64,000 nucleotides of DNA from Bdellovibrionota bacterium FG-1. Its GTDB lineage: Bacteria > Bdellovibrionota > UBA1018. A program made the translations under genes and the position numbers. The notes beneath the pieces were generated by a model. The model was not told the origin of the DNA. It ran no database searches and was given only the letters and a program-made list of their open reading frames with translations. The DNA is taken from the NCBI GenBank assembly GCA_051382295.1, contig JBBCAW010000041.1, forward strand, positions 1 through 64,000, in the 5' to 3' direction. Shown here in pieces: positions 1-64,000 of the stretch (position 1 is its first letter; each line of letters opens with the position of its first letter).

Positions 1-2
1 TG

Positions 3-110
3 GGCTTGGACGAGGAGATAATAAAGCGGTACGTGAAGTATCAGCAAAAAGAAGACCTGGGACAAGCGGAGCTTGCATTGCCCCCTGGTTCCCGAGTGCC
101 ACGGACGTAA
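3..110 (+). mobile_element. tnpA: IS200/IS605-family Y1 transposase, C-terminal end (5' part outside window)
   Basis: Frame from nt 3 reads GLDEEIIKRYVKYQQKEDLGQAEL...*, matching the TnpA C-terminal helix with catalytic Tyr (YxxxQ). Absent from the ORF track because it is truncated by the window edge. Confidence 0.85.
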
Positions 111-118
111 GTCCGTGG
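99..118 (+). repeat. IS200-type right-end subterminal hairpin
   Basis: Perfect hairpin CCACGGAC-GTAA-GTCCGTGG overlapping the tnpA stop codon. Confidence 0.8.
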
Positions 119-159
119 ATATCTAATTATGCAGCCTAACGGGTTATTATATAAACAGA

Positions 160-963
160 ATGAAGATCTTCGATTTCTCTAATTATCGTGATTTCGTCAT
201 CAAAACCGTGCGTTCCTTACCCAAGGCGGGCCGAGGGGAGTTTCTCAAGATCGCAAATCATCTGAAAATCCACACCAGTACTTTGAGCCAAGTCCTGAGC
301 GGCTTGAAACATTTCACTCTGGATCAAGCCTGCGCGCTTGCCGATTACTTTGGGTTCAACGAGCTGGAGACCCAGTACTTGCTTTACCTCGTCGAGCTGG
401 ATCGTGCTGGAACGGAGCGGCTCCGAGTTACGTTGAGAAAACAGATGGCGAAGATCAAGGAGCAAAGCAGGGAGCTTTCGGCCGTGGTCCCTGGAAAACG
501 AACTCTTTCAGAAGAGGAAAAGGCGATTTTCTATTCCAATTGGTTTTACACCGGAATTTGGGCTCTCACCTCGATTCCGGGCCACCAGACTTCTGAAGCG
601 ATCTCCCAGTATTTCGGTCTCCCCAAACTTCTTGTCAACCGCGTGATCCTGTTCCTCGTTTCAACCGGCCTGTGCATCGAGGAGAATGGGAGACTCCGGC
701 CTGGGACTACGTATGTTCATTTGGAGGCGGATTCGCCGTTCATCGGGCGGCATCACGCGAGCTGGAGGCAAAAGGCGATTGAGCGCCATCCCATCTTATC
801 CGAAAGCGAGATTGCTTACAGCTCGCCCATGTCACTTTCGCGAGATGATGCCGAGAAAGTTCGCAAGCGGGTGGTTGAGTGGGTCGAGCAGATCAATCGG
901 GTTCGCGATCCATCACCTTGCGAGACTCTTTATTTTTTAAACATAGACTGGATTAAATTTTAA
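160..963 (+). CDS. TIGR02147/DUF4423-family HTH protein (putative regulator)
   Basis: N-terminal IFDFSNYRDF, HTH-like STLSQVLSG, FYSNWFY, and C-terminal YFLNIDW, typical of this family. Confidence 0.8.
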   Translation: MKIFDFSNYRDFVIKTVRSLPKAGRGEFLKIANHLKIHTSTLSQVLSGLKHFTLDQACALADYFGFNELETQYLLYLVELDRAGTERLRVTLRKQMAKIKEQSRELSAVVPGKRTLSEEEKAIFYSNWFYTGIWALTSIPGHQTSEAISQYFGLPKLLVNRVILFLVSTGLCIEENGRLRPGTTYVHLEADSPFIGRHHASWRQKAIERHPILSESEIAYSSPMSLSRDDAEKVRKRVVEWVEQINRVRDPSPCETLYFLNIDWIKF

Positions 964-1181
964 AGGTACCTCCCGGCTTCAAGACTCTGGAAATCTCGGT
1001 AGCAAGTTGCCTGGCGTATGTTAGCCGTGGCCAAAATTCCCGCACCGTCGATGTGGTACTGAGTTTCAGGGAGCTTTTCGTCGGCTCGAGCCGTGCTGCT
1101 CAGAACCACCCAAAGAGCCCAGGCTGCGACCACAAAAGCGGTTTCAAAAAGATAGGTTTGCGAAGTGGTGGGTTTGCTCAT
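960..1181 (-). CDS. Small or truncated putative secreted protein
   Basis: ATG at 1181; hydrophobic stretch ending in ARA-D; stop overlaps the neighbouring gene's stop. Confidence 0.35.
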   Translation of the reverse strand: MSKPTTSQTYLFETAFVVAAWALWVVLSSTARADEKLPETQYHIDGAGILATANIRQATCYRDFQSLEAGRYL

Positions 1182-1322
1182 AGTGCCCCTTTGTGGCTTA
1201 TCAAGCAAGGGGTGGGCCAAAATGACACCATGCATCATTAAGTAAAATCAACGGGTTAGATTAGCGTATTCGGGGGTTTGGTGTCTATGTTGTGGACGAC
1301 TGTCCTACCCTTTTACGTATCA

Positions 1323-1423
1323 GGTTTTTGCTGGGTGCTATCGCGAAAATCACAACAGCCATGGATGGCGGAAGTTGTGTAAAAACAGGAGGTTTGCTTT
1401 CGCGATAGCACCCAGCAAAAACC
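1323..1423. repeat. 101-bp REP/MITE-like element with 26-bp perfect inverted repeats
   Basis: GGTTTTTGCTGGGTGCTATCGCGAAA (1323-1348) is the exact reverse complement of 1398-1423. Inner nested stems CACAAC/GTTGTG and GCCAT/ATGGC. Confidence 0.85.
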
Positions 1424-1424
1424 G

Positions 1425-2207
1425 TTATTTCCAGTCGCCTTGAAGGAGGAGATTCCCGTAAGCACTGGGTATCAATCCCAACTGGGGGCTCTGGGCTAAG
1501 CTTGGTCCTACGGCGAGACCCAAATGCCAGCGGATTTGAGGATTATTTTCGAGGGTAATATCGGTCGATAGTCCCCCTCCCGCGACGAAGGTCATTCCAT
1601 CATGACCTTCTTTGATCCGAAAAATTTGATTGGCCATCAAACGAATGCCGGTTGTTTGGCCCTGAAATTCGACGATTTTGATGTCTTGATCATGAGCCAG
1701 GGTGGGCGCATCCGTGAGGTCGACATAACCGCGCGCCGTAAGCGAATTTCCGACCGCGACCGATCCAGCGTAAACACCGCTGATTGACCTCATTCCATCG
1801 GGAGCAGTGGTGACGAGTCTTCCCCCGCCAGCCTGAAGAACAGGCCCATTTTTAGGGCCAAATTCAACGTTGTAGTAAGGGTGCTCCTCATTGACATTGA
1901 CTCGAGTGAGGTGAACTCCTGGGGTCGAGGGGAGGTCACCGGTTTCACCGGCATGGGATGATTTGGGCGGAATAAAAGAAAGGAAAGTACGGGCATCGTG
2001 AGGGGCCGCTAAAGGGGCAAACGCCGCGCTTCTGGCGAGGTGCATGACATGGAGAGTTTGTAGAATGGGTGAAAAACAGAGGTGGCCCTGCGAGTCCATG
2101 GCAGGAAGCGAATCTTTTTGGATGACAGGAGGGCAAGAAGGCAGGTCCGCCCGAGCCGAAATCGCTAGCCACGGAGCTGCTATCAGGCAGGAGCAAATCC
2201 AGCTCAT
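1425..2207 (-). CDS. Hypothetical secreted protein, beta-rich C-terminal half
   Basis: Likely start at ATG 2207 giving a signal peptide ending ISARA-D; ends in amphipathic strands (…YGNLLLQGDWK). Confidence 0.6.
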   Translation of the reverse strand: MSWICSCLIAAPWLAISARADLPSCPPVIQKDSLPAMDSQGHLCFSPILQTLHVMHLARSAAFAPLAAPHDARTFLSFIPPKSSHAGETGDLPSTPGVHLTRVNVNEEHPYYNVEFGPKNGPVLQAGGGRLVTTAPDGMRSISGVYAGSVAVGNSLTARGYVDLTDAPTLAHDQDIKIVEFQGQTTGIRLMANQIFRIKEGHDGMTFVAGGGLSTDITLENNPQIRWHLGLAVGPSLAQSPQLGLIPSAYGNLLLQGDWK

Positions 2208-2313
2208 CCGAAGATTGGGGAGACTTTTAAGTTCCATCGATGGAGGTATGCTGCAAATTATAGTCCGCTTGGGCGGGATGGGGTGGCGCCGTCGGAACGC
2301 TTGATTTGTTTCG

Positions 2314-2348
2314 AAAAAAAGAGCCATCCATTTCTGAGTGGCTTTTTT
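2314..2348. terminator. Terminator-like hairpin with A- and T-tracts between divergent genes
   Basis: AAAAAAAGAGCCA-TCCATTTCTGAG-TGGCTTTTTT. Confidence 0.45.
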
Positions 2349-2460
2349 GAGGGTGTCTAAAGAGTAGACAAGTCGTCGTTCTCTGCGTGACTTTTAGCGT
2401 CAACATTGTTAATAAAGCCCCCGTTCAACTGAAAATTCAAATTTGGGGGTTTCTTAAACG

Positions 2461-4512
2461 ATGGGTCCGAATTCGCAGGCTCTTTTAGCTGATGTTGAGA
2501 TGATCCGCGGCCTAGTGGGCGAAAAGCTCACTTTGGAGGCCTTTACTCAGCTTTCGGGCAATCTGGCGGGTTACCCTTTTGTGAAGCTCGTGATCGACTC
2601 AAAACCGAGTGAAGGAAAGAGTCCGCAGATTCATTTTATTAACCATCAGCGGTATCAGTTTCATTCGGACTATATTGCTGAGGCGATTTTGCAGGTCACG
2701 CCCAGTTCGATCGATCAAAATATCGACGAATTCAATCGCAGTGTTTATTTGAGCCCCGATCGCCGTTTTTGCCTCGGCATTTTGGCACTTCAGAAGACTT
2801 CCCTGGATGCGCCTACGACTGAGGGACAGCGGGCGGAGCGGTTTTTTACGCTTGAAACGGTCGAAATTGACAACATGGATTCCACCCTGGTTCAGTTTTT
2901 CTACGATACCGTAAAAACCCATGTTGATCGCGATTTCCCGATTTTCTTCAAGCCGGCCAATATTCAGCAAGAATCCATGATGACCAAGATCGACTCAGCC
3001 CTCTTGCCGCGAGTTTTTTCGCATGAGTTGATGGCTTCTGCGCAATACATCGCGCTCAATACGGGGACGGCCCGAGGGCGCTTGCGCGCCTTTAAGTCTG
3101 AGGCCGCATATCGCCAAGCTCGCGCGACGCTTGAGTGGTACGACATCATTGTGATGCGTCGGGTGCCCGATGATATTCCGAGGGTGTCTGGAATTATTAA
3201 TGCTCATCATACCACCCCTTTATCCCACACCAACGTATTGGCCTCCGGATGGCAGATCCCCAATGCCATTCAAATCGGTATTTTTGAACAAGTGGATGAG
3301 CAAGGTCTTGATGGCCAGTGGGTAAATTACGCGGTGGATGCCAATGCTCCGCAAGTGGGCCTCTCTAAAATTGCACGCCCTGTTGAATTGAATCAGCGCC
3401 CGGCTTGGAGCGTTCAGCGAATCAAGCTCGAAGAGCCCGAGACGATGCATACCCCGATTGTCGAGCTTCAGGCTCTGCGGATGAGTGATCGGTATCGTTA
3501 CGGCACGAAGGCTGCCAACTTAGGCGAGCTTCGCAATGTTCTGGAACGTGGTTCCGAACGCCTAATGGGTTTTTACCGCATTAAGCGGCCGCCCAGAGTG
3601 AATTTGCTCCCTTTTTTGGCGCAGTTTTTGGGTATGCCCGAAAAGATCGAGCCTCAAAACCTAGGCAAAAAAGCGAGCGAGTTTTTGCGGACCACAGTTC
3701 AGGTTCCTCGGGGGATCGCGATTCCTTTTTCCGTGCAGCAAGAGTTTTTGGAGAGCAGCCCTCGGATCCAACAGGCTATCGGAAAGCTCAAAATGGCGCT
3801 CGAGTTTGAAGCCCGTGAAACGGATGCTTTGTGCTTGACGCTGCAATCGTTGATTCGGCAAACGCGCGTCCCCGAGAAAATTCGCAATTACATTGATTCG
3901 CAAATTGCCAACGAACTAGCAGGCGTATCCAAGTTTGTGGTGCGAAGCTCTTCCAATGCTGAAGATCTCGAAAATTTTTCGGCGGCCGGCATTTACGAGT
4001 CCATTAATCACGTAGCCACCGCCGATAATATATTTCAGAGCATCAAAGAGGTTTGGGCTTCTTTGGTTTCGCCTCGGAGTGTTCGGTTGCGACATGAAGT
4101 CGGGATCTCGCTCGATGACTGTTACATGGGGGTCATTATTCAGGAAGAAGTCGAGGCTCAAATAGGCGGCGTTTTGGTCACCACCAATCCGATGAATCGA
4201 GCGGGTGATTTTCGAAACGTGTACATTAACGTGTCGTCCAAGTCAGTGACCAATATTGTGCAAGGCACGGACATGCCGTTTCAATATCTCTTTAATACCG
4301 TCGAGGGCGGAGGACGCACGCTCTCCTTAGGGAACGCGAAGGAAGATCTGCTGCCCGCGCAAAAGGACCTGCTTCAAAAATTGGCGTTTGCCGGGCGTCT
4401 TTTGCAGTCGCACTTCTCGCCGGACTATACTTTCAGCCATCCGGTAGATATTGAATGGGTGGCCAATGACGATGGTTTGTTTATCGTGCAGCTTCGCCCG
4501 TATTCCAAATAA
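2461..4512 (+). CDS. PEP/pyruvate-binding (PPDK_N ATP-grasp) dikinase-like protein with upstream phospho-His domain
   Basis: TPLSHTNVLASGWQIPN (His-swivel-like), YGTKAANLGEL, VPRGIAIP, VVRSSSNAED…SAAGIYES, MGVIIQE, DIEW, IVQLRP. Confidence 0.85.
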   Translation: MGPNSQALLADVEMIRGLVGEKLTLEAFTQLSGNLAGYPFVKLVIDSKPSEGKSPQIHFINHQRYQFHSDYIAEAILQVTPSSIDQNIDEFNRSVYLSPDRRFCLGILALQKTSLDAPTTEGQRAERFFTLETVEIDNMDSTLVQFFYDTVKTHVDRDFPIFFKPANIQQESMMTKIDSALLPRVFSHELMASAQYIALNTGTARGRLRAFKSEAAYRQARATLEWYDIIVMRRVPDDIPRVSGIINAHHTTPLSHTNVLASGWQIPNAIQIGIFEQVDEQGLDGQWVNYAVDANAPQVGLSKIARPVELNQRPAWSVQRIKLEEPETMHTPIVELQALRMSDRYRYGTKAANLGELRNVLERGSERLMGFYRIKRPPRVNLLPFLAQFLGMPEKIEPQNLGKKASEFLRTTVQVPRGIAIPFSVQQEFLESSPRIQQAIGKLKMALEFEARETDALCLTLQSLIRQTRVPEKIRNYIDSQIANELAGVSKFVVRSSSNAEDLENFSAAGIYESINHVATADNIFQSIKEVWASLVSPRSVRLRHEVGISLDDCYMGVIIQEEVEAQIGGVLVTTNPMNRAGDFRNVYINVSSKSVTNIVQGTDMPFQYLFNTVEGGGRTLSLGNAKEDLLPAQKDLLQKLAFAGRLLQSHFSPDYTFSHPVDIEWVANDDGLFIVQLRPYSK

Positions 4513-4515
4513 GGT

Positions 4516-5736
4516 ATGAACTCTAAGACGCGTCGAGTAATTTGGCTCTATTACGGGTTCCAGTTTTTTTTCTCGATGCTGCTTTGGGTGCCGATTTTCT
4601 ACGACTACCAAAAGAAGATCGGGCTCGATGATTCGCAGATTTTTCGCATTCAAAGTCTTTATTATATCGCCTTTTGCGTGCTGGAAATTCCAACGGGCTT
4701 TTTGGCGGACTTCGGGGGACATCGGTTTTGTCTGAAGTTAGGAGCCCTGGTCCTGACTGTCGCCAATTTGTTGCCCATATTTGCCCCTACCTACTTTGGA
4801 TTTTTGGGACACTTTTTGTTGATTGCGCTGGCGCGCTCATTGGTTTCGGGCGCCTCGAGCGCCTATCTGTATGACTATTTGAAAGTTCATGGCGCGATTT
4901 CTGAATATAAGCGAGCTGAGGGGAACGCTCGGTCCTATAGTCTCATCGGCCGGGTTATTTGTTGGGCCGGGATCGGGGCGATCATGCAGTGGCATTTATC
5001 CCTTCCTTATTGGCTGACTGCTGGGTTTGCCGCGGTGTCGGTCGTTTTTGCATTTGGCCTTCCGGTTCTGAAACTTCCTCCTTCCTCAGAGAGTGGTCAA
5101 AGGACGGCAGCTTGGCGCCAGCTTGCCCCTGTGCTGGCGGTTTTGGTGAGAACTCCCGTTTTGCTATTGATCATGTTTCAGGGAATCGCGATTTTTGTGA
5201 TGGCTCGAATCGCAACCGTGAACTTGTTTCAGCCGGTTTTGAGCCAAAAGGCCTTTAGTTTGAGTGCCTATGGCGCGATTATGTCGGGTCTTACGGTTTT
5301 CGAAGCGCTGGGGTCGGCTTACCCTCACTGGATGCGCCGCTGGTGGAATGACTTGAACTCTGTCTTCATTTTGACCCTGGCGATGGCTCTCAGTTTAGGG
5401 GCTCTGGCCTACGCAGGCCAGGTAGGAACCGTGGTTGGCTTTTGTGCCTTCTCGTTGGCGGTCGGTCTTGCTTTTCCCATTCAAAGGCAGCTCTTAAATG
5501 ACGCTATCCCTGATTCTCGATACCGGGCCACGTTGCTTTCGGTCGAATCGCTCATTGATCGGGCCGTTTGCGCAGGAGTGGTGGGCTTGATGGGGACCTA
5601 TGTTGCGGGTGGTCGCGTGGGCGATTTTTTGAAGGTTTCAGCAGCGGTGAGTCTGCTGAATGTAGCGATTTTATATTTGGCCGTGGTTTGGGTCTTGCGA
5701 AGACGCAGGAATTCGACACCCAGCGTAATTGTATAA
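4516..5736 (+). CDS. MFS transporter
   Basis: About 12 hydrophobic segments; EIPTGFLADFGGHR (motif A-like), SGASSAYLYD, RATLLS. Starts 3 bp after the dikinase stop. Confidence 0.9.
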   Translation: MNSKTRRVIWLYYGFQFFFSMLLWVPIFYDYQKKIGLDDSQIFRIQSLYYIAFCVLEIPTGFLADFGGHRFCLKLGALVLTVANLLPIFAPTYFGFLGHFLLIALARSLVSGASSAYLYDYLKVHGAISEYKRAEGNARSYSLIGRVICWAGIGAIMQWHLSLPYWLTAGFAAVSVVFAFGLPVLKLPPSSESGQRTAAWRQLAPVLAVLVRTPVLLLIMFQGIAIFVMARIATVNLFQPVLSQKAFSLSAYGAIMSGLTVFEALGSAYPHWMRRWWNDLNSVFILTLAMALSLGALAYAGQVGTVVGFCAFSLAVGLAFPIQRQLLNDAIPDSRYRATLLSVESLIDRAVCAGVVGLMGTYVAGGRVGDFLKVSAAVSLLNVAILYLAVVWVLRRRRNSTPSVIV

Positions 5737-5856
5737 CCATCTGAAAACATCTTTAAAAATATAAAACTTCACTGAACGACTCAAACACTTTGACAACACT
5801 CTGGCGAGTCATCTATGACCGTTAGAAAACCTCTACATACATGAAGGAACAATAGC

Positions 5857-8352
5857 ATGCGTCATTCAATGCAGCATTTTGTCCGGCACATCGCCAAGCA
5901 ATCAGGGTGGATAGCTCTTGCGACCTTGATCTTCGGCGCCCAAGCCTTCGCTAGCGAAGCGGAGTTGCCGATTCCGGAGCTGAACACGATTTACACGGTT
6001 TTCGGCATGAGCGTTTCTGGCGAAACGATTCTGGGCCTCGGCATGGTCGTGGGTGCGATCGGCCTGATTTTCGGCTTGGTTGAGTTTTTGAAAATCAAGG
6101 CTCTTCCAGCCCACGATTCGATGTTGGAAGTCTCCCATTTGATTTATGAAACCTGCAAAACCTACCTTTTTCAGCAGGGCAAGCTTTTGCTTGTGCTTGA
6201 AGCCTTTATTGGCTCTTGCATGTTCTATTACTTTTTTGCGCTCAAAAACATGGAGCTCCCTCGAGTTCTCTTGATTCTTTTGTGGTCGGTTTTGGGTATC
6301 GCCGGTTCTTTTGGTGTGGCTTGGTTTGGCATTCGAATCAATACTTATGCTAATTCACGCACGGCTTTTGCCTCCCTGGGTGGCAAGCCCTATTCGGTGA
6401 TGGATATTCCGCTTCGTGCAGGGATGTCCATTGGTGTGCTTTTGATTTGCGTCGAATTGATCATGATGTTGTTCATTCTTCTTTTCATTCCTAAAGAAAG
6501 CGCGGGCGCATGCTTCATCGGTTTTGCGATTGGTGAATCCCTCGGAGCCTCGGCTCTCCGAATTTGCGGCGGTATCTTTACCAAGATTGCTGACATCGGT
6601 TCGGATTTGATGAAGATTGTTTTCAATATTAAGGAAGACGACGCACGTAACCCAGGCGTCATTGCCGATTGTACGGGTGATAACGCGGGCGATTCCGTGG
6701 GCCCGACAGCTGACGGTTTTGAGACCTATGGTGTGACGGGCGTGGCATTGATCAGCTTTATCGTTCTCGCGGTGGGGATGACCCAAGGCGCAGACGGTAA
6801 ACTTATCCTGGGTCCGAATGGTGTGGATCTTCAGGCTCGGCTCATCGTTTGGATTTTTGCGATGCGCGTGCTCATGATTGTGACCTCGATCTTTTCTTAT
6901 TGGATCAATGGAGCTATTTCGAGAGCAGCTTATGCGGCTAAGGATCACTTCGATTTTGAAGCTCCTTTGACTTCCCTTGTTTGGATTACCTCGCTTGTTT
7001 CGATCGCGGTGACCTTTATGGTGAGCGCGGTTTTGATCAAAGAGATGGGTGATGGAACGCTGTGGTGGAAACTTTCGTTAATCATCAGCTGTGGCACGAT
7101 TGCCGCTGCCGTGATTCCGGAACTCACCAAGGTGTTCACTTCGGCCAAATCCAAGCATGTGGCTGAAATAGTTTCGGCTTCTCGTGAAGGGGGAGCGTCT
7201 CTAGCCATTCTTTCAGGGTTGGTTGCAGGTAACTTCAGCGCCTTTTGGAAGGGTATGACTTTTGTGGGCCTCATGCTTGTGGCTTATTTGACTAGCTCTC
7301 AGGGACTCGGGACGATCATGGTTTATCCAGCCGTGTTTTCCTTCGGACTCGTGGCCTTTGGTTTCCTCGGCATGGGCCCGGTGACCATTGCCGTGGACAG
7401 CTATGGACCTGTGACTGACAATGCACAGTCTGTGTTTGAACTCTCACAAATCGAAAGCATTCCTGGCATTTCAGCTGAGATCGAAAAGAAATTCGGTTTC
7501 AAACCTAATTTCGAACAGGGCAAGCATCGTCTGGAAGAAAACGATTCAGCGGGTAACACGTTCAAAGCTACCGCAAAACCGGTGCTGATCGGTACAGCGG
7601 TCATTGGCGCAACCACGATGATCTTTTCGATCATTCTGCTTTTGAATCTGAAGTTGGATCTTTTGGATCCTCGGGTTCTGCTGGGTTTGATCACGGGCGG
7701 AGCGGTGGTTTACTGGTTTACAGGCGCATCGATGCAGGCGGTCACGACCGGAGCTTATCGTGCCGTGGAGTTCATCAAAGCGAATATTCGCCTGGATGAT
7801 GGAGCAGCCAAGGCATCGGTTGAGGACTCTAAAAAAGTCGTCCAGATCTGCACTCAGTATGCCCAAGCGGGTATGGTCAATATTTTCGGAGTGATTTTCT
7901 GCTTCACTTTGGCGTTCGCCTGCTTTGATCCGACCTTCTTTGCCAGCTACTTGATTTCAATCGCTGTTTTCGGTTTGTTCCAGGCTATCTTCATGGCGAA
8001 TGCCGGTGGCGCTTGGGATAATGCTAAAAAAGTGGTGGAAGTCGACCTGCGTGAAAAGGGTTCTGCACTTCATGCTGCGACGGTTGTCGGCGATACCGTG
8101 GGCGATCCGTTCAAGGATACCTCATCGGTAGCTCTCAATCCGATCATCAAATTCACGACTCTCTTCGGTCTTTTGGCTGTGGAGATCGCGGTTTCGGCAC
8201 CTGAACGCGCGCTTTACTTCGGTATCGTGTTCTTCATCGTGGGTTGCGGCTTTGTGGCTCGTTCCTTCTATGGGATGCGCATTAGCAATCTCACTGTTCA
8301 GGAATCGGCAGCTCAGGCACGAGCCAAAGAGAACAAGCCGGTTCTCGCGTAA
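5857..8352 (+). CDS. hppA: Membrane-integral ion-translocating pyrophosphatase
   Basis: GGIFTKIADIGSDL, EDDARNPGVIAD, DSYGPVTDNA, NAGGAWDNAKK, GDTVGDPFKDTS. Confidence 0.95.
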   Translation: MRHSMQHFVRHIAKQSGWIALATLIFGAQAFASEAELPIPELNTIYTVFGMSVSGETILGLGMVVGAIGLIFGLVEFLKIKALPAHDSMLEVSHLIYETCKTYLFQQGKLLLVLEAFIGSCMFYYFFALKNMELPRVLLILLWSVLGIAGSFGVAWFGIRINTYANSRTAFASLGGKPYSVMDIPLRAGMSIGVLLICVELIMMLFILLFIPKESAGACFIGFAIGESLGASALRICGGIFTKIADIGSDLMKIVFNIKEDDARNPGVIADCTGDNAGDSVGPTADGFETYGVTGVALISFIVLAVGMTQGADGKLILGPNGVDLQARLIVWIFAMRVLMIVTSIFSYWINGAISRAAYAAKDHFDFEAPLTSLVWITSLVSIAVTFMVSAVLIKEMGDGTLWWKLSLIISCGTIAAAVIPELTKVFTSAKSKHVAEIVSASREGGASLAILSGLVAGNFSAFWKGMTFVGLMLVAYLTSSQGLGTIMVYPAVFSFGLVAFGFLGMGPVTIAVDSYGPVTDNAQSVFELSQIESIPGISAEIEKKFGFKPNFEQGKHRLEENDSAGNTFKATAKPVLIGTAVIGATTMIFSIILLLNLKLDLLDPRVLLGLITGGAVVYWFTGASMQAVTTGAYRAVEFIKANIRLDDGAAKASVEDSKKVVQICTQYAQAGMVNIFGVIFCFTLAFACFDPTFFASYLISIAVFGLFQAIFMANAGGAWDNAKKVVEVDLREKGSALHAATVVGDTVGDPFKDTSSVALNPIIKFTTLFGLLAVEIAVSAPERALYFGIVFFIVGCGFVARSFYGMRISNLTVQESAAQARAKENKPVLA

Positions 8353-8382
8353 ATAATCGTTAGGCATTCAAGTTCATTCGAT

Positions 8383-8416
8383 GGCGGCTCTACCTGGTTC
8401 AGGTAGGGCCGTTTTC
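8383..8416. terminator. Rho-independent terminator between convergent hppA and GNAT genes
   Basis: GGCGGCTCTACCTG-GTT-CAGGTAGGGCCGTTTT hairpin. Confidence 0.7.
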
Positions 8417-8905
8417 GTATGTGCGAATTCTACTCATCACCCAATGCGGCCCAACCCCTGGAATTTCAAATTCCACGCCTTCTTTTTGAAAGCCCTGCTT
8501 CAAATAAAAGCCCACCGCACTCGTTCGAGCGTTGCACCAAAGGATACCACCCGATTTGTTTGCTCTGACCCACTCAGTGCAGGCAGACAGCACTGCCCTT
8601 CCAAAACCTTGGCCTCGCGCATGCGGCTCACTCGCCATTCCACGAAGCTGCCATGCAAGGTCAGGAGTGCCCGGTTTTGCAGCCCTAAATAGGGATGCGA
8701 CGGCCATGAGCTTCTTATCGGCGCTAAAGGCGCCCCAATGAGTGGTCGTAGCGAGTTGATCCCCCGCAAAAATAGCGTCTTGAATGGGACGTCCTGGGCG
8801 AAGGACTTGATGACGGAGCGGAAGGACCTCGGTGGGGGTTATTTGCCGGACGATGATTCCTAGACCGGGAGTGCGCCCCTGAGTGTCATGAATGGATGTG
8901 GACAT
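8399..8905 (-). CDS. GNAT-family N-acetyltransferase
   Basis: LRHQVLRPG, WQLRGMA…RGQGFG, LWCNARTSAVGFY. Confidence 0.9.
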   Translation of the reverse strand: MSTSIHDTQGRTPGLGIIVRQITPTEVLPLRHQVLRPGRPIQDAIFAGDQLATTTHWGAFSADKKLMAVASLFRAAKPGTPDLAWQLRGMASEPHARGQGFGRAVLSACTEWVRANKSGGILWCNARTSAVGFYLKQGFQKEGVEFEIPGVGPHWVMSRIRTYENGPT

Positions 8906-8912
8906 GTTCTAG

Positions 8913-9572
8913 CTACCTTCTCATCTTGCGCCGAAACTGTTCCCTTCGAATCGTCTGCCGCAGCTGGCTGATCAAAGAAGGCCCAAAAAAGACGAGGCAA
9001 TTGGAGTAAATCGCCAGCATGAAAAAGCGTTCAAGCCAATCGGCCTGTAGGAATTTCCACCCGATGCCCGCGAGCGCGAACCAGGCTAGCCATTTGATTT
9101 TGACGGGGACCACAAAAAATAGCTGGATTTCGGTCTCTGGAAAGAGCGCTGCTGCGGCTAAAAACAGGGTCGATTCAAAATCTGCGACTTCCGTGATGGG
9201 ATAACCTGTTAGCATCGAAAAGATAATCGTCACGACGATCGAGATCAAAACGTAAAGCGTGGTCTTGAAGGCACCCCATTCATTTTCGATCGTATTGATG
9301 ATGAAATAAAGAAACCAAAGGGCAAAAATCACCCAGAGGGGATGCAAGGACAGGGGAAGCGCGAGGAATGTGACGAGTCTCCAGATTTCACCATGAGTCA
9401 CGGCTTCTGGAATGAGTGCCAAACGCGCAACCCAGAGTGGGTCCAGGTTCACCATCACAAACCCTAAGGCCTGAAGGGTAATAAAAAGAACCGCGATATG
9501 TGGAACTGCTAGCCAACCGAGTTTACGTTCTAAAAATCGAAGCCAACGGGGCGAAGCATCGGTAGAAAGCAT
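8913..9572 (-). CDS. Rhomboid/Der1-like membrane protein
   Basis: GEIWRLVTFL, IENEWG, LFFVVPVKIKWL; no clear GxSG catalytic motif. Confidence 0.7.
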   Translation of the reverse strand: MLSTDASPRWLRFLERKLGWLAVPHIAVLFITLQALGFVMVNLDPLWVARLALIPEAVTHGEIWRLVTFLALPLSLHPLWVIFALWFLYFIINTIENEWGAFKTTLYVLISIVVTIIFSMLTGYPITEVADFESTLFLAAAALFPETEIQLFFVVPVKIKWLAWFALAGIGWKFLQADWLERFFMLAIYSNCLVFFGPSLISQLRQTIRREQFRRKMRR

Positions 9573-9575
9573 TTT

Positions 9576-10400
9576 CTAGTATCCCAGGATTGAAATGAGG
9601 GTAACGACGGCCGAAGCCCCTATGCAATAATAGCCAAAAAAGCGCCATTTTCCACTTTCGAGCCAGGCCGATAGCCATTTGAGCGCTAAAAGACCTGCCG
9701 CAAACGAAAAGGCCATTCCTATAAAGCCGGGGGTCAGGGTCGTAGGAGTAAGTGTGCCGGTGAGTTTTTTGAGACGATGGAGCTCGAGCAGCACGACAGG
9801 AGGGGTGAGGACCACGGCAAGCGCGAAGCTGAAGTCTTCTGCCAAGGTTCGTTCGACCCCCGAGAGGAGTGCTGCTGAGATGGTTGCCCCCGAACGCGAA
9901 AAGCCGCGAAAAGGCAGGCAAAGACCTTGAACGAGGCCAATAAGTATTGAATTTTTCTGTGAGATCTCTCGCGTTTTTGCGACTTGTTCGTGTTTTCCGG
10001 CGTAAATGATCAACAGCCCTACGCCGAAAAGCGCCGCTGCCACGAGCGGAAGGATGCGAAATAGGGATTCGATCTCAGCCCCATCGAAAAGGATCACGGC
10101 GAGGATTTTTTCGATGGCTTTCTTAAGTCCCAACCCCACCACGCCGGTGCAAAGCGTGGCCAAGGCAATGCGCTTGACGAACGAAAAGGAAAGTACTTTA
10201 CGCCATCTGGGTGCAAAGTAGGCCAGTACGGCAAACATGGTGCCGGTATGAAGCATGACCAGAAAAAAGGTCATTTCCGGAGATGAAGGATCAAGGCCCA
10301 TCAGCTTTTCGGCGACAATGACGTGTGCGGAACTGGAGACTGGAAGAAGTTCGGCCGCACCTTGAATGACGGCAAGGATGATAATCTGGATGAGGGTCAA
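9576..10400 (-). CDS. uppP: Undecaprenyl-diphosphate phosphatase
   Basis: QGAAELLPVSSSAH and GFSRSGATIS BacA motifs. Confidence 0.95.
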   Translation of the reverse strand: MTLIQIIILAVIQGAAELLPVSSSAHVIVAEKLMGLDPSSPEMTFFLVMLHTGTMFAVLAYFAPRWRKVLSFSFVKRIALATLCTGVVGLGLKKAIEKILAVILFDGAEIESLFRILPLVAAALFGVGLLIIYAGKHEQVAKTREISQKNSILIGLVQGLCLPFRGFSRSGATISAALLSGVERTLAEDFSFALAVVLTPPVVLLELHRLKKLTGTLTPTTLTPGFIGMAFSFAAGLLALKWLSAWLESGKWRFFGYYCIGASAVVTLISILGY

Positions 10401-10559
10401 AGGGGTATGCTCCTTGCTGGGATCATAGACTTTTAAAAAAAAAATTCGAGCGAAATAAGTGTTTTAAGTTATGAAATCATTGATTTTTTTAGGTATGGAT
10501 TTGTCCCACTCGATCAGCATAAGCTTGACCCTGACTCAACGAGGTTCATAGGAGGTTTC

Positions 10560-11471
10560 ATGGCTTGGTTTAAACGTATCTTTTTGTTCATGGCGGTCAA
10601 TCTTCTGGTGGTCTTGACGATCTCAGTCATTCTCAATGTTCTCGGAGTCCGTCCTTATTTGAACTACTATGGGATCGATTATTCCTCTCTCATGGTTTAC
10701 TGCCTGATTTGGGGGATGGTCGGCTCCTTCATTTCTTTGGCGCTCTCTCGCGTGATGGCCAAATGGATGATGGGAGTGCAGGTTATTGATCCCTTAGTTC
10801 GAGATAACGATCTTCAGAGATTGGTTCAAACCGTTCATCATTTGGCGCGAGCGGCGGGACTTCCTGCTATGCCTCAGGTGGGTATTTATCAATCGCCCGA
10901 GGTCAATGCGTTTGCGACCGGACCTACCAAGTCCAGAGCTCTGGTAGCGGTCTCCAGTGGGTTACTCAGTCGGATGAGCCAAAACGAGATGGAAGGCGTG
11001 CTGGGGCACGAAATTTCTCACGTGGCCAACGGCGATATGGTGACGATGACCTTGCTCCAAGGCGTGGTGAACGCTTTTGTCATGTTCCTTTCCCGCGCTT
11101 TAGCCTTTCTGATCATGCAAGCCTTGCGGGGTGATCGTGAAGAACGAGAACGAGGAGGGATGTCCTCCGGCCTCTATTTCGTTGTTCAGTTTGCACTTGA
11201 GATTCTCTTTATGATCTTGGGTTCCATGGTAGTGGCGGCCTTTTCTCGTTGGCGCGAATTTCGAGCTGATGCGGGCGGCGCACGTTTAGCCGGGCGGGAA
11301 AATATGATTCGGGCGCTCGAAAAGTTGCGTCAAACTTACGAACTCGTGGATACAGGGGCTCAACCCGCCGTTCAGAGTCTGAAGATCGCGGGCAAAGGAA
11401 CCGGCCTGATGCGGTTTTTTGCATCGCATCCGCCGCTCGAACAGCGAATTGAACGACTGCAATCACTTTAG
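10560..11471 (+). CDS. htpX: Membrane zinc metalloprotease HtpX (M48)
   Basis: NAFATG, HEISH, FSRWREFRAD, SHPPLEQRI; AGGAGG RBS. Confidence 0.97.
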   Translation: MAWFKRIFLFMAVNLLVVLTISVILNVLGVRPYLNYYGIDYSSLMVYCLIWGMVGSFISLALSRVMAKWMMGVQVIDPLVRDNDLQRLVQTVHHLARAAGLPAMPQVGIYQSPEVNAFATGPTKSRALVAVSSGLLSRMSQNEMEGVLGHEISHVANGDMVTMTLLQGVVNAFVMFLSRALAFLIMQALRGDREERERGGMSSGLYFVVQFALEILFMILGSMVVAAFSRWREFRADAGGARLAGRENMIRALEKLRQTYELVDTGAQPAVQSLKIAGKGTGLMRFFASHPPLEQRIERLQSL

Positions 11472-11824
11472 AGGTACGAGGCGTGGGGCTTTTCTTCTCC
11501 TCGTAATTTCGCCATGGCGGCCTTTAGCTGTCGTTCCATGGCTAGAAAAGAGTCGCGGATCGCCACATAGATGTCTTCGTGGGCGTGGAAGTTGGTTCTA
11601 TCTTGTTGACCCACGGCAAGTTCCATCCCAGGCAGGGTGAGGTCAATGGTGACATTGTACAGCCGGCCTTGATGGTGATGTCGATGAGGCTCATGAATGG
11701 TCACTCGACAGGATATGATGCGATTCGAAAACCGGGCAAGTTTATCCACCCGATGTCGAACAGCGGTGGCTACGGCATCTGAATGGGGGAAGTCTTTGAA
11801 TGTGATGATCAGTGGGAGTTCCAT
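11468..11824 (-). CDS. HPF/RaiA-family ribosome-associated protein
   Basis: ITFKDFPHSDA…CRVTI…HEDIYVAIRDSF, S30AE-like. Confidence 0.85.
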   Translation of the reverse strand: MELPLIITFKDFPHSDAVATAVRHRVDKLARFSNRIISCRVTIHEPHRHHHQGRLYNVTIDLTLPGMELAVGQQDRTNFHAHEDIYVAIRDSFLAMERQLKAAMAKLRGEEKPHASYL

Positions 11825-11863
11825 ACCTCCACTAGACGCAACTCACATGCCAAAAAGGAGAGC

Positions 11864-13237
11864 TTACTTGCAGACCCCTGAGCGGCCTTGAATGATATCC
11901 CGATATACGAGAGCACTCGGGCGCAGGGTTCTCTTTTGAGTGGCTCGGTCAACCGACGCGAGTCCGAACTGAGGAGCCCAACCGAGGGACCACTCAAAAT
12001 TATCAATCAAACTCCAATGAATATAACTTCGGATATCCACACCCTCCGCCAAAGCCCTCGCGACTTGTTCGAGATGATCGCAAATAAAACGACCTCGAAG
12101 ACGGTCCTGAGCATCCGCAACGCCATTTTCGGTAATATACAGGGGGAGTCCATATTTGTAGGCGGATTTAAGGACCCGATAGAGCCCTTCAGGATAAATT
12201 TCCCAGCCTACCTCCGAGAGTGGTGCTCCCGCTTTGAGTTTGATTGAAAACCTTTGGGGAGATTGCGAATCAAAGGCAATGAGGTCGCGTGAGTAATAGT
12301 TGACTCCAATGAAATCAAGAGAGCCTGCCAACTCGGGCGAGTAGGGTTCGGAGTAATGAAAAACAAAAGGGATTCCAAAGTCGATGAGACCCGTTTCCAT
12401 AGCTCTGATAAACTGGTGATTCCAAAAATCATCGATCCAATAGGCGGCGAGTTGATCCAGTGGATGCCAAGAACGATAGGGATCAAAAACCCGCATATGG
12501 TGCGCAAATCCAACGAGGGCCTGGGGTTGATAGCGCTGAATGATTCGATAAGCTTTGGCATGCGCTTTAACGAAGTTGGCTAAAACAAAGGGGGCCTTCT
12601 GGATATCCTGCAGTCCTGGGGGGCTAACCCCTGCGACATAGCCGGTCAAGGCGTTGACTGTCGGTTCATTGAGTGTATTCCAATAGTCGACCTGGTCGCC
12701 GAGTCCTTGAACGACCTTTTCAGTAAATCGCCCAAAGAGTTCCGGAATTTCAGGGTCAAGCCAACCACTTTTTTCCGGAGTATTGCGATGAGTGAGCCAA
12801 AGAGGCAACGTAAAGTGATGCAAAGTCAGCATGGTTTTCATCCCACGCGCATGGGCAGCTTGAAGAACTTCGCGGTAATGCTGGATTTCTTCTAGTGAAA
12901 ACACCCCCGGGGAGGGTTCAATGCGAGACCATTCAATTGAAAATCGGTAAAGATTGATTCCTAAACTCTGAGCTAAATCAAGGTCTTGGCGAAAACGGTG
13001 GTAATGATCGGCGGCTTCTCCTGATTGATCACAGTGAGCAACGTGGCAGTTTTGCTCCCACTCCCACCAGTCGTTCTTTGAGTTCTGACCTTCGACCTGG
13101 TGAGCCGAAGTCGAAACCCCCCATAGAAATTTGCTAGGAAACTGCCAGTCAGTATTGAGTTCACGCCCTAGGGTGGGGGAACTAGGCGTGCTCAGAAGGA
13201 GCAAAACAAGAGCAATCCATTTTTTGAGGATGTACAT
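11864..13237 (-). CDS. Glycoside hydrolase family 1, with signal peptide
   Basis: FLWGVSTSAHQVEG, YRFSIEWSRI, TLNEP (acid/base), YITENG (nucleophile), DNFEW. Likely start at ATG 13237. Confidence 0.93.
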   Translation of the reverse strand: MYILKKWIALVLLLLSTPSSPTLGRELNTDWQFPSKFLWGVSTSAHQVEGQNSKNDWWEWEQNCHVAHCDQSGEAADHYHRFRQDLDLAQSLGINLYRFSIEWSRIEPSPGVFSLEEIQHYREVLQAAHARGMKTMLTLHHFTLPLWLTHRNTPEKSGWLDPEIPELFGRFTEKVVQGLGDQVDYWNTLNEPTVNALTGYVAGVSPPGLQDIQKAPFVLANFVKAHAKAYRIIQRYQPQALVGFAHHMRVFDPYRSWHPLDQLAAYWIDDFWNHQFIRAMETGLIDFGIPFVFHYSEPYSPELAGSLDFIGVNYYSRDLIAFDSQSPQRFSIKLKAGAPLSEVGWEIYPEGLYRVLKSAYKYGLPLYITENGVADAQDRLRGRFICDHLEQVARALAEGVDIRSYIHWSLIDNFEWSLGWAPQFGLASVDRATQKRTLRPSALVYRDIIQGRSGVCK

Positions 13238-13344
13238 CAACTTGACCTCGAGGTTTGAGTTTTTGCTCGCCCGGGCCATAAAAGTCAAGTTGGCAATCAT
13301 TGGTATTCAAGGGGGAGGGTATGATAACCTGAACAAAGAGTCTT

Positions 13345-14775
13345 ATGAATACCGACTTTACACATGCCAAGCATACCTTAGTGGTGAGTGACATTCATCT
13401 GGCCGATGCGGAGCCGCCGCATCCACGGCATCCTTTATGGAAACGCTTTAAACGCAAAGAACATTTTATTGATGAGGCATTCAAAAAATTTTTAGAACGG
13501 ATGCAATCCCAGATTGAAGGGCGCATCGAACTGGTACTCAACGGCGATATTTTTGATTTTGATTCGATCATGGCTTTGCCTAATGATCCGGACATGAAGA
13601 TCAGCTGGCTCGAACGTAAACGTGGGCTTGCGGCCGAAGAAGCTAAAAGTCGATTTAAAATGAGCCTGATTGTGAATGATCATCCGGTTTGGATCGAGGG
13701 CATTCGTCATTTCATTCTGAAGGGTCATCGCGTGGTTTTCGTGATCGGAAATCACGATATGGAGTTGCAGTGGACTTCAGTCCGAACCTTATTGATTGAG
13801 CGTTTGGATCTTCCTGAGGTGTTTAAGGATCATGTCCGTTTTTGTGAATGGTTCTATATCAGTAATGCTGACACGCTTATCGAGCATGGCCATCAATATG
13901 ATGCTTACTGTCTTTCGGCTAACCCCATTAATCCTCTCATCAAAAAGGGGCGTCACGTCAGTGTCCGGATTCCCTTCGGAAACTTGGCGGGAAAGTACAT
14001 GCTGAACGGCATGGGGCTCTTTAATCCTCATGCAGATTCAAGTTTCATTAAGAGCTCGATCAGAGATTATATTGTTTTTTATTATAAATATTTATTAAAA
14101 ACTCAACCCATTTTGCTTTGGACCTGGTTTTGGGGCGCTATGGTGACTTTGGTTTATTCGCTGAGCGAAGGATTTTTGCCGGCGATGACCGATCCGATGA
14201 CCATCAGCGCGCGGGTAGAGGACATCGCAAGGCGGGCCAATGCTACACCGTCGATGGTGTGGTCGTTGAAAGAACTCCATGTTCATCCTGCGATTTTCGA
14301 TCCAGTCAAAATTTTACGTGAACTTTGGTTGGATCGAGCGATTTTGTTAGGGTCAGTGTTTTTTGTGAGTTTTAGTTTTTTCACCTATCTTCATGTGTTT
14401 GTTGCGGTATCGCTTTGGTGGTTTTTTATTCCGGTGGTGTTGTTGCTTCCGGGGTTTTTGTTTTACGCCAATTCCGTCCAGTCGGATGTCGAAAAGACAC
14501 AGCTTTCAGCCTTTTTACATGCGCCACAAGCAGCACAGATTGCTCGCGTAGCGCGGGTGTGTCAGGGGCATATTCATCGCGAAAAGCATGTCAGGATCGA
14601 CGAAATTGAGTATCTGAACACCGGAACTTGGTCACCTGCTTATCGTGATGTTGAATGCACGCAGCCTTATGGTCGCAAGTGTTTTGCGTGGATTAAGCCG
14701 GGGCAGGGTGAAGATCGGATAGCCGAATTATACGAATGGACCGCGGAAGGTCCAGTGCTCATCCCTCAATTATAA
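13345..14775 (+). CDS. Calcineurin-like metallophosphoesterase with TM segments
   Basis: SDIHL, LNGDIFD, GNHD, EHGH, GHIH, YLNTGTW. Confidence 0.9.
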   Translation: MNTDFTHAKHTLVVSDIHLADAEPPHPRHPLWKRFKRKEHFIDEAFKKFLERMQSQIEGRIELVLNGDIFDFDSIMALPNDPDMKISWLERKRGLAAEEAKSRFKMSLIVNDHPVWIEGIRHFILKGHRVVFVIGNHDMELQWTSVRTLLIERLDLPEVFKDHVRFCEWFYISNADTLIEHGHQYDAYCLSANPINPLIKKGRHVSVRIPFGNLAGKYMLNGMGLFNPHADSSFIKSSIRDYIVFYYKYLLKTQPILLWTWFWGAMVTLVYSLSEGFLPAMTDPMTISARVEDIARRANATPSMVWSLKELHVHPAIFDPVKILRELWLDRAILLGSVFFVSFSFFTYLHVFVAVSLWWFFIPVVLLLPGFLFYANSVQSDVEKTQLSAFLHAPQAAQIARVARVCQGHIHREKHVRIDEIEYLNTGTWSPAYRDVECTQPYGRKCFAWIKPGQGEDRIAELYEWTAEGPVLIPQL

Positions 14776-15065
14776 CGTTGTACGACCCAAAACGCTAAAT
14801 AGTCAGGGTTAATCACTACTTGGCCCGTTGATTTGAGTTGATATTGGCCTGGATTGGCTTTTTCAAGATCCTCGATAAACGGCGGAAGAGCATAGGTTTC
14901 TTCAGATCCTTGAAGTCGTACGATAATGCCTTCTTTGTCGCTGGCGCTAACAATGGTTCCAAAAAGCTGTTTTCGTTCAGGGTGAACAGTAGGGGCTGGA
15001 TCAAATGTGAGACAAATGAGTACTGTTTTACCGATGATCAAGTGGGCGGCCTGGTCGTTCATCAT
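14766..15065 (-). CDS. Small conserved-looking hypothetical protein
   Basis: IGKTVLI…G.YQLKSTGQVVINPDY; RBS-like GAGGA upstream. Confidence 0.7.
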   Translation of the reverse strand: MMNDQAAHLIIGKTVLICLTFDPAPTVHPERKQLFGTIVSASDKEGIIVRLQGSEETYALPPFIEDLEKANPGQYQLKSTGQVVINPDYLAFWVVQRYN

Positions 15066-15183
15066 AGACGGTAATTCCTCACTTTCTGCAAGAGCGTTGC
15101 GATTCTATTAAAGCCGGATTGCTTCGATTGAGCAAGTAATCTTCTGTGTTGGCTTCATGGGGCTATTGCCCTACTGTAGATTG

Positions 15184-15798
15184 ATGGTTATTACACGTCT
15201 GAAAAATATTCTATTAGGTGTCTTTTTTGCTGCTTTTTTTGCTGTTCCGGCCTCTGCGGCCGACTACACTGTTGACGCTTCGCACTCCAGCGTGGGGTTT
15301 TCTGTTCGCCATTTGGTGAGTAAGGTCAAGGGTGGCTTTTCTGATTTTGATGGAACGTTTAAGTTCGACGCCAAGAACCCCAAAGCCGTTGAAGGCAAGT
15401 TTGTGGTCAAGATCGCAAGCCTTTCTACCAACAATCAAAAGCGCGATGAGCATCTCAAAGGCCCGGATTTTTTTGACGCTGCCAAGTTCCCAGAAATGAC
15501 CTTGGCTAACCTCAAGTTGGTTCAGGCGGGTGGCAAAGACAAATTTAAGATGACGGGAGATTTAACGCTCCATGGCGTAACTAAGCCTGTGATGTTCGCT
15601 CTTGAATTTAACGGAACCTCGCCGGACCCCTGGGGCAATACTCGAGCAGGATTTTCAGCAACGGGTCAGATCAATCGGGATGATTTTGGTATTTCATGGA
15701 ACAAGGCGCTTGACGCCGGTGGTCTGATGTTAGGTAAGGATGTGACGATCGATTTACAGGTGGAAGCGATCGAAGCAAAGCCCGCCGCTAAAAAGTAA
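15184..15798 (+). CDS. YceI-family periplasmic protein
   Basis: Signal peptide; HSSVGFSVRHL, RDEHLKGPDFFD, GDLTLHGVTK, DPWGNTRAGF. Confidence 0.93.
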   Translation: MVITRLKNILLGVFFAAFFAVPASAADYTVDASHSSVGFSVRHLVSKVKGGFSDFDGTFKFDAKNPKAVEGKFVVKIASLSTNNQKRDEHLKGPDFFDAAKFPEMTLANLKLVQAGGKDKFKMTGDLTLHGVTKPVMFALEFNGTSPDPWGNTRAGFSATGQINRDDFGISWNKALDAGGLMLGKDVTIDLQVEAIEAKPAAKK

Positions 15799-16975
15799 GG
15801 TGCGTTAAGATCTCGACCGCCTGACTGATTTCTGCTTCGGTATTGTAGATATGGGGCGAAAAACGCAAAATCCAGCGATTTTGAAGAAAGGGCGATGAGA
15901 CTTGAAGCCCATGCTCGCGGTAAAGCGTGTGCATGAGGGCAGCTCCTTGAGCTTCGAGGGTGGGTGGAAGATCGTACGAGAGTAGCGGCCCTCGCAATAC
16001 GCCCGAAGAGGGTGAAACGAGCGGCCAGTTCAGCTGGCGGGACATTTGATTTTCGACCTCCGACTGAAGCTCCGCGATTCGCTGGCGAATGTTCAACAAC
16101 CCCTTTTGCTCCCAATAATCAAACGTCGCCGAAAGCGCCATATAGGGCGCAAAGTCGATACAGGCTGAGTGCAGCATACGTTGTGCAAACCGATGCCCCG
16201 GAGCAAAACAGTCATAGGGGAATTTAGCCTCGAAACTCGTCCATCCTGCTTGGAGGACTACGAGCGATTCCTGATGCCGGGGGTGTACCCAGCCAAAGGC
16301 GGTTCCTTTGGTGCCTAGCGTCCATTTATGAAGGTTACCCCCATAAAAATCGAGGTCTTCTAATTGCTTGAGATTGAGGGGGACGGCGCCTACGCCATGA
16401 GCTCCGTCGATTGCCAAGAGGACTCCGCGCGCCCGGGTTTGAGATGCGAGCTTCTGGAGAGGAAGTGTCAGGCCGTGTCCCGTCATCACATGGCTGAGAA
16501 CGAGAAGTCGCGTTTTAGGACCTATCGCCTGAACGATTTGATCGCAGAGCTGCTCCTCGGTGAGGTTTTGCATTTCTTCAGCTCGCCCGGGGAGATGAAA
16601 AGATCGAACGGATAAGTCATCTCGCTGAGCGCGAAGATAGCAAATATTGGCAATGGCACCATATTCGGTGTCAGAAATTAAAATTTCCGCCCCCGCCTCA
16701 AGTGGAACCCCCAGTATCCAGTCGTTCATCGTGGTAGTCACATTGGGGCGTAAAAACAGGTCTTGAGGATCGGCACCCACAAACTTCGCCAAGCGACTCT
16801 GAATTTGCCAGAGCGCCGCGAATGCCCCAATGAGACCAGCGGTGGGGTTTTTTTCATAGGACTGGATATAAGAAATTTGGGCTTGAATCACCGATCGCGG
16901 GCAGATCGACTGCGTTCCAGAATTTAAATAGATGAGATGAGGATCAAGATCAAAGTCAGCGCGAAAAGAGGTCAT
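15788..16975 (-). CDS. Class V PLP-dependent enzyme (isopenicillin-N-epimerase/Cys desulfhydrase-like)
   Basis: YLNSGT, IDGAHG, GNLHKW, RFSPHIYNT. Start at ATG 16975, because the longer ORF overlaps the upstream gene. Confidence 0.88.
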   Translation of the reverse strand: MTSFRADFDLDPHLIYLNSGTQSICPRSVIQAQISYIQSYEKNPTAGLIGAFAALWQIQSRLAKFVGADPQDLFLRPNVTTTMNDWILGVPLEAGAEILISDTEYGAIANICYLRAQRDDLSVRSFHLPGRAEEMQNLTEEQLCDQIVQAIGPKTRLLVLSHVMTGHGLTLPLQKLASQTRARGVLLAIDGAHGVGAVPLNLKQLEDLDFYGGNLHKWTLGTKGTAFGWVHPRHQESLVVLQAGWTSFEAKFPYDCFAPGHRFAQRMLHSACIDFAPYMALSATFDYWEQKGLLNIRQRIAELQSEVENQMSRQLNWPLVSPSSGVLRGPLLSYDLPPTLEAQGAALMHTLYREHGLQVSSPFLQNRWILRFSPHIYNTEAEISQAVEILTHLTF

Positions 16976-16992
16976 AGATCCCTTGAGTTTTG

Positions 16993-17295
16993 CTAGATTT
17001 GAATTTCTTGAATCAAGACGTAGGGCTGAACCACCAGTGTCCAAAACTTACGGAGAGGTTCTGCGGTCCAGGTCGCTAATTGCTCTTTTGTAGGTTTTGT
17101 GAGTAAGCCGGATTGCACCCACTGGCTCACGACCTCAGTGTGATCGCAGGCAATCTCGACACCCACGTCAAGGACTTGGAGAGCTGCAGCGACAATAATA
17201 ATAACGTCTCGTTCTGCATGGCGGCCAAGCCATACCCACGGAGCATGATCGAGCTCTTTTATTAAGCCTTCGCGAATGAGTTTAACGTCATGCAT
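16993..17295 (-). CDS. DUF2288-family protein
   Basis: W…HAERD…V…IA.D…V..W…L.KP…VVQPYVLIQ. Confidence 0.8.
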   Translation of the reverse strand: MHDVKLIREGLIKELDHAPWVWLGRHAERDVIIIVAAALQVLDVGVEIACDHTEVVSQWVQSGLLTKPTKEQLATWTAEPLRKFWTLVVQPYVLIQEIQI

Positions 17296-17299
17296 AAGA

Positions 17300-17734
17300 T
17301 CAGAAAATTGTGAGCGGTACTTCAGGGAGTTTGTCCAGTTCAATTCCGGCGGTGATGAGTAGTCCCACGATCGGATCGTTAAACGCTAAGACTGCCTGTT
17401 GAATCAAGACTTCTTGATCCTCGCGGGAGTCATATTGAAGGTAGACGTCATTGAGATCTCCGCCATCCGAATTTTCATTCTCTTTGACCACTAGGGTATA
17501 GGAATGCCCATCCAAACGAAATTCTGCGCGATCGCCTGATATGATCAAGTCAGCGCAGTGGCTTTCAATGGGCTGATAGCGTTTATGGCCCACTTGATTG
17601 AATGAAAATGGTTGTTGGGTGCACTCGACTGCTTTGATTGCAAGTTGACTCAACAGCCGGTCCGCATGGGCTGAAGAAGAGATGGCCAAAACAAGGATGA
17701 TAGGAAGCCGAAAAAATGAAGGAAAGTAAAACAT
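17300..17734 (-). CDS. Hypothetical secreted protein
   Basis: Signal peptide ending AHA-D; first gene of a tight three-gene minus-strand unit. Confidence 0.7.
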   Translation of the reverse strand: MFYFPSFFRLPIILVLAISSSAHADRLLSQLAIKAVECTQQPFSFNQVGHKRYQPIESHCADLIISGDRAEFRLDGHSYTLVVKENENSDGGDLNDVYLQYDSREDQEVLIQQAVLAFNDPIVGLLITAGIELDKLPEVPLTIF

Positions 17735-17760
17735 GGTCAGTGAATACTCTTAAGTCGTCC

Positions 17761-17807
17761 TTTCCAAAAGCGACACTTTAGACTAATACTATTCCAAAAT
17801 GGAAATT
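17761..17807. promoter_or_regulatory. Putative LysR operator
   Basis: TTCCAAAA repeated at 17762 and 17792; the second copy forms the dyad ATTCCAAAATGGAAAT over the LysR start codon. Confidence 0.5.
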
Positions 17808-18665
17808 CAAAATTTTAGACTCATTCAGCTTTTGGTGGCAGATTCTAATCTTTCACGGGCCGCCGAAAGGCTCCATCTTACACAATCGGCTCTTTCCAAA
17901 AGGGTCGCGGCTATTGAGCAAGAGATGGGGTTTTCTCTTTTTGAGCGAAGAGGTCCTCGTGGCCTGAGGGCCTTGCCGCAGGCGTTAGAGTTGGCTCGTC
18001 TGTCCGAACGTGTAGGCATGGCTTGGGAAACCGGCGTGCGTCGCATTCGACGATCGCAAACCGAGCCTGAACATTTTGTCTTGGTGGGACCCCAACTTTT
18101 TTTACGTGAAGTCGTACTTCCCTGGTGGGCTAAGAATGAAAAGACTTTTCCCACGCTTCAGCTTGAGGTTCAGGTGTCTTCGCTGGATCGGGTTTCGGTC
18201 GAAACGCTTGAAACCGGGGCAGATGCGGCAATTCTCGAAAACCGTGAAGAGTTGCCTGATCATATTTGTAAACCCATTTATACGGAACGCTGGGGAATTG
18301 TTCGCCATACCGACCTCAAAGAACCTGATATGAATCGGTACATTTGGGGTACGTATTCGACCCGTCGCAATCCGGTGGACATCTGGCTGGTTCAACGCCA
18401 GCGAATCGCTCCGCCCAAATACCGGTTTTATTGGCAGGATTTGACAGCTCTTGCGATTTGGGTTGCAGATACTCCTGGCGCCGCTTCAGTTCTGCCTTGG
18501 CATACGGTGGCTTGGCTTCATAAACGCAAGCGGATTACGTTTGAACCGCTGGGTGCCGAGGCGACAACTCGACTATTCTTAGCTTACCCCAAAGACACCG
18601 CTCACAAAAAACTTTTGAAAGCGATGACGGGAATGGCGGCGCTTGTGGACGAAAATGGCGAGTAA
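17799..18665 (+). CDS. LysR-family transcriptional regulator
   Basis: NLSRAAERLHLTQSALSKRVAAIEQEMGFSLFER. Confidence 0.93.
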   Translation: MEIQNFRLIQLLVADSNLSRAAERLHLTQSALSKRVAAIEQEMGFSLFERRGPRGLRALPQALELARLSERVGMAWETGVRRIRRSQTEPEHFVLVGPQLFLREVVLPWWAKNEKTFPTLQLEVQVSSLDRVSVETLETGADAAILENREELPDHICKPIYTERWGIVRHTDLKEPDMNRYIWGTYSTRRNPVDIWLVQRQRIAPPKYRFYWQDLTALAIWVADTPGAASVLPWHTVAWLHKRKRITFEPLGAEATTRLFLAYPKDTAHKKLLKAMTGMAALVDENGE

Positions 18666-19319
18666 TTACTTCAAGCGCTCCCGAATGGTTCGTAAAGTGC
18701 CTTCGTGTCCCTTTGCGACGTCGTTAGCTGAACGGCGCGTAGCGTCAATTTCTTCGTAGATCGCTAAATCGGTTTGAGTCGGGTTGACGGCGGTCAAGAC
18801 AATGCTGCCGCAAAAGCGTTTAATATGCTCAGTGCCTGCTACTTTTTGATACGAAAAAACGACTTTTTTAGGCGCGCTTAAAGTTCCTTCGGCAAGGGCA
18901 AACATCCATTCTTCGCGCCATTTGATTCGCACAAGCGGCATGGGATGCGCAACCACGTCTACGGTTTCAAAATCGATTAAGGCATCACGTGATAGATGCT
19001 CAATATGGAGGTCACAATCCTTAGGGTTTTTGAGGGTGGTCGGGTCTCTAAGTATTTCGAGGACTTTAGATAAGGGAGCCTTCACCTGCGCGCGGGCGGA
19101 GGCCCACACTCCACGGTCTGTGTGTTTGCCTGATTGGAGGGTATCCGGAAAGGATGTGGACCCTGACGGATAGGGTATAGGGGGTTGAAGTGGGCTTAGA
19201 ATCGGCTTACTGAAGTCAAAGCAAAGCTGAGTAGAGGAGCCAGCCCAGGCGGAAGATGACACTAAAGTCATGAAAAAAAAGACAAAAGTAGACTGAGCCG
19301 CTCGAAGATGAAAATTCAT
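18666..19319 (-). CDS. Secreted hypothetical protein, possible START/SRPBCC fold
   Basis: Signal peptide ending AWA-G; ARAQVKAPLSKV…YQKVAGTEHI…GSIVL pattern. Confidence 0.6.
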   Translation of the reverse strand: MNFHLRAAQSTFVFFFMTLVSSSAWAGSSTQLCFDFSKPILSPLQPPIPYPSGSTSFPDTLQSGKHTDRGVWASARAQVKAPLSKVLEILRDPTTLKNPKDCDLHIEHLSRDALIDFETVDVVAHPMPLVRIKWREEWMFALAEGTLSAPKKVVFSYQKVAGTEHIKRFCGSIVLTAVNPTQTDLAIYEEIDATRRSANDVAKGHEGTLRTIRERLK

Positions 19320-19380
19320 AAAATGAGAATAACGCAGGATGATGTAAAAGAAAGAGATTTTAGGGTAAAGGGTTGAGGAG

Positions 19381-20529
19381 ATGTCTCGTTTACTGACTTT
19401 ACCAAACATATCGTCCATTCAAGCTAACTCCGCGACTACTGTGGTTGTTGGAATGTCAGGCGGGGTGGACTCATCTGTGGCGGCGCTGATTCTGAAAGAA
19501 CAAGGGTACCGCGTAGTGGGCCTGTTTATGAAGAATTGGGAAGAAAAAGACGAAAATGGAGTCTGCACCTCTGCTCAGGACTTTGAGGATGTGCGTCGCG
19601 TTTGTGAGCGACTGGATATTCCTTATTACGGCGTGGAATTCGTCAAAGAATATTGGGACAACGTCTTTACGCATTTTTTGCGGGAGTACCAAGAGGGCTA
19701 CACGCCGAATCCCGACATTCTGTGTAATCGAGAGATTAAGTTCAATTTGTTCATGAAAAAGGCCCTGGAGGAAGTCGGCGGTGATCGTCTGGCTACGGGG
19801 CATTATGCGCAAGTAGGAGAGGGTTTTTCTCTTTTGAAGGGCGTGGATCCAGGCAAAGATCAGTCGTACTTTCTTTACACGCTGAAAAATTTGATTCTTA
19901 AAAAAGTGCTTTTTCCGATTGGGGATTTGCCAAAAGCCCAGGTGCGAGAGCTTGCCATGAAAGCGGGCTTGGCGACGGCGACCAAAAAAGACAGTACGGG
20001 TATCTGCTTTATTGGCGAGCGCAATTTTACGAAATTTCTTTCGCAATATGTGCACGCAAAACCTGGAAAAATTCGCACGCTGGATGGAACGGTGGTGGGA
20101 GACCATCAGGGGGTTTGCTTTTACACGCTCGGTCAACGAAAGGGCTTGGGGTTAGGCGGCGAGGGCGAGGCGTATTTTGTGGTGGCTAAAGACCCCAAGC
20201 GGGGTGTCGTTTATGTGGAGAGAGGGGCTAATCATCCGGCTCTTTATACGGACTCGCTCACTGCCACCGAAATCAGCTGGGTGGATGAAGTGGGTCCGGT
20301 GGAATTACCATTGCGCTGTCGGGCTAAAACTCGGTATCGGCAGGCGGATCAGGCCTGTGTGATTACGCGCATTGAAAATGGCCGGATTTACGTCGAGTTT
20401 GATGAGCCGCAGCGCTCTGTCACTCCGCGCCAGTCAGTCGTGTTTTATCTGGGCGAGCAATGTCTGGGGGGCGCGATGATTGAAGCACCGGGACCGAGTT
20501 ACTTTGAGCTTGGAAAACCTTTGCGTTGA
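19381..20529 (+). CDS. mnmA: tRNA 2-thiouridine(34) synthase
   Basis: [42 protein letters not shown]. Confidence 0.98.
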
Positions 20530-20563
20530 GGCCTATTCAATATATCATGCACCGGGGCGTACA

Positions 20564-20857
20564 ATGCTAAATACCGTGATTCTTGATCAAGATCCGATCC
20601 GCGTTTTTCTATTTGGATCACGCGCTCGGGGGGATGAAACCGAGGGAAGTGATTACGATCTTCTTGTGATTGTACCCGTCTCTAATGTGCCCGGTTTTCG
20701 CTTGGCCCAGCAAGCCCATCGTCATGCCTTCCGTGGAATCCCAGCCCCTATCGATGTGGTATTTTTTACTGAACAAAAATTTGAAGAAAGAAAGGCTGTG
20801 ATTGGTTCATTGCCCGAAACGGCGGTGCACGAGGGAAAAGAGCTTTATGCCGCTTGA
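20564..20857 (+). CDS. Minimal nucleotidyltransferase (MNT) of an MNT-HEPN pair
   Basis: LFGSRARGD…SDYDLLV…IDV…EGKELY; N-terminus appears short. Confidence 0.85.
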   Translation: MLNTVILDQDPIRVFLFGSRARGDETEGSDYDLLVIVPVSNVPGFRLAQQAHRHAFRGIPAPIDVVFFTEQKFEERKAVIGSLPETAVHEGKELYAA

Positions 20858-21119
20858 TCCTAAGAGCAAAGAAACTCAAGAGTGGTTGGCCATTGCTAAA
20901 ACTGATCTTCGATACCTTGGAGACCTGGCACTAACCAAAGATCCAACGTTGTCGCCTTTAATTGATGACGCAGTATCTTTGAATCCTTATGCCGTGTCAA
21001 CTCGCTACCCGGGATTTGCGGATGAAATTGAGCCGGCAGAAGTCGAAGAAGTCCTTGTTCTTGCTGAAAAAGTTTACAACGAAATTTTGAAGCGTTTACC
21101 CCAGGAAATCCATCCGTAA
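20847..21119 (+). pseudogene. HEPN-domain protein with apparent in-frame internal deletion
   Basis: Has EWLAIAKTDL and LNPYAVSTRYPG but lacks the FHxQQxxEKxLK…KTH core; 90 aa; overlaps the MNT stop. Confidence 0.7.
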
Positions 21120-21153
21120 CCGGGGCGAACCATTTTTTTGAGAGATCTAAACT

Positions 21154-21354
21154 ATGAAATTTTTGACACCGATTGTTTATTGTTGCGTTGCCGGAGTCGT
21201 GATCAGTTTTTGCGGAAGCCTTTACACGGGCTATCGCATCCATCAGGAAGAAAGTCGCCCTCGTATCCAGGTGCTTCCTTTGCCGGCGATGGGTGGACCT
21301 GCGGGTGGTGACAAATTCCGGAAGGATGGAGCGCTTCCTACGCCAGCGCGGTAA
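21154..21354 (+). CDS. Small single-TM hypothetical protein
   Basis: 66-aa ORF with N-terminal hydrophobic helix, filling the intergenic gap. Confidence 0.5.
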   Translation: MKFLTPIVYCCVAGVVISFCGSLYTGYRIHQEESRPRIQVLPLPAMGGPAGGDKFRKDGALPTPAR

Positions 21355-21390
21355 AAGCAAGGATGTGGCCCCCTCAACTCACCAGACCAT

Positions 21391-21975
21391 CTAGGGCATA
21401 CCCCAGATCACGCCATCTTTGCTGGTGGTGCAAACACGGTAGCCACGAGCCAAGAGCTTTTTCATGGGAATGCCGGACGCCTCAAAAAGATTTTTGATGA
21501 GATAGCGGCCCATGCCTTCGAAATCGCGTCCAAATTGAACGATCCGAGAGAAGGCCAGGTGATCCCAAAACCCTCGCCCAGTTTTGTTGCGGGCTAATGC
21601 GGCGCCCTTTTTTGCGCCAGTAACGATCAGGGCGATTCCGCCGGCAAACTCGCGCAAGAAGCGTTTCCAGACGGCCCGTGACGGCACTCGGATGAGCAAA
21701 TGGATGTGATTACCGACGTTGGCATAGCGATAAAGGCGCACGCCCCAATGCTTAGCCAATTGGCGGGCGAATTCTTCAATCAGATTGCAGTGCCTGGGAT
21801 GAAGCATTGAAAGCGCCCCTCGCGCCTGCGAGGAACGCAGGACAACATGAAGAGCTTGCTTGGGGTCGATGGGGCGTACCGTCTTCCGTTTACCCAAGGC
21901 GTGCTCGCCGCCATGGGAAATGGATGCGGTCTTCGAATTAAACCCAGGCAGATAGGATTCTTTTTTTAGTCTCAC
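21391..21975 (-). CDS. Stand-alone Y1 HUH endonuclease (RAYT/IS200-like transposase family)
   Basis: HGG…RP…HVVLRS, GNHIHLL (HUH), FWDHLAFSRIV, candidate catalytic Tyr in RYLIKN. Likely GTG start at 21975. Confidence 0.8.
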   Translation of the reverse strand: MRLKKESYLPGFNSKTASISHGGEHALGKRKTVRPIDPKQALHVVLRSSQARGALSMLHPRHCNLIEEFARQLAKHWGVRLYRYANVGNHIHLLIRVPSRAVWKRFLREFAGGIALIVTGAKKGAALARNKTGRGFWDHLAFSRIVQFGRDFEGMGRYLIKNLFEASGIPMKKLLARGYRVCTTSKDGVIWGMP

Positions 21976-22240
21976 GCGCCTAAAATAACACCGGGGCAAT
22001 GGGTTGTAAAGCGAATAGGAGCATGAAAATCGAACGGATAACAGCATGTTTATTAAGGACATTCAAGACGCTCTTGAATACGGTCGAGGAAGAAGTCCAA
22101 AAACTGCGGGATGAAGCCGGAAAATCCAACAAGCCCCATCCCAAAGGGGTGGAATCCGCCAAACGCGATAAAATTGAGATCACGAGTCAGAAAAGATAAT
22201 ATCGAGTTTATTCTGGAGCGCTTTTACTCTCCAACACAAA

Positions 22241-23686
22241 GTGGCGAGAATCGTTGCGATGCTTATGGCGGCAGGAGTCGCCTTTCTTGGGTTTATCGGC
22301 ACTGTCGGTTATCTTTATGATGAGCCTCCATTATACGGCGGTCAACTCACGCCAATCGCGCAACCCGTCACCTTGCTGTTCAGTTTGCTTGGCATCTCCG
22401 TGTTCATCCTTGAATCCCGCGAATCGCGCGCATTTTTGAGGTTACACCATCCCGTAGAACTTCTATTGGTCAAATCTTTCGTGCCGCCATCCTGCCTGGC
22501 GATGCTCATCATGGGTTGGTTTGCCAATAAACTCCATTCTCAACAGCCCCATCCGAATTTTTCTCTTATTTTTTCGGTGGTGAGTATCGTCATCATGACG
22601 ATAGCTGCTTTGCACATCATCATGGTTTCGCGGAGGATAGGGCATCGGCTTGAGGTGGCACAGGAGCAGAGCAATCAGAGCGCCCTGGCACTTAAGGAAA
22701 GCGAAGCGCGATTCCGAAATGTCGTTGAAAATTCTCTAGTCGGGGTGTGGCAGATCGACTCCAACTACAAGACAGTTTACGTTAATCAACCTATGGCGGA
22801 AATGCTGGGGACCCATGCAAATGAGACCATCGGTCATACTCCGTTAGAGTGGGTATACGAAGGTGACCGAGCAGATCTTGTGACTCGTTTAAAAAACAGG
22901 AAACACAAAAAAAAGGAAACCTACGAATTTCGTCTTCATCGTAGGGATACCGGGGCACTTTTGCATATCGCCATCTCTGCTAGTCCGCTCTTAGATGAAA
23001 AAGGTGAGTTTATGGGGTCTTTTGCCATGGTGACAGACACTACGGCATTAAAAAACACACAAGCCGCTCTCCATCAATATGTTAACGCGGTCGTTGACTC
23101 CCAAGAAACCGAACGTCGCCGCGTCGCTCAGGAACTTCATGAGGGCGTGATTCAACTTCTCGGCGTGACCCTGCATCGTCTGCGGGCTCCAGTAGGGGCT
23201 GTATCCCGCCATACCGCGGAAGAATTACTGACTCGAGCGATCGACGAAATTCGAAGAATCACCTATCGCCTGCGGCCCTTTGTTTTGGATGATCTCGGGC
23301 TTGCCACGGCGATTCAGTCGCTTTGCGCTGATTTTGAGGAAAGAACCCAAAAAAGCCTCAATATCAGGCTTGGCAAAATGCCCGAGCGACTCGGTGATAA
23401 AGAAGAGTTGGCGATCTTTCGGATCACGCAAGAGGTGTTGAACAATATCGAAAAACATTCTGAAGCCACAAAAGTAGTGCTAGAGCTCCAGGTGGAATCG
23501 TCGGTAGCGCGCTTGAATATCTCTGACAATGGAACAGGTTTTATTGCGGCGGAGCAGAACAGTAAACTCGTCACAGGCTTGGGGCTGCACCATATCAAGG
23601 AGCGCGCCATTGCTGTCGGCGGTTCGGCTTTTATCGATTCTACGCCTGGGAAGGGAACCCATATTTCAGTGAGTATTCCAGTATGA
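22241..23686 (+). CDS. Membrane PAS-domain sensor histidine kinase (HisKA_3)
   Basis: TM helices, PAS, ERRRVAQELHEG, LRPFVLDDLGL, QEVLNNIEKH, DNGTGF, GLGL. Confidence 0.92.
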   Translation: MARIVAMLMAAGVAFLGFIGTVGYLYDEPPLYGGQLTPIAQPVTLLFSLLGISVFILESRESRAFLRLHHPVELLLVKSFVPPSCLAMLIMGWFANKLHSQQPHPNFSLIFSVVSIVIMTIAALHIIMVSRRIGHRLEVAQEQSNQSALALKESEARFRNVVENSLVGVWQIDSNYKTVYVNQPMAEMLGTHANETIGHTPLEWVYEGDRADLVTRLKNRKHKKKETYEFRLHRRDTGALLHIAISASPLLDEKGEFMGSFAMVTDTTALKNTQAALHQYVNAVVDSQETERRRVAQELHEGVIQLLGVTLHRLRAPVGAVSRHTAEELLTRAIDEIRRITYRLRPFVLDDLGLATAIQSLCADFEERTQKSLNIRLGKMPERLGDKEELAIFRITQEVLNNIEKHSEATKVVLELQVESSVARLNISDNGTGFIAAEQNSKLVTGLGLHHIKERAIAVGGSAFIDSTPGKGTHISVSIPV

Positions 23687-24348
23687 CCAAAAATTTGATT
23701 CGCGTTTTATTGGTTGATGATCATCCCCTTTTTCGAGAAGGGATCAAATCAAGTCTTAATGCTCATTCAGATATCGAAGTCGTCGGCGAAGCAAGTGATG
23801 GGCTTGAGGCCATTGAAAAAACCGCACAACTCGATCCGAATGTCATTCTTCTGGATATCGGCATGCCCAAGATGAATGGCCTGATGACGGCAAAAGTACT
23901 GAGGGAAAAATACTCGAAAAGCCAGATTCTCATTCTCACCATGCATAATCGATGGGAATACGTGCAGCGGTTTATCGAAATGGGTGTGAAGGGTTATATT
24001 CTGAAAGATGCCCATCCCCATGAATTGAGCAAAGCCCTTCGCAGAGTTTCAGCGGGGCAGGCCTATGTGAGCGAAGGGATCGACGGCCAGGGCCAGGTAA
24101 CAACTGAGCACACTGCGTGCACGGGCCGCGACACTACTCACCTTCTTTCTAAACGCGAGTGGGAGGTCTTAAAATGCATCGCAATCTCTTCTCGCAGTAA
24201 AGACGTCGCTGAAAAACTGGGCATTAGCGTCCGGACCGTGGAGAAACACCGAGGCCGGATCATGAAGAAACTTGGAATTGATAACGTCGCAGGTTTGATA
24301 CGTTATGCGCTGACCCTCGAAATCGATGGTCTTGGCACGAACTTATGA
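23683..24348 (+). CDS. NarL/FixJ-family response regulator
   Basis: LVDDHPLFREG, LLDIGMP, C-terminal LuxR HTH; ATGA overlap with the kinase. Confidence 0.95.
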   Translation: MTKNLIRVLLVDDHPLFREGIKSSLNAHSDIEVVGEASDGLEAIEKTAQLDPNVILLDIGMPKMNGLMTAKVLREKYSKSQILILTMHNRWEYVQRFIEMGVKGYILKDAHPHELSKALRRVSAGQAYVSEGIDGQGQVTTEHTACTGRDTTHLLSKREWEVLKCIAISSRSKDVAEKLGISVRTVEKHRGRIMKKLGIDNVAGLIRYALTLEIDGLGTNL

Positions 24349-24621
24349 ACCTATCTTTTCGCCTTCGTGACAATCGTAACAAGTGGTTTTTCCCTTGAAT
24401 TTGCCTTCTTGCTTGCGGAGCGAGGTGCGCATTTCTTGGGCTTTCAGAAAATAAGGTTTGGTCGTGTGCTGCTTGATGTTTTCGCGATTATGGCACTCGG
24501 TACAAGATTTCATTCCAAGTTCCTTCCGATAATTCGGTTTGGCCCAGAGGCTGCTTGCCCAGATCAGCGACATCGCGAAAACAATCACACAGGTCACCAT
24601 TCGTGTCATAAGGCGTGTCAT
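24343..24621 (-). CDS. Small secreted diheme c-type cytochrome
   Basis: Signal peptide (LWA-K), CTECH and CYDCH; its AGGAG RBS overlaps the MCP stop. Confidence 0.82.
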   Translation of the reverse strand: MTRLMTRMVTCVIVFAMSLIWASSLWAKPNYRKELGMKSCTECHNRENIKQHTTKPYFLKAQEMRTSLRKQEGKFKGKTTCYDCHEGEKIGS

Positions 24622-24632
24622 ATGCGAGACTC

Positions 24633-26273
24633 CTAAGCTGCAACCTGTGTGTCGGTGGGTTCATGATCAGCGGCGACTGTCCCTGAGGGGGACAAGGCCA
24701 AAGGCACCCTCTTTGGCCTTTCAGTCAGGACGGAGATTGCAAAGACTGACTCCTTCAAGGTCTCCGCTTTTGCGTTCAGTTGGGTGGCCGCGGTAGCGGT
24801 GGTTTGTGACAGAACGGAGTTTTTATTCAGCGATTGGCTCATTTCACCCATTGCCTTGTTAATCTCCCGGACTCCGGTGGCTTGTTCCTCGGACGCGACG
24901 GTAATTTCGCTGGTCATGCTATGGACTTTCTCCACTGCTTTTACGATGTCTTGAAAAATTTCAGAACAACGTTGAGTGGTGACAAAACCACTGTCCACTT
25001 TTTCCTTAGCCCCCACCATTAGACCGTGAACATTACGAGTGGACTCGTCGATGATCAGGGTAATTTTGCCAATGCTCGTGTCGAGCATGTCCGCAATGTC
25101 CTTGGCAGCGGCGCCGCTCATCTGCGCGAGCTTTCCTACTTCTTCGGCGACTACCGCAAAGCCTTTGCCGTTTTCGCCCGCCCGCGCCGCCTCGACCGAG
25201 GCATTGAACGACAACAGCTTGGTCTGAAACACGATGTCGTTGATGACACTGGTTTTATCGCGGATTTCCGAGATGAGCTTGGTGATTTCAGATATTTTGC
25301 GATTGTTGACCTGAATTTCTTCCGTAATGGATCCATTGCTCTTTTGGATTTGCTCCATGGATTGCGCCAATTCATCCATGACGCCTTTTCCGAGCGTGGC
25401 CAAGCTCTGGGAGGACTCTGAGGCTTCCCGAGAACTCTTGGCATTGTCAGCAGTTTTAGCCACCATGGCACTCATCTGCTCCAGTGAGGCAGCGGTCTCC
25501 TGAAGGGCGCTGCTTTGTTGCGTAGCCGTACTGGAAAGGGACACGCTAGTGAGTGAAACATTCTGCGTGGCTTGAGTAATTTCTTTGGAGGCGGATCGAA
25601 GTTCTTGGACGACCCCTGAAAGCAAGTCGTTTGTGCGTTTGCAAAGAACCCAGATTCCAAAGGCAATCAAAACGTTGCCCATAATCAGCGACAAAATGAT
25701 GACCCGGGTGGCCTGCTTCATCCCATCCGCCACTCGATCCGCCTCATCGGTCGTGTCGCGGCCCGAATAGATTTCTAGGAGATCGGTCATCTCGATCTGC
25801 TTCTTGGTCAATGGGCGGTAATCGCGTTCCAAGAGGGATGCAAGCTCCTTTGTTTTGCCTGACAACGCTAACTGCATCATCTGGTCTTCAACGGGTTTGA
25901 GCTTTTGAACGGTGAATACGGTCAATTCAGATACTCGTTTTGAAACGTCCTCGGATCGAACCACCATGGAAAATTCGTCGAGGATTCTGGCTCGGTCTGT
26001 TTCTAACGTGTCGAAAGCTTTTTTCCAGTCGTTGGTCGCGGACCCCGTCAAGGCAATCTTTTCGAAGGCGGTGGTAATTTTAAAACTGGTGAGGTCAAGC
26101 TCCACCGCGAGACGGGAACCATGTGCGGCTAAGAGCGAATCATAGGTGTCTGCGCTCAACGCTCGCCAGGCAATCACGCTCACGACAAGACTCAGGAGTA
26201 GGATCGGAATTTGAAGTGAGTTAATACGCTTTTTGAGCGTCATGTTGTCCATTTTTTGTAAGAGGCCGAGCAT
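24633..26273 (-). CDS. Methyl-accepting chemotaxis protein
   Basis: Two TMs around a helical sensor; [36 protein letters not shown]. Confidence 0.96.
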
Positions 26274-26319
26274 CTTGTTATTCTCCTGTTATGAGCAATA
26301 AAACACGGGCGATAACAGC

Positions 26320-26363
26320 GTATCGGTTTTGAAAGGTTTTGTTGAATGGGTAAAACTACGCAT
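26320..26363 (-). promoter_or_regulatory. Sigma-28-like promoter with adjacent NarL-type dyad upstream of the MCP
   Basis: Minus strand TCAAC-N13-ACCGATAC (26345-26320); abutting dyad ATGGGTA-AAAC-TACGCAT (26346-26363). Confidence 0.55.
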
Positions 26364-26412
26364 CGTGCGAAGATTGCTAGGAAATTCCACATGGGGGGTA
26401 GAGGATTTAAAC

Positions 26413-28332
26413 TTACCGCTGATCTAAATAGAGTTTTTTGCCCATTTTCCCGGTCGGGGGCTCAATCAGGGAGGGGCGCTTCTCGCCAGGCGTTGGGCTT
26501 GTGAGGCCTCGTTTGTATTGCACAATCACTTCCAGATTTCCCGGTTTATGCGGTTGTAAAAGAGCCTGTTGGATTTTTCGATCCTTCCACTCTTTGGCGA
26601 CAAAGAGCGGAGTCTTTGTCATCGGATCGATCCCTGACCAGAACATGGCGGTGGCTAAAGTCATGGGCGTGGGGATAAAGGCCTGCACTTGTTGCAGGTT
26701 CCAACCTTTTTGTTTCATGTATTGATAAACTTTTTCCATTTTTTCATGCGTGGTGCCTGGAAAACCTGAAATAAAGTACGGCACGACATATTGGACTTTG
26801 CCGGCTTGGGCCGAGATCTTTTCAAAATAGCTCACGAACTCATCAAAATGATTGAGTCCCGGTTTTTTCATCAAATGTAAAACTTCTTCATCCAAATGTT
26901 CGGGCGCGACTTTGAGGTGACCACCTACATGATGTGTGATCAGTTCGCGTAGATAGGTTTGACCGGATTGTTCGTCTGCCAGGGAAAGATCGTAGCGGAG
27001 GCCGGAAGAAATCGTGATTTTTTTAATACCAGGCAGTTTGCGGGCTTTTTGGAGGAGCGCGACTTGGGGGCTGTGATCCTTGTGCAGATGGGGGCAGGCC
27101 CGGGGATGAACACAGCTGAGTTTGCGGCACTTGCTTTGAATCTCCGTGCTCTTGCATCGAAGTTGCCACATATTGGCGGTCGGGCCCCCGATATCCGAGA
27201 CCTGGCCCTTGAATCCCGGCACTTGCTTGAGGTTACCCAGTTCCGTCAAGATGGACTTTTCAGAACGCGATTGCACGATTCGGCCTTGATGTAAGGTGAT
27301 CGCACAAAACGAACAGCCGCCAAAGCAACCCCGCGTGGAGGCCACGCTAAAACGAATCATGTCGGCCGCGGGAATCCGTGCCGTGTAAGCGGGGTGTTGT
27401 TCTTTCGTGAACGGCATTTCGTAAATCGAATCCATTTCAGGAGTCGAAAGCGGAAGGGCGGGTGGGTTAATGACCACGGCTTTGGAGCCGTGATATTGAA
27501 CGAGGCGCTTGCCGTTATAGGGTGAGGCTTCGTACTCAATAAAATAGGCGGCTTTGGCAAATTTCTTTTTGTCGTCACGAACTTCTTCAAACGAAGGGAG
27601 GGTGATTCTGGGTTCCAAGGCACGAGCCTGGTCTTTGGTGGCAAGGAAAGCCATTCCGCGTTGAGTTTTTAGATAGGCCAACGCTTGTTGAGTGGCCGGA
27701 TGTTTGAGATCGACGGGGCCGCCGATTTCTTGTTCGGCTTTTTGTAGCTCCGTTACCAATACTCCCGTGGTGCGCTCGCCCATGCCAAAAACGAGAAGTT
27801 CCGCTTGAAGCTCCGTGAGAATTGAGGGCCTGATCTTATTTTGCCAATAGTCATAGTGGGCGAGGCGACGCAAGGAGGCTTCGACGCCACCGACAATAAC
27901 GGGGGTTTCTGGAAAGGCTTGGCGCGCTAATTGGGAATAGACGACGCTCGCATAATCGGGACGACGGTGGCCGCGTCCTCCTTCGGAGTACATGTCGTCG
28001 GAGCGAACTTTTTTATTTGCAGTGTAATTATTAATCATGCTGTCGACCGTGCCCGAAGAAACGCCGACAAAGAGCCGAGGCCTTCCCAGTCTTTGAAAGT
28101 CTTCGAGCGTCTCCCAGCGAGGTTGGGCGATGATGCCGACCCGGAGTCCCAGGCGTTCCAGCCAGCGCCCCAGGCAAGGGACTCCAAAACTCGGATGATC
28201 CACGTAGGCGTCGCCGGAAATGAGTAAAACATCGAGTTCCATCCACCCCTTCCAGTTCATTTCTTGGCGGGTCATGGGTAAAAAACGGCGGCACGCTTCT
28301 CGATAAACGACGTCGTTGGTCATTTGCATCAT
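26413..28332 (-). CDS. ygiQ: YgiQ-family (UPF0313) radical SAM protein
   Basis: SGDAYVDHPSFG, GGVEASLRR, RGCFGGCSFC, DIGGPTANM, KVAPEH, QVQAFIPTPMT. Start is approximate. Confidence 0.93.
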   Translation of the reverse strand: MMQMTNDVVYREACRRFLPMTRQEMNWKGWMELDVLLISGDAYVDHPSFGVPCLGRWLERLGLRVGIIAQPRWETLEDFQRLGRPRLFVGVSSGTVDSMINNYTANKKVRSDDMYSEGGRGHRRPDYASVVYSQLARQAFPETPVIVGGVEASLRRLAHYDYWQNKIRPSILTELQAELLVFGMGERTTGVLVTELQKAEQEIGGPVDLKHPATQQALAYLKTQRGMAFLATKDQARALEPRITLPSFEEVRDDKKKFAKAAYFIEYEASPYNGKRLVQYHGSKAVVINPPALPLSTPEMDSIYEMPFTKEQHPAYTARIPAADMIRFSVASTRGCFGGCSFCAITLHQGRIVQSRSEKSILTELGNLKQVPGFKGQVSDIGGPTANMWQLRCKSTEIQSKCRKLSCVHPRACPHLHKDHSPQVALLQKARKLPGIKKITISSGLRYDLSLADEQSGQTYLRELITHHVGGHLKVAPEHLDEEVLHLMKKPGLNHFDEFVSYFEKISAQAGKVQYVVPYFISGFPGTTHEKMEKVYQYMKQKGWNLQQVQAFIPTPMTLATAMFWSGIDPMTKTPLFVAKEWKDRKIQQALLQPHKPGNLEVIVQYKRGLTSPTPGEKRPSLIEPPTGKMGKKLYLDQR

Positions 28333-28393
28333 AATAAACTCAGACATTTTAAAAACCGAGTGTTTTGGTATTATAAAGCACTGGTTTTGTCTA

Positions 28394-28570
28394 CCTAAAT
28401 CGTAGCTAGTCAGCGAACAGCAATCAGCTTTATAAAAGAATTCAAAGACATGCATTGCTGCTAGACGGATGTAACTTTTTGAAAGCCGTCTCAAACGGCT
28501 TTATAAATTCTTGTTTTTATTCGTCTTAGCTGACGCCTGTTAGCTGAAGGCTGACTAGCTACCCTAAATC
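28394..28570. mobile_element. 161-bp MITE-like insertion (28402-28562) with 13-bp TIRs and 8-bp target-site duplication
   Basis: GTAGCTAGTCAGC (28402-28414) and GCTGACTAGCTAC (28550-28562) are perfect inverted repeats; CCTAAATC directly flanks both ends (28394-28401, 28563-28570). Confidence 0.8.
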
Positions 28571-31514
28571 AAGGCGAAATCAAATCCAATAGATCTTGGC
28601 GGGTGAGCGCGGCAGCCCCATTGGCCCCATCCAGTACCGCCGCGGCAAGAGCCTGTTTTTGTTTCTGGAGAGCCAAGATACGATCTTCGACGGTTCCTTT
28701 GGCCACGAGACGGTGGATCAACACAGGATTTTCTTGTCCTATCCGATGAGCGCGATCGGCGGCCTGATCCTCGGTTGCAGGATTCCACCAGGGATCCAAA
28801 ATAAACACATGATCTGCTGCAGTTAAGGTCAGACCCACCCCCCCCGCTTTGAGGGAGATCAGCATCACGGAAGGGCCGGATTCATTTTGAAAGCCCTTCA
28901 CCACGGCCTCGCGGTTCTGGGTGCTTCCATCCAAGCGACAGAAGGAGTGGCCTGCTTTGTTTAGGAGTGGCTCAATGAGGTCTAGAAGGGAGGTCCACTG
29001 CGAAAACACCAAAGCCCGATGTCCAAGCGCGATGGATTCGTCGAGGGTCTCCAACAGGAGTTCTAGCTTAGACGACGCTGCGGTGGCCTGCTCACCCGAG
29101 GCCCCCCCGGGCACGAGGGCGGGGTGACAACACGTTTGGCGGAGCCGCAAAAGCATCTCAAGAGCCGCAAAAACCCCGCCGCCACTTTCTAGCGTTTTGA
29201 GGACTTCCGGGCGACTTGCGGCCAAAATGGAGTTGTAAAGCTCTTGTTCCTGCTGATTGAGTTCGCAATGCAAAACTGTTTCGGTGCGAGGAGGAAGTTC
29301 AGGGGCCACTTCCTTTTTGAGTCTTCTGAGTAGAAAGGGTTTGATCCGAGTTCGAAGGCGTGCGGGATAATCACTGAAGTTTTCTAAGAAGGCATCCCGC
29401 GTTCCCAGTAACCCCGGGTTCACAAATTGAAATTGGCTCCAAAGGTCTTCGAGGCGATTTTCTATGGGCGTGCCCGAAAGTGCGATCCGAAACTCTCCGG
29501 GGAGTGAGTGAACAGCGCGGGCCACTTGGCTGTCAGGATTTTTGATGGTTTGCGCCTCGTCCAAAATGATGGTTTTCCAGGTTTCCGCCGCTAAAAGTTC
29601 CCGATCAAGCCTGAGCACCGCATAGCTAGTGAGAATGATATCCGCTTCGGCGTCGAGGGCGCGTTTGGGGCCATAATAGGTCGAAAGTTTGAGGCCGGGC
29701 CTAAAGCTCTCCGTCTGCGAAGTCCAACTCGAAAGCACGCTCGTGGGCGCCACAATGAGTGTGCGGCCCCGCAGGGCGCAAAGCGCTTGCAAAGTTTTAC
29801 CCAAGCCCATGTCGTCGGCCAGGAGCGCTCCCATGGACTGGTCTCGCAAAAAACAAAGCCAATCGACGCCCTGCTTTTGGTAAGTTCTTAAATCCGCCTT
29901 AAGGTCGGCGGGAAGCGACGCTTGCGGAAGGTGTTCATGGTGGTCGAGCGCTTCTTTCATGGCCTGGAGACGAGCCGGCAGCGGGGTACCCATTTCGAGC
30001 GCAAGATCGCTCAAAGAGGGAAGGAAGTAGGTCGGAGCCACCGTAGTTGGGGTGAGATTCTTGGCTGTCAGGAGTGCCTGAATTCGATCACCATATTGAT
30101 TGAGCCAATCCAGGGGAAGGGGAGCCCAGCCTCCTTCGAGAAGGGGTACAAAGGCCTCTTTTTGCTGCCAAGCTTGAAAAACTCGATAGGGATCCGCAGT
30201 TTTTTGCGCTCCCTGCACTCGGAATTCGAGCGCCCAGGGCTGTGCAAGACTGTCATTCACCGAAAACTTGGCTTCGAGCGCTGCCGTAATTCCATGGCGC
30301 TGGAGCCCGTCCCCTTCGACCTTCCAGTTTTTGGGGGATGCTTGAATTTTTGAAAGGACTTCGAGGGCGCTCAGGCCTGAAAGACGGACGGCCTGACCTG
30401 GATTCAATTGGAGTTCGCTTTGAAGTTTTCGGGTCAGGGCTTTTTCTTCAAAGGGATCAGGCACCCAGATCTCGTTTGCGGCGGGCTTTTGCTCATACTG
30501 AAGCGAGGGGATAATCAAAAGCTCTCCATCTTTAAGCGACTCCAGGCTCAGACTGATGTGAGGATGGGCGGCGCGAGGCTGAGGGAGTTTTTGGGTGATG
30601 ATCTCAACCCGGAGTTTGGCTTCTAAGGAAGGAAGAACTTCGGTGACTAACGTGAGGATTTCAGGGGGTGACCGAAAGAGCCGACCTTGAGAGCTCAGGG
30701 CGGCGCTTTCAGTGGGGTTGAGTGAAGGGAGCTGGAGGGGCTTCAAGGTGTCGCCGCAAAGAGCCGCTCCATTCGAAAAAACCTCACTGATATCAGAGGC
30801 CATCTCTCCCGTGAGTCGAAACCCTCCTCCTGGAAAGTCGTCCAGGCGGGCCCTCATTCCGGTAGGGACTGCCGAAACTTGGATGGGTTGGCCATCTAAA
30901 GTGACTCCGCCGGTTTGAGCTAAAAAGGGAAAAATCGCCCGCAAAATCGCAGGTTCCAAAATGTGCCGGCGTCTTTGAAGGGCGGCATCGATGCTAAAAT
31001 CCTCTCGGGTGGCCGGTAGGGGGGGTGAAACAATTCGGCCACTGGCAATGCCGCCCATGTGGGCGACGAGGGTCTCGCTTAAAAGAATTTCGCGGCCCGC
31101 ATGGAGGATCCATCGGTCAAAAGAGAGGGCATTCCCTATGCGAGTCAAGCGATAGGCGAGGTAGGCTCCCCGCCCCGACGCAGCAGCGGAAGCCTCTTCT
31201 GGGGCGGCTGCCGGGGCCTGTTTGGTGATCCCGGCTTTGAGCGCGACGGCACAAGCCGCGATATGGGCGCAAAGTTCGTTGCGATCTCCGCAATCACAAT
31301 AAGCATCCTGGTCCTCTAACCACAAACTGACTTTGGGGCTGACAGGACGATCCTTAAGAAGAACTCGAAGGGTGAGCTCTTGTTCTGATGCGTGATCGAG
31401 TTGAACCGCGCCCTCGCGTCCAAGCGCGATGCCTTTAGCCCAAATTCCGGGCAAGGTGTCTTTTTGAAGCTGGGCTAAAAAGGCGCTCAGCGCGGGGGAA
31501 AGTGAGACTGACAT
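28569..31514 (-). CDS. SWIM zinc finger-SNF2 helicase/ATPase
   Basis: YCDC…CAH SWIM; LADDMGLGKT, DEAQ, SGTPIEN, WWNPATEDQAADRAHRIGQ. Confidence 0.95.
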   Translation of the reverse strand: MSVSLSPALSAFLAQLQKDTLPGIWAKGIALGREGAVQLDHASEQELTLRVLLKDRPVSPKVSLWLEDQDAYCDCGDRNELCAHIAACAVALKAGITKQAPAAAPEEASAAASGRGAYLAYRLTRIGNALSFDRWILHAGREILLSETLVAHMGGIASGRIVSPPLPATREDFSIDAALQRRRHILEPAILRAIFPFLAQTGGVTLDGQPIQVSAVPTGMRARLDDFPGGGFRLTGEMASDISEVFSNGAALCGDTLKPLQLPSLNPTESAALSSQGRLFRSPPEILTLVTEVLPSLEAKLRVEIITQKLPQPRAAHPHISLSLESLKDGELLIIPSLQYEQKPAANEIWVPDPFEEKALTRKLQSELQLNPGQAVRLSGLSALEVLSKIQASPKNWKVEGDGLQRHGITAALEAKFSVNDSLAQPWALEFRVQGAQKTADPYRVFQAWQQKEAFVPLLEGGWAPLPLDWLNQYGDRIQALLTAKNLTPTTVAPTYFLPSLSDLALEMGTPLPARLQAMKEALDHHEHLPQASLPADLKADLRTYQKQGVDWLCFLRDQSMGALLADDMGLGKTLQALCALRGRTLIVAPTSVLSSWTSQTESFRPGLKLSTYYGPKRALDAEADIILTSYAVLRLDRELLAAETWKTIILDEAQTIKNPDSQVARAVHSLPGEFRIALSGTPIENRLEDLWSQFQFVNPGLLGTRDAFLENFSDYPARLRTRIKPFLLRRLKKEVAPELPPRTETVLHCELNQQEQELYNSILAASRPEVLKTLESGGGVFAALEMLLRLRQTCCHPALVPGGASGEQATAASSKLELLLETLDESIALGHRALVFSQWTSLLDLIEPLLNKAGHSFCRLDGSTQNREAVVKGFQNESGPSVMLISLKAGGVGLTLTAADHVFILDPWWNPATEDQAADRAHRIGQENPVLIHRLVAKGTVEDRILALQKQKQALAAAVLDGANGAAALTRQDLLDLISP

Positions 31515-31654
31515 GGTCGCCAAGCTAGCATTGCAGAGGATGACCCCAAAAGGAAAAAATAAGTTTTAATAGTATTGCGGTACAGTGTAATAATTTATTG
31601 ACTAACCCGGATGCTCATGAGAACCGGATGCGTCGAAAAGCTTTTGGAGGACGC

Positions 31655-32986
31655 ATGATTAAGTTGAAAAACAGTATCATTTCAAATATTTGTACCTTGG
31701 TTGTGGTGTTTCTGCTTGGGGGGTCCCTTCCCGCCCAAAGTGCTTCTCGACTGTATGATTTTTTTGCTTCTGATGTTGGCCTAGTCTTACTTCGCGATAC
31801 AGCGCTAGGGCGTGAGCTCGTCGAGAAAATCTTGGGGCGCCGATTAGTTGACGTGACGAGGGATTTGCCAGCTTTACGAAGCCGGCTTGAACGTCCGGAT
31901 GTTGAGTCTGTCAAGTTCAAGGGGGAAATAGAAACTCGGATCCTCGAATTCGAGTCGGAGTTTCAAGCTCGGCTGAGAGTCAGCCCAGGGTTGGGAGCGG
32001 GTGACCGACAAGCGTTGATCGAGGAGTTGTCCTCGCGATTTTTCGATTTTTCGATTTCTTCCGGACAAGGTGGGTTGGCAGCCGCGCAAGCGGCGTTTGT
32101 GAATGCCGGAACCGGATCTATGGCTTCGTTTGCAGTGGAGCCAGGGTCAATCGAGGCAAGGCTTGCTCCGAGTGACAAGATTGATGAGCGCCTGGTTCAG
32201 CTTGAATATAAGTATTACCGCGAAAAGCATCTTCTTCAGCCCCGTCGAATGGCTGACGAACTTAAAATCCGGACGGGTTCTCAGCGGGTAACGCTTCGAC
32301 AGATGGTCGAACACATTCTTGAATCTCGTGTGGAGATGGCCCGTGAGCTCTTGGATCTTTCAAAGGTTTATCAAGGCAAGGAGCCTTTTCTTTCCTCGAC
32401 GCTTGAAAAGGCATCCCATGAAGTAGGGGTGAGCGAAGGCGCCCGAAATCACTTTGCTGAAAAAGCTTCTGCTTTGGAGGCTATCGAGTATGTGGACGGC
32501 AGCGAGTTTGAGGACCTCAATGGTTACACATCCAAGCTCAGGGGCGAGATGGGGGAACTTCGCGCCGCGGTGAGGCTGGCTGGAGTCAGTGAGCGCGGCC
32601 TTCGCATCGGGCAACTGGGAAGATATTTTGGCCAGGGACCTTTGGGAGACGCTGCTCGGGCAGAATTAGCGGCTCTTGAGGTTGGGCGACCTGAGATTTT
32701 TCAAAAGGAACTCGATTTGATTTTCGAAGGAGGTTTGACTTGGGGCGAAGTCAAGTCTTATGGAAGTCGTTTAAGTCGTCAATCGCAGAATTATTTCAAG
32801 GTGATGGAGCAGGCGCGAAAAACTGTGGGCATCAAAGCTCTGATAGAGCGGTCACCGGCTATGAGAGCGGCCTTGGCACAGCAAGGCCGTTTGATCGAAC
32901 TGCGGATCTATTTTGTAGCGGGCGTGACCGATGGCGTTGCAGCGGAACTTGAGGCCCTCGGTTATCAGGTCTTTGGGATTCGATGA
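31655..32986 (+). CDS. Secreted protein with C-terminal PD-(D/E)xK-like motifs
   Basis: GGAGG RBS, signal peptide; GEMGE…ELDLI…WGEVKS…Q motifs near the C-terminus. Confidence 0.6.
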   Translation: MIKLKNSIISNICTLVVVFLLGGSLPAQSASRLYDFFASDVGLVLLRDTALGRELVEKILGRRLVDVTRDLPALRSRLERPDVESVKFKGEIETRILEFESEFQARLRVSPGLGAGDRQALIEELSSRFFDFSISSGQGGLAAAQAAFVNAGTGSMASFAVEPGSIEARLAPSDKIDERLVQLEYKYYREKHLLQPRRMADELKIRTGSQRVTLRQMVEHILESRVEMARELLDLSKVYQGKEPFLSSTLEKASHEVGVSEGARNHFAEKASALEAIEYVDGSEFEDLNGYTSKLRGEMGELRAAVRLAGVSERGLRIGQLGRYFGQGPLGDAARAELAALEVGRPEIFQKELDLIFEGGLTWGEVKSYGSRLSRQSQNYFKVMEQARKTVGIKALIERSPAMRAALAQQGRLIELRIYFVAGVTDGVAAELEALGYQVFGIR

Positions 32987-33042
32987 GTGAGTCCGCTTTC
33001 CTATGACAATCTCGGAGTTGTGTGAGATGAAGCTAACTGCAT

Positions 33043-33225
33043 ATGACCTTTGCCGAAATCCTTTTACTGCTCGCTGTTGGTGCCGGTCTTTATTTCTTGA
33101 TGACTCCCTTGCAACGCCGGCTGGAGTCACGACTTTACAAATTTTTTCGGTCTAAAACTCGTCCATCCGGCAAGCCCGTGATCGACATCACCGACTACTC
33201 CAAAAGGAAAAACCCCAAATCATGA
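33043..33225 (+). CDS. Small membrane protein
   Basis: N-terminal TM, basic tail, ATGA-coupled to the SPFH gene. Confidence 0.7.
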   Translation: MTFAEILLLLAVGAGLYFLMTPLQRRLESRLYKFFRSKTRPSGKPVIDITDYSKRKNPKS

Positions 33226-34130
33226 ATTATGATTATAATTCTCCTGAATTTATTTCAAAAGTCGTCAGTCGCGCGATTCCTGCGGCGATTGCGCTGGCCC
33301 TTTTGGTCGCGCTTTTTAGCTCCTTTTCAGTAATTTCGCCTGGCTACACGGGTGTCATTTTTAATCTTTGGACCGGATCTCTGAGGACGGTACCGCAAGG
33401 GATGGCTTGGAGGATGCCGTGGATCACCCAAGTTCAGAGTTATCCCACCGCACTCAGGACCTATACGATGGTTCGCAGAAGTGGCGAAGGTTCTTCATCA
33501 GTCGATGACAGCATCGATCTGCCGACGCGCGAAGGCCAGCATATTACGCAGGATATTTCGGTCACCTATAATACGTCCGAAGAACTCGCAGCGCAGGTTT
33601 TCAAAGCGTTTCGGGGGGCTGACATTTCTGATATCGAATCGACCTTTATTCGTCGGACGATTATCACGGTGTCCCAAAATGTCGCAGGGCAAATGTCGCT
33701 TTCTGAAGTGATCTCCGCCAAACGAAATGAACTTCAAGACGCTATTCAAAAGAAACTCGCCACCGAAATCGAAAAAATGGGGTTTAATTTAGACAAGGTC
33801 AATCTGGGCGCGAGCCATTTGCCCCAGTCCCTTGAGGCACAGATGCAGCAGAAAATGGCGGCTCAACAACAAGCTCAGCAAGCCGAATACGAACTTCAGA
33901 AGCAGCAAATGCTCGCTAAAGCAGAGGTCGCCAAGGCGGAAGGGGAGTCACAATCTATTCTTGTGCGCGCTAAGGCACAGGCCGAGGCCAATCGACTGCT
34001 TCAGTCCACGTTGTCTCCGAGTCTCATTCAGAGCAAGGCGATCGATAAATGGAATGGGGTGCTACCGCAGGTATCCGGCGGGTCAACACCATTTATTGAT
34101 CTAAGAGGGATGAAGGCCGGGAAGGAATAG
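33222..34130 (+). CDS. Prohibitin/SPFH (band 7) family protein
   Basis: TM, ISPGYTGV, AE-rich coiled coil, IDKWNGVLP. Confidence 0.92.
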   Translation: MNYDYNSPEFISKVVSRAIPAAIALALLVALFSSFSVISPGYTGVIFNLWTGSLRTVPQGMAWRMPWITQVQSYPTALRTYTMVRRSGEGSSSVDDSIDLPTREGQHITQDISVTYNTSEELAAQVFKAFRGADISDIESTFIRRTIITVSQNVAGQMSLSEVISAKRNELQDAIQKKLATEIEKMGFNLDKVNLGASHLPQSLEAQMQQKMAAQQQAQQAEYELQKQQMLAKAEVAKAEGESQSILVRAKAQAEANRLLQSTLSPSLIQSKAIDKWNGVLPQVSGGSTPFIDLRGMKAGKE

Positions 34131-34152
34131 AACTTTAGGAGGAATCGGCGAA

Positions 34153-34911
34153 ATGCCCTATCAAAATCCGATCGAAACGGTGTTAAAAAATCCGTTTCGT
34201 TTCGTCGGTATTATTAAGATTTCTCTCTTGTGGATGAAGAGCTATTTCAAAGCTCAGGAGCAGGCTGATTCCGTAGGCGCTAAAGTCATAGAGACGCTTG
34301 TGGATGACCGCATTCCTCCGGATGAACGCGCGATCTATCCGTACCTTTTTGCCTGTCTCTACATTCTGTATGGCGTCTGGCATCTGATGGACAAGCTTTC
34401 AAAAGAGGATTATCTCAAGGCGACCGAGGCCTACATGAATATGATTCGCGAGGCGGAACGGGTTTTTCTCAACAACCCCACTCGAATGCGTGACCGCGAA
34501 AGACTCCATCATCCTTTGACTCGCTTCACCCATACGATTGATGGTCCGACCAATTGCTTTCCATCGCTTCATGTGGCGTTCGTGATGCTGTCATTCCAAT
34601 TTCTCAAGGGTGAAAAGGGCATCGACCCCCTCCGCTTGGAGGCCATGAAACACTCCTGTATCGACATTTGTCGGTCCACGATGCAGACCAAGCAGCACAG
34701 CGTGATCGATGTGATTGGGGGCATCGCTTTGAGCCGAAGCGTTTTCCTCAACGCCCACGGTCCATCGATGGCAACACAGTTCGACGATCTCTTGAATGAA
34801 ATCCTCCCCGAACTCACGACCGAGGAAAAAACCGTCGCCCGGGCGGCGATTGAAAACGAGGCGGGCCTCATTCCCCTGATGGAAACACTTTTGGGACGAT
34901 TTTCGGGTTAA
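34153..34911 (+). CDS. PAP2-superfamily (Aur1/Ipt1-like) protein
   Basis: NCFPSLHVA and KQHSVIDVIGG motifs. Confidence 0.7.
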   Translation: MPYQNPIETVLKNPFRFVGIIKISLLWMKSYFKAQEQADSVGAKVIETLVDDRIPPDERAIYPYLFACLYILYGVWHLMDKLSKEDYLKATEAYMNMIREAERVFLNNPTRMRDRERLHHPLTRFTHTIDGPTNCFPSLHVAFVMLSFQFLKGEKGIDPLRLEAMKHSCIDICRSTMQTKQHSVIDVIGGIALSRSVFLNAHGPSMATQFDDLLNEILPELTTEEKTVARAAIENEAGLIPLMETLLGRFSG

Positions 34912-34940
34912 ATCGTCCGGATTTTGCTATATCTCGGAGT

Positions 34941-35966
34941 GTGACTCTTACTGATCAATTTTTTTCACTGACGCCAGACTTCATTCTTAGCGCAGTTGAA
35001 CGTGCAATGGGAGCGGGAGCTCGTGCTACCGGCCGCACCCTCGCGCTCAACAGTATGGAAAACCGGGTTTACGATATTGAAATGGAATGGGACGAAGGGG
35101 TGAGTCCTCCGTCTAGTAACCCGTTGCTTCGCGTGGATCCCTCGCGGGTGATCACGAAATTTTATCGGCCGGGCCGCTGGACGCGGGAAACCATTCTGGA
35201 GGAACATGCCTTCACGCTTGATCTGGAACGGGCGGAGGTCCCAGCGGTACCGCCTCTGATGCTTGCGAATGGCTCAACGCTCGAGCAGTCCGAAGAGGGG
35301 TTTCTGTTCGCCGTCTTTCCAAAGGTACGCGGGCGCATCTTACAAGAACTCGATGATTCGCGTCTGCAACAGGTGGGACGGCTTCTGGCTCGTCTGCACA
35401 ATGTGGGTGCAACGAAACCAGCACCGCATCGCTTGCGGTTGACCCCAGAAACCTATGGGTGGAGGTCGCTTGAATTCCTTGAAGCCAGCGGGCTGATCCA
35501 CGAAAATCTTCGCGTTCGTTATCGGCAGGTGGTTGAAGAAGTTTTGAAAACGATTGAACCAAAATTTTCCGACGTGCCGACCTTCCGTCTTCATGGTGAC
35601 TGCCATCTTGGGAATGTCCTTTGGCAGGAGACGAGCCCGTTCTTTCTGGACTTTGATGACATGGTCACCGGACCCGCGGTTCAGGACATCTGGCTGATTG
35701 TGCGCGGTCGTGATGAAGAGGCGCAGCGCCAACGCGAGGTACTTATTGGTTCATATGAATCCATGCGCGAATTCGATCGCTCCACGCTCGACCTGATTGA
35801 GCCGCTCCGTGCCTTGCGGATTGTCCACTATTCGGCTTGGATCGCGCGACGTTGGGAAGATCCGACCTTCAAAAATGCGTTTCCGGATTTCAACACCTAT
35901 AAGTATTGGTTTGAAGAGCTCAATGACCTCGATGAGCAACTCAGGTTGATGATGGGGCGGGATTAA
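34941..35966 (+). CDS. srkA: Stress-response Ser/Thr kinase SrkA/RdoA (YihE)
   Basis: LNSMENRVY, KFYRPGRW, LHGDCHLGN, LDFDD, GPAVQDIW, AWIARRWEDP. Confidence 0.93.
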   Translation: MTLTDQFFSLTPDFILSAVERAMGAGARATGRTLALNSMENRVYDIEMEWDEGVSPPSSNPLLRVDPSRVITKFYRPGRWTRETILEEHAFTLDLERAEVPAVPPLMLANGSTLEQSEEGFLFAVFPKVRGRILQELDDSRLQQVGRLLARLHNVGATKPAPHRLRLTPETYGWRSLEFLEASGLIHENLRVRYRQVVEEVLKTIEPKFSDVPTFRLHGDCHLGNVLWQETSPFFLDFDDMVTGPAVQDIWLIVRGRDEEAQRQREVLIGSYESMREFDRSTLDLIEPLRALRIVHYSAWIARRWEDPTFKNAFPDFNTYKYWFEELNDLDEQLRLMMGRD

Positions 35967-36011
35967 AGGTTAGACGCCCATTTGTCGATATTCATTTATC
36001 GAGGGTGGTTC

Positions 36012-36926
36012 ATGTCTCAGAAAAAAATAGTGTCGGCCAATGTTAAGGTTGTGGAATTTAAGAAGAAACAGGATATTGATACTGTCAAACCCAAGCCAGG
36101 GAATCAGTTCTTTCTTCAGCCCATGCCCGAAAAGATGGAGAGCGAGCAGTATGAAACTCTCATGCTCGATCTGCAGATCGAACTCCTGAAGATGCAAAAT
36201 TGGGTGAAGCAGACTGGTCAGAAAGTTGTGGTGATCTTTGAGGGGCGGGATGCTGCCGGCAAGGGGGGTACCATCAAGCGATTCAATGAACATTTGAATC
36301 CGCGCAGCGCGATTGTGGTGGCTCTCGAAAAACCTTCGGATCGAGAAAAGGGACAATGGTATTTTCAACGGTATATTTCGCGTTTGCCGGCAGCCGGCGA
36401 AATCGTGTTCTTAGACCGGTCCTGGTATAATCGGGCAGGGGTCGAGCGAGTGATGGGGTTTTGTACGCCCGAAGAACACCTCGAATTTCTACGGCAGGCA
36501 CCCGAGTTGGAGCGCATGCTCGTGAACAGTGGCATTCGACTTTTCAAATTTTGGTTCTCGGTTTCACGGGAGGAGCAGCGCAAGCGGTTTGACGAGCGTC
36601 AGAACGATCCTTTGAAACAATGGAAACTCAGCCCCATCGATTTGGCTTCTTTGAATAAATGGGATGATTACACGCGTGCCAAAGAGGAGATGTTTTTCTA
36701 CACGGATACCGCTGATGCCCCCTGGACCGTCATTCGCGCCGATGATAAAAAGCGCGCGCGGATCAACTGTATTCGATGGGTCTTGAGCCATCTTCAGTAC
36801 GACGAGAAGTCAGAAAAACGTGTTGGCAAAGTGGACACCCGTATTATTGGCAACGCTCATGAAGTTTTTGAAAAGGGTGAAAAGATACTTTCATCTATCC
36901 CTGGTGAGAAGAAGAAAGTGGCTTAA
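36012..36926 (+). CDS. ppk2: Polyphosphate kinase 2
   Basis: FEGRDAAGKGG, QWYFQRY, DRSWYNRAGVE, WKLSPID. Confidence 0.96.
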   Translation: MSQKKIVSANVKVVEFKKKQDIDTVKPKPGNQFFLQPMPEKMESEQYETLMLDLQIELLKMQNWVKQTGQKVVVIFEGRDAAGKGGTIKRFNEHLNPRSAIVVALEKPSDREKGQWYFQRYISRLPAAGEIVFLDRSWYNRAGVERVMGFCTPEEHLEFLRQAPELERMLVNSGIRLFKFWFSVSREEQRKRFDERQNDPLKQWKLSPIDLASLNKWDDYTRAKEEMFFYTDTADAPWTVIRADDKKRARINCIRWVLSHLQYDEKSEKRVGKVDTRIIGNAHEVFEKGEKILSSIPGEKKKVA

Positions 36927-36949
36927 GCCGCGGGCCAGAAGGATGCAAA

Positions 36950-36983
36950 GAAAAAGCCCGGCACGAAAGATCCGTGCCGGGCA
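36950..36983. terminator. Rho-independent terminator between convergent genes
   Basis: AAAAA-GCCCGGCACG-AAAGATC-CGTGCCGGGC. Confidence 0.75.
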
Positions 36984-36994
36984 AGTCAAAGACA

Positions 36995-37363
36995 TTATTT
37001 TTTAGCAAAAGTTTTAAGGTATTCGACGAGTGCCTTGACTTCATCGTCCTTAAGGTCGCCATAAGCATCCATTTCTTTGGACTGCTTGACGGAAGGGCCA
37101 CCGAGCTTGATCGACTTGAACATGCGTTCTTCAGGCGTCATGTCGAGTCCCATTTTGTCGGCAAATACCTTGCCGTCATCAAATCGGGTTGAGACTTTGT
37201 TGAGTTTCTTTGCAGAGCGGCCATCGCCTTTGCCTTCTTTGCCGTGACACTTGGCGCACTTTTCTGCGTAGTAATCGGCGGGTTTAAATTCTGCCTGGGC
37301 GGCATGGCCTAGCCAGCTCCCTAGTACCATCCCCATAAATGCGAGTAACAAACTTCTTTTCAT
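36995..37363 (-). CDS. Monoheme cytochrome c
   Basis: Signal peptide, CAKCH, distal Met region, LVEYLKTF. Confidence 0.9.
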   Translation of the reverse strand: MKRSLLLAFMGMVLGSWLGHAAQAEFKPADYYAEKCAKCHGKEGKGDGRSAKKLNKVSTRFDDGKVFADKMGLDMTPEERMFKSIKLGGPSVKQSKEMDAYGDLKDDEVKALVEYLKTFAKK

Positions 37364-37476
37364 GACCTCAAGTCCTCCTAGATTAGATTGAATAGTGAAA
37401 TACTCCTTTCATCATAAACAAAAATCAGAATATTTGGGGATTTGTCTTAAACTTTTCACTGGGGAAAAATGTCCCG

Positions 37477-39000
37477 TTATTGATTGAGGGTGGGACTTTT
37501 TGTAATCGCGAGATTTTCAGCCACGTACAAGCCAATCGCGTAAGTCGTGATTTGGGGAGGGATGCCCAACGAGGTGGGATAAACTGAGGTGTCTGCGACC
37601 CAGAGATTGTCGAGCTGATGAAAGCGTCCTTGACTGTCCGCACAAGAGTTTTCGGGAGAGTCCCCCATCCAGACTGTGCTCATCGGATGGACCGAAACGA
37701 TGTCGAGGTCGTTATCGTGAATCTCAAAGGGTAAATGATCGAGCTCTTGAACATTGCTGACTTCGACAGGGTTCGCAAAAGGGATGAGCACACTCCTGGC
37801 ACCCGCAGCGAATAGGATTCGGGAGCATCCTTTGAGCCCCCTGACCATCTGCGTACGGTCCTCGCTGTTCATCTTGTAATCGACCCGCACGCCTGTAGCT
37901 CCGCTCGGTGAGACGGTGCCTGAACTCAGGTCATGAACCATTGCAGAGAGTGGCAAGTAATGGGGGAAACGCTGCATCATCCCTGCGTGCTGTGCGCCAA
38001 ATCCCGGTAAAAGCGACGCGGCCCCGGCGGGATGGGCCGAGCCACCCACGATCCAAATGCGTTTATCCTCCTTTGCGTCGAATGAGAGAAATTCAGTGCA
38101 TTCGAAAGATTGGGGAATTCCATGCCAAGCTTCTACTTTTTGATCAAACACCCCTGCCACCACCGCCCCTGGATGAAGATGAAGGCGGCTTCCGATTAAT
38201 CGGTAAGGGTCAGGCACCGATGAACGGATTAAAAGAGCGGGTGTCTCGATTGCGCCGCCCGCGCAGACAAAGATCTTAGCTTCGACAATGAGGCGCGCTT
38301 GCGGAGAATCCTCCCCAGGGGCAAAAACCAGGGCCTCTGCTTGGTGCACGCGACGACCATTCCAGGCAAGTGTCGCAACGCGACAGTTCGCGTAGACTTC
38401 GGCTCCGGCGTGAACAGCTTCTGGAATGAGCACTTTGAGTGCGTTCATCTTGGCATCAAACGCGCAGCCCAGTTCGCAGAAGCCGCTGCCCGCGCAGCCC
38501 TGGCGATTATGATGCAGGGTTCCTCCTTGGTAGCCTAATGCCTCCGTGCCTTTGCGGAAAAGTCGATTAGCGACATTGACGCGCGCCTCCTCGATCGGGG
38601 CAACACTCAGGCGCGACTCGATTTCCTCGATGTACGGGCGAAGCGTTGAGGGGGTTAAGTGTTTAAGGTTCCAGCCGTTGATGAGCGATTCTGGAGGCCG
38701 CTTACAGAGGTTGATATTGTGAAGCGTGGAGCCGCCGACACCGTGGCCGTGCAAAATCCGGATCGCGCGGTCGCGGGTTCTTCTGCCTCCTGCATCGTAG
38801 AAGAGTTTGGGAAACATGTCGTCTTCGCGTTGAGAAAAGTTGCGTGGAGTTTGAAAACTTCCGGCTTCGAGTACGACGACGCGCAATCCTTTGCGGCTTA
38901 AGGCAAAGGCCGCCGCGCTGCCGCCTGCGCCCGAGCCGATAATGCAGACGTCAGCAGTGATGTTAAGATCTTTTGTGAGATGGCGGTAAGTGTGGATCAT
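37477..39000 (-). CDS. GMC-family FAD oxidoreductase
   Basis: IGSGAGG, GVGGST, CxGxGxCxxGC, HPMST, GIPPQITT. True start is ATG 39000, overlapping the upstream gene's stop. Confidence 0.92.
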   Translation of the reverse strand: MIHTYRHLTKDLNITADVCIIGSGAGGSAAAFALSRKGLRVVVLEAGSFQTPRNFSQREDDMFPKLFYDAGGRRTRDRAIRILHGHGVGGSTLHNINLCKRPPESLINGWNLKHLTPSTLRPYIEEIESRLSVAPIEEARVNVANRLFRKGTEALGYQGGTLHHNRQGCAGSGFCELGCAFDAKMNALKVLIPEAVHAGAEVYANCRVATLAWNGRRVHQAEALVFAPGEDSPQARLIVEAKIFVCAGGAIETPALLIRSSVPDPYRLIGSRLHLHPGAVVAGVFDQKVEAWHGIPQSFECTEFLSFDAKEDKRIWIVGGSAHPAGAASLLPGFGAQHAGMMQRFPHYLPLSAMVHDLSSGTVSPSGATGVRVDYKMNSEDRTQMVRGLKGCSRILFAAGARSVLIPFANPVEVSNVQELDHLPFEIHDNDLDIVSVHPMSTVWMGDSPENSCADSQGRFHQLDNLWVADTSVYPTSLGIPPQITTYAIGLYVAENLAITKSPTLNQ

Positions 39001-39578
39001 AAAAAACGTGCCAACAGCGCAGCATATTGAGGTTCTAGTCCAATACCTAGGGTAGGCATTGGGATTATTGGCCCCGCGTAACCAATCGAGGCCCAGTTTG
39101 TGGATCGAGTGTAAAAGGCGAGATAACTGAGATCCTTCAAGCCCACGAAAACTGGGCGGCGCCATGCAGCTCCCAGTCGCCAGCCATCCAAACAGTGCGC
39201 CTGATCTTTGGGGTTGAGGGCAGTAAAGCGAGAAAGGAAACCGTGAAAGAGAAGCGGCGTCTGCTCGACCAAGTGCAGGGCAGCACGTAGCTCCCTTCGG
39301 TCCCTGGCGCAAAGGTGGGTCATAAAACCGTCCATCGAACGAGTCGCACTTTCGACTGAGACCTGAACATCATCTCCGGTAATCACCGAATAAACGGCCG
39401 CCAGGATACGTGCCTCGTTTGGGCTCAGATGTTTGAGGCCCCTTAACTCAGGTCCACGCGAAGGCGCGAGGAATCGCCAGCCGAGTGTCGCTCCTACGCC
39501 AACTACTGCCGTCCAGCGTAAAAAGCTCCTTCGTGAAAAAACGTCGAGCCTAGTTTCTGGATTGGATTTCTTCGCCAC
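38997..39578 (-). CDS. Tat-signal protein, gluconate-2-dehydrogenase subunit 3-like
   Basis: SRRSFLR twin-arginine motif; RFTAL…, AFY…W..IGY.GP. Confidence 0.8.
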   Translation of the reverse strand: MAKKSNPETRLDVFSRRSFLRWTAVVGVGATLGWRFLAPSRGPELRGLKHLSPNEARILAAVYSVITGDDVQVSVESATRSMDGFMTHLCARDRRELRAALHLVEQTPLLFHGFLSRFTALNPKDQAHCLDGWRLGAAWRRPVFVGLKDLSYLAFYTRSTNWASIGYAGPIIPMPTLGIGLEPQYAALLARFL

Positions 39579-39640
39579 TGGCTGGAATATAACATAAATT
39601 ATTTCTGAAAAGACACAACTCGATATAGAACTGCGTTCTC

Positions 39641-42211
39641 ATGACCCAAAAACGGCGCTTACTCGAACGTCTTCCCGAACACCCAGCCGACTCCTCCCTA
39701 TTGATGGATCATTTTTTGGGCTATGTTCAGGAACAAGGGTTGGCGCTCTATCCTGCGCAAGAAGAAGCCATTCTCGAGATCTATAGCGGCAAGAATGTGA
39801 TTCTCAATACTCCGACCGGCTCAGGTAAGTCGTTGGTGGCTGCTGCTCTTCATTTTCTTTCGATCGGCTCAGGGCGCAGGTCCTACTATACTTGCCCCAT
39901 TAAGGCTCTGGTTAACGAGAAGTTTTTATCGCTTTGTCGTGATTTTGGACCGGAGCAAATTGGAATGATCACTGGTGATGCGACCGTTAATTCGAACGCA
40001 CCCGTGATCTGTTGTACTGCTGAGATCTTGAGCAACATGGCCCTTCGGGATGGGGCGAAAGCTCGCGTAGATGACGTGATCATGGATGAGTTTCATTATT
40101 ATTCGGATCGCGACCGTGGGGTGGCGTGGCAAGTGCCTCTTCTCACTCTTCCTCAGTCGCGTTTTTTACTGATGTCGGCGACTTTAGGGGATACTGATTT
40201 TTTTGAAAAAGAACTCACGCGTCTCAATGGGCGCGAAACCGTGACGGTCCGGTCCACTACTCGGCCAGTTCCGCTCGAGTTTAGGTATTCAGAAGACCCT
40301 CTTCACGATGCGATGAGTAAACTCATCAGGGAAGGACGGGCTCCGATCTACCTCGTTCATTTTTCGCAACGTGAAGCCGCTGAAGCCGCGCAAAACATTC
40401 TTTCGACGGATTTTTGCACGAAGGAGCAAAAGAAGCTCATCGCGGAGGCGCTGGAAGCCGAGGGTGCACGTTTTTCGAGTCCGTATGGCAAAGACATCCA
40501 GCGTCTTTTGCGCCATGGGGTGGGCTTGCATCATGCGGGGCTGCTTCCTAAATATCGGATTTTGGTCGAAAAATTGGCCCAAAAGGGACTCCTCAAAATC
40601 ATTTGCGGCACGGACACGTTAGGGGTGGGCGTCAACGTACCGATCCGGACCGTTCTTTTTACCAAGCTTTGCAAGTTTGATGGCGAAAAATCGACCATTC
40701 TGAGTATTCGTGATTTTCAACAAATTTCTGGACGTGCTGGGCGTAAGGGATTTGATGAGCAGGGAACCGTGGTAGCCCAAGCGCCAGAGCATGTGATTGA
40801 AAATCTTAGAAACGAACAAAAAGCTGCGGGTGACGCCAAAAAGATTAAAAAGCTCGTTAAAAGAAAACCTCCCGAAAAGGGGTATGTGGCCTGGAATAAA
40901 GAAACCTTTGAAAAGCTTGTCAACGGAAATCCAGAGGCGCTCCAATCACGTTTTCAGGTCAATCATGGGATGTTACTGAATGTTTTGAGTCGCCCCGACG
41001 AAGACGGCTGTCGCGCCATGCAGCGATTGATTCGTGCTAGTCACGAAAATCCCCATTCGCGCAAACAGCATGGAAAGAAGGCTTTTGCCCTGTTTAGATC
41101 ATTAGTGGATCGCAAAATTATCGAATTCAACCCGCTCCGCGTGAATGTCGATTTGCAGGAGGATTTTTCACTCAACCATACTTTGGCGCTCTATCTTCTG
41201 GATACCCTGAAACTCCTGGACCCTCAAATTCCGGACTATGCGCTGGATCTGCTGACTTTGGTTGAATCGATTCTCGAAAACCCGGAAATGGTTTTGCGGA
41301 AGCAGCTGGATCGGGTCAAGTCCGAAAAGATGGCGGAACTCAAAGCTCAAGGAATGGAGTTTGATGATCGTATCGCGGAACTAGAAAAGTTAGAATACCC
41401 TAAACCCAACCGCGAAATGATTTACGATACGTTTAATGAGTTTTCGCGAATTCACCCTTGGGTGGGACAAGAAAATATTCGTCCAAAATCGATTGCCCGT
41501 GAAATGTTTGAAAACTTTCAGTCGTTTTCTGAGTATATTCGAGACTACGAACTTCAGCGAGTCGAAGGGCAGCTTCTTCGATATCTTTCAGAAGTGTATA
41601 AAGTCTTGGTTCAGACGGTTCCAGAATCGGCTAAGGACGCTGCCGCTCATGGGGAAGTGAGTCTGATTGAAGAATTCTTCGGAACGATGATTCGTTCGAT
41701 TGATTCGAGTCTTTTGGATGAGTGGGAACGTATGCGAAACCCCGCCTGGGTTTCACCGACGGCCGAGGTCAAAGATCAGACCGCCGCCGAGGCGAGTGAC
41801 ATTACTCGCAATGCCAAAGCCTTTACCGTTCAAGTTCGAAACGCGGTATTTCGGCTGGTTCGAGCCTTGGCGAGCGGGGAGTTCGAAGAAGCGTTAGAGC
41901 TGATTGAGCCCGAGGGTGACGGCCCTGATGGCCAAGGGGTGCGCTGGACGAAGGATGGTTTTACCGCGATTGCAGAGCAGTATAGTGTCGATCATCAGCG
42001 CGTATGTACAGACCCCAAGGCCCGCCTGCCTCAGTATACACAAATCACTAAAACTACGGGAGCCTGGAAAGTCTCTCAGGTTTTGGTGGATCCGGAAGGG
42101 CACAATGATTGGGTGATGTCGATTACTGTCGATTTGGCGCGTTCTCGTGAGGCCTTTAGGCCTGTGCTGAGGCTGGAGCAGATTGGGGCGCTGGCGCTGG
42201 GCGCCCAATAA
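39641..42211 (+). CDS. Ski2/HelY-like DEAD/DEAH RNA helicase with DUF3516
   Basis: [48 protein letters not shown]. Confidence 0.93.
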
Positions 42212-42250
42212 AAAAAAAGGACCCGGGAGATCAACCCCGGGTCCGTAAAA
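42211..42250. terminator. Strong terminator, U-tract on the minus strand
   Basis: A-tract then GGACCCGGG-AGATCAAC-CCCGGGTCC (42219-42244). Confidence 0.85.
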
Positions 42251-42540
42251 AATCTCTGACACCTTTCTTATGTTGCGAGCGGGACTCAATGCCCGTCTCG
42301 AAACACCCTTCCGTGCAAGCTTGCCCAGCTACCGGCGGGGTTATGTCTCTCATTAAACCTGTTTCTTATCTGTCGCGTTCCCCTCTGGCCTATAGAGAAG
42401 ACCCGACAGTCCGTGAGCTCCGCAGACGCCTGTGCGGCTCCGCTCACGCTAACTCGCCTTTGGGGGACCGTGGTTATGATACTCATCCAGATGAACGACT
42501 TGCTTTATGCGGTTTGGCATTCAATCGCCTCCCTTATATA
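42212..42540 (-). ncRNA. Candidate structured small RNA (~330 nt) of unknown family, with a 23-aa sORF (42449-42520)
   Basis: Sigma-70-like promoter upstream, three long hairpins, terminator with U-tract, no credible long CDS. Confidence 0.6.
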
Positions 42541-42544
42541 AACA

Positions 42545-42573
42545 AGACTAAATTAGTATGTTAATTAGAGCAA
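42545..42573 (-). promoter_or_regulatory. Sigma-70-like promoter for the candidate RNA
   Basis: Minus strand TTGCTC (42573-42568)-N17-TAGTCT (42550-42545) in AT-rich DNA. Confidence 0.55.
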
Positions 42574-42607
42574 CGTTTTTGTTGTTAAGAGAATGCAAAT
42601 ATCAAAA

Positions 42608-43579
42608 CTAGCCACGGGTCCAAAATCGAACCACTGGGCCGGCGCTGAGGTGAACTCGAGAAACAGCAGGAAGATCAAAGAGTTCACCATCTAAAGTGAA
42701 GCCGTCCGTGAGGTCGCATTCGAGTTCACGCACTTGACTTCCACAGACCAGACGGTCGCCAAAATCGAGTTCTCGCTGGTCGTTCATTCCAAAGATTAAC
42801 GAGGGCGAATGCATGGCAACCTTGCCTAGAGGCATCCCATTAGCTGAAAAGTGGAATCCCCCTGGCTTGATTTCTCCGGGTGGAAAAGGCCGAATCCCGA
42901 GCGAAAGTCGCTCAATCGTGCCCGCCGCTAGATTATGCATCGGCGCGCCCACGGGTTCGCCGCCATTGACTCTCAGGTGAATTTCGTCCCGCCTAAAGAT
43001 GGGAAGGGTGTCATTAAACGGCGACATCGCTTGTAAAAAGGTCTGCGAAGCCACGGCTGCCGCATCCATGACATTCGGTGATTCGTTGCGACGATAATAT
43101 TCGGTCAAAACCCGATAGCCCACGCCCCAGACAAAAACAAAACCGTAGTGGGCAGGGTCGTCATTCACCTGAATTCGAAGGGTGGGAATCTCCCTCAGTT
43201 CATGGGCTTGTTCCCCCGCAAACCAGCGGTCTAAGGTCTTTTGCGCTCCCTCGCGTTTTCCGGTCACATTGCACAGCATATTGATCGTGCCGGCTCGAAC
43301 CGCCAATACTGGAGGGAGGACCATTTCTTCGCCATGATTGCGGATCAAAGAGGTAATACCGCGGGAAATCGACCCGTCGCCCCCAAAGAAGCAAAGGGTT
43401 CTTTCGCCATGCTTCCAGTTGCTCATCAATAAATTGAGTTCATCGAGGTCACGAGTGAGGTGGATTTCAGAATTAGGAGGCAAAAGCTTCCGAAAGTCCT
43501 CAACTGAAAGCGCATCCATCTTAAGCTTGCGTGCGTTCGGATTAAGAACCAGCGTCATACCACTTTGGTCAGGAGTCAT
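42608..43579 (-). CDS. Diacylglycerol/sphingosine kinase-family protein
   Basis: LNPNA, GGDGS, AGTINML, FTLDGEL. Confidence 0.85.
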   Translation of the reverse strand: MTPDQSGMTLVLNPNARKLKMDALSVEDFRKLLPPNSEIHLTRDLDELNLLMSNWKHGERTLCFFGGDGSISRGITSLIRNHGEEMVLPPVLAVRAGTINMLCNVTGKREGAQKTLDRWFAGEQAHELREIPTLRIQVNDDPAHYGFVFVWGVGYRVLTEYYRRNESPNVMDAAAVASQTFLQAMSPFNDTLPIFRRDEIHLRVNGGEPVGAPMHNLAAGTIERLSLGIRPFPPGEIKPGGFHFSANGMPLGKVAMHSPSLIFGMNDQRELDFGDRLVCGSQVRELECDLTDGFTLDGELFDLPAVSRVHLSAGPVVRFWTRG

Positions 43580-43668
43580 TATGGGCCACAATCTAAACGC
43601 GTCCGACCCCGAAAGCAAAAGGAATATAGCTGAAATTAATAACGCCATGTGTTACGTAGGCGTCTGGA

Positions 43669-46600
43669 ATGAATTCTCTAAAGACTCTCTTGATATCTTT
43701 ACTCTTTTTATCTGGAATGGCGCATCAGTCCATCGCCGGAACGATCACCGTTCCCATGAATTCTTACGCCAAGCGTCCTGCAAAGGACCTCGTTTACCAG
43801 GGGCGTCGCATTGATGAAAACGAAGCCGCGCAATTGAGCCAAAATGGCGTGGCCCTTTGGCAATTAGATCCAGAAGAAAGCATTCTTTGGAAAAATCCGA
43901 GTACGGAGCAGCCTTCTGGGGTTGAGTCACTTCCGCCTGAAGGTGCGAGCGTTCAATTTAATTCTTACCTGGCTAGCACCCGAGGCATGTTCAGATCCTC
44001 GGTTGAAGATCAGAGTGCTCAGCCTTTTACGCTCACCGTGAGTCTCGGTAGTTCGGCTGCTTTGATGCGGGCCGGTCTTTTACGACGAATTGGCTATCAG
44101 AGCGCGAATCCCAGACTTTATCGTTCACTGACGATTCGTTTCGCCACGGTGTCCGTGCGAAATCAGTTTTTGGATGATCTGGCCGATCGCTCTCTCACTT
44201 CACGCAAAAGATGGATCAAAGAACTGCCGGCCGATAAAGCCGAAGTCACCTTACAAGGGGTCGTATTGGAACCTGGCCGAATTCATATTCAGGCTGTCCA
44301 TTGGGGCTTGATGAGTGCGGCACTTCAAGCGGATCGGCGGGTCTTTCGAGCGCTTTTGATTCCGGATGTTTTGTTGGGTTTTACCGAAAAGGGCAACGGC
44401 TTCGCCTGGGGGACGGGACGGGTCTTCAACGAGGGGGCGGTTTTTGATTATCTCTTTTCAGATGGATTTTCAGATGTTGCTTTCGATGACATCAAGTGGA
44501 TTCTGGCCCGTATCGGCGGTCTGACCCGCGAGGATTTCAAAAGTTTTGTCGCCCCAGCCGGATTGCCTGAGGATATTTCGGCGCTTTTGCTTGAAAAGGT
44601 GATTTCACGTCGAAATGCTTTGGTAGGGCTCGTGGGATTGGGGTCGATTTACCCTTCACTTGCGGCCATCGCAGACGTCAACATCGGCAACGTCATCCAT
44701 GGACAACTCCAGCGGGACGACTATGTCGGATATCCGCAAGAGTTTTTCAAAAAAGCCGAACTCCCTCCGTTGCGCTTTTCACAGCTTTGGCGATTTGGCG
44801 CGATTGAGGCCATTTCTTCTGGGATCGGTGCACTCCTGGGGCAGGTGAATGAACGCCTTTTAACGCTTCAAAGCTCAGGTACCGCTGTTTCTGCACATCA
44901 AAACGAGGTTTCTCAAGGGCTCGCCAGTTATCTTTTTCACACGGGTAATCTCACCGGTTACCAAAAAACAACGGGAGTCTGGGCAAAACCCACAGCTGGA
45001 GCGCATCTCAATGCTAGCCGTAACGTCGTGGCCGGCACGTATTTGGGGAGCGATTCTCAGGTTCAGCTCGTCGACACACTCACCGCCGATGTGGAGGCCG
45101 GTTTCTATTTAGGTTGGGATGCCGTGGCGCCAGCGGGAGTCGGCGTGAATAGTGCTGTCACCTTGAGTCGATCCTATTCGCATGTTCGGCCCGTTCAAGA
45201 TATGAATACGGCTTTTAAGACCAGTTGGGGGAAGCTCGTGGTTTCACCCTTCATGAGTCATTTGGCTGGAGTTCTGAATCCCAGTATTGAATGTTCGATT
45301 TCTGAAGGGCCGTGGACGAGCTGCACTGAAGTCGATGGGGTTCAGTTTGCCCGAATTAATTATGACCTTGGCCGCCCCACTGGCAAAGAAGAAGCCTTAA
45401 CGCTTCGAGCCCAGCTGATTGCTTCAGGCACGAGCGCGGATCGAATTTTTTTGCAAGGAAATGATCGAAAAGAAGACTGCAAAGCAGAAATTGAAAAAGC
45501 TGTGGATAAAAATCTCGAGGCCTTTGTCGACCAACTGGCTGTAGGCGAGATGTTTATCATCACGGATAGTGTTCAATTGGGGACCCAAGGGTCGGTTACG
45601 ATTCCGATTACCGCTATTCTGGGGGCCCAAGCGGCAGTCCAAACTTCAGGCGCCTTAAGTTATAAAATTGGCCGGCAAACGATGATTCGCCGAACGAGTA
45701 CTGGGTTTCAGGTCTACCTTCAAGATAATCGGCTTGATAACGCGCAATACGGCGTGGACTTCAATTTTTTTGTCAACGTGATTGGCTATTCCAAGGCCAA
45801 AGAGCATGGTAAAGCCGACACGGATTTTTACAATTTAAATATCGATGATTCGGATACGGCTACAAAGCAAAAGACGATTCGCTCCATCAAGGCTCTTTTG
45901 CTCGATAATAACGCTGAAATCCTCAGCGATAGTTTTGAACCCTATTCTCTTCATCAAGATCTTTTTGCCCGAATTATTAAGTTTAAATTTCTCCTTTGGA
46001 AAAAAGACTCGGCCCAAGAAAGTGAAACGGTGGACATCTACCCCCCCATGGATGCTCAGGGACAGCGAAATCGGGGCGATTACAAACGAACTTTAGCCAT
46101 GAGTCGTTTCGTCACGCGGACGGGAATGGATTGGTTTGGGTTTTTAGGGGATTTTATCGGAAAACTAACCCAAGGGGTAGTTTCATTGCCAAACGGCGGT
46201 GACCCTGGGAGTAGTCCAGGGGGACGAAGCTTTACGCAAGCTGTGTCCACCCAGGCGGAGATTACTCCCAATAAGCCGATGCTGCCGATGACGGCACTTG
46301 AGCAAACCTACCGAGGCTGGCAGTTATCCCGCAATAGTTTGTTTCGCATCTTTGATCGAATTGAGGCGACTTATGGCAAACTCGGAACAACACTTACCTC
46401 AGAGTCGCGTGCGCTTTTTGATCGCTCTCAGTTTGTCCAGACACGTGAATTACAGCTCTACCAAATTGATACGACCCTTATTTTTTATCCGGAAGCAGTC
46501 GAGAAAGCAAAAAACTGGCTATTAGGGAACTGGACCGAAAAGGATCTTTTTGGATTTTTATTGCGTCTCAATGGGGCTCAAAAAACCCGCATTTACTGCG

Positions 46601-47007
46601 ATATTGCTGAGAGTACCTTTGGACGTTACGGTCCTCAAATTTATTATGGACGTGAAGTACGGGGTTGTGCGCCTGATTGGGTGCAATGGGTGATGCAACT
46701 TCGAGCCAAAGGGCTCCCGCAGGATAAACAACAACAGCTGGGATGGTACAATGCCCTCATGAGCGATCTAGTCAACGGAGCGATGCCCTCTGAGTTGATG
46801 AAGGAATTTGATCCGAAAAGTTACTTTTTTGTGACTCGCGTAAATGGTTTTCGAAAGGGAGATATCAACGGGGGAGTTGAGTATCTTTCAGATACGGTGG
46901 GAAAATACGACAGCGAACGCGGGTTAGGAATTTATCGCGAATTTGCAAGTAGCTACGGAATTTCACTTTTTGAACTTTATGGACAGTTTTTTACGGAGGG
47001 TTTGTGA
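43669..47007 (+). CDS. Large secreted hypothetical protein (1112 aa)
   Basis: Signal peptide; long uninterrupted ORF; GTGA overlap with the S8 gene. Confidence 0.85.
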   Translation: MNSLKTLLISLLFLSGMAHQSIAGTITVPMNSYAKRPAKDLVYQGRRIDENEAAQLSQNGVALWQLDPEESILWKNPSTEQPSGVESLPPEGASVQFNSYLASTRGMFRSSVEDQSAQPFTLTVSLGSSAALMRAGLLRRIGYQSANPRLYRSLTIRFATVSVRNQFLDDLADRSLTSRKRWIKELPADKAEVTLQGVVLEPGRIHIQAVHWGLMSAALQADRRVFRALLIPDVLLGFTEKGNGFAWGTGRVFNEGAVFDYLFSDGFSDVAFDDIKWILARIGGLTREDFKSFVAPAGLPEDISALLLEKVISRRNALVGLVGLGSIYPSLAAIADVNIGNVIHGQLQRDDYVGYPQEFFKKAELPPLRFSQLWRFGAIEAISSGIGALLGQVNERLLTLQSSGTAVSAHQNEVSQGLASYLFHTGNLTGYQKTTGVWAKPTAGAHLNASRNVVAGTYLGSDSQVQLVDTLTADVEAGFYLGWDAVAPAGVGVNSAVTLSRSYSHVRPVQDMNTAFKTSWGKLVVSPFMSHLAGVLNPSIECSISEGPWTSCTEVDGVQFARINYDLGRPTGKEEALTLRAQLIASGTSADRIFLQGNDRKEDCKAEIEKAVDKNLEAFVDQLAVGEMFIITDSVQLGTQGSVTIPITAILGAQAAVQTSGALSYKIGRQTMIRRTSTGFQVYLQDNRLDNAQYGVDFNFFVNVIGYSKAKEHGKADTDFYNLNIDDSDTATKQKTIRSIKALLLDNNAEILSDSFEPYSLHQDLFARIIKFKFLLWKKDSAQESETVDIYPPMDAQGQRNRGDYKRTLAMSRFVTRTGMDWFGFLGDFIGKLTQGVVSLPNGGDPGSSPGGRSFTQAVSTQAEITPNKPMLPMTALEQTYRGWQLSRNSLFRIFDRIEATYGKLGTTLTSESRALFDRSQFVQTRELQLYQIDTTLIFYPEAVEKAKNWLLGNWTEKDLFGFLLRLNGAQKTRIYCDIAESTFGRYGPQIYYGREVRGCAPDWVQWVMQLRAKGLPQDKQQQLGWYNALMSDLVNGAMPSELMKEFDPKSYFFVTRVNGFRKGDINGGVEYLSDTVGKYDSERGLGIYREFASSYGISLFELYGQFFTEGL

Positions 47008-50000
47008 TCCTTCCTCTATTGTCGGTCTCAGCTGTATTTTTTATTTCCTCGGCAGTTGGCCCCTCGGCCGATGTCCTTTTGCAGCAACTCCGTGCTGCCC
47101 CTGGGGTTTTAAGTGGAGAACCTGTTTTTCAGAAGGGCGAGCAGGAGTTTTTAATTCAGCATGGGGAAGGATCTTTGGCTACTGCCCTCCGTCTCACCTT
47201 TCAGGATTTTGAGTCGTACGAGAGTCTTCAAAAAACGGTCAAAGTGCGTCATCTTGGGCATCTTGAACGAAATGGCCGTTTTCAGGTCAACTCGAATCCT
47301 GAACAATGGGGTCTCAATAATACGGGGATCCCGCAGCAAATCGAAGTCACGGATATTCTCTCTCGAACTGTAAATGCGGTAACGGGCGAAGACGTCGGCG
47401 TGATTCATGCGCCTAGTGAAATTGCTCATCGACGGATTCGTGTCGCGGTAGTGGATACTGGAGTCGACATCAGTCATCCCGCGTTACAGGCTCAGATTTA
47501 CCATAGCCCGACTGAGTGCCAAGCCCTTGATGCCTATCAAAAGTGCTTGCGTGAAAATGCGGATAAGTCAGTTTGTCATCAAAGGTATGCCAATCAGGAT
47601 ACCGATCAAAACGGCTACCCTTTGGATTGCACGGGATGGAGTGCTTTAGGGGGAGGGGATCATGAGGTTTCGGACTCCATCGGACACGGAACCCATGTGG
47701 CAGGCATTATTGGCGCTCAGGGGTTAGTGGACGGAGTCGCGTCGCAGGTTGAGATTTTACCCGTTCAAGTGATGGGAAAAGGAGAGACTGAAGCCGGTGC
47801 CTTTGCTGATGTGGTTGCCAGGGGTGTGCTTTATGCGATTCGAACGCATGCGCAGATCATCAATATGTCGCTGGGCTATTCGATTCATGAAGATTCGGAG
47901 TTGATGCGAAAGATGGTGGCTTTAGCACAGGCGGAAGGAATTTTGGTGGTTGCGGCGGCGGGCAACGAGTCATCATCTATCCCTGTTTATCCATGTCGGT
48001 ATGCGGGGGTCATCTGTGTCGCGTCCTTTAGTGCTGACGGGGCTATTTCGGGCTTTTCAGACTTTGGTGATGCAGTTGATGTAGCGGCCCCTGGCGAGAA
48101 AATTCTGAGTACTTGGCCGACCCTATTTTTCCCGTCGCTTTTTACCGAAAGAAAGGGCTACGACTTCAAAAGTGGTACTTCCATGGCGGCCCCCTTTGTC
48201 ACGGGTGTCTTAGCCCGACTTTTGAATGCAGGTATTCAGCCAGCAGAGGCCTACGCTCGTTTGCTTTTAGGCGTTCGCCCCCATCGCCAACCCACGATTC
48301 CGCTGAATGGCGATTCTAAGTTTACGCTTTCTGGCAATGTCGACTTGTCCCGCTCCTTTGCGGTGGACCCCCAACCGTTGATTCTGCCTTCCAATAAAGA
48401 ACCCGTACTTCTCATTCTGGATCGCATGCGTGGGACCGCTCTCAATGAAGCCCGTTTTCGGTTGAGCCTTAAGAACTATTGGAAAACCGCTTCATCCGTT
48501 CAAATTCAGGTGAGTGTGAGTGGAGAGCCGCAATTGACGAGTCAGGTGGACTTATGGCCGCAGGGTGAAAACCGCGATTTTGAGGGAGTTTTTCGATGGG
48601 CCGGGACGACATTAAAAGAGTTGCCAGGGAACTTTTATTTTGATGTGACGGTGTCCGATTCGCTGGGAGAAGTTCACCATTTTCGTAAGGGCGCCGAATT
48701 TGTGGTTCCGGTGAGACCGTTGCGAACAGAGGATAGCATCGCGGCAATGGCCGGGTTTGAGCGAATCATGACGGACTTAGGCTTGGCTGATTTGTCAGCA
48801 AACTATTCGATCAAACCGATCAGTTGTTTGTCTGGAGGGGGGCAAGATTTGCTCCTGATCAACAAAGGCGAGCGCTTCACCGCTTTGCGACTCTTGGATC
48901 ACACTGAAACCTCATCTGGGATCAGGATGATCCAAAAACAAGGCATAGCGCTTTTGGATACTTCAAAAGAACAGCTGTTTTCTGTTTCTTGTTTAGATCA
49001 ACGTCCTTTTGTTCCGCGCGAATTTGCCATTAGTTCCTTCAATGCGGCTGAAAAGAAATTTGCAGTCACTTTTTATGATGACAAATTTCGACGGCAAAAT
49101 CGCTTAGAATGGGACGCCGCTACCGCCGCGTTGGCAGCTGATTTTAGGTGGTTGTCAGCCGCTGATGGTAAACAGTGGCCCGCTTGGATTGGCCGAGGAC
49201 GATTACCGGACTCGGAGATCCCCAGCTTTGATCCTTGGGATAAACGTCCCTTCGAGCAGCGCAATCCCCTTGAATCGCGCCTCTACTATCTGTCGCCTTC
49301 GGGGCTGCATACCCTGGTGGCGCCAGCGGGTTATCGGTATGTTGGTTTTTTGAAGCCTACGAACCCTGAATTCAAAAATGGAAGTGTCAGAGTTCTTTTA
49401 TTGAAGGGACAGGATTTTGTTGCTGAATTTTCAGTCGCACAGCTGGCTGCTTTTAAGTGGGAAGAGCCGCAGAGCCTTTCTTTTGAGGTTTATCAGCGTC
49501 TTTCAGGCTTGAAGAGTTTGTCGGTTTTTTCGATGGAGGGATCATTGGGAGATACGGCATTTATTGAGGACGGGGCGGCCGGGAAAATGAGACTATCCCT
49601 GGTTTTAGGCTCGAGTAGCGACGCAAGTTTGCAAGTCAAGTCTTGGGTTCTAGAAGCACCGCAAGCGGGAGATTGGGTGAGTGAGGTTCTCGGCGTTTTC
49701 CAGGGAGAATCCGCCTTTTTTCGTTCTCGTTTTGGTTTGTATTTTTACGATGGTCTGAGCCGCAGAGCATTTGCCAGTGACCTGAGGCAATTTGATAGCG
49801 TGACTCGTTACCTCCCGGCTTGGAGGGACGGGCGTCCCGCCGTGGTTTTACCTGAAGGCCAAGGAAGCTCGCTAGCCGCTGAAGTGCTTGTTCCAACCAC
49901 CCAGGGACTTCAACGTCCGGCATTATTGAAGTTCTTTGGGGTCAGTGATCAGCAGGGAAGTTGTGAGCCGATACAAATGGTTTCAACAGGTCGGGACGGT

Positions 50001-50078
50001 GCAGGGGGAATGCCCGATCAACCCATCAATAGCTTGATCTATTTTTGTGGCGATCATTTCATTCGAGCAACACTATAA
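47004..50078 (+). CDS. Subtilisin-like S8 serine protease with long C-terminal extension
   Basis: VVDTG, GHGTHVAG, AAAGN, SGTSMAAP. Confidence 0.93.
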   Translation: MILPLLSVSAVFFISSAVGPSADVLLQQLRAAPGVLSGEPVFQKGEQEFLIQHGEGSLATALRLTFQDFESYESLQKTVKVRHLGHLERNGRFQVNSNPEQWGLNNTGIPQQIEVTDILSRTVNAVTGEDVGVIHAPSEIAHRRIRVAVVDTGVDISHPALQAQIYHSPTECQALDAYQKCLRENADKSVCHQRYANQDTDQNGYPLDCTGWSALGGGDHEVSDSIGHGTHVAGIIGAQGLVDGVASQVEILPVQVMGKGETEAGAFADVVARGVLYAIRTHAQIINMSLGYSIHEDSELMRKMVALAQAEGILVVAAAGNESSSIPVYPCRYAGVICVASFSADGAISGFSDFGDAVDVAAPGEKILSTWPTLFFPSLFTERKGYDFKSGTSMAAPFVTGVLARLLNAGIQPAEAYARLLLGVRPHRQPTIPLNGDSKFTLSGNVDLSRSFAVDPQPLILPSNKEPVLLILDRMRGTALNEARFRLSLKNYWKTASSVQIQVSVSGEPQLTSQVDLWPQGENRDFEGVFRWAGTTLKELPGNFYFDVTVSDSLGEVHHFRKGAEFVVPVRPLRTEDSIAAMAGFERIMTDLGLADLSANYSIKPISCLSGGGQDLLLINKGERFTALRLLDHTETSSGIRMIQKQGIALLDTSKEQLFSVSCLDQRPFVPREFAISSFNAAEKKFAVTFYDDKFRRQNRLEWDAATAALAADFRWLSAADGKQWPAWIGRGRLPDSEIPSFDPWDKRPFEQRNPLESRLYYLSPSGLHTLVAPAGYRYVGFLKPTNPEFKNGSVRVLLLKGQDFVAEFSVAQLAAFKWEEPQSLSFEVYQRLSGLKSLSVFSMEGSLGDTAFIEDGAAGKMRLSLVLGSSSDASLQVKSWVLEAPQAGDWVSEVLGVFQGESAFFRSRFGLYFYDGLSRRAFASDLRQFDSVTRYLPAWRDGRPAVVLPEGQGSSLAAEVLVPTTQGLQRPALLKFFGVSDQQGSCEPIQMVSTGRDGAGGMPDQPINSLIYFCGDHFIRATL

Positions 50079-50079
50079 G

Positions 50080-50113
50080 AAAAGGCCCAAGAAGAATCTC
50101 TTCTCGGGCCTTC
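50080..50113. terminator. Terminator between convergent genes
   Basis: AAAAGGCCCAAGAAGA-ATC-TCTTCTCGGGCCTT. Confidence 0.7.
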
Positions 50114-50137
50114 ACTGAATACATGGGATTTGATGAA

Positions 50138-50680
50138 TTAAAGCTGGATGCCTTGTTGCTCAAGCAACTTGCCATGAAGCGTCTTGACGATCGACTTCAT
50201 ATTGTCTGAAGTCGTGTTGAAATTCTTGGCTGCCTCGGCAACCACGTTATTCAACTCGGTTGAGTCACCCGCTTGGGCTTTTCCTGCGGCGGCCACAATT
50301 TTGGTTGGGCTCACACCGTAGAGACGCTCTGCGAAGTCAGCTACGTCTTTGTCTGAACGGTTTTGAACTGTATTGAAGTCGTTGATCGTTTTGGCAATCT
50401 TCATGCCTTGATCTTCAGAAAGGCTAAACTTTGTTGCATAGTGTTTAGCTTGGGCCTGAAGCATTTGTTGCTCAGCTTGGGCCATGTCGGTGATCATGTC
50501 GTGAGATGTGTCTTTGGTGCCATCTCCGTTGTAGTAGTAGCTGTCACAAACCCAGTAGCCATAATAATCATAATAGCAATCTTGATAGGTCTGAGGCGAT
50601 GAAACGACCATATTGCAGCCCATGTTGCCGATCAAAAATGCCGCAGTGGCCAATGTTACAAATAATCTCTTAAAAGTCAT
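50138..50680 (-). CDS. Putative lipoprotein with Tyr-rich segment
   Basis: GAGGAG RBS, lipobox-like NMGC, CYYDYYGYWVCDSYYY. Confidence 0.75.
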   Translation of the reverse strand: MTFKRLFVTLATAAFLIGNMGCNMVVSSPQTYQDCYYDYYGYWVCDSYYYNGDGTKDTSHDMITDMAQAEQQMLQAQAKHYATKFSLSEDQGMKIAKTINDFNTVQNRSDKDVADFAERLYGVSPTKIVAAAGKAQAGDSTELNNVVAEAAKNFNTTSDNMKSIVKTLHGKLLEQQGIQL

Positions 50681-50797
50681 ATAATACTCCTCTAAAGAAG
50701 TCGGTTCAGGTTCGGCGGTTGAATACAGCAAAAGGCTGTTTGCTGTCTATTGAATAAACCCAAATGACGAGGAAATAATTATGCGCGTCAGAGTGCC

Positions 50798-51871
50798 TTA
50801 TTGGAGTGCTTTAATGGGCTCTATCCCACAAAGCGGACCAACAACTCGCGTGACGCTACGCGTAAAAAACTCTTCAAGCGTGTCGTCGCCCGAAGGACGC
50901 ATTTCGGCAGGGATAATATCATCGAGCAGTCCTGCTTGGGGCACTGCCATGATGCTGTATGGAAATGATTCTTGGGAGACGCCTGGACGATTGGGGCATA
51001 GCGGTTCAGCATATTCATCGGGAAGTCCCAAACGGTGCCCGAGTTCATGGACGATCATATTACAATACTCGCGGGTTCGTGCGGGTTCGCATGCAGTGCT
51101 GCAATCCGAATTGAAATCCGTGATTTTACCTTTGGCTTGGCCTGGCTTGCACTGAGTTTGTGTGCAGGCGCGAGTCAGGCCTGCTGGAATTTTAATATTC
51201 GGAATGACAAAGGGAAGACTGGGCACTTGAGGGAGTGGTACCTCGCCATCGAGCCCGTCAAAAAAGAACATTTTCGAATTGGATCGGCCTGCGCCGTTGA
51301 CCACGGTTAAGGTGTTGGCCGTGGGTGTTTGGTTTTTAAGTCTTTCTGAAAAGCTAAAAACCAGATTGACCCCGTAATGATTCCAATAGCGATTGACCGT
51401 AGGCATGCAAGCGCGAGTGGTTTCAAGAATTCGGGTGCGGAATTCTGCCTTGAGTCGTTGAGGCGGTTTTCCCCATTTTGAAGGTTTAATGAGAGAGTTG
51501 AGTTCCTCAGATGAAATGATATCGAGCAAAAGGTCTGCCTTGACGCTCACTCGTTTTTCTAGAGTTTTCGTGTTTTCATCCGGCTCACGCGTCAGCACAT
51601 AATCGGTACTGTCCCCCATCTGGTGATAGGGGTGGTCCTTATCCGGCTGCGCGGCGCACAACTGCGTCCAGTCATATTTAACTAGGATTGACGTACCCAC
51701 TGCGACTTTGTCGGCGCAACTTTGTACAAACTTTTTACTCTGTTCTCTGACGCTGGGATTGGCCTCTGGGGTCGTGTCATCTGCTTGGGTGCTAAAAGTC
51801 ATGAGGAGAGTTGCGGCCACAGAAGTCATCAACGCAATGGCTAAAATTTCGCGGGTTCGACTCGAAAGCAT
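50798..51871 (-). CDS. Secreted metzincin zinc metalloprotease
   Basis: Signal peptide; HELGHRLGLPDEY; Met-turn SIMA. Confidence 0.85.
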   Translation of the reverse strand: MLSSRTREILAIALMTSVAATLLMTFSTQADDTTPEANPSVREQSKKFVQSCADKVAVGTSILVKYDWTQLCAAQPDKDHPYHQMGDSTDYVLTREPDENTKTLEKRVSVKADLLLDIISSEELNSLIKPSKWGKPPQRLKAEFRTRILETTRACMPTVNRYWNHYGVNLVFSFSERLKNQTPTANTLTVVNGAGRSNSKMFFFDGLDGEVPLPQVPSLPFVIPNIKIPAGLTRACTQTQCKPGQAKGKITDFNSDCSTACEPARTREYCNMIVHELGHRLGLPDEYAEPLCPNRPGVSQESFPYSIMAVPQAGLLDDIIPAEMRPSGDDTLEEFFTRSVTRVVGPLCGIEPIKALQ

Positions 51872-52123
51872 AAAAGAAACCTCACTCTGATGAGACTCAC
51901 AATTGCATTTTAGGTGCCAGGGTGTTCTTTTTTTTAAGTTGCCGATAATAAAGAGAAAATCATGGAATAGTGTGAGGTGTTCCGTGATCTATCTGTCTAA
52001 CATTCAGGCAAGTGGCCAAACAACTATTTTGAGGAGACTGCGCACTTGCGAACGAGAAACTTGTCGATTTCACCTTAAACTTCGTTTACGCTCCTCGGTG
52101 GGTACCTAAGGAGACTATCAAAA

Positions 52124-54286
52124 ATGAAATTTGCACCTTTCGAAGGACAGGCAGTCAAAACCCAACTCATTTCGGGCGAAAACGGTATTGCTGAGCTTCA
52201 ATTCAACTTGAAGGACGACTCGGTCAATAAGTTTAACGCGCTCACCTTGCGTGAGCTGCGGGAGGCTATCACCAGTCTCAAGTCTGCCGAAGGAATTCAA
52301 GGCTTGTTGGTCACCAGCGCCAAGGACGTTTTTATTGTCGGCGCGGATGTCACTGAGTTTTTGGGCTATTTTAAACAGACCGAAGAACAGCTCGCGAGCT
52401 GGCTCAAAGAGGTTAACCAAACTTTCTCGGATGTCGAAGATTTTTCATTTCCTACCGTGACCGCGATCAATGGTTTTGCTTTTGGTGGCGGCTTTGAGTT
52501 TGCCTTGGCAACTTGTTACCGAGTCATGGCGGATTCCACAAAAGTCGGGCTTCCTGAAACAAAATTAGGAATTTTTCCAGGCTGGGGTGGCACTGTACGG
52601 TTGTCTCGCGTCACTGGTGCCGACAATGCGATCGAATGGATTGCCTCAGGTGAGCAATGGAAGTCCGATGTTGCTCTCAAGATTGGCGCGGTGGATGCCG
52701 TGGTTCCGAGTGATCGGGTACGCGATGTAGCTCTTTCCATGTTGAAGGACGCCGTGGCAGGAAAATTGGATTGGAAAGCGCGAGTCACTGAAAAGAAGTC
52801 ACCGCTTAAATTGAATGCCATTGAATCCACGATGGTTTTCGAAGGAGCCAAAGCCTTTGTGGGGGGACAAGCAGGCCCAAATTATCCCGCGCCCGTCGCT
52901 GCTATTGAAGTCATGCAAAAGGGCGCAAACAAAACTCGTGAGGAAGCCCTTGCCATTGAAGGTGCGGCTTTTGCGAAAATGGCCAAAACTCCTACGGCCG
53001 CCGCTTTGGTGGGCCTGTTTTTGGGAGATCAGGCTCTCAAAAAAATGAGCAAAAAAGCTTCAAAAGAAGCCAAGCCCGTGCAGACGGCCGCTGTCCTCGG
53101 AGCAGGGATTATGGGGGGCGGGGTAGCCTATCAATCGGCTTCCAAGGGGATCCCCATTTACATGAAGGATATCGCCACCAAGGCCATCGATTTGGGTCTG
53201 AGTGAAGCCGCTAAGTTGCTCGATAAACAAGTCACTCGTGGTAAGCTTTCGTCCGCTAAGATGGCTGAGACGATGGCCAGGATTCGCCCGGCGCTTTCGT
53301 ATGGGGACTTTCAGAATTTGGACTTTGTCGTTGAGGCCGTCGTTGAAAACGAGAAGATCAAAAAGAGTGTGCTCGCCGAGACCGAAGCGGCCTGCAAACC
53401 CGGGACAATCCTCAGTAGCAATACCTCCACTATTTCCATTACGCGCCTGTCGGACTCGCTCAAGCACCCCGAAAATTTTGTCGGGATGCACTTCTTTAAT
53501 CCGGTCCATCGGATGCCCCTGGTAGAAATTATTCGAGGCAAAAAGTCGAGTGACGCCGCGGTGGCCACTGCAGTGAGTTACGCGACCGCCATGGGAAAAA
53601 CTCCGATCGTCGTGAATGACTGTGCAGGGTTTCTCGTGAATCGTGTTCTGTTTCCGTATTTTGCCGGATTTATGAAGCTTTTGAATGACGGTGTGGATTT
53701 TCAACGCATTGACAAGGTGATGGAAAAGTTCGGTTGGCCCATGGGGCCGGCCTATCTTTTGGATGTGGTCGGAATTGATACCGCTCATCATGCGGATAGC
53801 GTGATGGCGACGGAATTTCCAGATCGCATGAAGCACGAAGGCAAAACTGCGATTGAAGTGATGTATGAAAATAAACGCTTCGGTCAAAAAAATGGCGTTG
53901 GATTTTATAAATACACTCCGGATAAAAAGGGACCACCCAAGAAAGAAGCGGACCCTTCGGCTTATGAGTTATTGAAGCCACTGATTCATGGAAGCCCTAA
54001 AGACGTTTCCGACGCCGAAATCGTGGATCGCATCATGCTTCCTATGATCATCGAATGCTCGCGTTGCCTTGAGGGCAAGATTGTTTCGACCCCGGTTGAA
54101 GTCGATTTGGGATTGATTTATGGCCTCGGCTTTCCACCGTTCAGGGGCGGCGCGCTTCGGTATTCCGACGCCCGTGGCTTGAAAGATCTTTGTCAAGCGG
54201 GTGAGCGGTATAGCGCTTTGGGTAAGTTGTATGAACCGACCGCCCAGATGCGTAAATTGGCGAACGAAAACAAAGGGTTTTACTGA
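52124..54286 (+). CDS. fadB: Fatty acid oxidation complex subunit alpha
   Basis: Crotonase domain ([13 protein letters not shown]) and HAD domain ([21 protein letters not shown]). Confidence 0.96.
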
Positions 54287-55845
<1,559 letters not shown>

Positions 55846-55852
55846 ACCTAAA

Positions 55853-55879
55853 GGATCGGAACTTTGGACCCAAACTTGA
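55853..55879 (-). promoter_or_regulatory. Sigma-28-like promoter
   Basis: Minus strand TCAAG-N14-TCCGATCC. Confidence 0.5.
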
Positions 55880-55977
55880 GTCTTTTTACCCGACTAATGA
55901 GGTTTTGAGGGCTTTTCTTTTTTGAATTCTAGGTGTTAAATAGAAAAGTTCATTTCATTAGCCAGAAGGAGTGTTCT

Positions 55978-57807
55978 ATGGATCGGAACCCAAATGTGAG
56001 TCCCTTTGGAAACCCTTGGCAGGGATTTGCCCATGTTGATCATCGGGTTGAGGAGTACGAAGGGATTCTCAGAACTCTTCGCTTTGCCCTGATTCAGCTC
56101 AATAAATTTTGGGTAGAAATTAACTCCTTTCCCGTTTTCATGAATGAAATGAAGGGATCTTCGATTCGTGAGATTGAACGTTTGCTTCAGTGGTTCCAGC
56201 AAACCCCCCGCTGGCACGAGGTGCTTTTGCAGCCACGCTTGATTTCGGACTTGCGGCAACCTCCTTTGCGCGCAGCCCTTTTGGACTTTGTAGAATGTGT
56301 TTCACGGGCGGGCGACTTAAGGGCTTCGACGCTTGAAATTCAGAGTCGGCCTCTTCCTGAGGTTTCGGCGCTCCAGTCATCATTGGCGCAGCTAGGCCTT
56401 GCGATCGCATTGACACGTCAGCTTGGTCTTGAGGGTGGCAAAATCATCGACGTGCAATGCCGGATCCATGAAGTGAGTCGCCGGCTAGAACGAAATCGGA
56501 AAATTCACGGTTTTTTTGGGAAACTTTCGTCCAAATGGGGTCTTCCGGAGGCCACCTGTCTTTTTCAATGCGCCCGACTGTTTCGATGTATGGACTTGAT
56601 CCGCCAGACGCCGCGGGAGATCCTTTCGTGGCGCAGTCCGCAAATTTTGGGAGAGCAACAAAAAATTCGGATTCAATCGTGGCAGGATCGTGTCAAAGCC
56701 ACTCTTGAAAGCCGAAAAGGGCTGATGCAACACTTCGAACTCCACCAAGCGGCTAGTGCAAATAGTCTAAGAGAGCTCGCGACAGCCCTGAAAAAGGGCG
56801 GGGCCTTCAGAGCGTTTACGACCGCCTTTAAGGACGCAAACAAGTTTTATGAGACGTTGCTTAAGCCGGAAATAAACGTCAAAGTCGTCTCGAAAGAAAC
56901 TCCAGAAAACCGGGCTGATCGCCTTCTCGAGTGGGCAACCTATCTAGAAAAAAAGGTGGTTTTTGAGAACAGTACTGAGGGACGCGCGTTTTTTGCCCCC
57001 CATTTTAATGGGATTGACACTGATTTTACCCAAGCTTTGAAAACCCATGATTGGGGCTGTGAGCTTCGAAGTGAAATGCAGGTGGGAAATACGGCAACGT
57101 TAGAGGGACAAAGAGACGCAGAGTATTGCGCAAAGTTGTTGGAATGGGCTTTTTCAGCTCCCGCTGCGGCACTCTGGGGTGCCGCTGAGGAATCAGGCAA
57201 CGCCGAAGCGCTTCAGGCTCAAAAATTTTTGTTAGAACCCGAATACGATTTGGGACGCGGTTTTCAGAGTGTTGCCCGCGAAGAAGAAGTACGTTTAATT
57301 GAGGTCACACGTCTGGTTGAAAGTCTTGAAAATTTGACTATTCGGCCTGAAACTACTTTAAATCGTTTGAGTGAGTTGCGCGGCTTGGTTGAAGAGAGAT
57401 TACTTTTACTCAGGCGAATAGAGTCCTGGTCTGAGATGAGAAGTTTACTCAAAAATCATTTCTTAGGCGAGGAAACTGATTTAACTTTGATTGAAAACCC
57501 ACGGCTTTATATCGAGTTTATTGAAACGGCACCTTTGCCGGAATCATTGCGAAATTCGCTCTTAACGGCCCACGGCCCTGCACGACTCCATGATACGCGA
57601 TCTTTAGTGGCTCCGGCCCTCAATGGGCTCGTTGCCGTAAAAGATCATCTTCAACGGCTTGAAATCGCGACGAATGGGCAATCGCGAATGCTGGAAGATG
57701 AGCCGCTTCTGGATTTGATTCAACGTCTGCAACGCGCCTTAAAAAACCCCCAAGGATTAGCAGAATGGGTTGATCAGGCAAAAACACAGACCCGCTGGCA
57801 ACAGTAA
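55978..57807 (+). CDS. Helical hypothetical protein resembling the central insert of DUF4011-type SF1 helicases
   Basis: AAGGAG RBS; two FxGxxTD repeats; no Walker motifs seen. Confidence 0.65.
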   Translation: MDRNPNVSPFGNPWQGFAHVDHRVEEYEGILRTLRFALIQLNKFWVEINSFPVFMNEMKGSSIREIERLLQWFQQTPRWHEVLLQPRLISDLRQPPLRAALLDFVECVSRAGDLRASTLEIQSRPLPEVSALQSSLAQLGLAIALTRQLGLEGGKIIDVQCRIHEVSRRLERNRKIHGFFGKLSSKWGLPEATCLFQCARLFRCMDLIRQTPREILSWRSPQILGEQQKIRIQSWQDRVKATLESRKGLMQHFELHQAASANSLRELATALKKGGAFRAFTTAFKDANKFYETLLKPEINVKVVSKETPENRADRLLEWATYLEKKVVFENSTEGRAFFAPHFNGIDTDFTQALKTHDWGCELRSEMQVGNTATLEGQRDAEYCAKLLEWAFSAPAAALWGAAEESGNAEALQAQKFLLEPEYDLGRGFQSVAREEEVRLIEVTRLVESLENLTIRPETTLNRLSELRGLVEERLLLLRRIESWSEMRSLLKNHFLGEETDLTLIENPRLYIEFIETAPLPESLRNSLLTAHGPARLHDTRSLVAPALNGLVAVKDHLQRLEIATNGQSRMLEDEPLLDLIQRLQRALKNPQGLAEWVDQAKTQTRWQQ

Positions 57808-57862
57808 TTGACACGATGCATTAATAATGATAACGATTCCTTCCTGAAAGGCGGGAATCTCA

Positions 57863-58405
57863 ATGACCTTGCTCTCAAGAACACACGCTCAGACTTTCAT
57901 TCTCCTCTCTCTCGTTCTTTTGCTGTCAGTCCAGCAGTGGCCTTCAGTCGCTCAAGCCGCGCCATCTTCCACTTTAGTTAAAGTTCAGGAACTTCGAGCA
58001 CGGTTTAAAGATGCAATAGCGCCTACCGTTCGTGATCTTCACTTGGGTGAGGACTGGGATTGCCGGTATTGGTCAGCTCTTGAGGAGAGTGGGGAAGAAT
58101 ACTCTGTACCGGCGTACTACCGCTTTATGCAGAGTTCCGACGGGCGTGGAATCGTTTTAAAAGATGACCCAGCGATGGAACCTTATCGATTTACCTCGAC
58201 TGCTTTGGTGGCCGCTGAAAAATGGGGAAGCGGCACTGTGGGTTTTGATCATATTCGTATCGGTGAGCAAGGTGAGCTGCTCGTGGAGTTTACTCTCCCA
58301 CATTGCTCTGGCTTCGGGTGTCTTTTTCCTTTGATTCGGAAGTCTTCAGTGGATGATTGCTGGGCGTTTGCGATTGGATACCGTGAATGTCGCCTCCCGC
58401 AGTAA
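57863..58405 (+). CDS. Secreted hypothetical protein
   Basis: Signal peptide ending AQA-A; TTGACA upstream. Confidence 0.65.
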   Translation: MTLLSRTHAQTFILLSLVLLLSVQQWPSVAQAAPSSTLVKVQELRARFKDAIAPTVRDLHLGEDWDCRYWSALEESGEEYSVPAYYRFMQSSDGRGIVLKDDPAMEPYRFTSTALVAAEKWGSGTVGFDHIRIGEQGELLVEFTLPHCSGFGCLFPLIRKSSVDDCWAFAIGYRECRLPQ

Positions 58406-59339
58406 GCGCAGCGGGCGATTTGAGAGTCAAAAAGGTAGTTGGAACGCCCTTGTGCTTGAGAATGTCTTGGCAGTATGGACTCACGTAGTAACGCGCCTTG
58501 TCGAGTTGGCTAATTTCCGCACACTTCTTAACGTCAATGGGGCAGCTCAAGCCCATGCGTTTTAGGTTTTGTTCCACTCTTGTAGCGATGGAGGGGAGCA
58601 TTTCGCTGCAGTTGATGGCCTCATCCCATGCATCATTGACATAATCGGCCCAGGAAAAATTACGCGCTTTGACCCAGTGTTTACCACCTGCGCAACGAAC
58701 GTAAGGATGTCCCCCTTGGTAAAGCTCATGCCAAAAACGGTAGCCTTGGTAATTAGCGGCCATATCAGCATACGACATGACGCCGCTCGTGGAGAGTCCC
58801 CAATATCCGTCTTCGTGGTGCTCATACTGCATCACGTGGTCTAGATTTGCCCCTTCGAGATCTACGCGGTTGAAATAGCTAAGCCCTTGCATAAAAAAGT
58901 GCCCAAGTTTATCGGTTCCTACAATATGTCCATTTAACCTGAGCGAGCGACCAATCCCGCCCACCCACATGCCCATGGACTCCCTAAATGACACGCCGGC
59001 GTAAATACTTTCGTTGACGCCCTCCTGAGTATGTTGAATTTCATCCGTCAAAACGGCCCAAAATTCTAAAACCCCAATGGGATCGGGCCCGGTCCATCGG
59101 ACAATTTCTTGCCTCAGGCCGACGTGGCTGCAGCGATCTGGGGATTCCTGATTGGCGGTATGAATCGCATGTTGCAGAATCTTGTTAATCCGCTGGTCCA
59201 AAACAACCAGGGCATCTCGCGTCAGCGTGTTGCGGCTCGTATAATTGTCAACCTCGTGAGCATGGATAGCGGGCGAGGTTGCGCCAAAAAGACTGAAGGC
59301 CAGGATGGCTCCGAACCCGACCTTTGGGGTATTGCGCAT
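58290..59339 (-). CDS. Secreted Cys-rich hypothetical protein
   Basis: Signal peptide then HEVDNYT; GTDKLGHFF; SYADMAANYQG; WDEAINC. Confidence 0.8.
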   Translation of the reverse strand: MRNTPKVGFGAILAFSLFGATSPAIHAHEVDNYTSRNTLTRDALVVLDQRINKILQHAIHTANQESPDRCSHVGLRQEIVRWTGPDPIGVLEFWAVLTDEIQHTQEGVNESIYAGVSFRESMGMWVGGIGRSLRLNGHIVGTDKLGHFFMQGLSYFNRVDLEGANLDHVMQYEHHEDGYWGLSTSGVMSYADMAANYQGYRFWHELYQGGHPYVRCAGGKHWVKARNFSWADYVNDAWDEAINCSEMLPSIATRVEQNLKRMGLSCPIDVKKCAEISQLDKARYYVSPYCQDILKHKGVPTTFLTLKSPAALTAGGDIHGIQSQTPSNHPLKTSESKEKDTRSQSNVGE

Positions 59340-59543
59340 TTACTGAGTTTAACTTTGAGTCGAAACAAATTCAGGCAAAAAACCGTAAAATCAGCAAAAT
59401 AATAGGCGCTTAGGCAAATATTACCTAAAAAGCCCCAAACATGACGAAACAACTCGGGTCAGGTCGGGATTGCCGAAATCGTAAGAGCATGGGATATATA
59501 GAAAAATTAGTTCTAGTGACCTAATAACGGAGAAGAGTGCCCC

Positions 59544-60770
59544 ATGATTGATCAGTTCGATAATGGTGATAGTGGCGATGATGGCGAAGAGAAAGTTAAA
59601 AAATCCAATGAATTCGCTCACATGCTGGAGGCTTCTTTTAAAACCCAGCAGAAACGTCTTTCAGTGGGGGATAAAATCCAGGCTGAAATTCTGGTGACAG
59701 GCAAAGAGGACATTTTCGTTTCAACCGGAACGATGAATGATGGAGTGGTGTCCAGGCGAGAGCTACTCAACCAGGATGGACTTTTCACCTATAAGCAGGG
59801 CGATATTTTATCGCTCTATGTCACCCAAGTGCGAGGCACGGAGATTTTTCTTTCGCCTAAGGCTACTTCAAAAAACCTGGCCGGCGACCTTGAAGATGCC
59901 TTTGACATGATGATGCCCATTGAAGGGCGGGTTGTTGAAGTGGTTAAAGGTGGTTTTCGCGTTTCCATTAAAGGGAAGCTCGCTTTTTGCCCTGTCAGTC
60001 ACCTGGACTCAAAGCATATTGACAATTTGGAAGACTATATCGGAAAGAAATTTGAATTTCGAATTACGAAATTTGAAGAAGGGGGCCGCAATATCGTAGT
60101 TTCTCGTCGAAAAATTTTGGAGGACGAGCGCGAACTGAGTATGGGAAATTTTACCACGGAGCACAAAGCGGGCGATGTGGTGCCAGGTAAGATAGCAAGA
60201 CTGGAAAAGTTTGGGGCGTTCGTTGAATTAGCGCCTGGTATGGATGGTCTGGTGCACGTATCCGAAATCGCCTGGTCGAGGGTGAATGATCCCGCCGAAG
60301 TTTTGCGTGTCGGGGATCCTGTGCAGGTCAAGATTTTAAAGATGGAAAATCCAGATGGAAAATTCCGTATTTCGCTTTCGATTAAACAGGCCGGAGCAGG
60401 GACTGATCCCTGGACCTTGGCCAGTCAAAAGTTTCCGGTGGGTACGATTCTCAGCGGTAAGGTGGAACGACGCGAGGCCTATGGTCTGTTTATCCGTTTG
60501 GATGACTGTATTACCGGACTTCTCCCTAAGTCAAAAGCTCTTGAAAGTCCTGAATTTGCTTTCGATAAATTCAAAGTAGGCGATTCGGTGACTATTCAGG
60601 TGAGCGAATTACGAACAGACGAGCATCGGATTTCGCTTTGTGTGCCACGAGACCCAGGAGCCGATGACTGGAAGGGGTTTGTCGCCTCTGGGTCCAATCA
60701 TGAGCTGGGAACCTTAGGCGGCGCTCTCGGCGCTCAGCTCAAGGCCGCTTTGGAGAAAAAAAGAAAGTAA
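59544..60770 (+). CDS. S1 RNA-binding domain protein (four-domain RpsA-like)
   Basis: Four S1 repeats, including FGAFVELAPGMDGLVHVSEI. Confidence 0.9.
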   Translation: MIDQFDNGDSGDDGEEKVKKSNEFAHMLEASFKTQQKRLSVGDKIQAEILVTGKEDIFVSTGTMNDGVVSRRELLNQDGLFTYKQGDILSLYVTQVRGTEIFLSPKATSKNLAGDLEDAFDMMMPIEGRVVEVVKGGFRVSIKGKLAFCPVSHLDSKHIDNLEDYIGKKFEFRITKFEEGGRNIVVSRRKILEDERELSMGNFTTEHKAGDVVPGKIARLEKFGAFVELAPGMDGLVHVSEIAWSRVNDPAEVLRVGDPVQVKILKMENPDGKFRISLSIKQAGAGTDPWTLASQKFPVGTILSGKVERREAYGLFIRLDDCITGLLPKSKALESPEFAFDKFKVGDSVTIQVSELRTDEHRISLCVPRDPGADDWKGFVASGSNHELGTLGGALGAQLKAALEKKRK

Positions 60771-61169
60771 ATGGCCAAAACCGTACTCATTGTCGATGAT
60801 GTTCCTTTTGCACGCAAAGCGCTGACTGAGATTTTGACCTCTGCTTACTACCAGATCGTGGGTGAAGCGTCTAATGGGGTTGAGGCGCTCGCAATGTATG
60901 CCAAACTTCGTCCCGATTTGGTGACTATGGATATCGTGATGCCTACAATGAGTGGTATTGAAGCCACGCGCAAGCTCTGCAAGGCCGACCCAGATGCTCG
61001 GATTGTGGTCGTTTCTGGAATTGTGCAAGACAATTTGATTATGGAGGTGATTGCATTGGGCGCTAAAGATTTTATTACTAAACCTTTTACGCCTGATGAT
61101 GTTCTCAAAATCATTGAGCTCGCGATGGTTGATGAGTCGCAGCTTTCAAATCGTAGCGGAAAACGTTAA
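60771..61169 (+). CDS. Single-domain CheY-like response regulator
   Basis: IVDD, MDIVMP, FITKPF. Confidence 0.93.
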   Translation: MAKTVLIVDDVPFARKALTEILTSAYYQIVGEASNGVEALAMYAKLRPDLVTMDIVMPTMSGIEATRKLCKADPDARIVVVSGIVQDNLIMEVIALGAKDFITKPFTPDDVLKIIELAMVDESQLSNRSGKR

Positions 61170-63097
61170 CTGTTTGAAAAACCGGACTGGACCGGGACCG
61201 TGGCCACCACAAGGGTCATGTCATCGGGTCGTGCTTTGTCGCCGTCCCCAAAAAATCGTAGGGCCTCGTCTATCACGGAGTCGCAGGCGTGCACCGCCTG
61301 TTGGTTGGCCTCGCCCGCATGGGAGGCCAACATCTTCAGAAATGCAGGCTTGTTGATTTTTGCTCCGTCCGACGGGCGTGATTCCATAATCCCGTCTGTG
61401 TACCAAAACACCCGATCCCCCGGGTGAATTTGAAATAGGGTGCTTTTGACTTCGATAGTGGCATTTTCGCCCAAAGAGGCGATTCGAGCGCCCATAAGTG
61501 GCTTAAAGCATTTGATTGGGTTGCTGGCGGCTTTGTTGTCGGGGCTGCCGAAACCCTCGGGTTTTCGGTAGATGTAGATCGGTGGGTGGGACGCGTTGGT
61601 CATCGTCATTTGACCTGTTTTTAGGTCAATAATCGAAGCCACAAAGGTCATGGTGGATTGGTGTCCCCCTGCGGCCACCACCACTGAGTTGAGTGACGAG
61701 ATGAGGATCTCCATTGAAACCAGTTCCTCGGGTTTTTTAGAAAATTGATCCATGAGTAGCGAAAAGGCGCTATGTGCGGCTGCGGTCACCAGAGCCGCCG
61801 AAACCCCATGACCGGTCACGTCCCCTACGACCACAATCAGCTGATCTCCGATCTGCGAGTAGTGCCACCAATCCCCAGCGCACTCGGAGGCGGGGACGTA
61901 TCTCCCCGCAATGGAGATGGCAGCATTGTCAAAAGGCTTTGCTGGAAAAAATCGGCTCTGAACCGTCTGCGCGGTCTCGAGTTCTTTTTCCATTCGCGCC
62001 TTTTCAGCGGTTTGGATCATCAGTTCATCAATTTTATTGGCCATGACATTAAACGAATGAGCCAGGCCCCCCACTTCGTCCTTGGACATTCCCTGGGTGT
62101 TCACACGCACTGAGAAGTCGCCGTTAGCCACTTTTTGGGTTGCATGCCACATTTCTCTCAGCTTACGGGTGAGTGTCCGAACTGAAAGCAAAGTCGCCCC
62201 GGTTGCCAGCAATAAAATACTCAGACCCAACACTAAGGAGCGGGCCACTAACTGTTTGGCAGCGACAAAGGCCGTATCTCGTGAAATCAAACTTGTGACC
62301 GTGAGCTTTTTCGAACCCAGCCGCTGATAACCTGCAATATACTCCTTGCCTCGATGATTCCAATCGCGCACTCCGGATTCAAAGGTCCCCGAAGTAAGAG
62401 CGCGCGAAAACGCATCAAATGCCTCGGGGGCAATTGTCCCCTCGGTCGATGGTTTGGTCAGCAGTGTGTGGCCGAGGTGATCCACCAAACGGATCTCATA
62501 ATTTTTGCCTCCATCTTTAAGAAAACCCGCATCGAGTTGTGTCAGCGTAAAAAACGCCACCGGCTTGCCCTCTCCGTCGGTCGCTCTCACTCCTACCGGA
62601 ATGCGCGGAGTCCCGTTGGCGACCGGGATTGGAATTCCGATGAGGATCGGCTCTTGATCAAACGCTTGCGGAGTCCATCCAACGAGCGCTAACGCCTCTG
62701 TATAGTGAGCACTTTCAGCATCACCGACGTGCGCGAGCAACTCAAAGTGCTCAGTGTCGGAAGGGCGCAAAACCAGCGCGCCCGTAATCCCGAGTTCCTT
62801 CGAGTATTGATTAAACAATGCCTGAGCAGGTGAGGATGCTCCAGGCGTAGGGTTAACGGGATCATTTGCTCGAACGAGATTGCTGACCATCCGGCCTACG
62901 GAATTAATTTTTTGAAATCGAGAATCAATTTTATCAGCGGCGGATTTAACCTCTGCTAAGGTGTAATCGTAAATATAAGAAACCTTGTCTTCAATGATCA
63001 AATGGGTCCCCACATAGAGGTACGAAAGCAAACTGATCGCCAGCGCTCCGATGATCAAAATCAGGATTTTGAATCGAATAGATAATTGAGTTTTCAA
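61166..63097 (-). CDS. Membrane HAMP-SpoIIE (PP2C) phosphatase
   Basis: Two TMs, HAMP (DEVGGLAHSFN), AGDW, GDVTGHG, YTDG, DDMT. Confidence 0.93.
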   Translation of the reverse strand: MKTQLSIRFKILILIIGALAISLLSYLYVGTHLIIEDKVSYIYDYTLAEVKSAADKIDSRFQKINSVGRMVSNLVRANDPVNPTPGASSPAQALFNQYSKELGITGALVLRPSDTEHFELLAHVGDAESAHYTEALALVGWTPQAFDQEPILIGIPIPVANGTPRIPVGVRATDGEGKPVAFFTLTQLDAGFLKDGGKNYEIRLVDHLGHTLLTKPSTEGTIAPEAFDAFSRALTSGTFESGVRDWNHRGKEYIAGYQRLGSKKLTVTSLISRDTAFVAAKQLVARSLVLGLSILLLATGATLLSVRTLTRKLREMWHATQKVANGDFSVRVNTQGMSKDEVGGLAHSFNVMANKIDELMIQTAEKARMEKELETAQTVQSRFFPAKPFDNAAISIAGRYVPASECAGDWWHYSQIGDQLIVVVGDVTGHGVSAALVTAAAHSAFSLLMDQFSKKPEELVSMEILISSLNSVVVAAGGHQSTMTFVASIIDLKTGQMTMTNASHPPIYIYRKPEGFGSPDNKAASNPIKCFKPLMGARIASLGENATIEVKSTLFQIHPGDRVFWYTDGIMESRPSDGAKINKPAFLKMLASHAGEANQQAVHACDSVIDEALRFFGDGDKARPDDMTLVVATVPVQSGFSNS

Positions 63098-63123
63098 TGG
63101 TAAAGGGGGTCTCCTTAGTTTTC

Positions 63124-63174
63124 TTATCGACGAACGAGTTCAAGGCTTGAGTCTTTGTTGATAAATTCCGATAG
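63124..63174. promoter_or_regulatory. Divergent sigma-28-like promoters
   Basis: Minus strand TCAAG-N14-GTCGATAA (63150-63124); weaker plus strand TGAG-N15-TCCGATAG (63148-63174). Confidence 0.5.
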
Positions 63175-63196
63175 GCTTTATTGAGAAATCAAAGAC

Positions 63197-64000
63197 ATGC
63201 CTCTGGGAATAACGTTCAAGAAACGTCCAATAGTTACCAATAGTTCCGCCGGAGTAGTGACGGCTCCTCCAGACCGTGCTGATTGGGTGGTGGCTTTCTT
63301 TTGCCTCCTTTTGGGTCTTCTGGGTCTGCGGGCCGTTAACGATCCGGTCTTATGGAACGAATTACTGAGTCGCGAAGGGGTGACCGAGGTGATGGGTTCC
63401 CTTGAACGCAAGCAAGGGGGCGTGCGATTTAAAGCCCATGGGTCCCCCCTCTGGCATGATTTAGTGGTGGGGGCTGAGGATCTTTCAGCGGGCGACACGG
63501 TTTTTACGGCTGAGGATGGCAAGGCTCACCTTTTATTGAAAGATGGAAGTTCCGCGGACATCATGCCGGGGTCGCTCATCGTAGTGGGCCGTACGGCCGA
63601 ACTGGAAGGCGGACCAAGCGATTGGCTCAAGGGTGCCTTTCGTGAACTTCTCACGGGGCGCGTGAGTTCTTCTATTTTAAAAGTAGAAAAAGGGTCTGCC
63701 AAGGTCAACCTCAACAAAGATGCCACACCCACTCGTCTCAAGATCAAAGACAAACTCTATATGCTGAGTTCGCACATCGGCGGATCATCCGCCGATGTGA
63801 CCGTCGACATTGGCGCAAATCCTGGCGAGGTGAGCGCGCGTTTTTCGTCTGGTTCGGCCGGAAAAGTGCAGATTCAAGAAGAAACCGGTCAAAAAATCTC
63901 GGAGGTCGGCGCGGGCGAAACCGCACTCGTTCGCGAGGGAAGCAAAGGCCTTGAGCTTCAGCCTATTTCGGTGGCTCTGGGGCAGCCGTCACCCGGGGAT
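63197..64000 (+). CDS. FecR-domain membrane protein (runs off window end)
   Basis: Manual translation from ATG 63197 gives a TM, then GDTVFTAEDGKAHLLLKDGSSADIMPGSLIVV; absent from the ORF track, consistent with no stop before the edge. Confidence 0.8.
   Translation, partial: MPLGITFKKRPIVTNSSAGVVTAPPDRADWVVAFFCLLLGLLGLRAVNDPVLWNELLSREGVTEVMGSLERKQGGVRFKAHGSPLWHDLVVGAEDLSAGDTVFTAEDGKAHLLLKDGSSADIMPGSLIVVGRTAELEGGPSDWLKGAFRELLTGRVSSSILKVEKGSAKVNLNKDATPTRLKIKDKLYMLSSHIGGSSADVTVDIGANPGEVSARFSSGSAGKVQIQEETGQKISEVGAGETALVREGSKGLELQPISVALGQPSPGD

Follow-up and report, generated by a model that had tools for sequence, protein, structure and literature searches.

Genomic context and anatomy of the locus

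The window analysed here, a stretch of 64,000 nucleotides from Bdellovibrionota bacterium FG-1, carries on its minus strand a structured element located between a DAGK-like gene (43648-42608, minus strand), which gave a weak Pfam match below cut-off, and the convergent gene of a DEAD/DUF3516 helicase (39641-42211, plus strand; Pfam), both of which are neighbours outside the element. It begins with a predicted sigma70-like promoter (42545-42573) composed of a -35 TTGCTC (42573-42568), a 17-nt spacer and a -10 TAGTCT (42550-42545), with the -10 lying partly inside a palindromic box of 13 bp (42558-42546). A Shine-Dalgarno (SD) site (42528-42533) precedes a small open reading frame (sORF) of 23 aa (42449-42520) with the C-terminus HGPPKAS-stop, in which the Gly-Pro-Pro-Lys codons (42458-42469) form a putative pause or arrest site whose Lys codon starts 12 nt before hairpin P1. 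P1 (42412-42448) consists of a 7-bp P1a, an internal loop and a 4-bp P1b, and its loop 1 contains the palindrome GGCGUC (42425-42430), a putative kissing loop whose self-pairing includes two G-U wobbles; hairpin P2 (42370-42409) presents the palindrome GGCC (42387-42390) in loop 2 as a putative second kissing loop. An A/U-rich linker (42341-42369) leads into a variable 3' domain (42271-42340), for which MFE folds of the window copy predict two hairpins, including the third hairpin at 42305-42271, and the unit ends in an intrinsic terminator (42210-42244) formed by a 10-bp stem (42244-42219) and a U-tract. Promoter, ribosome binding site, 23-aa ORF, three hairpins and terminator had all been proposed in an earlier sequence-only reading and were found in place on the minus strand.

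The folding energy of the whole region is modestly above chance (z -2.0, with 6 of 100 shuffles as good); the whole-region fold being only moderate, the support for hairpins 1 and 2 comes from covariation and not from folding energy. By eye the sequence-only reading had matched no tmRNA, 6S, SRP, RNase P or riboswitch, and the covariance search against Rfam 15, which covered these classes as well as CsrB/Rsm, agrees with it: nothing reached the gathering score in the window (best E 0.31, confined to the terminator), and 20 homolog loci gave no match, riboswitches included. ARAGORN likewise reported no match in the window.

Distribution of the RNA family

When 61 related genomes were searched at the DNA level, matches were confined to positions 42490-42363, in about 12 genomes and at a second site in the genome of FG-1 itself. 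Pattern scanning of genome contigs yielded 32 loci, 20 of which, with Bdellovibrionota titles (Oligoflexia, Bacteriovoracaceae UBA1018), show the full anatomy; the other 12, from other phyla, possess neither the sORF nor P2 and were treated as chance, and the covariance model found no match in four of those other-phylum genomes. One of these phyla, with 151 genomes examined, gave a single match (E 0.045), which had neither GPP nor the loops and was also attributed to chance. Metagenomes contributed 16 further loci, some of them duplicates, and viral contigs none in the pattern scan. Two covariance models were employed, R1 comprising the ORF end and the hairpins and R2 the hairpins only. R1 matched 55 of 75 family genomes. 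In the order, represented by 116 genomes with the titles UBA1018, Bdellovibrionota, R2 matched 78, including 48 of the 67 well-assembled ones, at one to four copies each; phylum genomes outside the order gave no match with either model (R2 0/124, R1 0/128). The main set used below consists of 94 of the 95 R1-aligned copies, L160 (24.5 bits, without the features) having been dropped, and the held-out set of 22 of the 24 new R2 matches after removal of L198 and L199 (26 bits, without the features).

On this sequence comparison the locus belongs to an undescribed RNA family confined to one uncultured order of Bdellovibrio-related bacteria, within which the copy of the window represents a paralog that has relocated. 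The comparison with relatives bears out the first two hairpins, which are conserved with covariation, but not the third, which, like the AUAAG repeats, is a trait of the window copy and no family feature. At L136 (G074:C91) and L134 (G097:C38) the element occurs in tandem, with copies spaced by about 450 nt and 4 kb, respectively. One copy from a bin of family f1 (L159, G064:C98:934-1055) is almost identical to the family-f10 copy L121, reflecting either a mis-binned contig or a transfer.

The sequence-only reading had proposed a regulatory RNA, either a protein sponge, for instance of the CsrA/Hfq-binding kind, or a dual-function sRNA. The repeats do exist in the window, where ATAAG-purine occurs three times against 0.17 expected from dinucleotide shuffles and ACGGA three times against 0.44 (15 of 2000 shuffles as high), both enrichments referring to motifs chosen after inspection. 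However, AUAAG is missing from 63 of 94 homologs, and GGA itself is not enriched either in the window (8 against 8.7 expected) or in the family (7.4 per homolog copy against 7.8 in shuffles), which makes the sponge proposal improbable even with csrA encoded in the genome and ACGGA present in triplicate. Type I toxin-antitoxin systems combine a short ORF with a structured UTR, in several copies per genome, and the family recalls them in each of these respects. The peptides, however, are hydrophilic (median GRAVY -0.81), and none of the 94 contains a hydrophobic 15-mer above 1.6; antisense promoter-like sites number 8 against 11.8 expected in a pattern scan, and blastn found no match in phage and plasmid collections. 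Either a sponge or a type I toxin mRNA with an antisense antitoxin is therefore highly improbable.

Transcription unit and neighbouring genes

Of 89 homologs, 56 have a promoter-like site (TTG-N3-N16-18-TA-N3-T) ahead of them, where 7 would be expected, and a terminator-like site, called by a loose rule, lies 3' of 89 of 94; the promoter of the window copy did not pass a strict sigma70 scan. Judging from these sites, the RNA is probably transcribed from the predicted promoter, with an estimated length of 265-435 nt (10th-90th percentile) across the family. The distance to the first terminator call ranges from 21 to 400 nt, the 3' domain being highly variable.

The 13-bp palindromic box overlapping the -10 recurs in 18 of 89 homolog promoters at no more than two mismatches, against about one expected. 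Boxes of this type (GACT-R-WWW-Y-AGTC) were also noticed in intergenic DNA rich in A/T, ahead of several genes for secreted proteins, the sites besides that of the window (42546-42558) being G000:C23:62898, C38:60647, C13:65576, C122:8768 and C5:24623. The box resembles an IscR/Rrf2 site, and control by a regulator of this type may be considered, four Rrf2 genes being present in the genome. N-termini of the genes behind the best 26 of 41 box sites revealed no recognizable Fe-S gene, and the box may instead represent back-to-back promoter hexamers.

The genes around the element differ among loci. Homologs of smc are the commonest neighbour and lie downstream in 29 loci, a gene for a PEP-utilizing enzyme, probably ppdK, lies upstream in 11 loci, the paralog of the own genome among them, and in 32 of 90 loci, the window among them, the downstream gene runs towards the element. 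The helicase gene does sit convergent to the element, as had been noted, but it is not a recurring neighbour, and a functional tie to it was rejected in view of the varying neighbourhood. Since smc has a promoter-like site of its own behind the terminator (20 of 27 cases against 2.9 expected), and since neighbours vary or converge and a terminator follows the element, the RNA stands alone and, on the evidence of these loci, is independent of its neighbours. The same observations bear on a reading of the element as a cis-acting arrest-peptide leader or attenuator of the SecM/CruR type, ancestrally controlling smc, as the GPP end motif of the ORF and the 29 smc loci might suggest. The terminator, the convergent genes and the promoter-like site of smc speak against such a leader, as does the lack of a conserved ORF in frames 0, +1 and -1 after the stop codon, an SD-led ORF ahead of the terminator being present in no more than 7 of 94 homologs. 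We consider this reading barely credible for the family, and for the window copy it is already largely refuted. The candidate second ORF of the window, 40 codons long (42233-42353, minus strand), with the SD-like ATAAGAAACAGG ahead of it and running into the terminator, was rejected as unconserved.

The small open reading frame and its peptide

In all but one of the 94 homologs the sORF encodes 17-36 aa; an SD match of at least 4 nt precedes it in 92 of 94, and the peptides have the consensus (P[YF])xxRxxxE[FV][HP][ED]TGPP[RK]. Conservation at the C-terminus amounts to 93/94 for Gly, 94/94 for Pro-Pro and 88/94 for the Arg or Lys that follows. Directly before GPP, 63% of the copies have Thr and 11% have His, Arg being rare; the HGPP of the window fits the pattern [R/H]-[A/G]-P-P, and an aromatic residue is found about 12 codons upstream of the GPP end. 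Third codon positions are free to vary and dN/dS in 37 disjoint pairs amounts to 0.25 for codons -10..+3 and to 0.17 for codons -5..+3, demonstrating at the sequence level that the sORF is under purifying selection. The second Pro codon is CCA or CCG in 92 of 94 copies compared with 42% of genomic PP pairs, the Gly wobble being saturated, and such a bias would be expected if slippage during a long dwell of the ribosome were avoided. GPP is the most depleted XPP in the long ORFs of the own genome, at 0.54 of expected (simple ORF calls, shadow frames included).

Pfam, NCBIfam and PDB contain no match to the peptide. A peptide profile compared with 1.84 billion proteins gave 23 matches, 22 of which are stand-alone family peptides of 29-67 aa, unnamed or hypothetical; that the peptide is a piece of a larger protein was dismissed, the sole such match being a choanoflagellate repeat that we regard as chance. 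The stand-alone matches, the low dN/dS, conserved residues that extend up to 13 codons upstream of Gly and the coexistence of paralog subfamilies with distinct peptides would all be compatible with a small-protein gene whose product acts in trans through its C-terminal ETGPP[R/K], on a protein or in the ribosome tunnel, with a dimerizing 3' part that merely stabilizes or localizes the mRNA. We hold this to be unlikely, because the N-terminal two thirds of the peptide are weakly conserved (37% column identity), the length of the tail varies with the nucleotide spacing held constant, as described below, and two covarying palindromes exceed what stability would need.

Register between the end of the reading frame and the first hairpin

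In each of the 94 copies, the start of P1 lies exactly 21 nt downstream of the Gly codon's first base. The stop codon, in contrast, shifts between +4 (9 copies), +5 (10), +6 (74) and +9 (1), and the upstream length of the ORF is also variable; that 21 nt are kept despite the shifting stop indicates that the spacing tracks the RNA and not the peptide tail. In the copies with a shifted stop the gap from stop to P1 comprises only 3-9 non-coding nt, which makes the absence of indels there moderate evidence. As R1 includes the region of the ORF end, the register was retested with R2, which contains the hairpins only, and GPP was found at exactly 21 nt in 16 of the 22 held-out copies. The remaining six lack Pro-Pro; their ORF has the same length and the final Arg stands in unchanged register, so Pro-Pro is not obligatory. 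These six copies (L177, L179, L180, L182, L183 and L189, all of family f10) encode peptides ending in EDPR, EDQR, DPQR, RFRR or RHRR and not in GPPR, and for three of them the same genome also encodes a paralog with GPPR. What is nearly invariant in the aligned sequences is that a basic codon stands 12 nt ahead of P1; the codon after it, sense or stop, is free.

According to PMC7282821, A-site binding is hindered by dnaX and HIV hairpins whose distance from the first nucleotide in the P site is 11-12 nt, and an Arg/Lys codon 12 nt before P1 places this hairpin at the distance at which hairpins block ribosomes. HGPP and RGPP are among the arrest motifs described in PMC12992588, and a RAP/P register of arrest peptides is described in PMC10951233. 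A ribosome would, from these likenesses, probably pause at GPP[R/K]. The loss of Pro-Pro in 6 of 22 held-out copies counts against this pausing, and against arrest of the RAPP type counts that Thr usually precedes GPP in place of the Arg on which that arrest depends; moreover, EF-P is encoded in the genome, so that a plain PP pause could be relieved. Programmed frameshifting or read-through was discarded, as frames 0, +1 and -1 close at scattered distances and the length of P1 varies modulo 3.

Conserved hairpins and self-complementary loops

Across 95 sequences, cells of P1a are paired in 98.9% and those of P1b in 92.6%, with two-sided changes in 6 of 7 and 4 of 4 pairs, respectively, and P2 shows two-sided changes in all of its 12 pairs. 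Taken together, P1 and P2 have two-sided changes in 22 of 23 pairs and 91% of cells able to pair against 33-47% in slid controls; this covariation alignment was fitted to the model, and a plain MAFFT alignment of 23 sequences gave the same picture. P2 is almost constant in length (39-41 nt in 89 of 94), the gap between P1 and P2 is about 2 nt, and the 30 nt after P2 have a median A+U content of 70%.

In loop 1, the hexamer lying one base upstream of the P1b 3' strand is complementary to itself in 76 of 94 copies (65 of them without wobble), with 15 different hexamers, as compared with neighbouring offsets 0-9, a column-shuffle null of 28±3 and a genomic background of 5%; the 18 exceptions are mostly odd-length palindromes with a central mismatch, and all 22 held-out copies are self-complementary. 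On a tree built without it, this hexamer changed at least 40 times (minimum 22; the alignment is short, with many weak forks), and its two central bases covary even though they are unable to pair within a hairpin. At the apex of P2 all 94 copies carry a tetramer that is a Watson-Crick palindrome (GGCC 71, GAUC 13, CGCG 10), and 21 of 22 held-out ones carry GGCC; the predicted kiss of GAUC is weak (-1.8 kcal/mol). A cis partner for loop 1 was not found above chance level (37 against 39.6 expected), nor was pairing between loops 1 and 2. Self-complementary loops that change in a compensatory way without a partner in cis argue for intermolecular kissing, and we infer that each loop kisses its own counterpart in a second RNA copy. 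Both palindromes stand on the 3' side of their loops, a placement that is typical of the pairing sequence in kissing loops. P1 and P2 would stack coaxially, with their loops facing opposite ways.

Up to 77 nt are accommodated in loop 1, a size that speaks against docking of this loop into the A site. Two copies (L137 and L157) bear a 77-nt structured insertion in loop 1, with the palindrome kept at the 3' end of the insertion. Paralogs within one genome mostly share or cross-pair their loop keys, and a short-peptide subfamily with a different key is present alongside in four genomes.

The 3' domain of 58 of 94 homologs contains a GNRA-capped hairpin, against 20 in shuffles, and the window copy is without it. 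Such a hairpin, together with the A-rich single-stranded linker, would suit an RNA that is itself the effector, as a protein scaffold, a merRNA-like ligand sponge or an sRNA acting through its 3' domain, with translation of the sORF only setting folding or decay and sensing the status of EF-P or Pro-tRNA. It would agree with this that terminating ribosomes must melt P1a in most copies and that Pro-Pro is dispensable where ORF and hairpins persist. The 3' domain, however, varies widely between 21 and 400 nt and is degenerate in the window copy, the Rfam search revealed no riboswitch among the homolog loci, and the ribosome does not enter P1 at all where the stop lies at +4, all of which leaves an RNA effector a rather doubtful option. 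A hammerhead suspected in the 3' part of two homologs was rejected by eye, stem II failing to form.

Proposed mode of action

That a translated, self-pairing structured RNA exists is, in our estimation, very likely, and the comparison of the family supports the sequence-only reading in having proposed a free-standing, unannotated and structured RNA with a real sORF, that is, of dual nature. That reading included neither the GPP[R/K] with which the ORF ends, at a constant distance from hairpin 1, nor the two self-complementary loops, which are the traits on which the following proposal is built. We suggest, with a probability of about 0.5, that this free-standing RNA of some 330-370 nt acts via the ribosome it carries and via pairing with its own copies. 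The strong ribosome binding site would load a ribosome onto the short ORF, and the nascent ...GPP would slow it; with the Arg/Lys codon in the P site, P1 would arrive at the mRNA entry channel and the ribosome would be held, in a state of paused elongation or, where the next codon is a stop, of paused termination. The palindromic loops of P1 and P2 would each kiss the identical loop of another molecule to give dimers, and end-to-end stacking of P1 and P2 across the gap of about 2 nt would make the loops face away from each other and render chains or rings more likely than a closed dimer. The likely use of such an RNA would be to sequester, pair or protect ribosomes, or its assembly or stability might report the status of translation; this physiological role is a guess. 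Against a self-pairing RNA that holds ribosomes count the 18 of 94 imperfect loop-1 hexamers, the weak GAUC kiss, the insertions in loop 1 and the 19 of 67 well-assembled genomes in which the element was not matched.

A more far-reaching and less probable version would be RNA-encoded ribosome storage, in which one ribosome is trapped per mini-ORF and the loops polymerize the loaded RNAs into dimers, rings or filaments; just as speculatively, this RNA would replace the protein role of HPF/RMF. If storage were true, paralogs with different loop keys would build separate assemblies. The dimerization domain of long HPF was absent from all 116 genomes of the order and present in 1 of 151 phylum-wide, and RMF was not found in the own genome, which has two short HPF/S30AE genes, one of them in the window (11504-11809, minus strand). 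The argument that the RNA stands in for HPF was nevertheless set aside, as the absence of long HPF is phylum-wide and hence does not discriminate. Ribosome dimers mediated by RNA have a precedent in expansion segments of mammalian rRNA (PMC13092973).

Relation to known systems

RAPP-like arrest leaders (SecM, ApdA/ApdP, CruR; PMC12992588, PMC10951233) resemble the family in the xGPP end of the ORF, in HGPP and RGPP as arrest-supporting motifs and in the aromatic residue about 12 codons upstream. They differ in that the family has Thr in place of Arg before GP, no secretion signal and no controlled downstream gene, and a hairpin in fixed register combined with kissing loops is not described for them in excerpts of these two articles. 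Pausing stem-loops such as the frameshift hairpins of dnaX and HIV-1 share a hairpin 12 nt from the P-site codon (excerpts of PMC7282821), whereas the family has neither a slippery site nor a conserved shifted frame and its hairpin loop is palindromic. Palindromic kissing-loop signals (HIV-1 DIS, oskar 3' UTR, hatchet ribozyme; excerpts of PMC7357161) have in common with the family apical palindromes of 6 or 4 nt with compensatory variants, and a self-complementary loop with compensatory change and without a cis partner, as in DIS-type signals, was found here; in contrast to these, the present case concerns a bacterial chromosomal RNA with two adjacent loops directly behind a translated ORF.

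Self-assembling ncRNAs (OLE, ARRPOF, ROOL, GOLLD, manA, EGFOA) share the predicted homo-oligomerization by kissing loops; the family has no Rfam similarity to OLE/ROOL-type RNAs, for which a conserved translated ORF in register is not reported in the excerpts of PMC12990946 and bioRxiv 10.64898/2026.07.01.735769. The merRNA of Bdellovibrio bacteriovorus, as far as described in part of PMC3627812, is likewise a free-standing RNA of 300-450 nt from the same phylum, but it contains a c-di-GMP riboswitch and no conserved ORF, and the models of the family match nothing outside their own order. Our literature search found no description of the RNA, a listing in a supplement remaining possible, and the available main text of a motif survey of 50 genomes (PMC11109978) mentions neither Bdellovibrio nor palindromes. 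The arrest peptide, the pausing hairpin and the DIS-type loop each have a precedent, and their union in one free-standing bacterial RNA fits no known kind that we found.

The family offers comparative evidence for two intermolecular kissing loops within a core of 80 nt, tied to the position of a ribosome. Natural self-assembling RNAs are rare, and bacterial ones come mostly from cryo-EM of orphan motifs without a function. The family provides a direct and cheap test of whether an mRNA-like RNA parks and arrays ribosomes, and even if the parking of ribosomes fails, a new structured RNA and a conserved small peptide family across a bacterial order remain. Its natural loop keys, some 20 in number, could be useful to RNA nanotechnology. 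Elsewhere in the window, the plus strand encodes between 43669 and 50078 a protein of 1112 aa without a Pfam match and, behind it, a subtilase of 1024 aa.
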